64,000 bases of DNA from Callorhinchus milii. Taxonomy: Eukaryota. The position numbers and the translations under genes were made by a program. The first letter of the stretch is position 1; every line of letters begins with the position of its first letter. Below the pieces are notes generated by a model. That model did no database searches and was not told the origin of the DNA. It saw only the letters and a list, made by a program, of their open reading frames with translations. Below are positions 1-64,000 of the stretch, piece by piece. The stretch spans positions 9,302,001-9,366,000 of the forward strand of contig NW_024704742.1 in assembly GCF_018977255.1 (NCBI RefSeq), in the 5' to 3' direction.

Positions 1-521
1 TAGGGGGGAGAAGGGAGGGGAGGGGAAGGGGGGTGACCAATGGCATAGTCGAAGAGGAGGGTTTTGAGGCAGGATTTGAAGGAGTCTAAGGACGGGGCAA
101 GGGTGAGTGATTGGGGGATGGAGTTCCAGAGGTTGGGGGCACAGTGGCTGAAGGCTTTCCTGCCAATGGTGGGGCGGGTGAGTCGGGGGACGTGGAGTAG
201 GCCAGAGCCGGCTGAGCGGAGGGAGCGGGTGGGTTGGTAGGGGGTTAGGAAGTCACAGAGATAGGGTGGGGCGAGGCCATGGAGGGCTTTGTATGTGAGG
301 ACCAGAAGTTTGAACTGGAACCTCTGAAGGATAGGGAGCCAATGGGGTCGGGCAAGAATGGGGAGATGGGGTCACAGAGTTTGGTGTGGGAGAGGACACG
401 GGCTGCAGAGTACTGGATTATCTGCAGCCTGTGGAGGGAGGAGTTGGGAAGGCCGACAAGCAGGGCGTTTGCATAGTCGAGCCTGGAGGTGAGGAAGGCA
501 TGAACCAGAGTTTCAGCGGCC
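1..521 (-). mobile_element. L2 LINE fragment (ORF2 C-terminus and 3' UTR), runs off the window start
   Basis: Translates to [22 protein letters not shown]...LQIIQYSAARVL, typical of L2 ORF2 after the RT domain; closely similar to the copies at 37248 and 51115. Confidence 0.93.
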
Positions 522-565
522 ATCAACTTACTGAGAGATGTGTGCTGCAACAAAGTGGTTATTGT

Positions 566-913
566 TATAATAATAATAATAAAAATCCTTGCATTTGGAT
601 ATAGTGCCTTATCAAGTTTTGAGACGTCGGAAAGCACTTCACAGAACACACTGTAAAGTGAATTAACTGTATATTTTGTGGGCGAAATGCAGCAGCCAAT
701 TGAGCATAGCAGTGTCCCACAAATTTTTAAAGAAATTATTACCCCAGCAAAAGCAATCTGCCAATCGACTAACAACTGGGTTCCTACTTACTGCTAGGTA
801 AACAGAGACTTGTGGAGTAAGGAAACTTACCCAACATTTCGCCCTACCTGGGAATCAAACACAGGTCTCTCGCTTTCGACGCGAGTGCTCTAACCACTAA
901 GCTACAGGAGTCC
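566..913 (-). mobile_element. Young tRNA-Ala-derived SINE (long subfamily, internal deletion)
   Basis: Reverse complement has A/B-box head, TTGGGTAAGTTTCCTTACTCCAC body and AATGCAAGG(ATT)n tail. Confidence 0.9.
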
Positions 914-1771
914 ACATTGTTGCCAGGTTAAATTAACATAAGGAATACTTGAAAAAAATCACAAACGTTACTCCTATAATTATTATGGAATTGTACCTTA
1001 TTAGGTTATAAGGCTGACAGAAACATGGGTCACTGCCAACTGGACATTGTTCTGCCAGGAATCCCTGTATACTGGAGAATACTAGCAGTTAATAATACAA
1101 TCTATCTTGTATCTTACTTCTAAGAATGACCCCCACATTCCTTGATATTACAGAGATAGCCTATGCTATCCAGCATGTATTGACTTTGCCTACAATCATT
1201 TTTTCTGCTTTGATTAATTTTGATAATAATTTTAGCAAACTATTTAATATTGTGGGTGTGAAGTTAATTCTGTATTGGTCATAAAATATACAGCCAATTC
1301 ACTTTACAATGTATTCTGTGAAGCACTTTGAGATGTCTCGAAGACGTGATAAGGCGCTATATCAAATGCAAGGATTCTTCCTATTATTATTATTGCTGGA
1401 TTAGCATTCATTTCAGTCGCTGTGTTGCTTCCCGACCAACACATCCATCAACCTTCAGGAGACGAATGAGAAACGTGAAGCTGAGAAAAATATGTAACAA
1501 TCCAGTTAGCTCAAGTCCTATTTGTGCTTTTCTTTGTGGCATTCTACTATATTTTGCTATAAGCTACTTAGTTCCAGAAATGAGAAGTATTTTTCAAATG
1601 TCAGCAAATCTTTTACAAAATCTCTTAACGCCACTTTTTCCATTCTGAAATGAGGGACTTTGTGTATCCTGATTGTTCATGTTCGAGTGACTAAATAAAG
1701 TAGGCATTGATTGCGTAAGTTTAAAATGTTCCTTTGGTGGAACAAGTACCGAGGCAGCCTTTCTCTTGTCT

Positions 1772-2046
1772 CACATTGGCGGGCGGGCCTTCAGCCTCTC
1801 TGTCCTCACCATCTGGAACTCCATCCCACAGCCACTCCGCCTCGTCCCTTCCCTTGCCTCCTTCAACACCTGTCTCAAGTACCCCTTCTTCAACCTTCGG
1901 TTACCCTCCCACTACCCTCCCCGCCCTCTACCCCTCTTGATCCCAACCACCAGCTCAGGTGCGAATCTCTGACTGTTCAGCACCTTGGGACGTCCTCCTG
2001 ATGTGAAAGGTGGTATACAAATGTCATTTATTGTTGTTGTTGTTGT
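1772..2046 (+). mobile_element. L2 LINE 3' end
   Basis: IGGRAFS..TIWNSIPQ ORF2 end, C-rich UTR, GGGACGTCCTCCTGATGTGAAAGG stem-loop, (TTG)n tail. Confidence 0.9.
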
Positions 2047-2759
2047 AGGACATGCAGAAAGAACATGCCTGTTGAACACCTTTCAGCCTGATCTTGATCT
2101 ATCTTATGCTGATAACCAAAACCAGCATTCTTTTCAATGTGTTTATAACAGGAGTTGGATTTCTGCATATGTAAAGGCTTTGTGAAAAGTTGGCAATTCT
2201 CAGCGATAAACGTAAGTAAGTCTGCGTAACAATTCAAGAAGGGGCACCATTAAGACATTAGAATCATAGAATTATGCAGCACAGAAGGAGGCCAATCGGC
2301 CCATCGTGCCCATGAAAGAGCTACCCAAATTAATCCCACTCCCCCACTCTCTCCCCGCATTATACCCCGTGGTATTAGAAGCTGATTAAAGGCATTTTGG
2401 TCCTTCCTCCTACACACTTTCTTACATAAACACCATCAGCAGAAGAGCATGCAGATATAGGCTAACATTACACTGTGTGCTGTGTACTAATTTACAACTC
2501 AATATTTCTTGTTGACTGTATTGCTGTGTGTCACGCAATTTTATAATCTGTCACGACTCAGCAATATTTACACATAAACAGCAGTCAGAGTAGAAAAGGG
2601 AAAAAAAAACTTAGACCGATGGTGGAAATATCTAAGCATATATAATTTTATTAAACTATTAATCCAGTACTCTACCGCGCATGAAGAGCGCTATATAAAT
2701 GCAAGTTGTTGTTGTAATCATTTTATGCTAGAGGATGTTAAACTTCAGTTGTTACACCC

Positions 2760-2958
2760 CACCACCACTCCCCGAACCTCCGTCTTGGCCCCTCTTTTTC
2801 TACTTTAACTACCATCTCAAAATCTACCTCTTCGAACATGCCTATGGCCACCTCCTCCTTTCCATCTCCCCCTTTCCCTTGCTTGGCATCCCACCCCGTC
2901 TTTGTAAAATACCCTAAGCTCTTACCCTCGATGAAGGTACTACATATATGCAAGTTGT
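2760..2958 (+). mobile_element. Old L2 3' fragment
   Basis: Degenerate LKIYLFEHAYG end and ATGCAAGTTGTT tail. Confidence 0.6.
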
Positions 2959-3612
2959 TCTAAACTATTTTACTAAAACCGATGGCAAGGGTTAAAATCT
3001 TTGAAATGACAGCTCCACCACACAAGCACATTTAGAAGGTTGGAATGTTTTGCCAGCTAACAGGATAAGCTTCACCCCACCTCTCTCCTCAAATACTCAA
3101 CCATGAGTATTTGTTTAATTTAATGTTCTTCATGATGTTACAATAACCAGATGTTGCTTTTTACGATTAGATTTGAGAAGAATCCTATATCTGATCCAGG
3201 TTGTACCTTGGGTGAGAGTATTTATGGCTGTCAGGTGTGAAGCAGATAAAAGGCTTGTGCTTCCACTTATGGCCTCTTAACTTGATGGTGTCACAATTGT
3301 CCAATCTCACCCTCCACATGGGATTAATCGGCTCACGTTCTCCCACTACAAATTTCAGGGCTCACGCCTCTCACCAGAAAACTAATTTGTTTCTGAATGT
3401 TTCTTGTTAGATTGACTTATTCTGACATGTTTAGAAATCTTGTACGTTGGATTATCCACGGATCTTGCTTGTCAAGTTACTGCAACACACCAATGTGATG
3501 CAGGGAATCAGTAGGCAAGGTTTGTGAATTCACACATTACTTTTAGGTGATGTATCTAATTGTTGGGTAATTTCCCAGTGAGGTGACTCTGCGATTGTGT
3601 ACAATGGGTTAT

Positions 3613-3980
3613 CATCCTGTAGCTCAGTGGTTGGAGCACTCACCTTGCAAGCAAGAGGACCTGGGTTTGATTCCCAGTAGGGCGAAAAGTTGGCCAAGTT
3701 TCCTAACTCCACACACCTCGGTTTACCGAACAGTTAGTAGGAACTTGGTTCTTAGTCGATTGGTGGTTGCTTTTCTGGGGGTAATAATCCTTCAAAAAAA
3801 ATAATAATTTGGACACCAATCCACGACTGTTTGTGGGATACTGCTGTGCGCAATTGGCTGTTGAGTTTTGCCCACAAAATATGCAGTCAATTCACTTTAC
3901 AGTATATTCTGCGAAGAGTTTTAAAAGATTTGAGGATGTGATAAGATGCTATATCAAATGCAATGATTATTATTATTATT
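3613..3980 (+). mobile_element. Young tRNA-Ala-derived SINE, full length
   Basis: TAGCTCAGTGG A-box, GGTTTGATTCC B-box, family body, (ATT)n tail. Confidence 0.92.
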
Positions 3981-4149
3981 ATCTCTGTCTCCTCGTGTTC
4001 TTGTTCTCTCTGGTGAAGCACATGTGTGACATGATTCCCTCGAAAGGGGGGAGAGAACATGACATGTTCTCCCTCAAAGGGTTGGGCTCCCAAAACAATG
4101 TGGTCCCAGGTCTGACTGTACCACTTTGTACCATTTGTAGTTACACCAC

Positions 4150-4390
4150 CTGGACCTCAAGTAAGGCAGAGGGATGAGGGTGGAGGAGGAGGAGACCAGA
4201 GGAGCATTTAAAGAGGTAGGACTTGAGGTGAAATTTAAAGGTAGAAGCAGAGAGGAGACAGAATAGTAGAGGGAGGGAGTTTCAGAGGTTTGGTCACTGA
4301 TAGTGCCTAGGGAGGGTAGGAGCCCACAGCAAGCCCGAGTTAGCTGAGTGCCGGAGGCAAATGGAGGAGTAAATTAGAGAGGATTAGAAA
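4150..4390 (-). mobile_element. Old L2 3' fragment
   Basis: Purine-rich reverse match to the L2 ORF2 end (GGAGTTTCAGAGG). Confidence 0.55.
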
Positions 4391-4609
4391 GAGGATCACC
4401 TTATTCAGTGTGGAAACTAAATTAAGTGTAAACAACAACATGTTGTAAAGTGTAGCACTAATATATTTTGACAATTACATTAGAACTTACTGTCACATTT
4501 AAAAGTATATTAAGATATTATAATTTTCTAACAGCACTATGGTACTTCACCACAAAGTAAATCAATCTTGAATTACAATTTGTGAATTATACTGATGTGC
4601 ATATAATCT

Positions 4610-4800
4610 TCGAGACTCTCTCCCTCAATCCCTCCGCCTTGCCCCCTCCCTCCCTACCCACTTTCAAATCCTGCCTAAAGATCTTCCTTTTTGATCGTGC
4701 TTATGGTCATCCTCTCGCCCTGGTAGACTCTGCCACTGTGAAGTGCTCTGGGACGCTATCCCACGTGAAGGGAGCTATATAAATGCAAGTGGTTGTTGTT
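4610..4800 (+). mobile_element. L2 3' end (second tail variant)
   Basis: FKSCLKIFLFDRAYG followed by GGGACGCTATCCCACGTGAAGGG and a (GTT)n tail. Confidence 0.8.
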
Positions 4801-5369
4801 GAAATAGTATTTGCGATAAGTTATTGTGAAGAAGATCCAATTAGTACATATGAAAGATCACATATGAATTTGGTGAAGTACTTTCAGTTCTGAGCAAATG
4901 CATCTTTATTGGAAAATGATGAAAAAGTAATTGAAAATCAATAGAAAGTGCCATCTATTTGCATGAGCATTGATGATCCTTTTGTATATTTATCCTTTAG
5001 TTCTCTCAGGTATCTGCATGCCACTGCTCAGATTAGAACTACTTGATGTGTGAAATGCAAACCAGACAATGGGAATTATTGTAGCTTTATATCATTGTCT
5101 GGATGGGCCAAATGTAAGCATTATTATATCATTATTCTCAATAAAGTTTGGGCAATAAGCAAAGGCATTTTCCACAACTTCGATTTTTTTAAAAGCCACT
5201 TTTTTTTAACTTAAGAGCTAAGATAAGTTCTAATCATGTATGGGTCCTATATCCTATACAATGGTTTGCTTAACATTTTGAAAGGGCTGTTTTAGTGAAG
5301 TCATTGAATTCATTTAGCAGAGTGGGGGTTAAAACAGGTGCATGAATGTCATTTGAAACACCTCCTGTG

Positions 5370-5752
5370 ATAATAGTAACAATAATAATCCTTGCATTTG
5401 ATAAAGCGCCTTACCATGTCTTTGAGACGTCTCAAAGCGCTTCACAGAATATACTGTAAAGTGAATTGACTGTATATTTTGTGGGTGAAACGTGGCAGCC
5501 AATTGGGTACAGCAGTGTCCCACAAACAGCCATGGATTGAGGGACCAAATTATTATTATTATTTTTTTTGAAGGAATTATTGCACCCGAAAACATGATTC
5601 GCCAATCGACTAAACAACTGGGTTCCTACTTACTGTTGGTAAACAGAGGCGTGTGGAGTAAGGAAACTTGCCCAACATTTTGCCCTACCTGAAATGACCC
5701 AAGTCATCTCGCTTGCAAGGCGAGCGCTCTAACCACTGAGCTTCAGGACTCC
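5370..5752 (-). mobile_element. Young tRNA-Ala-derived SINE, full length
   Basis: Matches the family from head to (ATT)n tail. Confidence 0.92.
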
Positions 5753-6295
5753 TGGTAAAGTTTCTGCTACAATTTGAAGACAGATAGAGAGGGGGTGAGG
5801 CAGAGGGGTGCAGAGAGGGATTTCAGGAGGCTAGCACTGTAGTTTGTTGAAGGCCCAGCCACTATGATGTTCTCAAGTAGTGCCTTGGCACTAGTCCATG
5901 AGCACAGTAATATTGAAGCAGTAAATATTTAGTGCTATGAACAGTTAAATCACTTGACTGCATCAGGCAGTGCCGTTTTATCACAGATGCACGCGAAACA
6001 CCCACTCGCCCTGGAAATGGCACAGATTTTCACAAACAATAATCTGGCTCCGTTTGCACAGCGATCCAGCCAGCCTTTGGAAACTGTGGACAAGTTTATG
6101 TTAAAGAGTTCTGTTATTTATGACAAACTTTCTGAAGGCATGATTTCTCAATGATATTGCAAAAAAAAGTCTTTAAGAACTTCACTGTTTTCCTTAAGAA
6201 GGCAGCTGTGTTCTATCAGACATACTGGGTTTCAATCCTTGAATCTAGCTCATTAGGATCTAAAGGTTTAATAGCTTTTGTGCCTGTACGTTACA

Positions 6296-6715
6296 CTACT
6301 ACAACAACAACTTACCCTTATATAGTGCCTTCCACACAGGATAGCGTCTCAGAGCGCTTGACAATGGCGGAGCCTAACTCGGAGCCGGGGGGAGGGGGCC
6401 GTAAGCACGGTCGAAGAGGAAGATTTTCAGGCAGGACTTGAAAAAGGGGAGCGAGGGGGCAAGGCGGAGGGATTGAGGGAGAGTGTTCCAGAGTTTCAGG
6501 ATGTAGTGGTTGAAAGTGTGACCTCCGATGGTGGGGCAGAGGATGTGAGGGGCGAGCAGGAGGCTGATGCCAATCGAGCGGTGGCGTCAGGTGTTGGATT
6601 GGGGGTGAAGAGCTTGGAGAGGTAGGGAAGTGCCAGAGAGTGAAGGGATTTGAACATGAGTATGAGGATCTTGAAGTCAATTCGTTCGGTGATGGGGAGC
6701 CAGTCGAGCCTGACA
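6296..6715 (-). mobile_element. L2 LINE 3' fragment (older, second tail variant)
   Basis: Reverse strand shows a WLP..RIDFKILIL-like ORF2 end and a (TTG)n tail. Confidence 0.85.
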
Positions 6716-6867
6716 TGACAACTTATATTGCAAGAGACTTATCTAAAACGATAATTTGTGAGTTGGATCTTTTGTTATAAATCCAGGACTCCAACAAGAA
6801 AAACTAGCCACCAACCTGGGACAAGTCTTCTGATGAGAAGCAATGTCTTGGGAAAAGGGGTATTGCA

Positions 6868-7608
6868 AAACAAATGACAAATGAGATTTGTAAAGTGCCT
6901 TTCACATCAGGAAAATGTCCCAAGTGCTGGACAGTCAGGGGTTTGGCCTAGGGAGCGGACATGTTGGTAGGGGGTTAGCAGGTCACAGAGGTAGGGATGG
7001 GCAAGGTTGTGGAGGGCCTTGAAGTTGAGGATTTTGAACTCTATTGTTTGGGGGATGGGGAGCCAGTGGATCCAGGCAAGGGTGGGGGTGATAAGGTCAC
7101 GGAGCCTGGTGTGAGAGAGGGCACAAGCTGCAGATTTCTGGATGATCTGCAGTTTGTGGAGGGAAAAGTGGGGAGGTCGACAAGCAGGGAGTTGGCGTAG
7201 TCGAACCTAGATGTGATGAATGTGTGGATGAGGATTTCAGCAGACTGAGGGCAGAGTCAGTGGCGGAGCCGGGCAATGTTATGGAGGTGGGGAAAGGCAG
7301 AGCGGGACATGGCACGGATGTGGGGTAGAAAGGACAGTTGAGGATCAAACAAGACGCCAAGGTTCCGGACTGGCTTAGAAAGGTGGAGTGTGTAACCATG
7401 GATGGTGATGCTGTCAGCGCCTGATGTGTGGAAGAACTGACGGGAGACAATCTGGAGGGCCTCGGTCTTGTTGTCGTTCAACTGTAGAAAGTTAGCTCTC
7501 ATCCAGGACTTGATGTCTGACAGACATTCTGTCAGGACAGCAGTGGACCTGGAGTCGAGGGTGGAGACAGAGGGATAGTGTTGGGTGTCATCCGCATACA
7601 TGTGGAAC
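6868..7608 (-). mobile_element. L2 LINE, 5'-truncated at the RT YADD motif, internally deleted
   Basis: MYADDTQHY...WMRANFLQLNDNKTEAL...[14 protein letters not shown], with frameshifts. Confidence 0.93.
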
Positions 7609-9734
7609 TAATCTGCCATTGCCTCTAATCTGTCATTCTCTGCTGTCGTTTCTTAGATAAATGTCCACATATTCTGAAAGTGCTTCAGCTGTTAAAACAA
7701 GAGATAACGAAACAGAAATAATAATCACAGTGCATTGAATTCTGTGCACACCCTCCCCACCCCCGCCCACACTTCAGTCCTTTGCATTCCAGATATTAGA
7801 CTTAAGGCGCACTTCTATAATTTAGTTTCCATTCATATTTCAATTTTTCTCCTTAACACGAGAAATCTCAACACCTTTTTCTCACTGATCTGACAATTCT
7901 TTCCTCTCCTGCTGATCCCAGGGTTCAAGATGAAAAATGAGCAGATGGAAACCATGTGCCAGTTGGAAAGGCGATGGTTCAATATAGGATTGACTGAAGT
8001 TTCACTCAGAGTCCCTTACAGGGGATTCAGTTGGTAGTACATCACAGCTGAGTCCCCACAGAAGTGTATCATAGCAGAGATTCCACAGTTGGTTGTGGCA
8101 CGTGGCCTGTTCCCAACAGGATCCCCCCATTGCTGAGTCACTATTAGTGAATCCTTTATTGAACCACTGCTTCATTGACCCCACTATTACCCCTGTGAAG
8201 TGCTTTGAGACGTCTCGAAGACGTGATAAGGCGCTGTATCAAATGCAAAGAGTGTCATGACTATAAAGGCAAAGCACTTCACAGGATGTACTGCAGAGTG
8301 TTGTGACTATAAAGGCAGCCAAGTTGCGACATCAATGTCTCGTAAACAGCCATGAAGTGACTGTCCAATGGGAGATTATTGGGCAGAACACAGGGAGAAA
8401 CTCCCTTCTCCGTGGCTGTTTGTGGGACGCTGCTGTATTTTGCCCCAAACAATTTACAGTCAAACCACTTTATGATGTATCCTGCAAAATGCTTTGAGAC
8501 AACCTCCTGACATGAAAGGCGCTATATCAAATGTACGGGTTATTTATTCATTATATATTGATGGTGGAGTTAGGATATTTTATTTGACAGTATTTCATTT
8601 AACAGGATTACACATCAGTGCAAAGTGTGAATTTCATTCTATACAATGCAATCCAGGGTATGCAATGCTTACAGGTTATTTTCCCTTTGTAACAGGGTTC
8701 AGAAAAGAGCAAGCAAGCACTGCTGCCTCTGTTTTGCTGTCTGTACGTAACATTGCACAGCAAAGACCTGCTCCCAAATAGGTGAAGTCGGCAATAAAAT
8801 GAAAGAAGCAGATCCTAAGTGAGTGATTAGAACTTCTTGTCCAGCAGATTTCCTGTCTGATAATGAGATGTTATTTCAAGCCCTCATTATCTGGTAAAGC
8901 GAGGCTGTGTAAGTGACTCCTGGCGGCTTTTTGATGGGCAGTGGTCACGCGCTCTCTGTTCCCTTGCCACAAAAGCCTATTTTGAGGCTTGTGTGGGAGG
9001 CGTGGGCTTTGATGAACAGTGCTCCTCGGTGTCTGAAAACTCGCATTCTTATTCAAACGCACTTTTCCTGTATGTATTGCTGAACAATGGCCTTTACTTC
9101 ATTCACGGCGTGGAAGCTGGCAAATTTGCAGCATAGAAGAAGGCCGTTCAGCCCATTGTCTCTGCGCTGACTTTCTGAAAGAGCCACTTCTGTTTTGAGG
9201 CAGTGCAGTGCACAGATTCTATTAGGATAGGAAAGAGCGCTCACTCGCACTTATTAAAGAATCCTGTTAGGAAATACCACACAGTAACCTAACACAGTAA
9301 CCTCAGTAACATTTTTTTCCAGGTATTCACGGTTAAATTGACTTTGAAAGGAAATATTTCAAAGTAAGGAATAGATGGGATTCTAGCTCCAGGCTCATAC
9401 ACAGTGTTATATGATGGTATTATCCATGATTATGGGTTGTCAGGGCTTCTTATAGAAGCCCAATGTGCTACTCCAATGAACCAATTGCTCCAATAAGAAA
9501 ACATTAGTAATTCTAGCTGGGCTCATCAGTAATATGTCCTATAACCACAAAGACATTAATCCATCTCTTGTAGCAAGATCTCTTACAACAAGCTTATTAG
9601 CTGATAACGAGGCATAAACAGATACTACTGAGTTGCTTAGCACTAGACCTGTTCTGTGACAATATTGTAAAATCATGTAAAATTGACCCAGTTGACTACA
9701 TCTGCTCAGCAGACCTCAGCACAAGAATTTATTG

Positions 9735-9953
9735 ACTCTGGAACTCCATCCCACAGTCACTCCGACCTCGCTCCCTCCCTTGCCTTCTTCAAGACTCATC
9801 TCAAGACCCTCCTCTTCGACCGTGCTTTCGGTAACCCTCCTACCCCTCCTGATCCCAACCCACCTCGGGTGCAGATCTCTGACTGTTCAGCTCCCTTGGG
9901 ACGTCCTCCCGATTTGAAAGGCGCTATACAAATGTAATCTGTTGTTGTTGTTG
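9735..9953 (+). mobile_element. L2 3' end
   Basis: FKTHLKTLLFDRAFG, stem-loop tail, (TTG)n. Confidence 0.88.
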
Positions 9954-10145
9954 CCCCTTGTTTCATTTTCCTGGAATGTGTGCAGAAATCCTTCGGTGTC
10001 TTTAAGAGTCTCCAGTTCAAATTGCCGATAACTCTATAAATCAGAGGGCTTTTCTTTGCCAGTTATGGAGTGTATAAGCTCTCTTCCCCCCTCCCCACCC
10101 CCTTCTACCCTACAAAGAACACAGGAGCAGTTTTCCAAATGCAAA

Positions 10146-10460
10146 GCCTGATGATGTAGTGGATAGGGCTGCAGCTTACAGACCAGGAGCACCCCGGTTC
10201 GAATCCTGGTCTCTCAGCTGGGATTTTATGGGAAGGCTGAATTGACACTGGCCTTCCGAAGGCCAATTGGAAGGAATCTCTTCCCTCAATGAGTCTGGAA
10301 GCTGTAACTTTTGCCACTATTATTCCCAGGTCACTGATGACCTGAGACATCTCAGAGCAGGGGCTGGACATCCACAGATAGCAATATACAGCTCTGGAAA
10401 TTGTCGCTAGAGCGGTGAAGGAGACATCTGCACAATGCCAGCAGCTCACAGCGCTGCCAA
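10146..10460 (+). mobile_element. Third, unrelated tRNA-headed SINE-like element (3' limit uncertain)
   Basis: A-box-like TGATGTAGTGG and perfect B-box GGTTCGAATCC at 10196-10206; body unlike the other two SINE families. Confidence 0.5.
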
Positions 10461-10461
10461 A

Positions 10462-10790
10462 AATAATAATAATCCGCACATTTGATATAGTGTCAGCACA
10501 TTTTATATAGTGTCTCTAACTTCGAGAATGTTTCAAAAAGCGAAAGAATCTTTCTGTAGCATATAGTAAGTATACTATCTAAGTGAATGTAGCAGTCAAT
10601 TTTCGCACAATAATAATGTTCCATAAACAGCCGTAAAGCGAATTAACTTTTTTTTGGGTGGAGGATTGTTGGCCAGGACACCAGAAGAAACACCCTTCTC
10701 TTTTTGAACAGTGCCATGGAATCTTCCCATCCTTCTGAACAGGATTAACATCTCATCTGAAGCAGCTTCTATTGCACCACAAAGTGTCAG
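10462..10790 (-). mobile_element. Deu-domain SINE, 3' part
   Basis: Reverse strand has CCATGGCACTGTTCAAAAAGAGAAGGG..GGTGTCCTGGCCAA. Confidence 0.75.
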
Positions 10791-11344
10791 AAGAATTTTG
10801 CAATGATGCTGGATTACTTTATTGCTGTAAGCAGTATTTTTATTGGACATTTTATGGAGACTGACTCTGCTTGAGTGATTGCCCCCTTTAAACAGACAAT
10901 GCACATGTGCTGTGCATTGGTTTAAAGTGGAACTGTATATCCAGTCTGTATCAATAGGAATCCATGGCGTGCAGGTAACTGAATGCTGGGTGAATCCAAT
11001 CTAATCTTGCCACTTTCAATACAATACTGAAGTGAACTTCCATCCTCGACCTAGTTAGCAGCTGAATTACTTTACACTGAGCTGGTCCTTGTGTAGAAAT
11101 AGAAGGCAGGCAGTCACAGAGGTTCAGAATACAGGGCTCTGATTTAGTTTGAGGTTTTCATTCAGACTCGATTAATTGACAGTTCTGATTGAGAATTCTC
11201 TGCAGCATACTCAGTTACTGGGTGTGCTTTCAGGAGATATTTACGTGAGAGCTGAAAGGACCAGCAAAACAAATCTGTGACTCTCAGAAATGAGTCACAC
11301 TGTTCCTGGATTAGCAAAGTCATAATCCTTTGATTATGTTTCTC

Positions 11345-12035
11345 ATAAAATCACAAGATTTGTTCAGACAAAGAAGGCCTTTCGGCCCGTTTGATCTCAT
11401 ACTTCCAGAATACCCACCCTGCAAACCACTCATCACAATGTAAAAATGGGTGTGTTTTTTTTAAATGAGTCCAGTGTCCTGGCCTCAACCACCTTTCCTG
11501 GCAATCTGTTCTCTTTCGCCAAATATATCTGACATAATTCCTTCAAATGAAATAAAAATAATTTAGTCACTCAACCATGACTGTTTGTGGCACACTGCTT
11601 GTGCGCAATTGGCTGCTGTGTTTCGCCCACAAAATATACAGTCAATTCACTTTAGCGTATATCTTGTGAAGCGCTTTGAGATGTCTCAACCCTATATCAA
11701 ATGCAAGGATTATTATTTTTATAATTGTGTTTAGTGTTCCAGTCTGTTCTATTCATTAATTATTTTCGGGGTAAAGAAAACCTTCATGGTGTCTGTCCTG
11801 AAATTGTGCTTTGAAACTGTAAACATATGTCCTTTTGTTCTGCTGTCTCGGGGTATCCAATTGTATTGTTCTGGTCATAATTATTTAAATTGCCATTTAA
11901 AGTCCCATTTCAAGACGAAAGAGCCCTAACTTATCTAATCACTGTCCATAGCTCAGTCCTCTGGGGATCAGCCACATTGCTCTCCTCTGCACTGCCTTTA
12001 GGGACAATGCAGTACTCTAGGTCCAACCTGACATA
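11345..12035 (-). mobile_element. Old CR1 3' fragments interrupted by a plus-strand SINE 3' half (about 11555-11722)
   Basis: CR1-like AAGGCCTTTCGGCCC end and TTGCTCTCCTCTGCAC ORF2 remnant. Confidence 0.6.
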
Positions 12036-12514
12036 AGGTAGAGTTGATCAGAATAATCTTCCCATGTCCAAATACTTGCTCCATGAAAGGTGTGTGTCGC
12101 TCATTATTTAAAATGAACTTGCTTTACAGTTGTCATACCTATGCCTATCGATAAGTCTGAAACAGAGTTTATGTATATTCTAGCTATCGTTTTATCTAGT
12201 TTTGTTTCATCTCACCCACTTTTAAAAATTGTCTTATTTCCTCCAAGTTCTTTTGTGTCTCAATCCAAAGTACCCTGTGAAGAACTGTTGGTGATTCACC
12301 AGCCTGACTGACTCAATTATTGGGCTCAGAGGGATAGACATGCCACAGAGATATCTCTGTTGAAGTGTTCCCCAATGCGAAAGGAGCTATACAATTGCAA
12401 GTTAGTGCTGCAATTCAGCTACTGTTAACTCTACAAACAATGGCCTTGATAGTAGGGTGATTCACAATATCGCAAGATTGGTCTGGATGAAGAAGACCCT
12501 TCAAACTATTCAAT

Positions 12515-12880
12515 CTAATTGAGATCTTTAAAATTATGAAAGGTTTTGACTGGGTAGACATAGCGAATATTTCCACTTGTGAGTGAGACTAAAACCAGGG
12601 ACAATCAATATAAAAGAGTCACCAATAGATCAAATAGGGAAATCAGAAGAAACTTCTTTAACAAGAGAGTAGTGGGAATGTGGAACCTGCTACCACAAGG
12701 AGTAGTTGAGGCGAAGAGCATAGATGCATTTAAGGGGAAGCTAGAGAGGTACATGAGGGAAAAAGGAATAGAAGGTTATGCTGATAGGCTTAGTTGAGGG
12801 AAGGCAGGAGGAGGCTCATGTGGAGCATAAACACCAGCCTAGACCAATTGGGCTGAATGGCCTGTTTTTGTGCTGTATAG
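12515..12880 (+). mobile_element. CR1 LINE 3' end
   Basis: RRNFFNKRVVGMWNLLPQGVVEAKSIDAFKGKLERYM, CR1 ORF2 C-terminus; GGGCTGAATGGCCTGT tail. Confidence 0.92.
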
Positions 12881-12884
12881 AATA

Positions 12885-13095
12885 CCAACCCTACCATCCC
12901 TTTATCACAACATCAAGTTGCTTTTTAAATGAGTCCAGTGGCCTGACCTGTACCACATTTCCTCGCAAGCTGTTCCAGTCATTGATTACCCTCTGAGTAA
13001 AGGAAAACTTCCTTGTTTCTGTTCTGAAGTTGCCCTTTACAATTCTAACCTCATATCCTCTTATTCTGCTGTCTTGATGTATCCTAAAGTATTGA
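12885..13095 (-). mobile_element. Old CR1 fragment
   Basis: Reverse strand FSFTQRVINDWNSL-like motif. Confidence 0.65.
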
Positions 13096-13210
13096 TCTAT
13101 TCAAACAGGATAAGCAGCAGGACACTTACCAGTGTCTCATACTGATTTGTTGAATTGTTTTACCTGGGTCAATTCCAGCATACAATAATAATCTTTGCAT
13201 TTGATATAGC

Positions 13211-13668
13211 TCCCAAGCTGAGGGTTGGGGTGGGGGAGGGTGGGGAGCATGGTGGGAAGCAGGGAGATCGAAAGCACGGTTGAAGAGGAGGTGTCTTGAG
13301 GTAGGACTTGAAGGTGGCGAGGGAGGGGCGAGACAGAGGGACTGTGGGATGTAGTTCCAGAGGGTGGGGGCAGAGTGGTGGAAAGCCCGCCCGCCGATAG
13401 TGGGGCGAGCAAGGTGGGGGACGTGAAGCAGACTGGAGCCCACTAAGCGGAGGGATTGAACAGGGTGGTAGGGGCTTAGGAGGTTGGAGAAGTAGGGGGG
13501 AGCAAGACCATGGAGGGCTTTGAAGGTGATGACCAGGATCTTGAACTGTGTGATGGGAAGCCAGTGGAGTTGGGCAAGGATGGGGGTGATAACGTTGTGA
13601 AGCCTAGTGCGGGAGAGGACAGGGGCTGAAGAGTTCTGGATGATCTGCAGCCTGTGGAGCGAGGAGTT
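13211..13668 (-). mobile_element. L2 3' fragment embedded between a SINE head and a SINE tail
   Basis: [36 protein letters not shown]. Confidence 0.9.
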
Positions 13669-13857
13669 ATTAATTTTTTTTGAAGGAATTAATACCCCCT
13701 GAAAAGCGATCCGCCAATCGACTAACAAAATGACTAACAACATGGTTCCTACTTACTACTGCTGGATAAACAGAGGTGTGTGGAGTAAGAAAACTTGCCC
13801 AATATTTTGCCCTGCTGGGAGTTAAACCCAAGTCTCTCGCTTTCAAGGCAAGTCTCG
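13669..13857 (-). mobile_element. Young SINE 5' half
   Basis: Anticodon arm, B-box and family body. Confidence 0.85.
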
Positions 13858-13871
13858 ATCCCAGACTCACC

Positions 13872-14354
13872 TTTTGGTCAGCCGGGTGACTGATACATGT
13901 GGAAACCTATCACCGTGATTAAGGGTATCCAAACCAAGCTTAGATTTCCATGCATCCCATCTACACATGGAAATCCCAGAGCTAGATTGCTGGAATGGAA
14001 TGCACACTCTCTCATAGAAACATAGAATTATACAGCACAGAAGGAGGCCATTCAGCCCATCGTATCTGTGCCAGCTCTTTGAAAAGAGCTTCCAAATCAA
14101 TCTCAAGCTCCATATAAACCTCCTCCTGCCCTTCCTCAACTAAGCCTATCAGCATAACCTATTCCTTTTTCCCTCATGTACTTACCTAGCTTCCCCTTAA
14201 ATGCATCTAGGCTATTCGTCTCAACTTGCCTTGTGGTAGCAAGCTCCACTATTAGGCGCAGGTTGGCAACAGGCAAGATTTGGGGAGCCAAGAGTGTGCA
14301 TTGGGGTAACTCCTAGAGTTTAACCAGCTAAAACCGAATAGCTTGCCATTGATA
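13872..14354 (-). mobile_element. Unclassified structured interspersed element, copy A (split by CR1 at 14013-14248)
   Basis: Aligns with 22191, 44772 and 54032; strand inferred from the A-rich end and G-U pairing. Confidence 0.8.
14013..14248 (-). mobile_element. CR1 3' end
   Basis: CATAGAAACATAGAA terminal repeat, GGAGGCCATTCAGCCC, reverse complement of the 12515 copy. Confidence 0.9.
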
Positions 14355-15034
14355 CATTCAGAAGAGCTCTGAGCGGGTCCAGGAGACAGTCAATGCAAGT
14401 TGTCATTACCAACGTCAAGCAGAGTTTGCAGCACCTCACTATATTTAGTATGCTGGGAAGCATTGCCGTGCCATTAAATGCTGAATGGCCTGAAGCAAAT
14501 GATTTACACAAGTCCCATGTTTAACCGAGGGAGCTTTTATAAACAAATATTACAATAATCGTAAAACCTGTAGGTGGTATGTTGCACTGCAGCAGAAAGT
14601 TATAAATAATTCATTTCAATTACATTTTCAATGTTTCTGCTAGTGGGTACGAAAGCATGCAGTCTGAGTTTTGCAGTGAGGGCATTTCTTCCCATAATAG
14701 TGATTTGTTTTTTTTTTCCAAAAAGAAACATTTGTGTTTGTTTTCCGTTAAAAGTCGACTGTCAAACTTGGTAATCATACAGAACGTTAGACATAACAGG
14801 AAAACAGCATTCCCTTTACAGCCTGACTGGGAATTGTTGCTCCCAACTTGATTTACATCAAATCAGTGGGTGTATTCCCACAGCTCCATATGATTCTGTG
14901 TGCAGCCAGGGCTGGCATACAAGGTGATCTGATAAACGTATGACTCCTTTAAAACCCAATTGGTCTATGCCGGTGTTTATGCTCCACATGATAAAGGTAT
15001 GATCCCTTTAAAACCAAACTTCTCCGTAATTGAT

Positions 15035-15752
15035 AATCATGCTTTGATACAGCGCCTTTCACGTTAGGAGGATGGCTGAAACCTGAATCTTCTGTAAAGT
15101 ATCGTGACTGTGTACTTTGTAGGCAACACAGCAGAAAATTTGCACACAGCAAAATCCCACAAACAGCCACCCAGTGAATGACCAATTTTATTTGGAGAAT
15201 TGTTGGCCAGGATACCAAGGGAAATTCCCTTCTCTTTTTGCATAGTGCCATTGGAGTGCAGTCCTGCAGTATTGTGGTTAGAGCACTTGCCACACAAGCG
15301 AGAGGACTCGGGTTCGATTCCCGGCCAGGGAGAAACCTTAGGCATGTTTCCTTACTCCACATACACATCTCTGTAAATAGGAACCCGGTTGTTAGTTGAT
15401 TGGTGTATCACTTTCTGGGGGTAATAATCCCTCTAAAATAATAATAATAATTTGGTCACTCAATCCACAACTGTTTGTGGAACACTGTTATGTGCAATTG
15501 GCTGTCACATTTCACCTATAAAATACACAATCACTACACTTTACAGTATATCCTGTGAAGTGCCTTGAGACGTCTCGAAGATGTGATAAGGCAAGATATC
15601 AAATTCGAGGATTATTATTATGGGACCTCTGTTTTTCGTCTCATTCGAAGGATGCCACCTTTAACAACCCCCAATAAAGACCTGATATGGGGCTTGAACC
15701 CACAACTTTCTGACTCAGAAGCAAGAGGGTTACCAACTGAGCCAGGCTGACC
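15035..15752 (-). mobile_element. Deu-domain SINE split by a young SINE insertion
   Basis: Head GTCAGCCTGGCTCAGTTGGT..GAGTCAGAA..GGTTCAAGCCCC at the right end, Deu domain and tail at the left. Confidence 0.8.
15258..15620 (+). mobile_element. Young tRNA-Ala-derived SINE, full length
   Basis: GGTTCGATTCC B-box, family body and tail. Confidence 0.9.
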
Positions 15753-15850
15753 CACTGCAGTAGGTGTGCTGTCCTTGTAGAGAAGACAGGGAAAGGACTG
15801 ACGAATGTCTAACATTATTTTGGCAATCTTCAGAGACTATGCTTGGGAAG

Positions 15851-16190
15851 TAATAATAAATAATATTCCTTGCATTTGATATAGCGCCTTATCACGTCTT
15901 TGAAATGTCTCAAAGTGTTTCACAGAATATACTGTAAAGTGAATTGACTGTATATTGTTTGAGCAAAACACGGCAGCCAATTGTGCACAACAGTATCCCA
16001 CAAAAANTTGTTTATTACCCTCAGAAAACCGATCCGCCAATCGACTAACAACCGGATTCCCACTGACTGCTTGGTGAACAGCGGCGTGTGGAGTAAGGAA
16101 ACTTGCCCAATGTTTTGCCCTGCCTGGGAATCAAACTTAGGTCCTCTTGCTTGGGAGGCGAGTGCTCTAACTGCTGAACTACAAGATTCC
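15851..16190 (-). mobile_element. Young tRNA-Ala-derived SINE
   Basis: Family match; contains an ambiguous base at 16008. Confidence 0.9.
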
Positions 16191-16304
16191 ACAAATGTAG
16201 TACTATGAAAAAAAAAGAATGAAAATCAAATATAAAATATAAAGAGCTGCCTTTGATCTAATAAAATGGCTGAGCAACAACAGCTTGTACTCATGTGGGT
16301 AGTG

Positions 16305-16730
16305 TCTCAGAGCCTTGTAGGTGAGGATGAGGATCTTGAAATTGATCCTCTGGGGGATGGGGAGCCAGTGGAGGCGAGCGAGGGTGGGAGTGATGTGGTT
16401 GCGGTGTCTGGTGCGGGACAGTACATGAGCTGCAGAGTTCTGAATGACCTGCAGCTTGTGGAGGGAGGTGCCGGGAAGGCCGACGAGGAGAGAGTTCCCA
16501 TAGTCCAGCCTTTAGGTGACAAAGGCGTGGACCAGAGTTTCAGCAGCGTGAGGGGTGAGGTAGTGCCGTAGTCTGGCGATGTTTTGGAGGTGATGGAAGG
16601 CGGTGCCAGTTGTGGCGCGGATGTGAGGGAGAAAGGACAGCTCAGGGTCGAACAGAACACTGAGGTTCCTGATTGGCTTTGAGAGGTGAAGAGTGCGGCC
16701 TTGGATGCTAATGCTGTCAGCGGGAGTAGG
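16305..16730 (-). mobile_element. L2 ORF2 fragment
   Basis: [47 protein letters not shown]. Confidence 0.9.
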
Positions 16731-16827
16731 GAGATCTAGAGATTTGGGGTATGGTGGTTGAAAGCACGGTGGCCAATGGAGGAGCAGAGGGGATGGCAGA
16801 AATACAGAATACAACAACAACAACAAG

Positions 16828-17020
16828 AAGATGGGCCGGTAGCTTGATAGCTGCGATGCATCAAGGGAGGGTTTTTTCAAGGTGGGAATGATGGTGGCTG
16901 TTTTTAAGGGAATAGGAACAGAGCTAGAGGAGAAGGACAGGTTGACGATGTCTGTGATATGTGGGGCAAGGAGGTGGAGCTGGGAGGTAAGGAGTGGAGT
17001 GGGGATGGGGTCACGGGAGC
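16828..17020 (-). mobile_element. L2 ORF2 fragment from upstream of the RT domain
   Basis: KKPSLDASQLSSYRPI motif (RT region 0/1 of L2). Confidence 0.85.
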
Positions 17021-17838
17021 ATTACATGTGTATAGCGCCTTTCACGTCAGGAAAGATGCTATACAAGGTGCTGGACAGTCAATGTTTCGGACCCGAGTTG
17101 GGGGTGCGGACTGGGGAGGCTGGAGGGCAGAGGTCGAAGGAGGGTGACTGAAGGCACGGTCAAAGAGGAGGGTCTTGAAGGAGGCAAGGGAGGGGGTGAG
17201 GCGGAGGAATTGTGGGATGGAGTTTCAGAGAGTGGGGGCAGAGTGGCAGAAGACCCTCCTGCCAATGGTGGGATGGGCGAGGCCAGAGAAGACCCAAACC
17301 AGCTAACTGAAGGCTGTTTCCATTTTCTTTTATTCCTACGGCCTCTTGCTGTGCACTATACCAATGAATTTGCATAGTCGAGCCTCGATGTAATGAAAGC
17401 ATGTACGAGGGTTTTGACAGCCTGTGGTGTGAGACAGTGTCGGAGCCGGGTGATGTTGCAGAGGTGGGGAAGGCAGAGAGGGTCATGGCGCAGATGTGGG
17501 GTAGGAAGGACAGTTGAGGTTCAAACAAGTCCCCAAGGTTCCAGACCGGCTTAGTAAGGTGGAGTGTGTAACCATGGATGGTGATGCTGTCAGTGTCTGA
17601 GGTGAGGAGGCGCTGACGGGAGCCAATCAGGAGAGCCTCGGTCTTGTTGACGTTCAACTGAAGAAAGTTTGCTCTCATCCAGGACTTGATGTCCGACAAA
17701 CATTCTGTCAGCACAGCAGTGGTCCTGGAGTCAAGGGTGGAGCCAGAGAGGTAGAGTTGGGTGTCATCCGCATACATGTGAAGTTGACCCCATATCTGTT
17801 CATGATGTTACCAAGAGAGAGCATATAGATATTGAACA
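17021..17838 (-). mobile_element. L2 LINE, 5'-truncated, with internal deletion and filler near 17300-17370
   Basis: [11 protein letters not shown]...[16 protein letters not shown] plus 3' UTR. Confidence 0.93.
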
Positions 17839-18799
17839 ACCTTGTTCCATTTTCCATTGTTCCATTCTTCGTCTCACCTGGGAGGATGCATCAAGCCACA
17901 AATTCCTTTGAAAATGTTCTGTTTTAGAAAATCACAGCTGTTTTGCTGCTGCTAACTCTAATGAAAGATAATAGTAAATTGGTCACTTCCGTCCATGACT
18001 ATTTTTGGGACACTACTGTGTGCAATTGGCTGCTGTGTTTCGCCCACAAAATATACAGTCAATTCATTTTACAGTATATTCTGTGAAGCGTTTTGAGATG
18101 TCTCAAAGATGTGATAAGGCGCTATAGCAAATGCTAGGTTTATTATTATAGAACTTGAGCTTTGTCTGAATTGACAAAAGGCATTAAGTGCATAGAAGAC
18201 AAGAGTCTACAATAATAAGTGCTGCAGTTTCATGTCAATGATGATGAAAGTAATGAATGTGACTTTGCCTATTATAGAGTCAGGCTCCACCACTGTTAAG
18301 TACTCTGAGCAGCTATCCTCCGTGGAGCACATTATACAAGTGCAAGTTGTTGATTTTGTTAAACATATTAAAGATAATCAACACTATAGCTTGTATTAGG
18401 GGTGTTATGGATGAGGAAACCAATTCCAATTTTCAGATTTTCAGTGAATTTTATCACAAGTTGACCCGTTCATCCCCAATGTTGTTGAAGTGAACTGGGT
18501 ATATTGGAGGCAAGCACAGCAACAACAAGAAAAACAAAATTACATTTGTAAAGCGACTTTCACATCGGGCAGACATCCCGAGGCCATATCTCCATTGTTT
18601 TCAATCCTGTACAAGACTTCACTTGAAAGAAGCCTACTCTAATTATATATATATACACCTTGGGACGTCCTTCTGATGTGAAAGGTGCTATACAAATGTA
18701 ATTTTGTATTGTATTTTTATATATATATATTTTAAATGAAATGGAAACATTATTGAAATTAAAAATTCAAAGTATCTTTATTGAGCTGTCACTGGCTCA

Positions 18800-18992
18800 T
18801 TGAAGTGACCAATTTACTGTTATTATTTTTTTGAAGGACTATTACTCCCGGAAAAGCAATCCGCCAATTGACTAGGGATCCTATCTACTGCTAGGTAAAC
18901 AGAAGAGTGTGGAGTAAGGAAATTTGTCCAACATTTTGCCCTGCCGGGAATCAAACCCAGGCGAGTGCTCTAGCCACTGAGCTACAGGAGTC
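18800..18992 (-). mobile_element. Young SINE 5' half
   Basis: Head and body, tail missing. Confidence 0.85.
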
Positions 18993-19959
18993 CTTATCAT
19001 CTTATGTCACAGCTGGGAATCCCCCAGATAAATTAGTTATTCACTTCATGGCAGTTTGTTGTGGACCTGAACAATTACGCAAGCAGTCTTAAATGCTACC
19101 TACTATAGCTGTTGAGCCTTTCCTCTGGTGGCTTGTCACATTGCTGACAAAGTTGGTTGAGGTGTTTGCTTCCTTGCAGCCTGCTCCTGTTTTCCTGTAT
19201 TTATTGCCGACTATTCTGAAATAAACAGTCTGTAGAATGATGAAGCGGGTTGTGAAACCCGATTATCGTCCTAGATTATTGTGCAGGGAATAGGATAAGA
19301 AAGGATTTGGTTTGTGAAACGAAAACTGATTAATTTTTGATGTGTCAGAGAGATACTAAATCTACAGCACTGCCAAAGCGGATTCTAATGAATGTTGCAC
19401 TGACTCAGACCATGGTTCAGTACTGACAAGTGAAGTGTCACCCAAAACATCCATCCATCACTGCTTGTCAACCAGTAGATGCTAAATAAAGTGGAAGCAG
19501 CCTCTGTGAATGTGAGAGATGAGGGTATCAGGCTCAAAAGCTTTCCAGGTGGAACTCCGATGTTGCCAATAATTCCCTGGATCCGTTGTAATGAATTGCT
19601 TGGAGTCAGAGGTGCATTAAATGTTTTTCACGCATGTATTAATGTGCATGTTTTTGTTCCCAGCCTCACGAGCATCCTGGTGATTCTATAGAGCTGCAAA
19701 CGTTGACTGGTAAAAGCTTTTGTTGTGTATTAATCAAGGTAAAGAAAACAGCATCAAAGTAGCAGCAGCTCATTCATCTGTAGAACTAATAGAAGGGAAA
19801 CTACTGGTGATTTATCCAGTGACGTTCAGAGCAAACTAATTCATAGCAGTGGGTATTCAGATGGCCTAAAGTTCTATAAAGTATTTGCGTGTAAAACAAC
19901 AACTTACATTCATATAGCACCCTTCACATTGAATAACATTTTAGCATGCTTATAATATT

Positions 19960-20285
19960 AATAATAATAATAATCCTTGCATTTGATATAGTGCCTTATA
20001 ATGGCTCCAAGACGTCTCAAAGCACTTCACAGAATATACTGTAAAGTGAATTGACTGTATATTTGTGGGCGAAACGTGGTAGCCAATTGCGCACAGCAGT
20101 GTCCCACAAACAGTGGTGGATTGAAGTGACCAATTTTTTATTTGTTTTTGAAGGAAATAATTTTTTGAAGGTAAACAGAGGCGTGTGGAGTAAGGAAACT
20201 TGCACAACGTTTCGCCCTGTGGGGAATCAAACCCAGGTTCTCCTGCTTGTGAGGCGAGTGCTCTAACCACTGAGCTGCAGGACTT
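19960..20285 (-). mobile_element. Young tRNA-Ala-derived SINE (internal deletion)
   Basis: Family match. Confidence 0.9.
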
Positions 20286-20686
20286 TTTAGTGACCGGATA
20301 GATGCTGAACGGGGAGAGATGGGAAGTCACAGTCAAAGAAATAGATTTAACATGATAACGAGATAACAAGAGTGGGGGGAGAGATAGATCGGCCGAGGAG
20401 GGACTTTCAAAGTTTAGGGGCATGGGATTGGGAAGCTTGACCACAAATAGTGGCTTGAGTGAAATTCAATCTTGAAGTCAGTTCTATTGAAGCACTGCAG
20501 CAAAACAATGTCCAAATTCAAACTGAATTTAGGGATTTTCCACAATTCTGCGCAATCTTAAACTTTAAGACAAAATGATCTGACAGGCTATGACCAGGGT
20601 GGGATTTGACGCTTTCTGTCTCTAGGAATTGGGCGTCTATCCTCACAGGAAGACTTTGCCTCACCTGCCTCTAGTTGCTTGCTTCT

Positions 20687-20925
20687 AGGAACATAGCAAT
20701 ATTGGAACAGGAGTACGCAGGCCATTCAGCCCTCCGAGCCTATTCAGCTATTCTATTCGATTGTGGCTGATCTGTACCTGAACCCCATTTATCTGCCTTT
20801 GCTCCGTATGCCTTGGTACCCTGACCTAACAAACATCTGTCCACCTTGAAAATTTTAATTGATCCAACATCAACAGTCCTTTTGGGGGAGAGAGAGAGTT
20901 CCAGATTTCCACAACCCTTAATTCC
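20687..20925 (-). mobile_element. CR1 3' end (second subfamily)
   Basis: TAGGAACATAG..GGAACAGGAGTA..GGCCATTCAGCCC terminus. Confidence 0.85.
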
Positions 20926-21424
20926 ACTACTTCTTATTGAACAACCCAAAGTGCTCAGTACAAAAAGTGAAGTATGTTCATTGATTGCAATTCTGCAGCT
21001 GCAGATGTGAGCAAAGATGTTGAGCCAGGTGTGAGGCAGTATCAGTTGTAAGATGCGCTTTGAGTAAAATCAAATAATAATAATAATCCTTGCATTTGAT
21101 ATAGAGCCTTATCACATCTTCGAGACGTCTCAAAGCGCTTCACAGGATATACTGTAAAGTGAATTGACTGTATATTTTGTGGGCGAAATGCAGCAGCCAA
21201 TTGCACACAGTGCTTTGGGAGTGGACTTGAACGACTTCTGGACCTTCTTTTGGTCTTTCCTTTCTTTTTTTTGTTTTATGTCTCTTATGCATAAAGGTTA
21301 CACACGGATGACTCATCCTCTTGCATTTCTTTCTTTGACGATTTTTCTACCAATATCTCCCTGCTCTCCTTGAAAGTGTTTAACTCCCTTTTGTTCCTTC
21401 CGTGAGGAGTGGTCATTCTCTGGG

Positions 21425-21782
21425 ATATAGAACTGTAAAAATGTACAGCACGGAAAGCCATTCAGTGTCTGTGTTGGCTCTTTTAAGAGCAATCCTTTCA
21501 GTCCCATTTACCTGCCCTTTTTAGGTATTTATCTCGTTCTTGTTTCAAAGCTAATGTGGATTCTCAAATATTCGGCAGGGCCTTCGATTATCTAACTACT
21601 CATGCATAAAAAAATGCAAGATCTATAGTGACTTTCAAGAGGTACGTAGATAGATATCTAAAAGGGGTAATTTGCAGGAATATAAGGTGGGTAAATATGA
21701 CTGAATGAATTCCTCCTTCAAAGGGTCAACGTAGAAATGATGGGGATGAATGGACTTTTCCTGTGCTGTAAAGTTCTATAAC
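21425..21782. mobile_element. Two degenerate CR1 3' ends, minus then plus
   Basis: ACAGCACGGAAAGCCATTCAG and GAATGGACTTTTCCTGTGCTGTAAAGTTCTAT. Confidence 0.6.
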
Positions 21783-22190
21783 ATATATAGGTGTTTTTAT
21801 TATTAATTAGTCTCATCGTATCACTGTGCTATCTTGTCAGCATTATGTTTCGCCCACAAAATACACAGTCAATGAAATGCACTTTACAGTATATCCTGTG
21901 AAGCACTTTGAGACGTCTCGAAGATATGTTAAGGTGCTATATCAAATACAAGGATTATTATTATTATTAAAGTGCCCGGAAACACAAGGAGGATGAGAAG
22001 CCATGCTGTTGGATGGTCATTAGTGCTTTGATTTGAACCAGAACTAGTTGTGTTGTGTATTCGCCTTGGGACATTCTCCCGATGTGAATGGCACTGCATA
22101 AATGTAAATTTTTATTGTATTGAACGTGAAGGGCAAGACTGTAAATTACCATTGGGGCTCATCTGTCCTGAACATTGCCAGAAAGTTTCC

Positions 22191-22775
22191 TTTTCTTTGG
22201 TCAGCCGGGTGTCTGACACATGCAGAAACCCACCAAAGTGCTTAAGAGTATCCAAACCAAGCTGAGATTTCCATGCATCCCACCTACACACGGAAATCCC
22301 AGAGATAGATTGTTGGAATGGAATAGCACTCTTTCCCTGGACAGACACTTCCTGTTTACCTAATTCTAGAAAGTATTAGGTGTAGGTTGACAAGAGCAAA
22401 GACTTGGGGACCCCAGAGTGTGCATTGCGGTAATTGCTGGAGTCTAACCAGCTAAAACGACAGCTTGCCATCGATGTCGCTGTTTGGCAAGCTTTCCCGC
22501 TGCTTGTCCAGCTAGGACCACCCTATCCGTTAGTGCTTTGCAGGATTAACAGGAGCTGAGTGAGATGACTCCCTGCCCGCAGTGACTCCCTGCCTTCCAG
22601 GTCCAGCTGTTGAGCCAGACTGGGCTGTGCTGTCATCAGCAGTGCCCTGGAATACTGCGGACCGGCCCGGCTCAGGAACCGGACTAGAGACGGTCACAGA
22701 GGGCTGGCTCCATTCTGACATTCCATTGTCAAACATGTCACCTTAGAGCCACTTCAGCTCCGAGGAGACCCTGCT
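22191..22775 (-). mobile_element. Unclassified structured interspersed element, copy B (apparently full length)
   Basis: Collinear with copy D over about 580 bp; multiple internal inverted repeats; no ORF or recognisable tRNA head. Confidence 0.85.
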
Positions 22776-23451
22776 TAATTTCCATTGCCCAAACCATGGG
22801 AGCAGCTCTTCTATCCCTTGGGATATTGTTGTACAAGGACAATGAAATGGCCTCTGCAGATGTGCTGAGTAGCTTGGCGGCAATGCTGCAGCTGGTGTAG
22901 GAGGCAGATACTTGCTGCCTAGAAACAGAAGAGTTCTCACTTTAACTCATTCAATTTACTGGAAAAGGGAATCTTCCTCCTGTCGAGCTGCTGTCAAAAC
23001 CATTGCATTGAGTTGGGAGAAGGAAGGTCATTTTCCTGCACAGTGTAAATAAATGAACCCAGAATAAAGGTTAGTGCAAATCAGTTGTCCGTCCCATTGC
23101 AATGATATGCTTGCCCAATGGTAACAGTCCCTGCATTCCTAAAGTAGTGAGCTTTTGTCTAAAGTTGTAATAATAATAAAATTATAATAATCCTTGCATT
23201 AAATGAAGCACTTTATCATGTCGTCGATGTACTTTACAGTGCATCGACGACTGTAAAGCGCAAGTGAAAGTGGCACTTAATTTGCGCACAGCAATGTCCC
23301 CACAAACAGCCATGATGTTAGGGTCGTGGCACATTACATTCCTCTAATACGTGGTACACTAGCACATCATGTACTGTTAGCTGCTACTCAGCACAAACTG
23401 TTGAAAGCTCCAGCAGGAGCTGAGTGAGGGAGAGAGAGAGTGAGCAAGATT

Positions 23452-23480
23452 GAGTGAGTGAGTGAGTGAGTGAGTGAGTG
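23452..23480. repeat. (GAGT)n microsatellite
   Basis: About seven tandem GAGT units. Confidence 0.95.
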
Positions 23481-24019
23481 ACAAGCTGACAGCACCTTAG
23501 AGACAAGACTGCATGTCACCATCTTACAGCACTAATTGCTCAGAGACTGGCTGACAACCTGCAGTGCAGTTGATCACCGCAGCAAAGTGCCTGAATCCCC
23601 CTGTTGGACCAGTTCTCCTGCCCTCGTTACATTACCCGTTTGTCTCCTGACTCAAGCCTGTCGAGTCTCTCCAGAGGTTATACACAGAAAATGATTTTCA
23701 CGACTTCAAATTTCACCGGAGCAGACTCAGAGTTTGATCAGTTGTTGACTCAGAGCAAGTGCTGAGACTGAAGTCACCAACGGGGCTTTGGAGATGAACA
23801 GCTGATCCCAGAGACCAGAGAAAACTCTCAATGCTTTTTTTTCACATGATTAAAAATATTAGCACCAGTTTCAAATCACAGCAAGAGTGAACTGATTTCT
23901 CAGCGTCACATTTTAAACAAGTTGGCCCACAAAACACACGGTTCCTGCTCTTTGCAGTCTATTCTGTAATGCACTTTGAGAAAGGCGCTAGATAGGAATG
24001 TAAAGATTATTCAGGCATT

Positions 24020-24338
24020 ATAATAATAATAATCCTTGCATTTGATATAGAGCTTTTCACATCTTCTGGATGTCTCAATGCGCTTCACAGAATATACTGT
24101 AAAGTGAATTGACTGTATATTTGTGGGCAAAACGCAACAGCCAATTTCGCACAGCAATGTCCCACAAACAGTCGTGGATTGAAAATGACCAATTTATTAT
24201 TGTTTTGTTTTTTGGAGGGATTATTATTAGGCTCTGTGTGGAGTAAGGAAACTTGCCCAAGGATTCGTCCTGCCTGGAATTGCACCCAGGTGTCTCACTT
24301 GCAAGGCAAGTGCTCTAACCACTGAGCTACAGGACTCC
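24020..24338 (-). mobile_element. Young SINE, short subfamily
   Basis: CTCCACACAGAGCCTAATAATAATCCCTCC diagnostic junction. Confidence 0.92.
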
Positions 24339-24610
24339 ATTATCATCTGAAGCATAGAATATCATAGAATCATAGAATCATAAAGCATAGAAGGAGGTCA
24401 TTTGGCCCATCATGTCCGTGCCAGCTTTTTGAAAGAGCTGTATAATATGTTTTGCTTTCGTTGAAACACAATCTATACAATTTAGATCAGTGCGAACCAG
24501 TAAAGTATCTGCAGCTTAAGTTTGTAGTACTTGCTCAACTTTGTGAGTCTCTATATCTTTTAATGCAGTCTCAATACAGTATTCTAAATGTTACATTCAG
24601 AATGTTTGTT

Positions 24611-24919
24611 AGGGAGCTGTGGATACTTCCAACTCGGCTCCTGTTAACCCTACAAGCCAAAGCCTCTGTGGGTGAGGCTGTGCTAGCTGGACAAGCTTGC
24701 TAGATAGTGTTTGCAATTGAAAATTATGCGGTTTTAGCTTTTTAAGCTCCAGCAGGGTGTGTATGTGTGTGTGTCTCGGGGAGAGAATGAGCATTCCATT
24801 CCAGGGTAAGGGGAGATTTGCATGCGTAGGTGCAACTCTTTGCAGTTTAGTTTGGATGTTTGTAAGCAGGATGATGGGTTTCTGCACGTTTCGGTTACAC
24901 AGCTGATGCAAAACAAAAA
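24611..24919 (+). mobile_element. Unclassified structured interspersed element, diverged copy C (opposite orientation)
   Basis: CTCCTGTTAACCCTACAAGCCAAAGCC, GCATTCCATTCCAG and GATGGGTTTCTGCA are reverse complements of blocks in copies B, D and E, in the same order. Confidence 0.75.
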
Positions 24920-25262
24920 TGCTTTTACATTCTTCATTTGTCTCTGGAGATTATATATCATTATTGGAGTTATTCCCAATGGATAATTTTCCCCATTCCG
25001 CATCTGGCAAGACCTGACTTGGAGCTGAATCAACTCTTTGCCTCTGGAGCGAGAGCTGAAGGAGAAGCTGGCACTCGGGAGGTGATCAGCTGATCACTAG
25101 CATCTGTGTTTCCTGAACCCTTTGGAAAAACGACTTCAGAAAGGAAGTAAAAATCCCTGGAATGCCACAATATCTCCTCTTTCCTGCCACATTTCCAGAC
25201 TCTGGATGGATAATATAACATGGGTATCAGTGGGATTAAGCAGATGCCACCCTAATTGATAT

Positions 25263-25598
25263 ATAATAATAATCCTTGCATATGATACAGCGCCTTATCA
25301 CATCTTCTAGATGTCTCAAAGCACTTCACAGGATATACTGTAAAGTGAATTGACTGTATATTTTATGGGTGAAACGCAGGAGCCAATTTCGCACAGCGGT
25401 GTTCCACAAACAGTCGTGGATTGAGTGGCCAAATTATTTATTGGACAACCAACTAACAACCAGGTTCCTATTTACTGCTCGGTAAACAGAGGCGTGTGGA
25501 GTAAGGGAACTTGCCCACTGTTTTGCCCTGCCCGGGAATCAAATCCAGGTCCTCTTGCTTGTGAGGCGAGTGCTCTAACCACTGAGCTACAGGACTCC
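25263..25598 (-). mobile_element. Young tRNA-Ala-derived SINE
   Basis: Family match. Confidence 0.92.
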
Positions 25599-27396
25599 AT
25601 AAATGGATCCAGTGGAAACTCTCTACAGTATTAAGGACAGGGAACTGACAAGCCCTTTTTGCCACTAATAGTGAAGTGATCTCATCGGATTAGTCACCAG
25701 GAGTTTCAAGTTCAAAATTACAACACAAAATTATATTTATATATTGTATAGCACCTTTCACATCGGGAGGATGTCCTTAGGGGGACAATAAAGCAGAATG
25801 TGAGAATATTGAGTTACCCTTATTACTGATTGTAGCTCTTTGATTGTGCTTATGGTCACCTTTCCCCTCCACACCCGCTTTGTTTTAAGCACTTATATAA
25901 ATGTAAATTGTATTGAACTGTAATAGCCACAAGATGAGGTTTATCTGTGATCATTATCTGCAATGGTCTGACTGGCAGAGTCTCTGGCTGTCAGCAGCTG
26001 CCTGAGGTTCGTGACTCTCCACTCACTGTAAGTCGTGCAAAACTGAATGTGGATATTAATATGAAGAGCCACAATTTACCCCATGGTACAGAATAGCAGT
26101 CCACACCTCGGAAGCTCAGTTAATAATGCAACACAAATAACCAACGCTGGCTCCCAAGCGCTGAATCTGTGATTGAGTGTAGCCAATTACATTGGAATGT
26201 CAGTGTTGTAAATCTCGGTGACAACATACCTCACAGCAACGGGCTCGATGTTGCATATCAGAATGAATCGTGTAGGTGAAGTTCTCAAAGCCGTTGAACT
26301 TGAGAAGTCTGTTCATTTCCTCAGGCTGCTGCCTCGGTCCTGCAAGTTAACTGAGTGGCTTGTGAAGCGCGTGCAATGTGGTTAATGCTCCACCGTGCTT
26401 TATTGGTGGCTGATGATGTCAGGAAGAGATTCACAGTGCGGGAATGGTCATCTTCAGTGCTGTAAGATTGCACTGCATTGAAGAAGAATCTGTTTTGTAA
26501 TATGGCTTGAAAACACAGCATTCAGAAAGCAAAAGTTATATCGTTGACAACTTTGGGTTTGCAATCTTCACCGATCTTTCACTTTCAGGCCTTTTCTTGG
26601 CCAAGAAGCTAAAGCGCTTTGGGACGCTATCCTGCGTGAAGGGCGCTACATAAATACACGTTGTTGTTGTTTTTGTTGTTGTAAAGGTCAGAAAGCAAAT
26701 GCCTTCAGCAAAACAGGGTTTATCAGCATGCAGGATCGGGAGGTTTGAGACACTTTGCTGGGAATTATCTATGTTATCTATTTCCTATTTTGATTAATAG
26801 GTGTATTAAAGGTCCTTACTTTCCCATTTTGCCTCTTCTCTCCTTATCATAATCCTGCCATTTTATTTCTGATTTGTTGGGAGAAGGGGGTTCCTGATCT
26901 GAGACAGGTGGGGCTGCGTTTCTGTGGTAATGCACGTGCATGTGAAGCGCTCTGGGAACCTACCTCACGTGAAGGGTGCTATATAAATGCAAATTGTTGT
27001 TGTCCAGTGAATGCGCAGTACACTCCTGCTGTTTCTGGGCGCAGTACAGATAACAGAATCTCCCAATGATAATACATAATAACTTCTTCCATTTGATGTC
27101 ATGCTTACAATGACAAAATGTCTCAAAGCACTCCATAAGTAATTGTTGCCAAGTGAAATACCTGTGTATTTTTGTCGTCAAATGCAGTGCTCAATTTGTG
27201 CACAGCAACATCCCAAGAAGATTACGTTTAATATTTTCCAGATGTAAAGACATATAATGTCATCGAATGGTCTCAAAGTGCCTTGCAGGATTTACTGTAA
27301 AGTGTAGTGACTGTGTATTTATACGCGACGGAGCAGACAATTTTGTGGCCACTGAGAGAAGTTCCCCTATCTTTCTGAATTGTATGATTGATAACG

Positions 27397-27823
27397 ATAA
27401 TAATCCTTGCATTTGATATAGCGCCTTATCACTTCTTCGAAACGTCTCAAAGCGCTTCACAGAATATACTGTAAAGTGAATTGATTGTATATTTTATGGG
27501 CGAAACGTGGCAGCCAATTGCACACAGCAGTGTTCCACAAACAGTCCTGGATTGAGTGACCAATTTTATTATTTTTTTGAAGGAATTATTACCTCCTGAA
27601 ATGCAATCTGCCAATCGACTAACAACCGCGTTCCTATTTACTGCTGGGTAAACGGAGGCGTGGGGAGAAAGGAAACTTACCCAACATTTCACCCTGCCCG
27701 AGAATCAAACCCAGGTCTCTCTCTTGCAACAAAACCACCAACAAAATTACATTTATAAAGCGGCTTTCACATTTGGAGGACGCTGCAAGGCACTGCAAGG
27801 CGAGTGCTGAGCTACAGGACTCC
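27397..27823 (-). mobile_element. Young SINE carrying a 64-bp L2-tail insertion in its anticodon arm
   Basis: Family match; insert 27730-27793 flanked by TGCAA. Confidence 0.88.
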
Positions 27824-28477
27824 ACAGATTGTACTTCAAATATTGATCAAAACTAATTAACTCTTTGGGGTACATCCTGCATGATTCTTGTCACAGAGAT
27901 TTTCCTTCTCTTGAAATCTCCCTTCTTTGTTTCACGCGCGCGGTGTATGCACAAACCATGAAAAGTAACTCAGTGCCCTGGAAAGAGAGCCATGAGATAG
28001 GTCTCTTTCAAACATCTATTCTCAGCAAGGTGATTCCTAGTCGCTAGCCATTCACTCAGATTACGCTAGACGGTGCTACGTAGAACTGAGGTACTTTGCA
28101 AATAGACTTGTTGCTGTTGTTATCTGTGTAGTTTTCAACAAAAAGGACATAACATTACAGTGTCACTGGAAGTTTAAAATTCACGTGCACTATAAACAGT
28201 GGAAATAATTCTATCCTCCCACCCCCGCTGTTTACCTGTTGCTCACTTGATATGTGGTCATGGTCCCTTGCGGTGTAAATATTTGTCCAACCATCTGCCA
28301 AAAATATAGTATGCACGCAACAACTTATTGCTTACAAATCCACCCACAAATGTAGCTGCTGTTGCTCTTAGAGTGTTTGTTTGATGGTGAAAGCCGCAGG
28401 TTATTATAGAATAGTATAGCACTCGCAGCAGCGTAACTGTTGGTGACACTTGGCTCAGATTGCTCACTGAACCATTT

Positions 28478-28900
28478 AGAGTCCTGTCGCGTATTGGTTA
28501 GAGCACTCTCCTTGCAAGCGAGAGGTCCTGGGTTTGATTCCCAGGCAGGGCGAAACGTTGGGCAAGTTTCCTTACTCCACTCCTCTGATTACCTAGCAGT
28601 GAGTTTACCAAGCGGTATGTAGGAACCTGTTTGTTAGCCGATTGGCGAATTGCTTTACCGGGTGTAATAATCCCATCAAAAAACATTTAAAAAATAATCA
28701 TAATTTGGTCATTGAATCCAAGACTGTTTGTGGGACACTGCTGTGTGCAATTGGTTGCCACATTTTGGCCACAAAATATACAGTCAATTCACTTCACAGT
28801 AAATTCCGTGAAGCGCTTTGAGACGTCTCGAAGATGTGATAAGGCGCTATAATAATAATAATAATATATCAAATGCAAGGATTATTATTATTATTATTAT
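28478..28900 (+). mobile_element. Young tRNA-Ala-derived SINE, full length
   Basis: Family match; extra (AAT)n inside the tail. Confidence 0.9.
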
Positions 28901-29142
28901 CTACCACCTTTCCTGGCAGCCTGCTCCAGTCATTGATTAATCTCTACAATTAAGAACCTTTGTTGTAGCTAATTTGAATTCACAATCCAGCCTCACAAAT
29001 GAAGAATGGCCGCTTGAGTGTGATGCTGAAAACGTCTGTCACTCATAAACATACACAAACACTTTCAAATAAAGGTCATTGCATCTCATACCATTGGTCC
29101 CAACAGCATAATGTAGGAACAATCATGTTCTTTACAATGTGA

Positions 29143-29379
29143 AGGATGAAATTCCACCTAGGGTCTAGGTTTGCTTCATTTTTGTAGCATTTCAGAACAG
29201 GCAGAATTTGGCAGTTCTTTAAATACAGTCTGACTCTTGAAGCGTTTTTTGTAAGTTCTTTTAAGAACTAACAGAAAACAAACTTTGAAATTAAAATTGA
29301 ATTAAATAATTTATCAAATGCTTGGTGTTCTAATGTTACGTTAATAAGTAAATCTAGACCTAGGTGGCATTTTAACCCC
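29143..29379. repeat. Long imperfect palindrome, candidate MITE-like remnant
   Basis: Arms of about 117 bp align from CCACCTAGGGTCTAG / CTAGACCTAGGTGG inward to the GTTCTT-TT-AAGAAC centre. Confidence 0.75.
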
Positions 29380-29722
29380 AGTGGAAAATGATCACAGCTA
29401 TAAAACGTTGCTCTTTTACACCATTATATGTTATAATAATCCTCACATTTTATATTAAATGTTAGGAGGATGTCTCTGAGACCTACGCAGAATTTTGGCT
29501 GAACATGGCAGTCGATTTGCACACAGCAGTGTCCCACAAACAGTGAATGACCAATTTTATCTGAGGGATTGTTGGTCAGGATGCTGGGAGAAACTCCATT
29601 CTTTGTTTCATAACAACAGCCAAAATTTAGCAATTGGAGAATTTTACTTGCCATTCTGATAAGTAAATCTGAGGTCTACGCAGGTCGAACTGACAGCGAC
29701 CATGATAACAGTCAATATTAGG

Positions 29723-30099
29723 ATAATAATAATCCTTGCATTTGATATATGTCTTATCATGTCTTCTAGACATTTCAAAGCGTTTCACAGAATATACTGT
29801 AAAGTGAATTGATGGTATATTTTGTAGGCAGAACACGGCAGCCAATTGCGCACAGCAGTGTCCCACAAACAGTCGTGGATTGAGTGACCAAATTATTATT
29901 TTTATTTATTTTTGAAGGGATTATTACCCCCGGAAAAGTGATCTGGCAATTGACTTACAACTAGGTTCCTTCTTACTGCTAGGTAAACAGAGAGGTGTGG
30001 AGTAAGGAAACTTGCCCAACGTTTCGCCCTGCATGGGAGTCGAACCCAGGTCCTCTCGCTTGTGAGGTGAGTAATCTAACCACTGAGCTACAGGACTCC
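29723..30099 (-). mobile_element. Young tRNA-Ala-derived SINE, full length
   Basis: Family match. Confidence 0.93.
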
Positions 30100-30819
30100 A
30101 GTGTCTCTAAATGGACTTGAATCAATTTAGTTGTGATCACACTGATGATTTAGTATCAACAGTTTCAAAATATTATTGATAATTAGAGTTATAAATTTAT
30201 TGAGGCTGATTTTTTTTNAGCCAGAGAATTCTTGACCATTTGTAGAAGTTGTGTTGATAGAACATAAAATGTAAAGGCCACTAGGGCAGCTTGTCAGATG
30301 GGCCAAACTAATTTTTAATGCACTTAGTGAGAGATTGCTGAGAGGATACTGTTTAAAATGGCCTTACTGAATCTTCATATTTTGATAAGAGAAACGCCCC
30401 TTCAATCTTTCAATCTCTAATTCTTCCAGGCAGGATGCCATTGCACTTAATATCTGCTGAGGTTTCTCTTGAAATTAGATATTGAAAGATGTGCCTGTCA
30501 CTGGACTGTAAACCTGCTATTATATGCATCCATAACGTATCTCTAAATGCTTACTATAATTTAAATGCAGTTCTCTCCTCACACATTCCTGCACCATTTC
30601 AACCACTTTCATTTCATAATAGGTTAAGTTTGATATAGCGCCTTTCACATCAGGGGGACATCTCAAAGCGCTTTACAGGCTATAGTTTACAGTGTATCCT
30701 GTGATACGCTTTGAGATATTGCATCTTCTGACGTGAAAGGCGCTATATCAAAAAATGTTCAAGTATTCTCTGGCGAGTACTCTAAACAATGAGCTTGAAG
30801 GAGTCGCTTCACAACTGAA

Positions 30820-31315
30820 ATGACCCGGCTTCGATTCCCGGGCAGGGTAAAACCTTAGGCAAGTTTGATTACTCCAAATGCTTCTGTTTACCTAACAGTA
30901 AGTAGGAATCCAGTCCACAGAATCATAGAATATTACAGCACAGAAGGAGGCCTTTCGACCCATTGTGTCTGTGTCAGCTCTTTGGAAGAGCTCTGCTCTT
31001 TCACTATAACCCAGCAATTTTTTTCCTTTTCAAGTACCTATCTAATTCCCTTTCGATTCAAGGGAATCATCTAATTCCCCAAGTTGTTGATAATTGGTGG
31101 ATCACTTTCCGGGGGTAATAATCCCTTCATAATAAATAAGAATTTGGTCACTCAATCCATGACTGTTTGTGGGACACCACTGTACACAATTGGCTGCTGC
31201 GTTTCTCCCACAAAATATACAGTTAATTCACTTTACAGTTTATTCTGTGAAGCGCTTTATGACGTCTCAACAACATGATAAGCCCTACATCGAATGCAAG
31301 AATTATTATTATTAT
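30820..31315 (+). mobile_element. Young SINE split by a minus-strand CR1 3' fragment (about 30918-31075)
   Basis: SINE body stops at GGAATCCAGT and resumes at AGTTGTTGATAATTGG; the insert begins ACAGAATCATAGAA. Confidence 0.8.
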
Positions 31316-31317
31316 AA

Positions 31318-31632
31318 GTGTAATGACTGTGTTTTTGTAGATGAATATGGCAACTAATTTGCACCCACAAACACCCATGAAATGGATGACTAGTTTTAAT
31401 TTTTGGGGGTGGATTGTAAGCCGGAACATTGGGAGAAACTCCTTTTCAGAATCAATCGACGGGATCTTTAATGCCCAACTGAACAGGCAGAACCTCATTG
31501 TGAGGTCGCATTCAAAGGACAGCACCTCCAACAAAGTAGCCTCGTCTGGCAATTCAGTGTCACAACATGAGGCCTGAACCCATAAACTTCTGACTCAGGG
31601 GTGAACATATTACCATGTAAGCCAGACTGACA
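31318..31632 (-). mobile_element. Deu-domain SINE
   Basis: Reverse strand GGAGGTGCTGTCCTTTGAATGCGAC..AAAGATCCC. Confidence 0.75.
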
Positions 31633-32045
31633 CACCACAATAAGTGTATTAAGCGTTCTGAGAAGCCTTCCGGCGAGGAGGGCGGTATATAAATGTAAGT
31701 TGTTGTTGTTATTGTATTGTATTGCTGTCTTGCTTCTATCCAAACCATCAGTATCATTGGGTGACCCCAACAGCAACTCAAAATGGGACAAATGGGTTTA
31801 CGCTGACTGATATAGACATAAGAGCTTCATCGTATAGGAAGGTACAGCATGTATTGTGTGAAATATATGTGTCATACGATACTAATAATCTTGCCTTTGG
31901 TGTAAAACCTTTCATGCTGGGAGGAAGTCTAAAAGCACTTCACAAGGTTTTACTGTAATGTGTAGTAACTGTGTATTTTAAGAATAATAATCCTTGCATT
32001 TGATACAGTGACTTGTATATCAAATGCAAGGATTATTATTATTAT

Positions 32046-32473
32046 CATGCCGTTGATACATCTCAAAGGACTTCACAGGATATACTGTTAATAATAATTA
32101 TTATATACTGTTAAGTGGATTAGTCATTTATTTGTGTGGCTGAAAAGCAGCAGTCAATTGCGCAGAGTAATGTTCCACAAAAAGCCATGGGGTGAGTGAC
32201 CAATTTTACTTGGGGATTGTTGGCCAGGACACCGGAAGAAACTCCCTTCTCTTTTTGAATATTGCCATTGGATCTTTAACTTCGAGCTGAACAGGAAGAC
32301 AGGACCTTGGTTTAACACCTCATATGAAGGACGGCACCTCTGACAATGCAACACCTCACCCCCAACATTGGAGTGCCATCTTAGACTGTGTGATTCTAAG
32401 TCCTAATATGGGGCTTGAACCCACAATCTTCGGACTCAGAAGCAGGAGTGCCACCACTCAACCAGGCTGATAC
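32046..32473 (-). mobile_element. Deu-domain SINE (SacSINE1/AmnSINE1-like), near full length
   Basis: tRNA head, GAGGTGCCGTCCTTCATATGAGGTGTTAAACCAAGGTCCTGTC, AAAGATCCAATGGCA, GGTGTCCTGGCCAA. Confidence 0.85.
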
Positions 32474-32596
32474 ACTGACAAAGTAGTGTAGTAACAGGTA
32501 GGGGTAGCCCATTAGTCCATCTACCCTGTCTGCCCGATTTCCCAAAACCTCCTTCAACACATCTGGATCATCCTCTAATGATTCCTGGCCAATCAA

Positions 32597-32968
32597 GCTC
32601 AGCTGGTAGCAAGCACTCACACCTCTAAGTTAAAAGGCTAAGGATTCAAGCCCCATGTTTGGATTGGAATTCTTATAGTCAAAGCAAAACTGGGGTGTAC
32701 TACATTGTTGGGGGCACTGTCTTTCGAATGAAATATTAAACCCGAGTCTTGTCTGCCTGTTTAGTTGTTGTGTTATTAAAGATTGCATGGCTCTATTCAA
32801 AAAAGGGGAATTTCCTGGCACAATAATCCCCCAAATAAAATTAGTTTTTAACTTCATGGCTGTTTATGGGACATTGCTGTGTACAAATTGGCTGCAGCAC
32901 TGTGAAGTGCTTTGGGTCAGCCTCCCAATGTGAAAGGCACTTTACCAAATATAAGGATTATTATTATT
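32597..32968 (+). mobile_element. Deu-domain SINE
   Basis: GCTCAGCTGGTAGCA head, GTCTTTCGAATGAAATATTAAACC Deu core, L2-type tail. Confidence 0.8.
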
Positions 32969-33725
32969 AATTCCTTCAATTTCCAGGAACTTGCTCAGGT
33001 TCTCTCGAAATCCCTGTATTGTTTATGGATCCACCTCCTGTGTTGTTGGACTGGTGTATACAGATGGTGCTTACCCTGTTAGAAAATCCTGACCTCATTC
33101 ATTATTATTGCCAGATGGTCTTCCAAGTTATATATAGTTTTCTCCTACTGATATTGTATCTTGCAGTGTTCTTAACAGGATTCCTAAAAAAGCAATACCG
33201 TTAAAATTCCTGTCATTACGGTAGTGGGTGGCTTTGAGTGGAGATTCCGTGGGTCAGTTAACAAGGTATCCGGTTCACAGAAAAAGACTTCTTTTGCACG
33301 ACTTGGATTCCTTTCTTAAGGAATCTCATTCAAGAAATATCAGCAATTAGACCCCACTGCCTATACCTCCGGCTGCTGATTTGAATGATGTTGAAATGGT
33401 GTTTGAGCTTACAGTTCCAGCTGGAGGCCACAGCGGCAGCCAGTCATTTACACAGAAATAAGGTGTACTCAAGTGCAATCCACAGATCAGCATTCTGAGC
33501 CAAAGCCAGCTGCACAGCAAACAAAGTATTGGTCACAATCCTACAAAATGTCCTCTAAAAATTGCACTCAGGTTGCAGATTACTTTCTATCTGGATGTAC
33601 TGGAATTTAAAAATCAGTAAAGAAATACCATGAAGGTTGTTTTAGAAATTGCCTAGAGGAAATGGCCATAGGTCAAATGGTGGGGGCGGAAAGGGATAAA
33701 ATTGACAATAAGAAACAGGTTTAGG

Positions 33726-34122
33726 TGTCAGCTTGAGGGCTTAGGTGGTACCACTCTCACCTGTGGGTCAGAATGTGTTAGTTTAAGCCCAATATTGGGA
33801 CTTTGTACTCCTTCTCTGGGCTGAGACTGACAATTCACAGCCACCTCTGCACAATCAAAGGTACTGTCCTTCGGGTGAGATGTATGTCTGTTCAGGTGGA
33901 TGTAAAAGATCCTATGGCACTACTCAAAAAGGAAAAAAGAAGGGAGTTTCTCTCTTTCCCAGTGTCCTGGCCAAGAATCTCCTAGATACAATTGGTCATT
34001 CACTCCATAGTTGCTTGTGGGACATTGCTGTGTGCAAAATTGTTTGGTGGTGTTCATCTACAAATATGCAGTGACCACACAATGCTTTGAGAAGTTATAG
34101 GCGCAAATGAAAAGATTAATAT
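33726..34122 (+). mobile_element. Deu-domain SINE
   Basis: CAGGTGGATGTAAAAGATCCTATGGCACT and GTGTCCTGGCCAA. Confidence 0.8.
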
Positions 34123-34789
34123 TAGTAAATCTCAGTCAAATGTTGGCAGCCGAGGGGAACAAAGGGAGGGAAGATGGAACAGTCTGAAGCTTTGGAGCGT
34201 GACCATAAACCCGAATAGCAGAGAAATAGACAAGATGTGCTCACACCACATGTATGTGCAGAGGACTATTTCTCATGGATTAAAAATAAACAAGATAATA
34301 CTTTGTCAGATTGTATGCTCAAAGTCATTTGTTTTACTAAATATGAGGTGACATGTTTTTATGTTACTTCTATAAAACAAGCTTTGGAACTTAATAAATA
34401 GCCTGAAAGAATAACAGACTCGGGTGATTGATGTTTGGATGCATTCATGTCTAGAAGGAAGCAATTATCTGAGCGAGGGCCTCTATGTGTTTTTTTGTAT
34501 TTTTGCACTTAAACACTAGCACATTTATATCTTGTTTTAAGTGACTATTGGCAGGCTTTTGTGGGAACAAGTTAGAAACAAATTGGGACTTGGGCAACAA
34601 TAAACAACGATGAGCGAGGTGTGTTGTTTGGAGACATCTCTTTTATCATAAATTATTTAAGACATGGGAGTTCTAGTTCAAATATTTTACAGGAGAACTT
34701 TTTAGTTGTGGTGGTACTAAGATTCTGAATCAATGTTGTGGAGCTCTGGATAAAACCATGCAATGGGTTTTATAACCCTTGATACAGGT

Positions 34790-35045
34790 TTCCAAATCCC
34801 TTCGTGCCCTGGCACCTACCTAGCTTTCCGACTTGCTCACCCCACATTCCACCACCTGCTGCCGGCTCCGGCCTCCTGTTCGCCCCTTGGCCCCTCCGCT
34901 CCACCATCGGTGGCCGTGCTTTCAGTCACTATACCCCAAAGCAATGGAATTCTCTCCGTCAATCTCTCCACCTTGCACCCTCCCTCCCCACCTTCAAATC
35001 CCACCTAAAGGCCTTCCTTTTTGATCAGGCTTACTATCCCTGCCC
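34790..35045 (+). mobile_element. L2 ORF2 3' fragment
   Basis: TIGGRAFSHYTPKQWNSL..FKSHLKAFLFDQAY. Confidence 0.85.
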
Positions 35046-35222
35046 TCCAAAAGTGACGGATAAAGCCGTGGTTATTTTTTGATTAAACCGCAGCTCAGTG
35101 CATTTCTTTTGCAGGTCATTACTCCAGATGTACATTGAAGCAATTGTGTTCGGTCAAGCGCAAGTGCAGTCATTTCCTCAAACACATGGCCTGACATTGC
35201 AAGAGTAGCCAAGGCTTTGTAG

Positions 35223-35548
35223 TAATAATAATAATAATAATCCTTGCATTTGATATAGCGCTTTTCACGTCGGGAGGACGTCCCAAAGCGCTTCACAGAA
35301 CACACTGTAAAGTGAATTGACTGTATATTTGTGGGCGAACGCGGCAGCCAATTGCGCACAGCAATGTCCCACAAACAGTCGTAGACTGAAAATGACCAAT
35401 TTTATTATTGTTTTTGGTTTTGGAGGGATTATTATTAGGCTCTGTGTGGAGTAAGGAAACTTGCCCAAGGTTTCGCCCTCTGCCTGGAATTGAACTCAGG
35501 TCTCTTGCTTCCAAAGCGAGTGCTCTAACCACTGAGCTACAGGACTCC
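35223..35548 (-). mobile_element. Young SINE, short subfamily, low divergence
   Basis: CpGs retained; perfect AGCGCTTT/AAAGCGCT tail stem. Confidence 0.94.
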
Positions 35549-35746
35549 GCTTTCTATAGACGTTGAGCTTTCTATAGACGAATGCGCCAGACCCTTTTTT
35601 TAAATCAGTTTGAATCGTTGATGATCAAACTGATGCCCTTGACTTTGTGAGGAATTGCGAGTTCAGTGAAACCACATTTTAAACACTCAGTGCATTTCTA
35701 AACAAACCTGAAATCTGCAGGTAATATTACCAGGACCTGACTTCCC

Positions 35747-37000
35747 TTTTTTTTGAAAATATATATGTATTTATAAATATAACATTCAGTACAACAGAAA
35801 TCTCAAACAAACACAACATCTTCTGTTACAATTTTTTCCCTTTTCTCCCGACACATTCCATTGCTTACGGTACATTCCTTCACCCCACGTAGGTTGTGCA
35901 CACTTTTTTTGGGACGCTCCCTTTAAAACAGTCGAGAGTCCCCCCTGCGTGCACCACATCCATGTGCGCACCCACAAGGCGCACTTGCCTCTTTCGGAAG
36001 TCGCCCTGATGTGCACTGTACACGCACATGTTTACCGTACATACATTTTCAGAACGCTCTTTGGTTACAATTCGAGCGTCCTTCTGTACCCTTAAATTTA
36101 TTTCAGTCAGTTTTGGGTGCTCTCGTGGGTTACCCGGTGGGTGAGCCTTGAGCGGTTTGTGCCGGAGTGGCTCCTGCCGGGGTCAGGCCCCATCTGGCCT
36201 TTGCCACCGTTGAGCTGAGCGTCAGTGTGTCTCTCAGTGTATAGTCCCTGATCCTAGCGTGCGCAAGCCTGAGGCAGGCCCTCATCATCCCTGCGTTCTG
36301 CCAGAAGAACACCTGGTTTCGGGAGTGCCAAAGGGCCTTCTTTACCGACCCTAAGATCCTCCAGGCACATTCGATGTAGGTTTCGCTGTGAATGCCCAGG
36401 AAGAGCCCGTACAGCAACGAGTGCTGTGACAGCAGGTCCCCAGGAACAAACGACAAGAGAATCCATTCCATCTTTTTCCAAACCACTTTGCGAAACATCA
36501 TTCCAGGAAAAGGTGGTCCACGGTCTCCTGGACTCTGCAGCCGGCCCGACGGCAGCGTGCTGACTGGCCCAGACCTCGACCGTGCATGAAAGCCCTGAGG
36601 GGAAGGGGCAGGACCACTCGGTGATTGCGCGGGGATCTGGGATGGTGTTCGTCAGGAATTTCTCAACATGGGATAGGTGGTTCTGCACGCTCCAACTGTG
36701 TGGAACATTTTGAGGTTGTTCTGCCAGATCCACCCTTCTTAGCACCGGGTACAGGTGGAAACCCAGCAAGTAGTGGCATTTATTGCCCGTGTAGCAGGAC
36801 TCCAGGCACAGTCTCAGGCAGCTACACCCCTCAGGGCTAAGTTAGGGACCCTTTCAAACCCTCTTCTGGGGTTTTGTGCATCGTGTCTCTGCGGACATGA
36901 TCCATCTTGGACCCCAGATCAGTTGGAACACCTCTCTGGCGACTTCAGTGGCATGGGTCCTGGTCAAAGGCCAGACCTGGGTCACGTACAGTAACACCGA
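35747..37000 (-). mobile_element. L1/Tx1-clade LINE, 5'-truncated, with poly(A) and 11-bp TSD
   Basis: SVLLYVTQVWP..VFQLIWG and LLYGLF..CAWRILGSVKKALWHSRN ORF2 C-terminal motifs; T8 at 35747-35754; GACCTGACTTC at 35734-35744 and 37001-37011. Confidence 0.9.
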
Positions 37001-37247
37001 GACCTGACTTCTCCACCAAGTGACACCCAGCCTTCTGCAGTGGGGAATGAGCATTCCCGCTTTGGAATGAGCAGCAGGCAACCCTGTTAAACTGTTTTCT
37101 CATTCAGCATGGATTCATTTATAGTAACCTGGACATCAGTTTCAATTCCTACCCTCCCCACCAACCACGCAACCACCAGCTCGGGTGCAGATCCCTGGCT
37201 GCCCAGCGCCTTGGAAGTCCTCTTGATGTGAAAGGCGCTGTACAACA

Positions 37248-38400
37248 CGGACCTGCTCTTGCCTGTTTCGATTCCTATCTCTCTCACCGTCTCCACTTTG
37301 TTGCCTCTAACGGTTTCTCCTGTCACGTCTGGCGTCCCCCAGGGCTTTGTCCTTGGCCCTCTCCTCTTTAGTATCTACATGCTCCCCCTTGGTGACATCT
37401 GCATACATGGGGTCAACTTCCACATGTATGCGGATGACACCCAACTCTATCTTTCTGCCTCCACCCTCAACTCCAGGACCACTGCTGTCCTGACAGACTG
37501 TCTGTCAGACATCAGGTCCTGGATGAGAGAAAACTTCCTACAGTTGAATGTGAACAAGACTGAGGCACTCCTGATTGGCTCGCGCCAGCGCTTCTGCACC
37601 TCAGGTTCAGGCAGCATCAACCTCTATGGTTGCATACTACAACTCACCAAACCAGTCAGGAACCTCGGTGTCTTGTTTGACCCTCAACTGTCTTTTCTTC
37701 CCCACATCCAAGCCATGACCCACTCTGCCTTCCCTCACCTCCGTAACATCGCCCGACTCCGCCACTACCTCACCCCTCAGGCCACTGAAACTATTGTTCA
37801 TGCCTTCATCACCTCCAGGCTCGACTATGCAAACGTCCTGCTTGTCGGCCTTCCCAACTCCTCCCTCCATAGGCTGCAGATAATCCAGAACTCTGCAGCC
37901 ATGTCCTCTCCCACACCAAACTCCGTGACCCCATCTTCCCCATTCTCACCCGATTCCATTGGCTCCCTATCCTTCAGAGGTTCCAGTTCAAAATCCTGGT
38001 CCTCACCTAAAAAGCCCTTCTTGGCCTCACCCCACCCTACCTCTGCAACCTCCTAACCCCCTACCAACCCACCCGCTCCCTCCGCTCAGCCGGCTCTGGC
38101 CTGCTCCATGTTCCCCGACCCACCCGCCCCACCATTGGCGGGAGAGCCTTCAGCCACTCTGCCCCCAACCTCTGGAATTCCATCCCCCAATCACTCCCCC
38201 TTGCCCCCTCCTTAACCTCCTTTAAGTCCTGCCTCAAGACCCTCCTCTTTGACCATGCCATCGGTCACCTTTCCTCTCCAATCCCCTCTCCTCCCTGACC
38301 CCAGCTCGGGTCTGAAATGCTGTACACTGTCCAGCACCTTGGGACGTCCACCTGATGTGAAAGACACTATACAAATGTAATCTTGTTGTTGTTGTTGTTG
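37248..38400 (+). mobile_element. L2 LINE, longest copy (RT domain to 3' tail), frameshifted
   Basis: [18 protein letters not shown]...[14 protein letters not shown] motifs; (TTG)n tail; preceded by another L2 tail at about 37150-37245. Confidence 0.95.
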
Positions 38401-38660
38401 CCTTTCCCACCTCACATCCAGTCCCTGACCAGTATCAGTTCCCTCCACCTCGACCACATTGCCTGTGTCCAATCGTATCTTGCACACAACACTGCTGTGT
38501 TGCCCTTATCCATGCTTACGTTACCTCCCACCTGAATTTCTCCAATGTCCTCCCCAGTTCCTTCATTCGTAAAGTCCAATTGATTCAGAATTTCAACGCT
38601 TGTATCCTCACCTGTACTAAACTCCTTACCCCAACATCCCAATCCTGGCCAGGCTCCGCT
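38401..38660 (+). mobile_element. Older L2 ORF2 fragment
   Basis: Degenerate F.PHIQSLT..LIHAYVTS..IQN. Confidence 0.65.
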
Positions 38661-38952
38661 ACACAGGATATACTGTAAAGTGAATTGACTGAATATTTTG
38701 TAGGCGTAATACAGCAGCCAATTGTGCACAGCAGCGTCCCACAAACAGTTGTGGGTTGAATGACCAATTTATTATTATTTTTTATTCATTTTTATGTTTT
38801 AAAGAAAAGTGATCCGCCATTCAACTAACATCTGGGTTCCTACTTACTCCTAGGTAAATAGAGATGTGTGGAGTAAGGAAACGTGCCCAACATTTCACCC
38901 AGCCAGGAATCAAACCCAGGTCTGTTGCTTGCGAGGCAAGTACTCCAACCAC
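38661..38952 (-). mobile_element. Young SINE lacking tail
   Basis: Family match. Confidence 0.87.
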
Positions 38953-40656
38953 TTTGACTGTTCTCCACGGCTCATTGTCAAGCTCTGCCATTGTTAAGTG
39001 TTTCGGGACGGCACCCCACGTGAAGGTTTTTTTTTAAAAAAATGCAACTTGCTGTTGTTATAGCACAGGAATGGACATCTTGTTCTGAGAGCATGTGCTG
39101 GACTGAATGGCTTCCTTCTGTGCTGTAAATTTCTAAGAATCTGTGATTCTACATGTGAGAGTGAGGCCCTGTGGAGGGGATCATTTCAAGAACATGTGGG
39201 GGTTATAAATAATGTGAATTCATCACTTTATTCAGAGAACAAACATGTGGCAGGCCTTCATAAACAAGTATTCAATACTCAGAAGGGGCCCTTTAGTACT
39301 TCTATGTGAATGTGCCTGAGAAATAGAACATCTGCCCATTCTAGCATTAGAACATGGAGTCTCTCCCAGTGTCCTGGCTAACAATTTCCCAGATAAAATT
39401 GTTCATTCGTTTTATGGCGATGCGCGAAATTGACCGCTGCGCTCGCCTACAAATATAAAGTCGCTTTACAGTAAATCTTGTGAATGCTTTGAGACGTCTC
39501 GATGACGTGATAAAGCACCACAGCAAATGCAAGGATGATTATTATTTCCCTGCAGTGATGCATAGGAAAAGAGCAAACACTCAATCCAGTTTAATATAAC
39601 TAACTGTGTGAAGCACTCTGAAATGCTTCAAACCGATAAAGTGGCACTGTACTAAATGCAAGTATTATTTATATTCTGGTCTGGACAGTGAAGTCAATGA
39701 AATACACAACTTGGGATTTGGAATCCAGAGGCACAGAAAAGAATGGTGTGTTGGGTGGAGAGTGAGGGGAAGTGGTGGTGGTGGGGGGGGGGAGTTGTTG
39801 AAATGAACCTAAGTGGGAGAAAGAGCATGAAAATTGGCAATGAGAGCTGCAGGCTTCAGTGCCAGTTTGTTCAAGGGCTAAGACCCTTTTTGAGGCTGAT
39901 ACATCTGTCTCTGTGATAATATTATGCTAGTGAGTTACAAGCTTCTGACAGTTTAATCTTTTCAGCACTTATTCTATTTGCAGCTTGATATCCCATGACT
40001 ACATTTAATGAGACGATCTGCATTTTGTAGCCCAGCGGAAAATCTGTTTCTAAATCTGCAATGGCAGCCTTTGGCACTGCCAGCCTGACGCACAAATGGT
40101 AATCTATCAGAAACACACTGGCTTTGGTGAAGGATGACTCGGGGTGCAGGCACTGGCCGCAGGTGTCTTTATCAGGAGCAGAGACTTACACTGTAAGACA
40201 AGAGGTTGGAACTTAAGCATGAGACAGAGAAGGTGTTGGAGAGGTGGGGTGGTGGGGGGGGGAGTTGTTGAGAGGGAGTTCAAGGCTAATATTTCCTCCT
40301 GATATTTTCAGTACCAAAATACTATCAAGATTGTCGACTCTGTACATTCTAATGATACCAATACACTGGTAGCTCACTATCAGTCCTGTAGCTCGGTGGT
40401 TAGAGCTGTTGCTTTGCAAGTGAGAGGACCTGGGTTCGATAACCCGGGCAGGGTATAACGTTGGGGAAGTTTTGGGGCTGTATCAAAAGCAAGGATTATT
40501 ATTATTATTAACTTCCTAAAGCAGTACTGTAGTGTGTGTGTGGGGGTCCTCAACAACAATACTGTTGAGTCTGAAAATAGCCCATCATTTGACTGAGGCA
40601 CAAAACTTGGGGTGTTGTTTCGAGATAAAAGGTAAGTGTCTGTGTTTAGTAGCCTT

Positions 40657-41047
40657 TAATAATCATAATAACCTTGCATTTGATATGGTGCCTTATCAAG
40701 TCTTCAAGATGTCTCAAAGTGCTTCACAGTAAATACTGTAAAGCGAATTAACTATTTTGTGGGCGAATTGACTATTTTGTGGGTGAAATGCAACAGCCAA
40801 TTTCGCACAGCACTTTATCACAAACAGTTGTGGATTGAACGACCAATTTATTATTATTTTCTTTGAATCAATTATTCCCCTGGAAAAGCGATCCGATGAT
40901 CGACTAACAGCTGGTTTCCTACTTACTGCTAGGTAAACAGAGGCGTGTGGAGTAAGGAAACTTGCCCAACGTTTCATCCTGCTGAGAATCGAACTCAGGT
41001 CTCCCACTTACGAGGCGAGTGCTCTAACCACTGAGCTACAGGACTCC
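40657..41047 (-). mobile_element. Young tRNA-Ala-derived SINE, full length with a 20-bp internal duplication
   Basis: Family match; GCGAATT(A/G)ACTATTTTGTGG occurs twice. Confidence 0.92.
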
Positions 41048-41261
41048 ACACTCAATTGGTGTTATTCAAGAAATATTTCAGAGGGAACTGATAACTACCC
41101 TGTTATCTGAAACAAATCATCATTTGTACAAGACTTATTGGACATTGTAATGGTAATCACGACTTTTTGGACACCTTGTATCAGAACCATTAGAATAGCA
41201 ACTGGGACACTAGCTTGCATGAGGGATGCTACATAAATGTAAGTTATTATTGTTGACTAAG

Positions 41262-41480
41262 GGATCTAAAAGAGAATTTAGGAGGAACCACTTCACACAG
41301 TGGAACTCATTGCCTGAAGTGGAGGTTGAATTGGATAGTGTAGATACATTCAATAGGAAGCCAGAAGAGGGGAATGGAAGGGTATGAGAGGGAGTAAGGA
41401 ATGAGTGGAGACTTATGTGGAGTATAAACACTGTCATGGGCTGGTTGGGCTGAGTGGCCTGTTTCTGTGTTGTATATTCT
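41262..41480 (+). mobile_element. CR1 3' end
   Basis: TGGAACTCATTGCC..GGGCTGAGTGGCCTGTTTCTGTG. Confidence 0.8.
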
Positions 41481-41714
41481 TTATTAATCTTTGTCGATTC
41501 TGCGTTACTTGCGTTCAATTTTGTACTGTTAATGGAAGGACATCTGTGCTTTAAGCTGTATTGAATGCCTTCAGTAGCCCAATTATTTCAAGAGTGTTAC
41601 CACTTTCAGTTGCACCCAATATCTCTCAAGTCTGTTGCAATGTGTGCTGCTTTCTCGTAGGTACTAAAGAAGGATAGTCAACAATGGGAACAGGTTGCCA
41701 GGAAAGGTGGTAGT

Positions 41715-42030
41715 GGAGTCCTGTAGCTCAGTGGTTAGAGCACTCGTTTTGCAAGCGAGAGACCTGAGTTGAATTCCGGGCAGGGCGAAACCTTGGGCAA
41801 GTTTCTTTACTCCACACGCCTAATAATAATCCCTCCAAAAAACCAAAACAATAATAAATTGGTTATTTTCAATCCATATGACTGTTTGTGGGACATTGCT
41901 GTGCGCTGCCGTGTTCGCCCACAAGTATACAGTCAATTCACTTTACAGTGTGTTCTGTGAAGCGCTTTGGGACGTCCTCCTGACGTGAAAAGCGCTATAT
42001 CAAATGCAAGGATTATTATTATTATTATTA
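41715..42030 (+). mobile_element. Young SINE, short subfamily, inserted in an old CR1 fragment (about 41680-42155)
   Basis: GGAGTCCTGTAGCTCAGTGGTTAGAGCAC head, TGC anticodon-like loop, (ATT)n tail. Confidence 0.94.
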
Positions 42031-44771
42031 GATGCCAGGACATTTAAAAAGCAGTTTGATGCTGTGATGGGAGAATGGTAAGGTGGGTGCTCTGGAGGGA
42101 TGAGATTGGACAAGTTGTGTAGGGCCTCCTTCATGTGAACTGATCTTGTTATCTGGGGATAAGGTTATAGACCCCCATGGCTGACAATTTTCTAACCAGG
42201 ATTATGTTTCTCAGTCTCATATACAAACAGTATATGTGACGATATCAGCAATCTGACCAGTTTAAGCACTCTGGGACGCTATCCTCCGTGGAGGGTGCTA
42301 TATAAACGCAAGTTGTTGTTGTTGTTTTGCTTTCCAAGCATAATTTAATTACTAGTATTTATTGATACAGCTCAGGAAATAAAGGACGAGTTAGAAGAAA
42401 TAAAATGAAATCAAACGGAACGTTGCCAATACCAAAGTGTGATTTCCGACGCATTGGTAATTGAAACAAGGTCTCTCTGTGTCTCTGAAGACCAGCTGTC
42501 AGAAGTTCTGTTCTTTGTTCTTCTTGTGTTGTTTCTCTCCCTCACATATAAGCGCCTACATTGACTCCCACGTTTCTCCCACAAAATACACAATCACTAC
42601 ACTTTGCAATATAATCTGTGAATATACTTTGAGATGTCTCAAAGACACAATAAGGCACTGTATCAAACACAAGGATTATTATTATTACATAGCCTAGTTT
42701 GCAGCCTGCAAACTCTACATTTGTACTTTGAACTTTAATGAATCATTCAAAGACAGTCCAGTGAACGGCAATACAATATACATTTATATCGCTCTTTTCA
42801 CATAGGGAGAATGTGTTAAAGCCTTACGTTTATAAGTTGATGGAAAGAGAGAGGAGGAACATCAACACTGGAGGATTGAATACCCAAGCTATTGCGTCAG
42901 CCTGGCTCATTCGCCTACAAATACGCAGTCATCCCAACTTATAATAATATTCATAATAATAATCCTTGCATTTGATATAGCGTCTTACTATGTCTTCAAG
43001 ATGTCTCAAAGCGCTTCACAGAATATACTCTGAAGTGCTTTGGGATGCCATCCCAATGTGAAAGGCACTCTACCACACATAAGGATTATTCCTCTTATTA
43101 TAATTATTATTTTTCCATTTCAACCTTAAATTGCTTCTTAAATTAATTTGGTATCCTTGCCTTGATTACCCTAATGATAAACCATTCCCTCGGTGTTAAC
43201 AAATACTTCTTGGTGGCTATTCTAATATTGTCCTTCACAGACCTGAACTTATGAACTATTGACTCCTTCCAGTGCATTCTGTGGTTGCAGTCTGAAAGGA
43301 TTGGGAAATACAATTTGATCCATCAAGTGTGCTGGGACATGATAAGGCCACTCTTACACAGTTCCTGGGAATTGTGCAACTTGATTCCTTCAGTAAGAAC
43401 ATGCTTGTCTGTAACGGCTGATTCTCTGGGCAGCAGTTAGCTTCCTACGCTGTTCAAGCGACTCGTGCATTTAATAAAACATTACTAGCTCCTGTCTCGC
43501 TGGGATCATTACACTCCGGTTAATCAGCACTCAGAACAGCAGCGGGTCTTTGTACTATTAAACCTGATTAGCATTTGATGGAGTTTAATTAGCAGCTATT
43601 TGAGACTGAGATTATATAACTAAGTGTCACTGACTCAAAAAACTACCTAACTACTTGTAGGGGGCTTGTTATATTCCATCAGCTCTCTTTGAATGTCCAA
43701 ACTATGCTTCAGGATTTATTGTGTCAAGTTCTCAATGTGAGCTCTTCCCTGACCTGCCTTCAGCTGGGTCCAGATGCAAGTGCGTCTGTGTTTTCATAGA
43801 TTTCATCAGACAGTGGCAGCCACAAATGGCTGACAGCAGTTTTCTCCATTCAAACCTCTGTTCAACTTGTCTCCGGTGCCGAATCCTTCCAGAGGGCTAT
43901 GTGCTGTAAACAATGGAGCAGCGTTGTATTGTTTCAAACTCAAGATCTTCACCTCTTGCCCCTCTGTGATTTCCTGAAACCTCACGACCTGGACATTCCC
44001 TTTGCTCATTAAGCACTGCTTTATGTCTCTTGTCAAGTCCACCTCACTGTCAGTTGGTGAATGAGTTTTCACCCATTCTGCTCCAACTCTCTGCCAATTT
44101 GTAAGCTATTTCACTACAAAACACACAAGCCATTATGTTTTACAGTATAGCCTGTGAAGCACTTTGGGATGTGAAAAGCACTGTACCAAATGTGAAGATC
44201 ATTTAATTGGGATTATCTTAAATTGACACTCTTTTGTTCTGCACTACTGTTACTCTAACAACCTCTTGCTGTCATTATATACATTATTTTGACTCACTAC
44301 CTTCTTATAATAATAATCCTTGTATTTGATGTAACGCCATATCACGTATTCGAGACGTCTCAAAGCTCTTCACAGAATATACTGCACAGTGAGTTGACTG
44401 TATATTTGGGGGCAAAGGGTACTTGTAAAGCATATGGGTTGACCCTAGCTTCTCCATTTCTTTCCTTCTGTCCCATTATGAAGTGATTCGCGACTCAGTC
44501 GTGATAAAGAACTGACCCCATCTCGTTACCTCACTGCAGCATGGAGTAAGATTTTGCAATGTCAATAGATATCTTCTAGCTTCTTACCAAATATAGCCTG
44601 CTTCATACCCTCCAACTCATTCTATTTTAAGAAACGATTTGGAGGCATGACAGAATGAGACAGAATGGGAAAAGTTGACCTTTAATTTTGTTGTTTTTAA
44701 TCGGTTCAGATACATAGAACAGGCAGATTGTCAGGCAACCAAGGGGGTGTACTGCATTCTCTCTTCTTGTA

Positions 44772-45372
44772 TTTTGGTTTTGGTCAGCTGGATGTTTGAC
44801 ACATATGGAAACCTATCACCATGCTTAAGTGTATCCAAACCAGATTAAGAGTTCCACATATACATGTCACCCACACATGGACATTCCCACGTTATGGAAT
44901 GGAATGTAATTCTTCCCTCCAAGGAAAACATCCTGCTTACCTAATTCCAGGGACTATTACGGCAGGTTAGTAACACTTCGGGACTTCGGGACTCCAGAGT
45001 TTGTTCGATTATTGCTGGATTTTAACTAAAACCACACAAACAGACATGCACACTTACACAATGCATTAAACCCCTGTCTGACAAGCTTTCCGGCTGCTCG
45101 TCCAGCTGGGACCACCCTACCCCTTAGGGCTTTGGCTTGCAGGGTTAACAGGAGCTGAGTGGGATAACTCCCTGCCCCCAGTGACTGGTCTGACCTTCCA
45201 GGTCCTGCCGATGAGCCAGACTGGGCTGTGCTGTCATCAGCCCTGGAATACTGCGGACCCGCCTGGCTCAGGAACCAGACTAGAGACCATCACAGAGGGC
45301 TGGCTCGATTCTGACAGTCCATTGCCAGGCATGTCACCGGGGAGCCAGTCCAGCTCCAAGAAGATCTCGCCT
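44772..45372 (-). mobile_element. Unclassified structured interspersed element, copy D (apparently full length)
   Basis: Collinear with copy B and loses similarity at the same distal point. Confidence 0.85.
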
Positions 45373-47332
45373 CCCCCGGCCCTGCAAGGAGGATAGTGAT
45401 TAAGTTGTTTGTAATATTACTGAGTTAGTGGAGGGAAAACATAGGATGTGATGTGATGGTATTCATCAGTAATAATTAACGTACTGCTAATTACAAATTC
45501 TCTCCCCCACCGATCCTTTATTCTTTCTCTGTTATGAAGGAAAATTCAGATTGCCCAGTTTGCTGAAAGTCACTATCAGTTAAACAGGGCAGAATCTAGT
45601 TCTTTTCTCTCTGTGGGGCTACTTTTCATGTAACGTCCTTAAGTAATGTTTGATTGGAGGCTGCAACTGAGTGATTAGGACAACCATTGATTGTTGTATT
45701 TGTATTGTTTAAGGCTGAACGACCACTGACTCTCATCTCAATCTCTGTCTCCCATTCTTGTACTTTGAACCCATTCCTAAAATTAGAAACCATTTTAATT
45801 GGCCCCTGACCTGGTGATTGATCATGTTTCAGTTGTATTGGTGAGAAAATTGTTTCACATGATGTTAAGGGAAACATTTTCATCCAAATGCCATGCAGTT
45901 AACTTACATCCAGGGATAAAGTAGTTCCTCTTGGAGTGCTGTCTCAAATCCAGTTGTTCCACATATCCTTGCCAACAATCCCCAGATTGAAAAAAAATGT
46001 TATTCCCTTGAAAGTTGTTTGTGGGACAGTTGTGCACAAATTGATTGCTGTGTTTGCCTACGGAATACACAGTCACTGTATTTTGTAGGAAAACACATGG
46101 GATTTATGACCCAGAGGTGAGAGTGCTGCTGACTGAACCAGCCTAAATAAAAATACTTTGAATTCAGGCTACATTTCGATTTTCAATGAAAAAAATAATA
46201 TTTTCACAGTAAAGTGAAGCGCTTTGAGACATCCTCCCATTGTTAAAGGTTATATTGAATGCCAAGCTTATGATTGTTATTACTAATACCTGTTATATCA
46301 TTATTATTACTTAGCTGACAGAAATGGAGTGGGGAGGTGTCAGCTGTAATTATGTTGAAAGTGATGCAGATGACATATAATAAAAATGTTAATTAATGTA
46401 CTTGACCTAGAATGTCTAAAAAGTATCATATTCTACAACAGCTGCCTTTTCCAGTTGTCCTTTTACTTTCTCCATTTGCCCTTCACGTTTAGAATTGTTT
46501 TTGAATGAAACGCTGTTTGATTTTTTTTGCCATGCTGCAAATTAGTGTGAGATTACTAATTTATAATGACATTGCTTTGCTGAGGTGGAAAGTCTGCTCT
46601 TGTTTATTGTGGTATTCAAGAGACATTACATTGAAATTTCCATAAAACAGAGCCAGCAGATCTCAGCTAGAGTAACTTTCTTTGTTGACACATCAACTTA
46701 AAGCGGTTCCATTAAAGGAAAAAGAAGTTAGACACAGGTGGAGTATTTCACAAGATATTAATAACCCTTATATTTGATATAACGCCTTTTGTGTCAAGAG
46801 GATGTCTCGTAGTGCTTCACAGGATATACTTTAAAGTGTTGTGGCTGTGTATTTTGTAGGCGCAGACAGTAAAGGATTAGTCCCACAAATAGAGCAGAAA
46901 GAGCACATCGAAGCAGATCAGTGCAGTGTATTTAAATAATATGTGGCTTGATGACAGAGCTACCACACAATCTGTTTCAGACTCCAGAGAACACTTATAC
47001 GTTAGGACTGTATTTGAAGATGTTCATCTGTGGAGATTTATGGGCAGTTTTGTGAAGAATTACAAAAGCCTGCCCTGAACTCATTTCACTTAAGATCTTC
47101 ATAATTGACTATTTTACACAAAGGACAGTTAGTACGTGAAGCAGTTTGCTTAGGGAAATGTTGGAAGCAGATAATATGGGCTGTTTCAAGGTGGAATTGG
47201 ATAGCTTTATGGATAATGAAGGAGTTTGAGTGATTTGTGAGATAGGGAGAGATGGTATTTGAAATGGAATGAGTCAGATGTACTGTAGGGGTTATTTCTG
47301 GGCCTGTACACTTCATATATCACATGTAGTTG

Positions 47333-47770
47333 CCACCTTGGCTTAGTGGTAGCACTCTCACCTCTGAGTCAGAAGGTTTTGGGTTCAAGATCGATGTTGA
47401 GACAATGATCTCCTGATCTGCACACTGACAATGTAATAGAGCGCTGGGGGCGTGCTACAATGTTGGAAAAGTGGTACTTCATATAAGGCAATAAACCGAG
47501 GTCCCGTCTGCCATTTCAGGTGGTCATTAAACAACTTGTGACACTATTCAAAAAGAGAAGGGAGTTTCACCCAGTTTCTTGGCTAACAATTCCCCGGAAA
47601 AACTGATCAAGGCCACTTGTGAGACATTGCTGTGTACAAATTGGATGCTGATTTTGCCTACCAAGAACAGTCATTCCATTTAATAGTAATTCCTATAAAG
47701 CGCTTTGAAACATTTTAACAGGACAGGTAGTAAGTCAAATGCAAGGACTATTATTATTATTATTATTATA
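47333..47770 (+). mobile_element. Deu-domain SINE, near full length
   Basis: GGCTTAGTGGTAGCACTCTCACCTCTGAGTCAGAAGG head; TAAACCGAGGTCCCGTCTGCC Deu core. Confidence 0.85.
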
Positions 47771-47849
47771 TATTATGTTGCTATATTAGATGCCACTGTG
47801 AAAGGAGACCCTCCTCCAGTTTTTCTGATCTAGATTTTAAATAAATACT

Positions 47850-48105
47850 TCTTGATAAGCACCTTACCACATCTTCGTTACGTCTCAAAGCGCTTCACAG
47901 AATATACTGTAAAGTGACTTGACTGTATATTTTGTGGGTGACCGGCGGCAGCCAAATGCGCACAGCAGTTGTTGTGGATTGAGTGAATGATTTCATTATT
48001 TTTATTTTTTTGAAGGAATTATTACCCCCCAGAAAAGCAATCCACCAATTCACTAACAACCGGGTTCCTACTTACTGCTATGTAAACAGAGGCGTGTGGA
48101 GTCAG
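47850..48105 (-). mobile_element. Young SINE lacking head
   Basis: Family body and partial tail. Confidence 0.82.
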
Positions 48106-48343
48106 GAATTTTGTCTCTGGTTTTAAGAGAGACAACACAAGCCATTGTAACAAAATTCCACCCCCAGATCTCAGTGGGAGTCAGCGTCTCCTCAATGTAT
48201 CTTTGCTTATTTATACTTATTTATGTTCCAGCACAGCTTGATGTCATAGAAATCCCCCATTGTGTTTATTTATTTTGCACTCACACTATCAACCCGGATC
48301 CTCTGCCTTCCATGGCCATTTTTGGCCAAGAGATGCCTCAATT

Positions 48344-48740
48344 ATAATAATAATAATCCTTGCATTTGATACAGTGCTTTATTACATCTTTGAGACGTCT
48401 CAAAGCGCTTCACAGAATATGATGTAAAGTAGAGCGACTATGTATTTTGTGGGCGAAACGTGGCAGCCAATTGCGCACAAAGGTGTCCCACATATAGTCG
48501 TGGATTGAGCGACCAAATTATTATTTTAATTAGCTTATTTATTGAAGGGATTATTATCCCTGGAAAGCGATCTGCCAATCGACTACCAACCGGGATCATG
48601 CTTACTGCTAGGCAAACAGAGGCATGTGTGTGTGTGTGGAGTAAGGAAACTTGCCTAAGGTTTGCCCTGTCTCACCCGGGAATCAAACCCGAATCCTCTC
48701 GCTTGCAAGACGAGTGTTCTAACCATAACGCTACTGGATT
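48344..48740 (-). mobile_element. Young tRNA-Ala-derived SINE, full length
   Basis: Family match. Confidence 0.9.
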
Positions 48741-48921
48741 ATAGGGGCAAGTGGGAGTCAAAATAAAACAAGTCTGTGATTCAGCCGCTGTTAGCATTTA
48801 CAGTAAACATAAGTGACTTTTCATGTGGGTTTTGTCTGTTACATGGTTTTCAAACTTGCTTCTGCTTAGACTGGCAGCTTTATGCCCACGTTTTGCAGTG
48901 TTGCCAAATGATTGTGTCCCC

Positions 48922-49270
48922 ACAACAACAATAACAAATTGCATTTACAAGTCGAGAGGATGTTCCAAGGTGCTGATCAGTCAAAGGTTTGTCACCTGAG
49001 CTGAAGGTTGGATTCGGGGGTGGTAGGGGCAACAGTGTGCGGATGATGGGAGAAAGATGACTGAAAGCACCATCAAAAAGGAAGGTCTTCAGACTAACTT
49101 TGAAGGAGGTGAGGGAAGGGTGAGGAGGAGGGGCTCTGGGATGGAGATCCAGAGAGTGAGGGCAGAAAGGCTAAAGGTCTGACCGCTGATGGTGGGATGG
49201 GCAGACCTGGTGATGTGAAGTAGACCAATGCCTGTTGAGCAGAAGGAATGGGTGGGTTGGTAGTGTATTT
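48922..49270 (-). mobile_element. L2 3' fragment
   Basis: (CAA)n tail and reverse match to the ORF2 end. Confidence 0.8.
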
Positions 49271-49328
49271 ACTAATCCCTCCTGATGCCTCGATTGCTGT
49301 AAGGGGTCCCTCAAAAGTGATTTCAGCA

Positions 49329-49699
49329 AATAATAATCCTTGCATTTGATATAGCGCCTTATCACATCTTCGAGATGTCTTAAAGCACTTCACAGAATAT
49401 ACTATAAAGTGAATTAAGTATTTATTTTCAGGCAAAATGCTGCAGCCAATTGTGCACAGCAGTGTCCCACAAACAGTCGTGGATTGAGTGACCAATTTAT
49501 TATTATTATTTTTTTGAAGAAATTATTACCCCCAGAAAAGCCATCTGCCAACCGACTAATACCTAGGTTCCTAATTACTGATAGCTAAACAGAGGCATGC
49601 GGAGTAAGGAAACTTGCCCAACATTTTGCCCTGCAAGGAATCAAACCCAGGTCTCTCACTTGCGAGGCGAGTACTTTAACCACTAAGCTACAGGTCTCC
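49329..49699 (-). mobile_element. Young tRNA-Ala-derived SINE, full length
   Basis: Family match. Confidence 0.92.
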
Positions 49700-49708
49700 A
49701 CAAAGCAT

Positions 49709-50030
49709 TGTTGTGACAGGGGAATAAACCCTGGTCCCTGGTTTTTATGGCTATTGGCACTTCACCTATGTTTAAAGGAGAGTGTGTTTTTTTTGTGATT
49801 TATTTTTAAAAAAAGGTTTCTCAATCGAGGGAGCTAACCAAGGCGAGTCTTCAATCAGTTTGGAGTTCCCGCCCTAAGAGCTAATTAGGCACCAGTGACC
49901 AGTTAATGATTGAGCACCAATGTATCGGTGAGTGCCAGAGAGAGAAGTGGGGAGGCTGAAGAAGAAGGCTGTAAAATAAACCTTTAATTGTTAAAACCTG
50001 CGGTGCAAGTTTTATTCAATAATAAAATAT
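49709..50030 (+). mobile_element. Possible solo LTR
   Basis: Starts TGTTGTGACAG, about 320 bp, AATAAA near 3' end; no terminal CA or TSD seen. Confidence 0.25.
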
Positions 50031-51114
50031 AGTATAATAATAATCCTTATGAAGTGCTTTGAGATGTTTTGCACACGCTATATCAAATGCAGGGATTATT
50101 ATTATTGTAATTGTATTATTGTATTATTATTGTAAATGTATTTGCCAACAAAAATGCAACTGAGCTTTAGGAAGGCTCAGTATTGTTTGCAATGAGAACA
50201 GCAGTCCCCAGCTGGAACCTCCAGAATGTACGGTAGGATTTTTTATCTGAATACCTCTGAAATATATGCGCGAGAAGCAAAAAGCAAAATGACCTTTTCA
50301 AACAAGGCTTTGCGAAAGGTCAAGATCTCAACGAGAATGTGGCGCCGAACAGTGAATTCTTGAAGGAAGCGATTTTTTTTGGATCGTTTGAAAAGATTCT
50401 TGGTGCTGAACGCTGGCTGAAAGCGCTATGTTTTATGCATAGAGCTCTTTCAGCAGGGAAAACCCATTACTCCAGGAATTCCGAATGCAGAGGAACTCCC
50501 TGGCAACTGACAACACCAATAGCTCTTCCTGTAGAAGTGCTGAAAACCAATATTATGTCCCTATCAGCCTGTCGTTCATAGGAATAATGAAATGTATCTG
50601 CAGAAATGAATTGCACGAGCTAATCTGTGGCGCAGAGCTCTGGCTGCCATCAATCTGTGGCACCAGCTCCCTGGCAGTTAAATGGTGCGTCCAGGAGAAG
50701 CGTAATCAGAATTTGTGTCAATGTGACAGCAGGAGTCAGTGGCCTGTGTCTGGCCTGGCTTCTCAAGGAAAGACATACAGACCTGCCATGGCATGAGGCA
50801 ACGTTTCAGATCCAGTCTGCTGCCTCCACCCCCTGTGTACCAAGCAGCACACAGTAACTACTTGCATTTATATAGCGTCCTTCACTTAGAGTCATGTCTC
50901 GAGTACTTTACTGAGAAGTTGCTGGATGGGGGAGGGGAAGGGGAGGAGGGAAATGACCCGAGATAAGGTCAAAAAGGTAAATAGTAGCATCACTCCTACC
51001 CAGTTGTTGACTGAGACATGCAAAAGGCGGCATTTCCGTCGTATAGTACGCGTGAAGGGTACTTTTATAATAGATAATAATAATAGTCCTAGCATTTGAC
51101 ATAGCGCCTTATCA

Positions 51115-51599
51115 ACAACAAGATTACATTTGTATAGTGCCTTTCACGTCGGGAGAACATCCTAAGGCGTTGGACAGTGTACAGCATGTCAAACCCGACC
51201 TGGGGGCGGGGGGCGGGGGGGAAGGGAGAGGAGGGGAAGGGGATGGCCAATGGCATGGTCGAAGAGGAGGGTTTTGAGGCTGGACTTGAAGGAGGCTAAG
51301 CAGGGGGCGAGGCGAAGTGACTGGGGGATGGAATTCTGGAGGTTGGGGGCAGAGTGCCTGTAGGCTCTCCCGCCAATGGTGGGGCGGGTGGGTCGGGGGA
51401 CGTGGAGCAGGCCAGAGCCGGCTGAGCGGAGGGAACGGGCGGGTTGGTAGGGGGTTAGGAGGTCGCAGAGGTAGGGTGGCGCGAGGCCATGGAGGGCTTT
51501 GTATGTGAGGACCAGGACTTTGAACTGGATCCTCTGAAGGATAGGGAACCAATGGAGTCGGGTGAGAATGGGGGAGATGGGGTCACGGAGTTTGGTGCG
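51115..51599 (-). mobile_element. Young L2 3' end inserted in a SINE tail (host about 51073-51755)
   Basis: Uninterrupted ORF2 end LHWFPILQRIQFKVLVLTYKALHGLAPPYL; TATCA at 51110-51114 and 51600-51604. Confidence 0.94.
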
Positions 51600-52873
51600 T
51601 ATCATGTCTTCGAGACGTCTCAAAGTGCTTCACAGGCTACTGTAAAGTGTAGTGACTGTGTGTTTTGTGGGTGAAACATGGCAGTCAATGGCGCACAGCA
51701 GTGTCCCACAACCAGTCGTGGATTGATTGACCAAATTATTATCATTATTATTTGAAATGCAAGTTGTTGTTGTTGCTGTGTGTGATAATGTCACCAGTGA
51801 TCAATATCGCATCACACATTGCATTTTCCAGCTCATTGTTTCCAAACCTGACAAAGTGAATGTCCTCTTCCAGCCCTGCAGTGAATCGCTCAGCCTTACA
51901 GCAGAAGGTACTGTAGCTCTTGTTCGTTTGACATCAGGAGTGGAAGAATTTGTTGACCGATTTGGTAAATTAGGCATTAATCTGTAAATTAATTCAGTCG
52001 ACACTGATGTTGACAAACGACATAGGACAATCAGTCACCAAGCAGTTGTGTTCTGTTTGTGGCGGATATAAGTCACTGAGTGTCTGGCTGCGTATGTGCA
52101 GGATGTTTGAGAATCAGACTCTTTTAGTTACAATTTATCACATGTGTTTGACAGATGTCGATAAGCTTTCGATTGCATTATATGAGCTGTAATATTGAAT
52201 TGACAAGTTTACCAATGGGATTTGATTTAGCTGACAAAGTCACTGGCATTATTGACTTGCTATAACTGGGGGTAAGTGTAATTAGGGCATAATTTGTCTG
52301 TTGGGTATGTGATGGATGCTCATTGAACATCATGTCTGAGCAAACTAATGAACTTTAAAACCAGTCCTTGCAATTGATATTGTGCCTTTCATGTCAGAAA
52401 GATTTCTCAGAGCATTTCATAAGATTCACTGTAAACTGTAGTGACTAAATGATAAATATTATTAATAATAATCCTTGCATTTAATATTGCGCCTTATCAT
52501 GTACTCGAGATGTCTCAAAGCGCATCACAGAATATACTGTAAAGTGAATTGACTTTATATTTTGTGGGTGAAACCCAGCAGCCAATTGTGCACAGCAGTG
52601 TCCCATAAGCAGTCGTAGACTGAAGTGACCAATTTATTATTTTTTTAAGGAATTATCAAGGATATTTTGTAGACAATGAGGCAACACTGCAATGTTCCGC
52701 AAACAACCATGAAGTGAATGAGTCAATTTTGTTTAGGGGATTGTTAGCCACGCTTCTGGGCAAAACTCTCATCTCATTCAAAAGAGAGCATCTCTGACAA
52801 CACAGCACACAGTTTCATCCTATAAAGTCCTAATGTGGGCCTTGAACTCACAACCCTCTAACTGTGAGGCAAG

Positions 52874-52905
<32 letters not shown>

Positions 52906-53005
52906 CCTTGCGTTTGATATGGAGCCTTATCACGTCTTTGAGACGTCTCAAAGCACTTCACAGAATATACTGTAAAGTGAATTGACTATTTATTTTGTGG
53001 GTAAA
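52874..53005 (-). mobile_element. SINE 3' fragment with expanded (AAT)n
   Basis: About ten AAT units followed by the family tail. Confidence 0.85.
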
Positions 53006-53370
53006 ATGATTGCTATGAATTGAGGCAGGCAGCCACGTGGGTTTTTATATTTTAAAAAGCATAATGGATCTGGATTCCTTCACTAATTATGTTCTTGGGG
53101 AAGCAGAGGTTCAGAAAGTGAAGGTCATATTTCTAGAGCCAGCCTCTGAAATATCACATTGTGGCTGTTGCCTGGGAGGCAAACATAAAGTAGATTTTTA
53201 ATACAATAACTTAGTCTATTTTTTAAAAAAAAACCACACATTGTGATTTGTATAGATTTATATAGAAATATTCAAGGATTACATACTCGGTGGAGTCTCA
53301 TCCTTCAGCATTCCTTAAAAGTACTAAGTTCTTTGGACTCTGAAACACTCTTCCTCAATTGCTCCACCTT

Positions 53371-53693
53371 ATAATAATAATAATCCTTGCATTTGATATA
53401 GTGCTTTTCCCATCTTCTAGACGTCTCAAAGCGCTTCACAAAATATACTGTAAAGTGAATTGACTGTATATTTGTGGGCGAAACACAACAGCAAATTGCA
53501 CACAGCAGTGTCCCACAAACAGTCATGGATTGAAAATGACCAATTTATTATTGTTTTGTATTTTGGAGGGATTATTTATTATTAGGTGTGTGGTGTAAAG
53601 AAACTTACTCCATAAGGTTCTGCCCTGCCTGGAATTGAACCCAGATGTCTCGCTTGCAAGGCGAGTGCTCTAACCACTGAGCTACAGTACTCC
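53371..53693 (-). mobile_element. Young SINE, short subfamily
   Basis: Diagnostic short-form junction. Confidence 0.9.
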
Positions 53694-53699
53694 ACACAT

Positions 53700-53869
53700 T
53701 GCCCCATCTTCCCCATCTTCAGGTTGGGCCTGAAGATCTTCTTATTTGACCTGTGCCTATGGTCACCTCCCCCCTCCCCCCGGCTCAGTATCGTGCTCCG
53801 CCACATTCAAGCGCTCTGGGACGCTACCCTGCGTGAGAGGACAGTGTAAATTCAAGTTGTTGTTGTTGT
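53700..53869 (+). mobile_element. L2 3' end (second tail variant)
   Basis: AAGCGCTCTGGGACGCTACCCTGCGTG and (TTG)n. Confidence 0.78.
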
Positions 53870-54031
53870 TCTTTGCTCTGTTGGTGCTATTCAAAAATAT
53901 TGCCACTGGGCATCCGTGTATTGAGTTACAGACCTTATACACTGACCTGTTCGATTTCCAAGAAGTCCACAAATATTTGAATAAATCTATAAAGATCCAG
54001 TAGGAACAAATCTATAATAACTGTGTAGTGA

Positions 54032-54335
54032 TTTTTATTCTTTGGTCAGGTGGGTGTCTGTCATATGCAGAAACCCATCACCATGTTTAATTTAGAGTTT
54101 CCAAACTAAGGTGAGATTTCCATGCATCCCACCTACACATAGAAATCCCAGAGATAGATTGTTGGAATGGAATGCACACTCTCTCTTCCTGTAAGCATGA
54201 ATCCTGCTTACCTAATTCCGGAAAGCTTTAGGCGCAGATTGACAGGAGCCAAGGCTTGGGGACCCCAAAGTGTGGGTTGGGGGAACTGCTGGAGTCGAAC
54301 CAGCTAATAAAACAATATAGCTTGCTATCAATATA
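54032..54335 (-). mobile_element. Unclassified structured interspersed element, copy E (about 300-bp form)
   Basis: Aligns with the proximal half of copy B and ends at the same point as copy A. Confidence 0.85.
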
Positions 54336-54494
54336 CTGATTTGTGAAATGTAAAGTTTGTTCATTGAAAACAGCAACATTTATGCGCTTTCCCAGGTAAG
54401 CAGAATTACATTGACTAGTGGATGCAGATACATATGAAGGGTTTTACAGTGATATCATTATGGTATTATTAATAATTTGCAGTACACTGTCTTT

Positions 54495-55042
54495 TTGGGG
54501 TCACTAATAGCACTCTCACTGTTGTGTCAGAAGATATGATTCAGGTTACACATAAGAATTGAGCTCAAAATCCATGTTGACACTGCAGTTCAGTGCAGAA
54601 TTAATGCTGTTTTGTTGGAGTTGCCATTTTTTGGATGAGACAACAAACCGAGGTCCTGTCTGCCTGCTCAGGTGGACAATAAAGCTCCAATGGCATTATT
54701 TAAAAAGAGAAGGGAGTTTCTCCTGGTGTCTTGGCCAACAATCCCCCAAATAAAATGTATCATTCACTTCATGACTGTTTGTGGGAACATTGCTGTGTGC
54801 AAATTGGCTGCCTCATTCACCCACAAAACACACAGTTACTCCACGTTACAGTATATCCTGTATCTGTCATTTCGCCCACAAAATGTACAGTCAATTCATT
54901 TTACGGTATATTCTGTGAAGTGCTTTGAGCGTCTTGAAGATGTGATAAGGTGCTACATCAAATGCAAGGATTATTATTAAGTGCTTTGATTCATCCTCCT
55001 GACGTGAAAGGTGGGGTACCAAATGTAACGATTATTATTATT
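54495..55042 (+). mobile_element. Deu-domain SINE with a nested young-SINE 3' fragment (about 54865-54978)
   Basis: GGATGAGACAACAAACCGAGGTCCTGTCTGCCTGCTCAGGTGGAC; tail present twice. Confidence 0.8.
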
Positions 55043-55249
55043 CTATCAAATACAAGGATTGATGATCATGAGAAACAGTGAAAGGATCGGTGCTGGTCTT
55101 AACCTCCATGTCATTGAGGAACATGCCAGACAGAGGATGTGAACTGTCTAGGAAATCAGTAAGCACTGCGCTACTTCTCACAGCAGCTTTTTAAAGGGCA
55201 ATGAGCTGTCAGCGCATGATGACAGCTCGAACTATTCCAGCAACTCACT

Positions 55250-55276
55250 CTTTCTCCCTCTCTCTCTCTCTCTCTC
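55250..55276. repeat. (TC)n microsatellite
   Basis: Tandem TC. Confidence 0.85.
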
Positions 55277-55504
55277 ATGGGGATGAGTAAATAGTGCAGC
55301 TAATTCAAACTGTAGATAGTTACAAAATACACGAGGTATCTGACATTTAGATGTGGAGCATCCAAAAAGCAAGGGCAAGGAAAAATACTGATCTAGTCAG
55401 TGAGGACAGAACAGTATCGTTTTCAACATGTTTAGACTAATTTTCCAAGAGAAACACAGGGTGAATGGTCTCTGACTGGAGATCTGGCTGTTGCACTCAA
55501 TATT

Positions 55505-55810
55505 GAGAATGTAGTTTAGTGGTTAGAGCATTCGCCTCGCAAGCGGGAGGACCTGGGTTCGATTCCCAGGCAGGACGAAATGTTGGACAAGTTTCCATAC
55601 TCTACATGTCTCTGTTTACGCAGCAGTAAGTAGGAACCTGGTTGTTAATCGATTGGCAGAGTGCTTTTCCGGAGGTAATAATTCCTTCAAAAAATAAAAT
55701 GTAGTCAATAAATCCATGACTGTTTGTAGGACACTGCTGTGCACAATTGGCTGCCATGTTTCGCTCACAAAATATACAGTCAATTCACTTTACAGTCTAT
55801 TCTGTGAATA
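55505..55810 (+). mobile_element. Young tRNA-Ala-derived SINE, tail stem-loop missing
   Basis: GGTTCGATTCC B-box and family body. Confidence 0.88.
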
Positions 55811-56230
55811 ATAATAATAAATTAATAGTACTAATTAATTAATAATAAACTTTGCTTGTTTCATGCATGGGATCAGAAGGGGGTTCTAAGCACATTGCTG
55901 CCACTCAGGCAGCACTGCACTTGGTAAACATTAAAGCCAACAAAGTGAGCCACTGACAATCAAGCCACCTTATAATAATATACAATAATAATCCTTGCAT
56001 TTGATATAGCGCCATATCATGTATTCAAGATGTCTCAAAGCGCTTCACAGTGAATTGATTGTATATTTTGTGGGGGAAAAATGCCCCTTTGAGTGTCTGA
56101 GAATTGTGAAGAGTCACAGAGATTTCCATCACAGCATCCACCAGCTATCTGATAATCTTCCACAGGGCACTGTCACATCACATTTATCTTATAACATGAA
56201 GAATTAAGAATGCAGTGTACAAAAGGTTCA

Positions 56231-56260
56231 GGGGTGGGGGTGGGGGGGGTGGGGGGGGGG
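56231..56260 (+). repeat. G-tract, potential G-quadruplex
   Basis: Four runs of four or more G separated by single T. Confidence 0.7.
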
Positions 56261-57044
56261 TGCAGTGTTGCCTTTCCTGCCGAGTTTTGCAACTTGCATT
56301 GCAAAGATTATTATTTGCATTGCAAGGATTATATATTACTTACATTTATGCCTAAGCAAAGAAATACATTTCCAAAAGATAGGTGAAAACATTTGAAACC
56401 AAGCCTTACAAGGACTTGGATACAAATGTGTAACACCACATATCAGATGTTTAAAAAAAAACAATTTGAGTTTGAGGCTGAGGGCAGCTCTCCCATGACA
56501 GCAGAAGATCAATTTTGAATCCAATTTCTGTGAGGATGAAACTGATGTTCTGATGTTCTGCTTGAGGAGATTCCGAAGCTGAAAGCAAAGGTGTGGGTAG
56601 CGGGGAATATCCTCAGTCAAAGAAAACTGAACAATTCCTCTCTCAGTGCAGTGAGCAGGTGCAATAATAATAATCTTTGCAGTTGATATAACTCCTTATT
56701 ACGTCTTTGAGACATCTCAAAGCACGTCCAGAGAACTGGGTTAGTGAGGGACTGATACACATGTAAGTGTGAAATTCACGCACTAGCGAGATGAGTTATT
56801 CTGGTTTGAGCTTTTATTGTTTTTGATTTTTAAATTCCTGTATTTTGATTTTTTTCTAATAGTTTCCATACTGGTTCTCTCCAATTCCCTCCATCTTCCC
56901 AAAAGAAAAGAGAAGGTCCGGGTTTGTTTGATTTTTTTGAAATCTTATTGTTGTGACTTTCTTATATGTTACAAAATGATTTTCCTTTTCATTGGTTGTT
57001 AATTAAATGATTAAGGGCACCTGAAATCTCTTGTTAAGTTTACA

Positions 57045-57660
57045 AGTGGAATATAGTACACATGGTTTACACATGGAAAATAACACACATGGTTTACACA
57101 TTGGAACATTGGAACACACTATTTACACATGTAGCATAACACACGTGGTTTACACATGGATCATAATACATGTGGTTTATACATGGAACATAGCACAAAC
57201 TATTTACACATGCAGCATAATACACATTGCTTATACATGGAGAATAACACACATGGTTTACAATTGGAATACAACATGCACTATTTACAAATGTAGCATA
57301 ACACATGTGCTTTATGAATGGATCATAACACACATGGTTTACACATGGATCATAACACACGTGATTTACACATGGATCATAACACACGTGGTTTACACAT
57401 GGTGCATAACACACGTGGTTTACACATGGAGCAAAACACACGTGGTTTACACGTGGAGCATAACACACGTGGTTTACACGTGGAGCATAACACAAGTGGT
57501 TTACACATGGATCATAACACACGTGGTTTACACATGGATCATAACACACGTGGTTTAGACGTGGATCATAACACACATGGTTTACACGTGGAGATAAAAT
57601 ACGATATACGGATTGAACACAGCACATGTGGTTTAAGCATGCAGCATGATGCACGTGGGT
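57045..57660. repeat. 27-bp minisatellite, consensus ATGGATCATAACACACGTGGTTTACAC, about 22 units
   Basis: 9-residue periodicity in three ORFs; homogeneous core at 57318-57590, degenerate edges. Confidence 0.95.
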
Positions 57661-58207
57661 ATAAAATTGCAATAGCTGGAAATGCACGATATTTGAAACA
57701 GAAAGACAGCTTAAAATATTGGGTGTGAACCTTAATCATCCCCCACAGAACTTTATTGTTAGTTTAACCAATAATAAGGCCCACTTTCCAAATGGTTGGA
57801 TGGGTAATGTCAGTGCTTTTTTTCTTTGTACTTCACTGGTGAGTTTAAAGGTAATTTCATTGCAACAACTGTGTGAATCATTGGAGCTTTAAGGTGCTGA
57901 GCATTATGTCTGCAGTTTAACCTTTTAAAAAGACAAGTTAATTAGAAGAGTATCATAGTGTACAGAGGTAAATTGCAACCTATTCATGGCTTTGATCTTA
58001 AATAAAGCCACGCATTATTGATCACGGCTCTCATAGCATATTAAACTTACTCACCAGATCTCCAGGAAGATGAGAAGTTTTCCCAATAATCAAGGATACA
58101 ATTAGAGACATTTGTCTTGGAGAAACCTTTTCAGACAAGGTAGCAGCAAGTCATTGTCATACAACATTATCACCAGGAGCACCTCAGAGGAGCAAGGGAA
58201 ATACTAT

Positions 58208-58568
58208 TTATTATAATAATCCTTGTATTTGATATAGCGCCTTATCATGTCTTTGAGAAGTCTCAAAATGCTTCACAGCATATAATGTAAAGTGAATTGA
58301 CTGTATATTTTGTGGGCGAAACGCGGCAGCCAATTCCGCACAGCAGTGTCCCACAAACAGTCATGGATTGAGTGACCAATTTTTTGTTTTTTTTTGAAGG
58401 AATTATTAACCCCGGAAAAGCGACTAACAACTGGGTTCCTACTTACTGCTAGGTAAACAGAGGTGTGTTGAGTAAGGAAACTTGCCCAACATTTCTCCCT
58501 GCATGGAAATCAAACCCAGGTCTCTCTCTTGCGAGGCAAATGCTCTAACCACCGAGCTACATGACTCC
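58208..58568 (-). mobile_element. Young tRNA-Ala-derived SINE, full length
   Basis: Family match. Confidence 0.92.
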
Positions 58569-58587
58569 ACAAGTCCTATATAGTGAA

Positions 58588-58745
58588 GAATCCCATAGTG
58601 TAGTGGTTAGCGTGCTCAATGCACAAGCAAGAGGACCTGGGTTTGATTCCCGGGCAGGGCGAAACCTTAAGCAAATTTCCTTAATCCACACGCCTCTATC
58701 TAGTAGTAAGTAGGAACCTAGTTATTAATTTGCTTTCTGGTGGTA
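58588..58745 (+). mobile_element. Young SINE 5' half, head-to-head with the previous copy
   Basis: TAGTGTAGTGG A-box, GGTTTGATTCC B-box. Confidence 0.85.
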
Positions 58746-58756
58746 ATGCTTTGTGA

Positions 58757-59292
58757 TTCAGCCTGGTGCAGTGGTAGCGCTCTCGTCTTTGAGTCAGAAG
58801 GCTGTGATTTCAAGGCCCCACAATAGTCTAAGCTAACATTTCAATGCAGTGCTGGGAGTGTGTTGCATTATCGGAAGTGCCGTACTTCAGATGAGACGTT
58901 AAACCGAGATCCCATCTGCCTGCTCAGGTGGATGTCCCTTGCCAGTCTCCTGGCTGAAAATCCCCCAAATAAAATTGTTCACTTACTCCATATCTGCTTG
59001 AGGGACACTGCTGTGTGTAACTGCTGTGCGCAATTTGGTTGCCGCATTTCGCCCACAAATATATAAGCAATTCACTTTACAGTATATTTTGTGAAGCGCT
59101 TTGAGACGTCTAGAAGACGTGAAAAGCACTGTATCAAATGCAGGATTATTATTATTATCATTAACTGGCTGCCTCGTTTCGCCCGCAAAAATATTCACAG
59201 GCAATCCATTTTACAATATATCCTGTGAAGCACTTTGAGACGTCTCAACAATGTGATAAGGCGCTATATCAAATGCAAGGATTCTTCTTCTT
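58757..59292 (+). mobile_element. Deu-domain SINE with a nested young-SINE 3' fragment (about 59021-59160)
   Basis: GTGCCGTACTTCAGATGAGACGTTAAACCGAG Deu core; tail present twice. Confidence 0.82.
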
Positions 59293-60953
59293 CCTCTAAC
59301 AGTTTCCCAGATTCTCACTCTAATCAAAAGTGACCTTGCAGAATAGCAACTCAGAATACTGAACTTTACATTAACCCTTTGACTGGTGCAAATCTGCGGT
59401 TAAGATTAACAGACACTTCTGGGCTGTTTTAATCTACTATTCTCTCAGTACAGTTGATTTTATTTTCTGGTTGAAACCGAGGAATTTACTAAAACGACTA
59501 TTGATAATGAATATATAGAATATCATATTTTATTGCCCCATGCGAAGCAAGAAATTACAAATATCAAAGAAAATAATCGGCTGCAATTAATTTCTGCATG
59601 TTTCCTAATGGGCGATTGAGTTATGGAAAGAGCAAGTTGATCTGCAAATATCATATAATTGCCTAAGTCGTACATCTGCCCAAGTCCCGTTGAATTTCTT
59701 ATTATATATACGTTTCACACAACTCATACTTTTCATAAGTCATATTAAATATACCAACTGAAATGAGTTTTACTCTATTATAATAATAGTAATAATACTT
59801 GCATTTGAAGTAGTGCCTTATCACATCTTCGAGACATCTCAAAGTGCTTCACAGGATATACTGTAAAGTGGAGTGATTGTATATTTTGTGGGCCTTAAAA
59901 GTAATTATATTTACTGAAGTTGCCTGCGACTATGGGGTAATATCTCCATTCAGCTTTAAACTCATCACCTTTGCTGGTGTTGGCCTTTAATGGGATTTCT
60001 ATTTGTTTAACATTGAATAGAACCTTTACCTATATGAGGCTTTGCACCAGCTGATGTCAGGTCCGATTGAGAGAATAGTTTGTAATGTACATTTTTTGCT
60101 TTTGATTTTTTTCTCTAAGACTTTTTTTCCAGCCAGAGGATGAAACACTCGCTAAGCAGAAGCATCACTTCCCTTCAGATTGTGATTGCTTTGACTTTGC
60201 TATCGCTGAATGGCAGCCAATCATTCTTCATGCAGTATTTCTCCTTCCTCTTTATCGTGTCACGGAATCATAAGAAAAAAGGGCTATAGGCTAGTCCATC
60301 ACCATCAGCTTATGTTCCCAACAGTCACTGGATCATTTCGCAAATGGTATGAGATCACTGAAAATTGGCAACTTTTCCTCAAACAATACAAACAATGCAT
60401 TGGCCAAGATGATTAATTGATATTCTTGCACAGTGTATCTATAAGAAGCTGCCAAACTGAATGAACGTGTCAGCTCTGTCCACATCTGCTGTAAGCCTCA
60501 ATCCAGATAATCAGGAACATTGACCTCAATCAGAATTTCAATTGTTGAATATGCCCATATATACATTATATATATATACCAGAAGTGAGCTTTCAAGGAT
60601 TATCAAATGCAAGGATTATCATTATTATTATTTATTATTATTATTTATTATTATTATAGCACTAGTATCTTACTTAACACAACCTCATTGTGCATTTATA
60701 TTGCACACCTCACGCAGGCCAGTGTCCCAGAGCGCTTGATGAGATGCTTGAACTTGATGAATTGCTTGATGGGAAAAAAAACACACACCTCTGGGCCAGA
60801 AAATAACTTTGAGGAACAGAGAGAACATCAGAGACATTAAGGGTCAGGGGTTCATTGAGTGGATCTCAAGGATCGGATTGCAGTCAGAGCTCAATCTTAC
60901 GCTACAAGTGAGGTCTGTTTATGTCTTAGCACCTTCCTATCTCTGTGATCTTC

Positions 60954-61306
60954 GAGTCCTTTAGCTCAGTGGTTAGAGCACTCGTCTCGCAAGTGAGAGA
61001 CCTGGGTCTGATTCCCGGGCAGGGCGAAAAGTTGGGCAAGTTTCCTTACTCCACACGCCTTGGTTTACCGAGCAGTAAGTAGGAACCCAGTTGTTAGTCG
61101 ATTGGCGGATCACTTTTCTAGGGATAATGATCCTTCAAAAAAACAATAATCACTCAATCCATGACTATTTGTTGGTCACTGCTGTGTGCAATTGGCTGCC
61201 ACGTTTCTCCATAAACTATAGTCAATTCACTTTATAGTATATTCTGTGAAGCGCTTTGATACGTCTCAAAGATGTGATAAGTGCTATATTAAATGCAAGG
61301 ATTATT
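60954..61306 (+). mobile_element. Young tRNA-Ala-derived SINE, full length
   Basis: Family match. Confidence 0.93.
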
Positions 61307-62232
61307 CCAGAATCCCACCCTCGAATCCAGGACAACTGACAACCTGACAGTCTGATATCAAATCCTGGATGAGAGCCAACTTTCTACAGCTGAATGTTAG
61401 CAAGACCGAAGCCCTACTGATTGGCTTGCTCCAGCTCCACAGCGCCTCAGGCACTGGCAGCATCAGCATCCATTGTTGCACACTCCATCTCACCAAGTAA
61501 GTTAGGAATCTGGGGGTCTTGTTTGACCCTCAACTGTCCTTTTCCCCCTATATCCATGCCATGACCCAGGTTGCCTTCCCTCACCTCCGCAACATTGGCC
61601 GACTATGCCCCTCAGGCCACCGAAACCCTCATACATGCCTTCATCACCACAAGGCTTGACTACGGAAACTCCCTCCTTGTTGTCCTCCCCAACTCTTCCC
61701 TCCACAAGCTGCAGATCATCCAGAACTCTGCAGCTCATGTTCTCTCCCGCACAAGGCTCTGTGACCCCATTACCCCTACCCTTGCCCAGCTTCGCTGGCT
61801 CCCCATTCCCTCAGAGGATGGAATTCAAAATCCTCATCCTCACTTTCAAGGAACTCCATGGCCTTGCCCTCTCCTACATCTCTGACCTGCTGACTCCCTA
61901 TCATCCTGCCTGCTGCCTTCGCTCAGCAGGCTCTAGCCTGATCCAGGTCTCCCGCTCGACTCGCCCTACCATTGGCAGCCAGGCTTTCACCCTCTCTGCC
62001 CCCACCCTTTGGAACTCCATCCCACAATCCCTTCACCTTTCTCCCTCTCTTAACTCCTTCAAGACATGACTCAAGTCCCTCCTTTTTGACCTTGCCTTCA
62101 GTCGCCCTCCTACCCCATCTCCCCCCCCTCATTCCCCCCATGCTCGGGACCTAATCCCTGACTGTTCAGCACCTTGGGACGTCCTCCCGACATGAAAAGC
62201 GCTTTACAAATGTAATTTGTCATTGTTGTATT
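61307..62232 (+). mobile_element. L2 LINE, 5'-truncated, frameshifted
   Basis: SDIKSWMRANFLQLN..ETLIHAFITTRLDYGNSLL..3' stem-loop tail. Confidence 0.93.
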
Positions 62233-62519
62233 ATTATTATTATAAGGTGCTATATCAAATTCAATGATTATTATTATTATCTTTGCCCACCCCACTTTTC
62301 TGCTCACCCCAACTTGATGCAAACCTAAGGGACAAGGGGATTAATAGGGCATATAAGAGGGAGGAAGGTGGGAGTTTGTGTGGTGTGTAAACATCAAGAT
62401 GGACGAGTTAGGCTAAATGGCCTCTTTCTGTGCTGTATCACTCTGTGTAAATTCCTCACTAACTGTCGATTTACACCTTCACTGTTTCATGCAGATCTCA
62501 GGTATAATACACCTTGTAC

Positions 62520-63230
62520 ACCAGTCAGAATGCACCTTGAATATTATATACAGTTCTAGTCACTGTGACATAAGGGGGCTGCCCAGGACAACAACAAAAA
62601 CAACAACGAAATTATATTTATAGAGCGCCTTTCACGTCAGGAGGACGTCCAAAGCGCTGGAAGGATCTAGATGTTGTGCAGAGGAGAGCAATGAGGATAA
62701 AGCCCCGAATGTCTCGGGAGCTAAACTGTGGGGTCAAACCAGTGGAGGTAAGGATCAACAGTTTTAGAGGAATGAACTGTGAACAACAATTAGACAAGCT
62801 CGGGCTCTTCAATCGTAAAACAAGACAACTCAGACAGGATCTCATAGAGATGTACAAAATAGGAATTGTAAGAATAAACCTACATCAATACTTTAGAATG
62901 CATCAAGGCAATACAAAATTACATTTATATAGCACCTTTCACATCTGGAGGACGACCCAAGGCACTGAGCAGTCGGGATTTAGATTGTCGAACAAGAGGA
63001 TGTAGGTTTAGATTTATCAAGGACAATTTCAGGACAGAGACCTGGAAGTTCTTCTGTATGCTGAAGGTAACCAATGAGTGGAACAGATAGCCAGAAAAGA
63101 CACTGGGTTCATTAAAAAAGCAGCTTGACGCAGTGGTAGGGTGGACAGTAGGTTGGGTGTTCTGAAAGGATGAGATCAGATGGGCCGAAGGGCCTTCTTC
63201 ATCCAGACCAATCTTCTTGTGATCTTGTGA
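62520..63230 (+). mobile_element. Old CR1 3' region with two short minus-strand L2 tails inserted (about 62590-62658 and 62908-62980)
   Basis: LEYYIQF, VQRRAMRI, LDKLGLF..LRQDLIEMYKI; GATGGGCCGAAGGGCCTTC..CTTGTGATCTTGTGA end. Confidence 0.82.
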
Positions 63231-63464
63231 ATATTTTGATTTGAACAGGTTATATTGTGCTGCATCTCTGTTGGAAACTAGCTCCAGGCATCGTCTAAGT
63301 TAAATGTTTTTGAGAAGGCAACTGACAGCTTGTTCAACAGAGGAATGAGAGTGTCTCTTATTGCAGTTTAATACCCATGTTTCAAAGACTCTCGTATTCC
63401 TCGGAATTTGAATTCAATGTAACACTTTCTGTTGCATAATTTGCAAATAGATCTATTACAAATG

Positions 63465-63504
63465 ATTATTCAAATACTCAATTTGTATTGAGTATTTGAA
63501 TAAT
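63465..63504. repeat. Perfect 18-bp inverted repeat with 4-nt spacer
   Basis: ATTATTCAAATACTCAAT-TTGT-ATTGAGTATTTGAATAAT. Confidence 0.95.
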
Positions 63505-64000
63505 ACTAAAATACTATGGGAAAAGACACTCGCCATTAATGAGGAAACCCCTTTTTGTTTTATGAGATGTGGACTTGTTTCATGTAGACATCGAGTGGGC
63601 TTTTAAAATTTGTTTTATTCATTATGATTTTATGTTTGACATTTCTGGGTTTTTAGATAATGCGAGTAACTCACCAGGGCTCTCGTTTCTATCAGTGCAG
63701 GCTTCTATCTGGTTTCTATATTCCATTCACACTCCAGCATGTCTCTCGTGCCCTTTGTTCCACCATTGGTGACTGTGCTTTAGTAGGGTGGGTGGTATTA
63801 GGGTGGGTGGTAGTAGCGTGGGTGTTAAGGAAGGATAAGATCAGATAAGAGGGCCTTCTTCATCCAGACTGATTTTGTGATCTTCTGTAAATTACAGAGA
63901 GTAACAACTTTGTACAGAGAATTGATGATGTTTGCTCATGACTAAATGTTCTTGTTTGTTAAGCAACTGAAGTGCTGATTGGGTTTTAGGCTGTGGAATG

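What the first reader, a model, noticed from the sequence alone, without database searches (positions are those of the whole stretch)
22191..22775. Five-copy ~580-nt non-coding mobile element that looks like a highly structured RNA
Seen: copies at 13872, 22191, 44772 and 54032, plus an inverted copy at 24611-24919, share one end, which reads ...CACCCGGCTGACCAAA plus an A-rich tract on the minus strand. There is no ORF, TIR pair or clear tRNA head. Stems occur throughout: GATTTCCATG/CATGGAAATC (13943/13966), AATGCACACTCT/AGAGTGTGCATT (13999/14291, 12 bp), ACCTAAT/ATTAGGT, GCTGG/CCAGC, AGCTTGCCA/TGGCAAGCT (22462/22485), TGAGCCAG/CTGGCTCA (45212/45263), GGGCTG/CAGCCC, TGACAT/ATGTCA and a terminal GTCAG/CTGAC. 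Several mismatches in copy B become G-U pairs only on the minus strand. Known: a fixed 3' end with a stem-loop and variable 5' ends is typical of LINE-mobilised RNAs. Inference: a retroposed structured RNA (atypical SINE, LINE UTR or unknown ncRNA) whose tail is unlike the L2, CR1 and Tx1 tails here, so its partner LINE is not visible in this window.
Basis: partly seen in the sequence, partly recalled or inferred. Interest (0 to 1): 0.72.

Follow-up and report, generated by a model that had tools for sequence, protein, structure and literature searches.

The report
Truncated LINE retrotransposon 3' ends
The five repeats are dead, front-truncated copies of the tail end of an old, very abundant LINE retrotransposon, which is an ordinary component of a vertebrate-type genome.

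Summary
The sequence facts hold. Five copies share one 3' end, with the window's minus strand as sense, and every quoted stem motif sits at its stated coordinate.

The ~587-nt piece is not a unit of its own. The genome gives 11,666 first-look candidates. Longer copies continue upstream into a reverse-transcriptase ORF (Pfam RVT_1 above cut-off), a C-terminal CCHC motif, and traces of an AP-endonuclease domain. Copy coverage falls off towards the 5' end. Three copies have exact flanking duplications of 10-12 nt, and three more have 8-nt ones.

The finding is therefore the 3' UTR, plus probably the last ~89 codons of ORF2, of a 5'-truncated LINE. It ends in a conserved GTCAG/CTGAC hairpin and a short A-rich tail.

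There is no Pol III head and no Rfam match. Covariation is no better than shuffles. Individual copies fold no better than random window segments, with z about -2.7 against -2.5. Only the majority sequence stands out, at z -6.1.

5' ends pile up at a G-run near the ORF2 end in 17 of 30 copies. They are scattered over ~35 nt and occur in both subfamilies, so this is a truncation hot zone and not a SINE.

Verdict: ordinary, low interest.

The parts
22188..22791 (-). Copy A: 5'-truncated LINE 3' end (profile positions 1095-1698 of a 1713-nt RT-end-to-tail scaffold)
   Evidence: nhmmer E 2e-205. It is 90.7% identical to the family majority. A possible 7-nt flanking repeat GGCAATG is weak and could be chance.
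22526..22791 (-). Part of copy A derived from the C-terminal end of ORF2 (decayed; the boundary is approximate)
   Evidence: In natural longer copies the ORF2 frame runs through LLGG into ...EVS(G/R)VSLELNW, matching the relatives' LLGGEIDGVGVRNW. The subfamily II majority stays open for 89 codons to a TAG. Local alignment scores are z 2-4 against 5 of 7 relatives. A profile of the relatives' C-termini was not significant. This part is inference.
22199..22525 (-). 3' UTR of the LINE in copy A
Evidence: It lies between the stop-codon equivalent (mapped by eye) and the terminal hairpin.
22200..22217 (-). Terminal hairpin GTCAG-ACACCCGG-CTGAC directly before the tail
   Evidence: Pattern match at 22200. 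The hairpin is near-invariant across the 30 aligned copies (columns ~655-673).
22188..22198 (-). Short A-rich tail (sense: CCAAAGAAAAGG...)
   Evidence: Tails in other copies are 6-12 nt, mostly A, sometimes preceded by a run of C.
44772..45410 (-). Copy B: profile 1067-1697. It reaches ~30 nt further 5', into the LLGG/G-run region.
   Evidence: nhmmer E 2.9e-156. It is 83.4% identical to the majority.
54035..54334 (-). Copy C: profile 1414-1696 (last ~300 nt only)
   Evidence: nhmmer E 6.3e-83
13872..14354 (-). Copy D: profile 1557-1691 (13872-14013) and 1415-1518 (14250-14354), interrupted by a 236-nt insertion of another repeat at 14014-14249
   Evidence: nhmmer E 7e-42 and 4.3e-27. The insertion has other copies in the window and in the loci.
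24621..24919 (+). Copy E: opposite orientation, profile 1314-1698, the most diverged copy
   Evidence: nhmmer E 1.4e-38. A possible 8-nt flanking repeat TTACATTC.

Best explanation
The repeats are insertions of one old non-LTR retrotransposon (LINE) family. They were made by target-primed reverse transcription that started at the RNA's 3' end and stopped early. Only the 3' UTR (~325 nt), and in the longest window copies the last ~89 codons of ORF2, were copied into the genome.

The full element encodes an ORF2 with AP-endonuclease, reverse transcriptase and a C-terminal CCHC motif. Its RNA ends in a conserved 5-bp hairpin (GTCAG/CTGAC, 8-nt loop) followed by a short A-rich tail. This is the likely place where the element's own RT binds and primes.

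Shown: homology to RT-bearing copies, 5' truncation, flanking duplications, and absence of a Pol III head.

Inferred: the hairpin is the RT recognition site; the pile-up of 5' ends at the G-run near the end of ORF2 is a place where reverse transcription tends to stop; the window copies are now inert.
For: (1) Upstream continuity.
- 30 of 30 fetched best copies align over the unit. The profile search shows 8 of 30 extending further 5', to profile position 1022 or lower.
- Walking upstream gave copies whose coverage decays 5'-wards.
- These copies encode RT: RVT_1 36.6 bits (cut-off 29.6) on L064 and 35.6 bits on L072, with RQGCPLSP and FADD motifs.
- A CPSCG...H....C motif lies ~40 codons before LLGG.
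- An endonuclease end (DHVVVS...SDHWP) aligns to the Exo_endo_phos domain of relatives. L074 against P0002 gives E 1e-6. L076 against P0003 residues 326-388 gives E 1e-4.

(2) Relatives. 13 proteins at E <= 1e-5 among 1613 candidates, up to 37% identical. All 5 scanned carry Exo_endo_phos and RVT_1, and all 7 inspected end with CCHC...LLGG.

(3) First-look candidate numbers fall from 11,666 (UTR) to 4,194, 1,224 and 139 (endonuclease end). This is a rough gradient, because the queries and search modes differ.

(4) Flanking direct repeats of 10, 11 and 12 nt abut both ends in L015, L022 and L026. Repeats of 8 nt do so in L011, L014 and L017. In all, 12 of 37 copies had an exact repeat of 7 nt or more.

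(5) No tRNA, 5S or 7SL match.

(6) Copies whose 5' end lies in the hot zone occur equally in both sequence subfamilies, with 4 long to 9 hot-zone copies in each (Fisher p = 1). Their TSD-defined ends are scattered over ~35-45 nt.
Against: - No full-length or intact copy was found, and every RT-bearing copy examined is broken. The domain order is therefore pieced together from different copies and from relatives at 37-43% identity.
- Pfam did not call the endonuclease on the three fragments scanned.
- 17 of 30 best copies have their 5' end within 34 nt (profile 1076-1109). That is far denser than the ~30% loss per 100 nt seen further upstream. A discrete sub-element could also produce this.
- The 30 copies are the best-scoring of 11,666 candidates, not a random sample.
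- The 7-8-nt flanking repeats could be chance. By my estimate about 4 seven-mers and 1 eight-mer are expected among 37 copies. Only the 10-12-nt ones are safe.
- The coding status of the first ~260 nt rests on short motifs. The profile test was not significant (E 0.6-1, no better than reverse-strand controls).
- Subfamily I carries -2/+1 indels in that stretch.
Confidence: 0.92

Rival explanations
1. A head-less, SINE-like non-autonomous element consisting only of the LINE's last ~590-620 nt. It is transcribed or processed as its own RNA and mobilised in trans by the LINE's proteins through the shared 3' hairpin and tail.
For: 17 of 30 best copies begin within profile positions 1076-1109, right at the G-run. 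First-look candidates for this piece (11,666) outnumber those for the next piece upstream (4,194) about threefold.
Against: - No Pol III-type head.
- The 5' ends fixed by flanking repeats differ from copy to copy: about 1065, 1066, 1082, 1101-1105 and 1109.
- Hot-zone copies and longer copies share both subfamilies equally, so there is no separate lineage.
- 5 of 30 best copies and most incidental copies are shorter still, as expected from plain truncation.
Confidence: 0.05
2. A retroposed cellular structured non-coding RNA (an unknown ncRNA gene and its retropseudogenes), with the structure under selection.
For: The majority sequence folds much better than shuffles (z -6.1 sense against -3.8 antisense). 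The window copy gives z -4.2 sense against -2.5 antisense.
Against: - Homology runs without a break into RT coding sequence.
- No Rfam family at E <= 10 apart from three chance-level rows.
- Covariation equals shuffles on all five measures.
- Of 4 subfamily-diagnostic differences, none is compensatory.
- 7 single copies (mean z -2.7) do not differ from 5 random window segments (mean z -2.5).
Confidence: 0.02
3. A DNA transposon or solo LTR.
For: Many of the best hits have a seemingly discrete ~590-nt length.
Against: - No terminal inverted repeats: the two ends read GGAGGTAAGCGGGG... and ...CCCGGCTGACCAAAA.
- Variable 5' ends, an A-rich 3' tail and flanking repeats of variable length, 8-12 nt.
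- RT of the non-LTR type lies upstream, and the relatives carry an AP endonuclease.
Confidence: 0.01

Closest known systems
5'-truncated LINE (non-LTR retrotransposon) insertions in general
   Same: A common 3' end, variable 5' ends, an A-rich tail and flanking duplications of variable length. Longer copies carry RT and an AP-endonuclease upstream.
   Different: Nothing of kind. The family itself could not be named because no Repbase or Dfam library is available here.
'Stringent' LINEs whose RT recognises a 3' stem-loop (eel UnaL2, zebrafish L2-type elements).
   Same: A conserved hairpin sits immediately before the tail, near-invariant in the 30 aligned copies.
   Different: The tail here is a short oligo(A)-like run rather than a short tandem repeat. 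Recognition of the hairpin by the RT is untested. The clade is not L2 as far as can be told.
L1/Tx1 superfamily
   Same: The order endonuclease, RT, then Cys-His motif; an A-rich tail; heavy 5' truncation.
   Different: The closest full-length relative, P0003, matches human L1 ORF2p only over the RT core (E 6e-24, barely better than R2 at 2e-20) and has no zf-RVT hit. The genome's genuine L1/Tx1-like element, L075, matches L1 ORF2p at 3e-74 over endonuclease plus RT and has zf-RVT. The Cys-His spacing here is C-x2-C-x10-H-x4-C, followed by ~40 residues, LLGG and a further tail.
Unnamed ORF2 proteins P0002-P0009 (1289-1562 aa) from public genome and metagenome assemblies
   Same: 37-43% identity over RT and the pre-RT region. 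The motifs are colinear: endonuclease end, RT, CCHC, LLGG, and a V-A-R-F-L-like motif.
   Different: Their 3' UTRs could not be seen.
tRNA-headed SINEs with a LINE-derived tail, such as the elephant-shark CmiSINE/SacSINE1-CM with the L2-2_CM tail (PMC5499810, passages read)
   Same: Short, abundant, non-coding today, and retroposed by LINE machinery.
   Different: No Pol III head, no fixed 5' end, and direct continuity with RT coding sequence. Whether the window's genome is that species was not established.

Membership tests
LINE (non-LTR retrotransposon), 3' end | Reverse transcriptase ORF colinear and upstream in longer copies | tested here: met
   RVT_1 36.6 and 35.6 bits against a cut-off of 29.6. 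Colinear blastn chains run from RT to the tail in L061, L064, L051, L035 and L030.
LINE (non-LTR retrotransposon), 3' end | Endonuclease (AP-type) N-terminal to RT | tested here: inconclusive
   Pfam called nothing on 3 fragments. The motifs LLLMGDWN and IDHVVxS...SDHWP are present. They align to the Exo_endo_phos region of relatives at E 1e-6, 1e-4 and 5e-6. All 5 scanned relatives have the domain.
LINE (non-LTR retrotransposon), 3' end | Common 3' end with graded 5' truncation | tested here: met
   All window copies end at profile 1691-1698 and start at 1067-1557. Coverage decays upstream. Candidate counts fall from 11,666 to 139.
LINE (non-LTR retrotransposon), 3' end | Target-site duplications of variable length flanking the insertion | tested here: met
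   Repeats of 10, 11 and 12 nt in L015, L022 and L026, and of 8 nt in L011, L014 and L017. 12 of 37 copies have a repeat of 7 nt or more. The short ones may be chance.
SINE | Pol III head derived from tRNA, 5S or 7SL RNA | tested here: not met
   No Rfam match at gathering threshold nor at E <= 10 for these families. ARAGORN found none.
SINE | Discrete 5' end and its own lineage | tested here: not met
   5' ends are scattered over profile 1065-1109. There is no association with subfamily.
L1/Tx1 superfamily | Strong similarity to L1 ORF2p beyond the RT core, and a zf-RVT C-terminal domain | tested here: not met
   Relative P0003: 6e-24 over the RT core only, with no zf-RVT. Control L075 from the same genome: 3e-74 and zf-RVT at 31.6 bits. 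The test was made on a relative because the family's own ORF2 is too broken.
Structured RNA family (Rfam-type) | Covariation supporting a conserved secondary structure | tested here: not met
   Covariation score 0.102 against a shuffled 0.103, with 332 of 500 shuffles as high. RNAalifold covariation term -1.17 kcal/mol. Copies of one transposon decay neutrally, so this test has little power.
Structured RNA family (Rfam-type) | Folding energy beyond composition-matched shuffles | tested here: inconclusive
   Majority sequence z -6.1. Single copies mean z -2.7 (7 copies). Random window segments mean z -2.5 (5 segments).
DNA transposon / LTR | Terminal inverted repeats or LTR pairs | tested here: not met
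   The ends are not complementary. The flanks of 30 loci are unrelated apart from other repeats.

The most novel reading that the evidence does not exclude
The long 3' region is a functional RNA module of an unclassified, non-L1 LINE clade (endonuclease, RT, CCHC, LLGG tail). In this reading the terminal hairpin and the many ancestral stems (majority z -6.1) are what its RT recognises. The pile-up of 5' ends at the G-run marks a sub-genomic, UTR-only RNA that is retroposed in trans, that is, a SINE without a Pol III head.
Probability: 0.07. Interest if true: 0.45.

Novelty: new member of a known kind. Interest (0 to 1): 0.12.

Why it matters
It matters little for biology at large. It is a decayed LINE tail of a kind that fills vertebrate genomes, and the family is probably already in repeat libraries that could not be consulted here.

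It is useful for annotation. The five window segments, and on the order of ten thousand genomic ones, should be masked as one LINE family rather than treated as an RNA gene.

It is also a caution for sequence reading. Many stems, a fixed 3' end and ragged 5' ends are the signature of truncated LINE copies. Perfect stems in single copies can arise from CpG decay.

Two minor points could interest transposon specialists. The family's ORF2 is not L1-like despite the Cys-His motif. And 5' ends cluster at a G-run near the ORF2 end.

Tried and rejected
- Rfam at gathering threshold on the whole window gave only tRNA-like SINE heads. Rfam at E <= 10 on 22150-22830 gave three chance-level rows: SNORA17, SNORA16 and SOX2OT. 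ARAGORN found none.
- Covariation: RNAalifold, pair counting on the majority MFE structure and subfamily-diagnostic differences all showed no signal.
- A profile of 7 relatives' C-termini against translated copies gave E 0.6-1, no better than reverse-strand controls. The ORF2 extension therefore rests on motif matches and shuffle z-scores only.
- Pfam on endonuclease fragments found 0 families.
- Naming the clade failed. The ESM Atlas gave only generic endonuclease/RT clusters. Cluster look-up gave no names. One literature search, with passages of PMC5499810 and PMC4350176 read, gave no family name. A second search was rejected for term syntax and not repeated.
- Earlier findings of this scan: none for this genome.
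- Expression: no RNA holder was listed. Laying four runs gave only short repeat-derived contigs, with the same profile in the three runs guessed to be RNA as in the best holder of the stretch (kind not on record). Nothing could be said about a transcript.
Upstream walking went on with single small stretches.
- No full-length or intact copy of the family was found in 8 own-genome searches.

Full report
**What is in the window**

The window belongs to a 991-Mb eukaryotic assembly. It is crowded with tRNA-headed SINEs.

A profile built later from genomic copies places them at:
- 22188-22791 (-)
- 44772-45410 (-)
- 54035-54334 (-)
- 13872-14013 with 14250-14354 (-)
- 24621-24919 (+)

All five end at the same profile position, 1691-1698, and start at different ones, 1067 to 1557. 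Copy D is split by a 236-nt insertion of another repeat. The sequence observation is therefore sound.

**The unit is not 580 nt and not five copies**

A search of the window's own genome gave 11,666 first-look candidates. The 40 scored matched at 80-86% identity.

In an alignment of 30 of them with flanks, many share extra sequence upstream of the supposed 5' end. I walked upstream by search and by small fetches. This gave copies whose coverage decays towards the 5' end and which encode, in order:
- the end of an AP-type endonuclease, with motifs LLLMGDWN and IDHVVxS...SDHWP. These align to the Exo_endo_phos region of relatives at E 1e-6 to 1e-4. Pfam itself called nothing on the fragments.
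- a reverse transcriptase, with RVT_1 at 36.6 and 35.6 bits against a cut-off of 29.6;
- a CPSCG...H....C motif;
- about 40 codons later, LLGG encoded by a variable G-run.

One natural copy, L061:5298-7010, is colinear with others from the RT end to the tail. It served as the coordinate scaffold.

No RT-coding part of the family lies in the window.

**Retroposition marks**

The tail after the terminal hairpin is 6-12 nt, mostly A, sometimes preceded by a run of C.

Exact flanking repeats abut both ends in several copies:
- 12 nt in L026
- 11 nt in L022
- 10 nt in L015
- 8 nt in L011, L014 and L017

In all, 12 of 37 copies examined had an exact repeat of 7 nt or more. By my estimate the 7-8-nt ones could partly be chance, while the 10-12-nt ones could not.

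There are no terminal inverted repeats. The best copies are on average 90.7% identical to the family majority, range 83.4-94.0%. It is an old family, and every coding copy seen is broken.

**Where ORF2 ends**

In natural copies L041, L052 and L064 the ORF2 frame runs through LLGG into ...EVS(G/R)VSLELNW. This lines up with LLGGEIDGVGVRNW of relative P0003.

In the subfamily II majority that frame stays open for 89 codons. It passes a VVRFLS motif like the relatives' VARFLS/VALYLS and ends at a TAG. Local alignment of this frame scores z 2.0-4.0 against 5 of 7 relatives; the other two frames do so for at most 2 of 7. A profile of the relatives' C-termini was not significant. Subfamily I has -2 and +1 indels in this stretch, yet stays open for 113 codons.

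My reading, at about two in three, is that the first ~260 nt of the unit are the decayed end of ORF2 and the last ~325 nt are the 3' UTR. In copy A the boundary falls near 22525.

**The 5' pile-up**

The 30 best copies have these 5' ends:

| 5' end (profile position) | Copies |
|---|---|
| 1022 or lower (extend further) | 8 |
| 1076-1109 (hot zone) | 17 |
| 1121-1152 (shorter) | 5 |

This is far denser than the roughly 30% loss per 100 nt seen upstream. Three things argue against a separate element:
- The ends fixed by flanking repeats differ from copy to copy: about 1065, 1066, 1082, 1101-1105 and 1109.
- The two sequence subfamilies (16 and 14 copies) each hold 4 long and 9 hot-zone copies (Fisher p = 1).
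- There is no head sequence.

I read this as a zone where reverse transcription tends to stop. The zone holds a variable G-run and, just 3' of it, a 9-bp inverted repeat, CCTTGGAGC/GCTCCAAGG in the consensus. This mechanism is inferred, not shown. The sample is also the best-scoring 30, not a random one.

**RNA structure**

Z-scores against dinucleotide-preserving shuffles:

| Sequence | Sense | Antisense |
|---|---|---|
| Copy A | -4.2 | -2.5 |
| 7 copies, mean | -2.7 | -1.9 |
| 5 random window segments, mean | -2.5 | not run |
| Family majority | -6.1 | -3.8 |

Single copies are therefore unremarkable here. The ancestral RNA was probably rich in stable local hairpins, more so on the sense strand, and the copies have since decayed.

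Covariation is absent:
- The RNAalifold covariation term is -1.17 kcal/mol.
- On the majority MFE structure (191 pairs) all five measures equal their shuffles. For example, the score is 0.102 against 0.103, and 21 pairs changed on both sides against 24.0 expected.
- None of the 4 subfamily-diagnostic differences is compensatory.

This test has little power on neutrally decaying copies. It removes the evidence for a selected structure without disproving one.

It is perfect only in copy D.

No Rfam family fits, and the '5S A-box' has no Rfam 5S match.

**What kind of LINE**

The nearest full-length proteins in public collections are unnamed, 1289-1562 aa long, and all carry Exo_endo_phos, RVT_1, and a CCHC...LLGG tail.

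P0003 matches human L1 ORF2p only over the RT core (6e-24, against R2 at 2e-20). The genome's genuine L1/Tx1-like element, L075, has an uninterrupted 1151-codon frame, matches L1 ORF2p at 3e-74, and has zf-RVT.

The family is therefore an AP-endonuclease LINE outside L1/Tx1. Its clade could not be named with the tools at hand.

**Expression**

Nothing could be learned about expression.

**Verdict**

This is an ordinary, old, heavily 5'-truncated LINE family seen from its tail. The structured-RNA and SINE options are not supported.

Noticed in passing
window, many sites, e.g. 40974-41045, 49626-49697, 53620-53691 (-): A tRNA-headed SINE is extremely dense. There are 15 Rfam tRNA matches at gathering threshold and repeat families with up to 23 copies in 64 kb.
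   Followed up: no
window 57033-57646: A tandem array with a 27-nt period, at least 15 overlapping register copies at 62-79% identity.
   Followed up: no
window 7169-7607 vs 37418-37856; 37914-38267 vs 51244-51597; 6-364 vs 37937-38295: Long inverted pairs (82-91% complementary) of another repeat family. They lie in G+C-rich, strongly GC-skewed stretches (6-8 kb, 16-18 kb, 36-38 kb).
   Followed up: no
window 14014-14249: A 236-nt insertion of another interspersed repeat splits copy D. Further pieces lie at 12680-12826, 30919-30992 and 2259-2307, and in five fetched loci.
   Followed up: partly
L075 (G000:C122:60000-67500), 1463-4918 (+): An uninterrupted 1151-codon frame with endonuclease, RT and zf-RVT domains, E 3e-74 to human L1 ORF2p. 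This is a genuine L1/Tx1-like LINE of this genome, unrelated to the family studied except at ~35% identity in the RT.
   Followed up: partly
alignment A1 columns 123, 131-132, 196, 635 (copy A about window 22650-22700): The LINE 3' end has two subfamilies (16 and 14 of 30 copies). They differ by a 2-nt and a 1-nt indel inside the probable ORF2 end. Both versions keep a long open frame (113 and 89 codons) in the majority sequence.
   Followed up: partly
L068 (G000:C5:54233000-54239500), reverse strand 2814-3400: The C-terminal part of one copy of the family directly abuts the 5'-truncated RT start of another copy. This is a nested or adjacent double insertion.
   Followed up: no
L032-L060 and L061-L074, several loci: A recurrent repeat appears next to many LINE copies. 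One of its frames reads ...KARSKRKVLRPALKEEREEARRRHW..EFQSLGAERLKARPPMVG....
   Followed up: no
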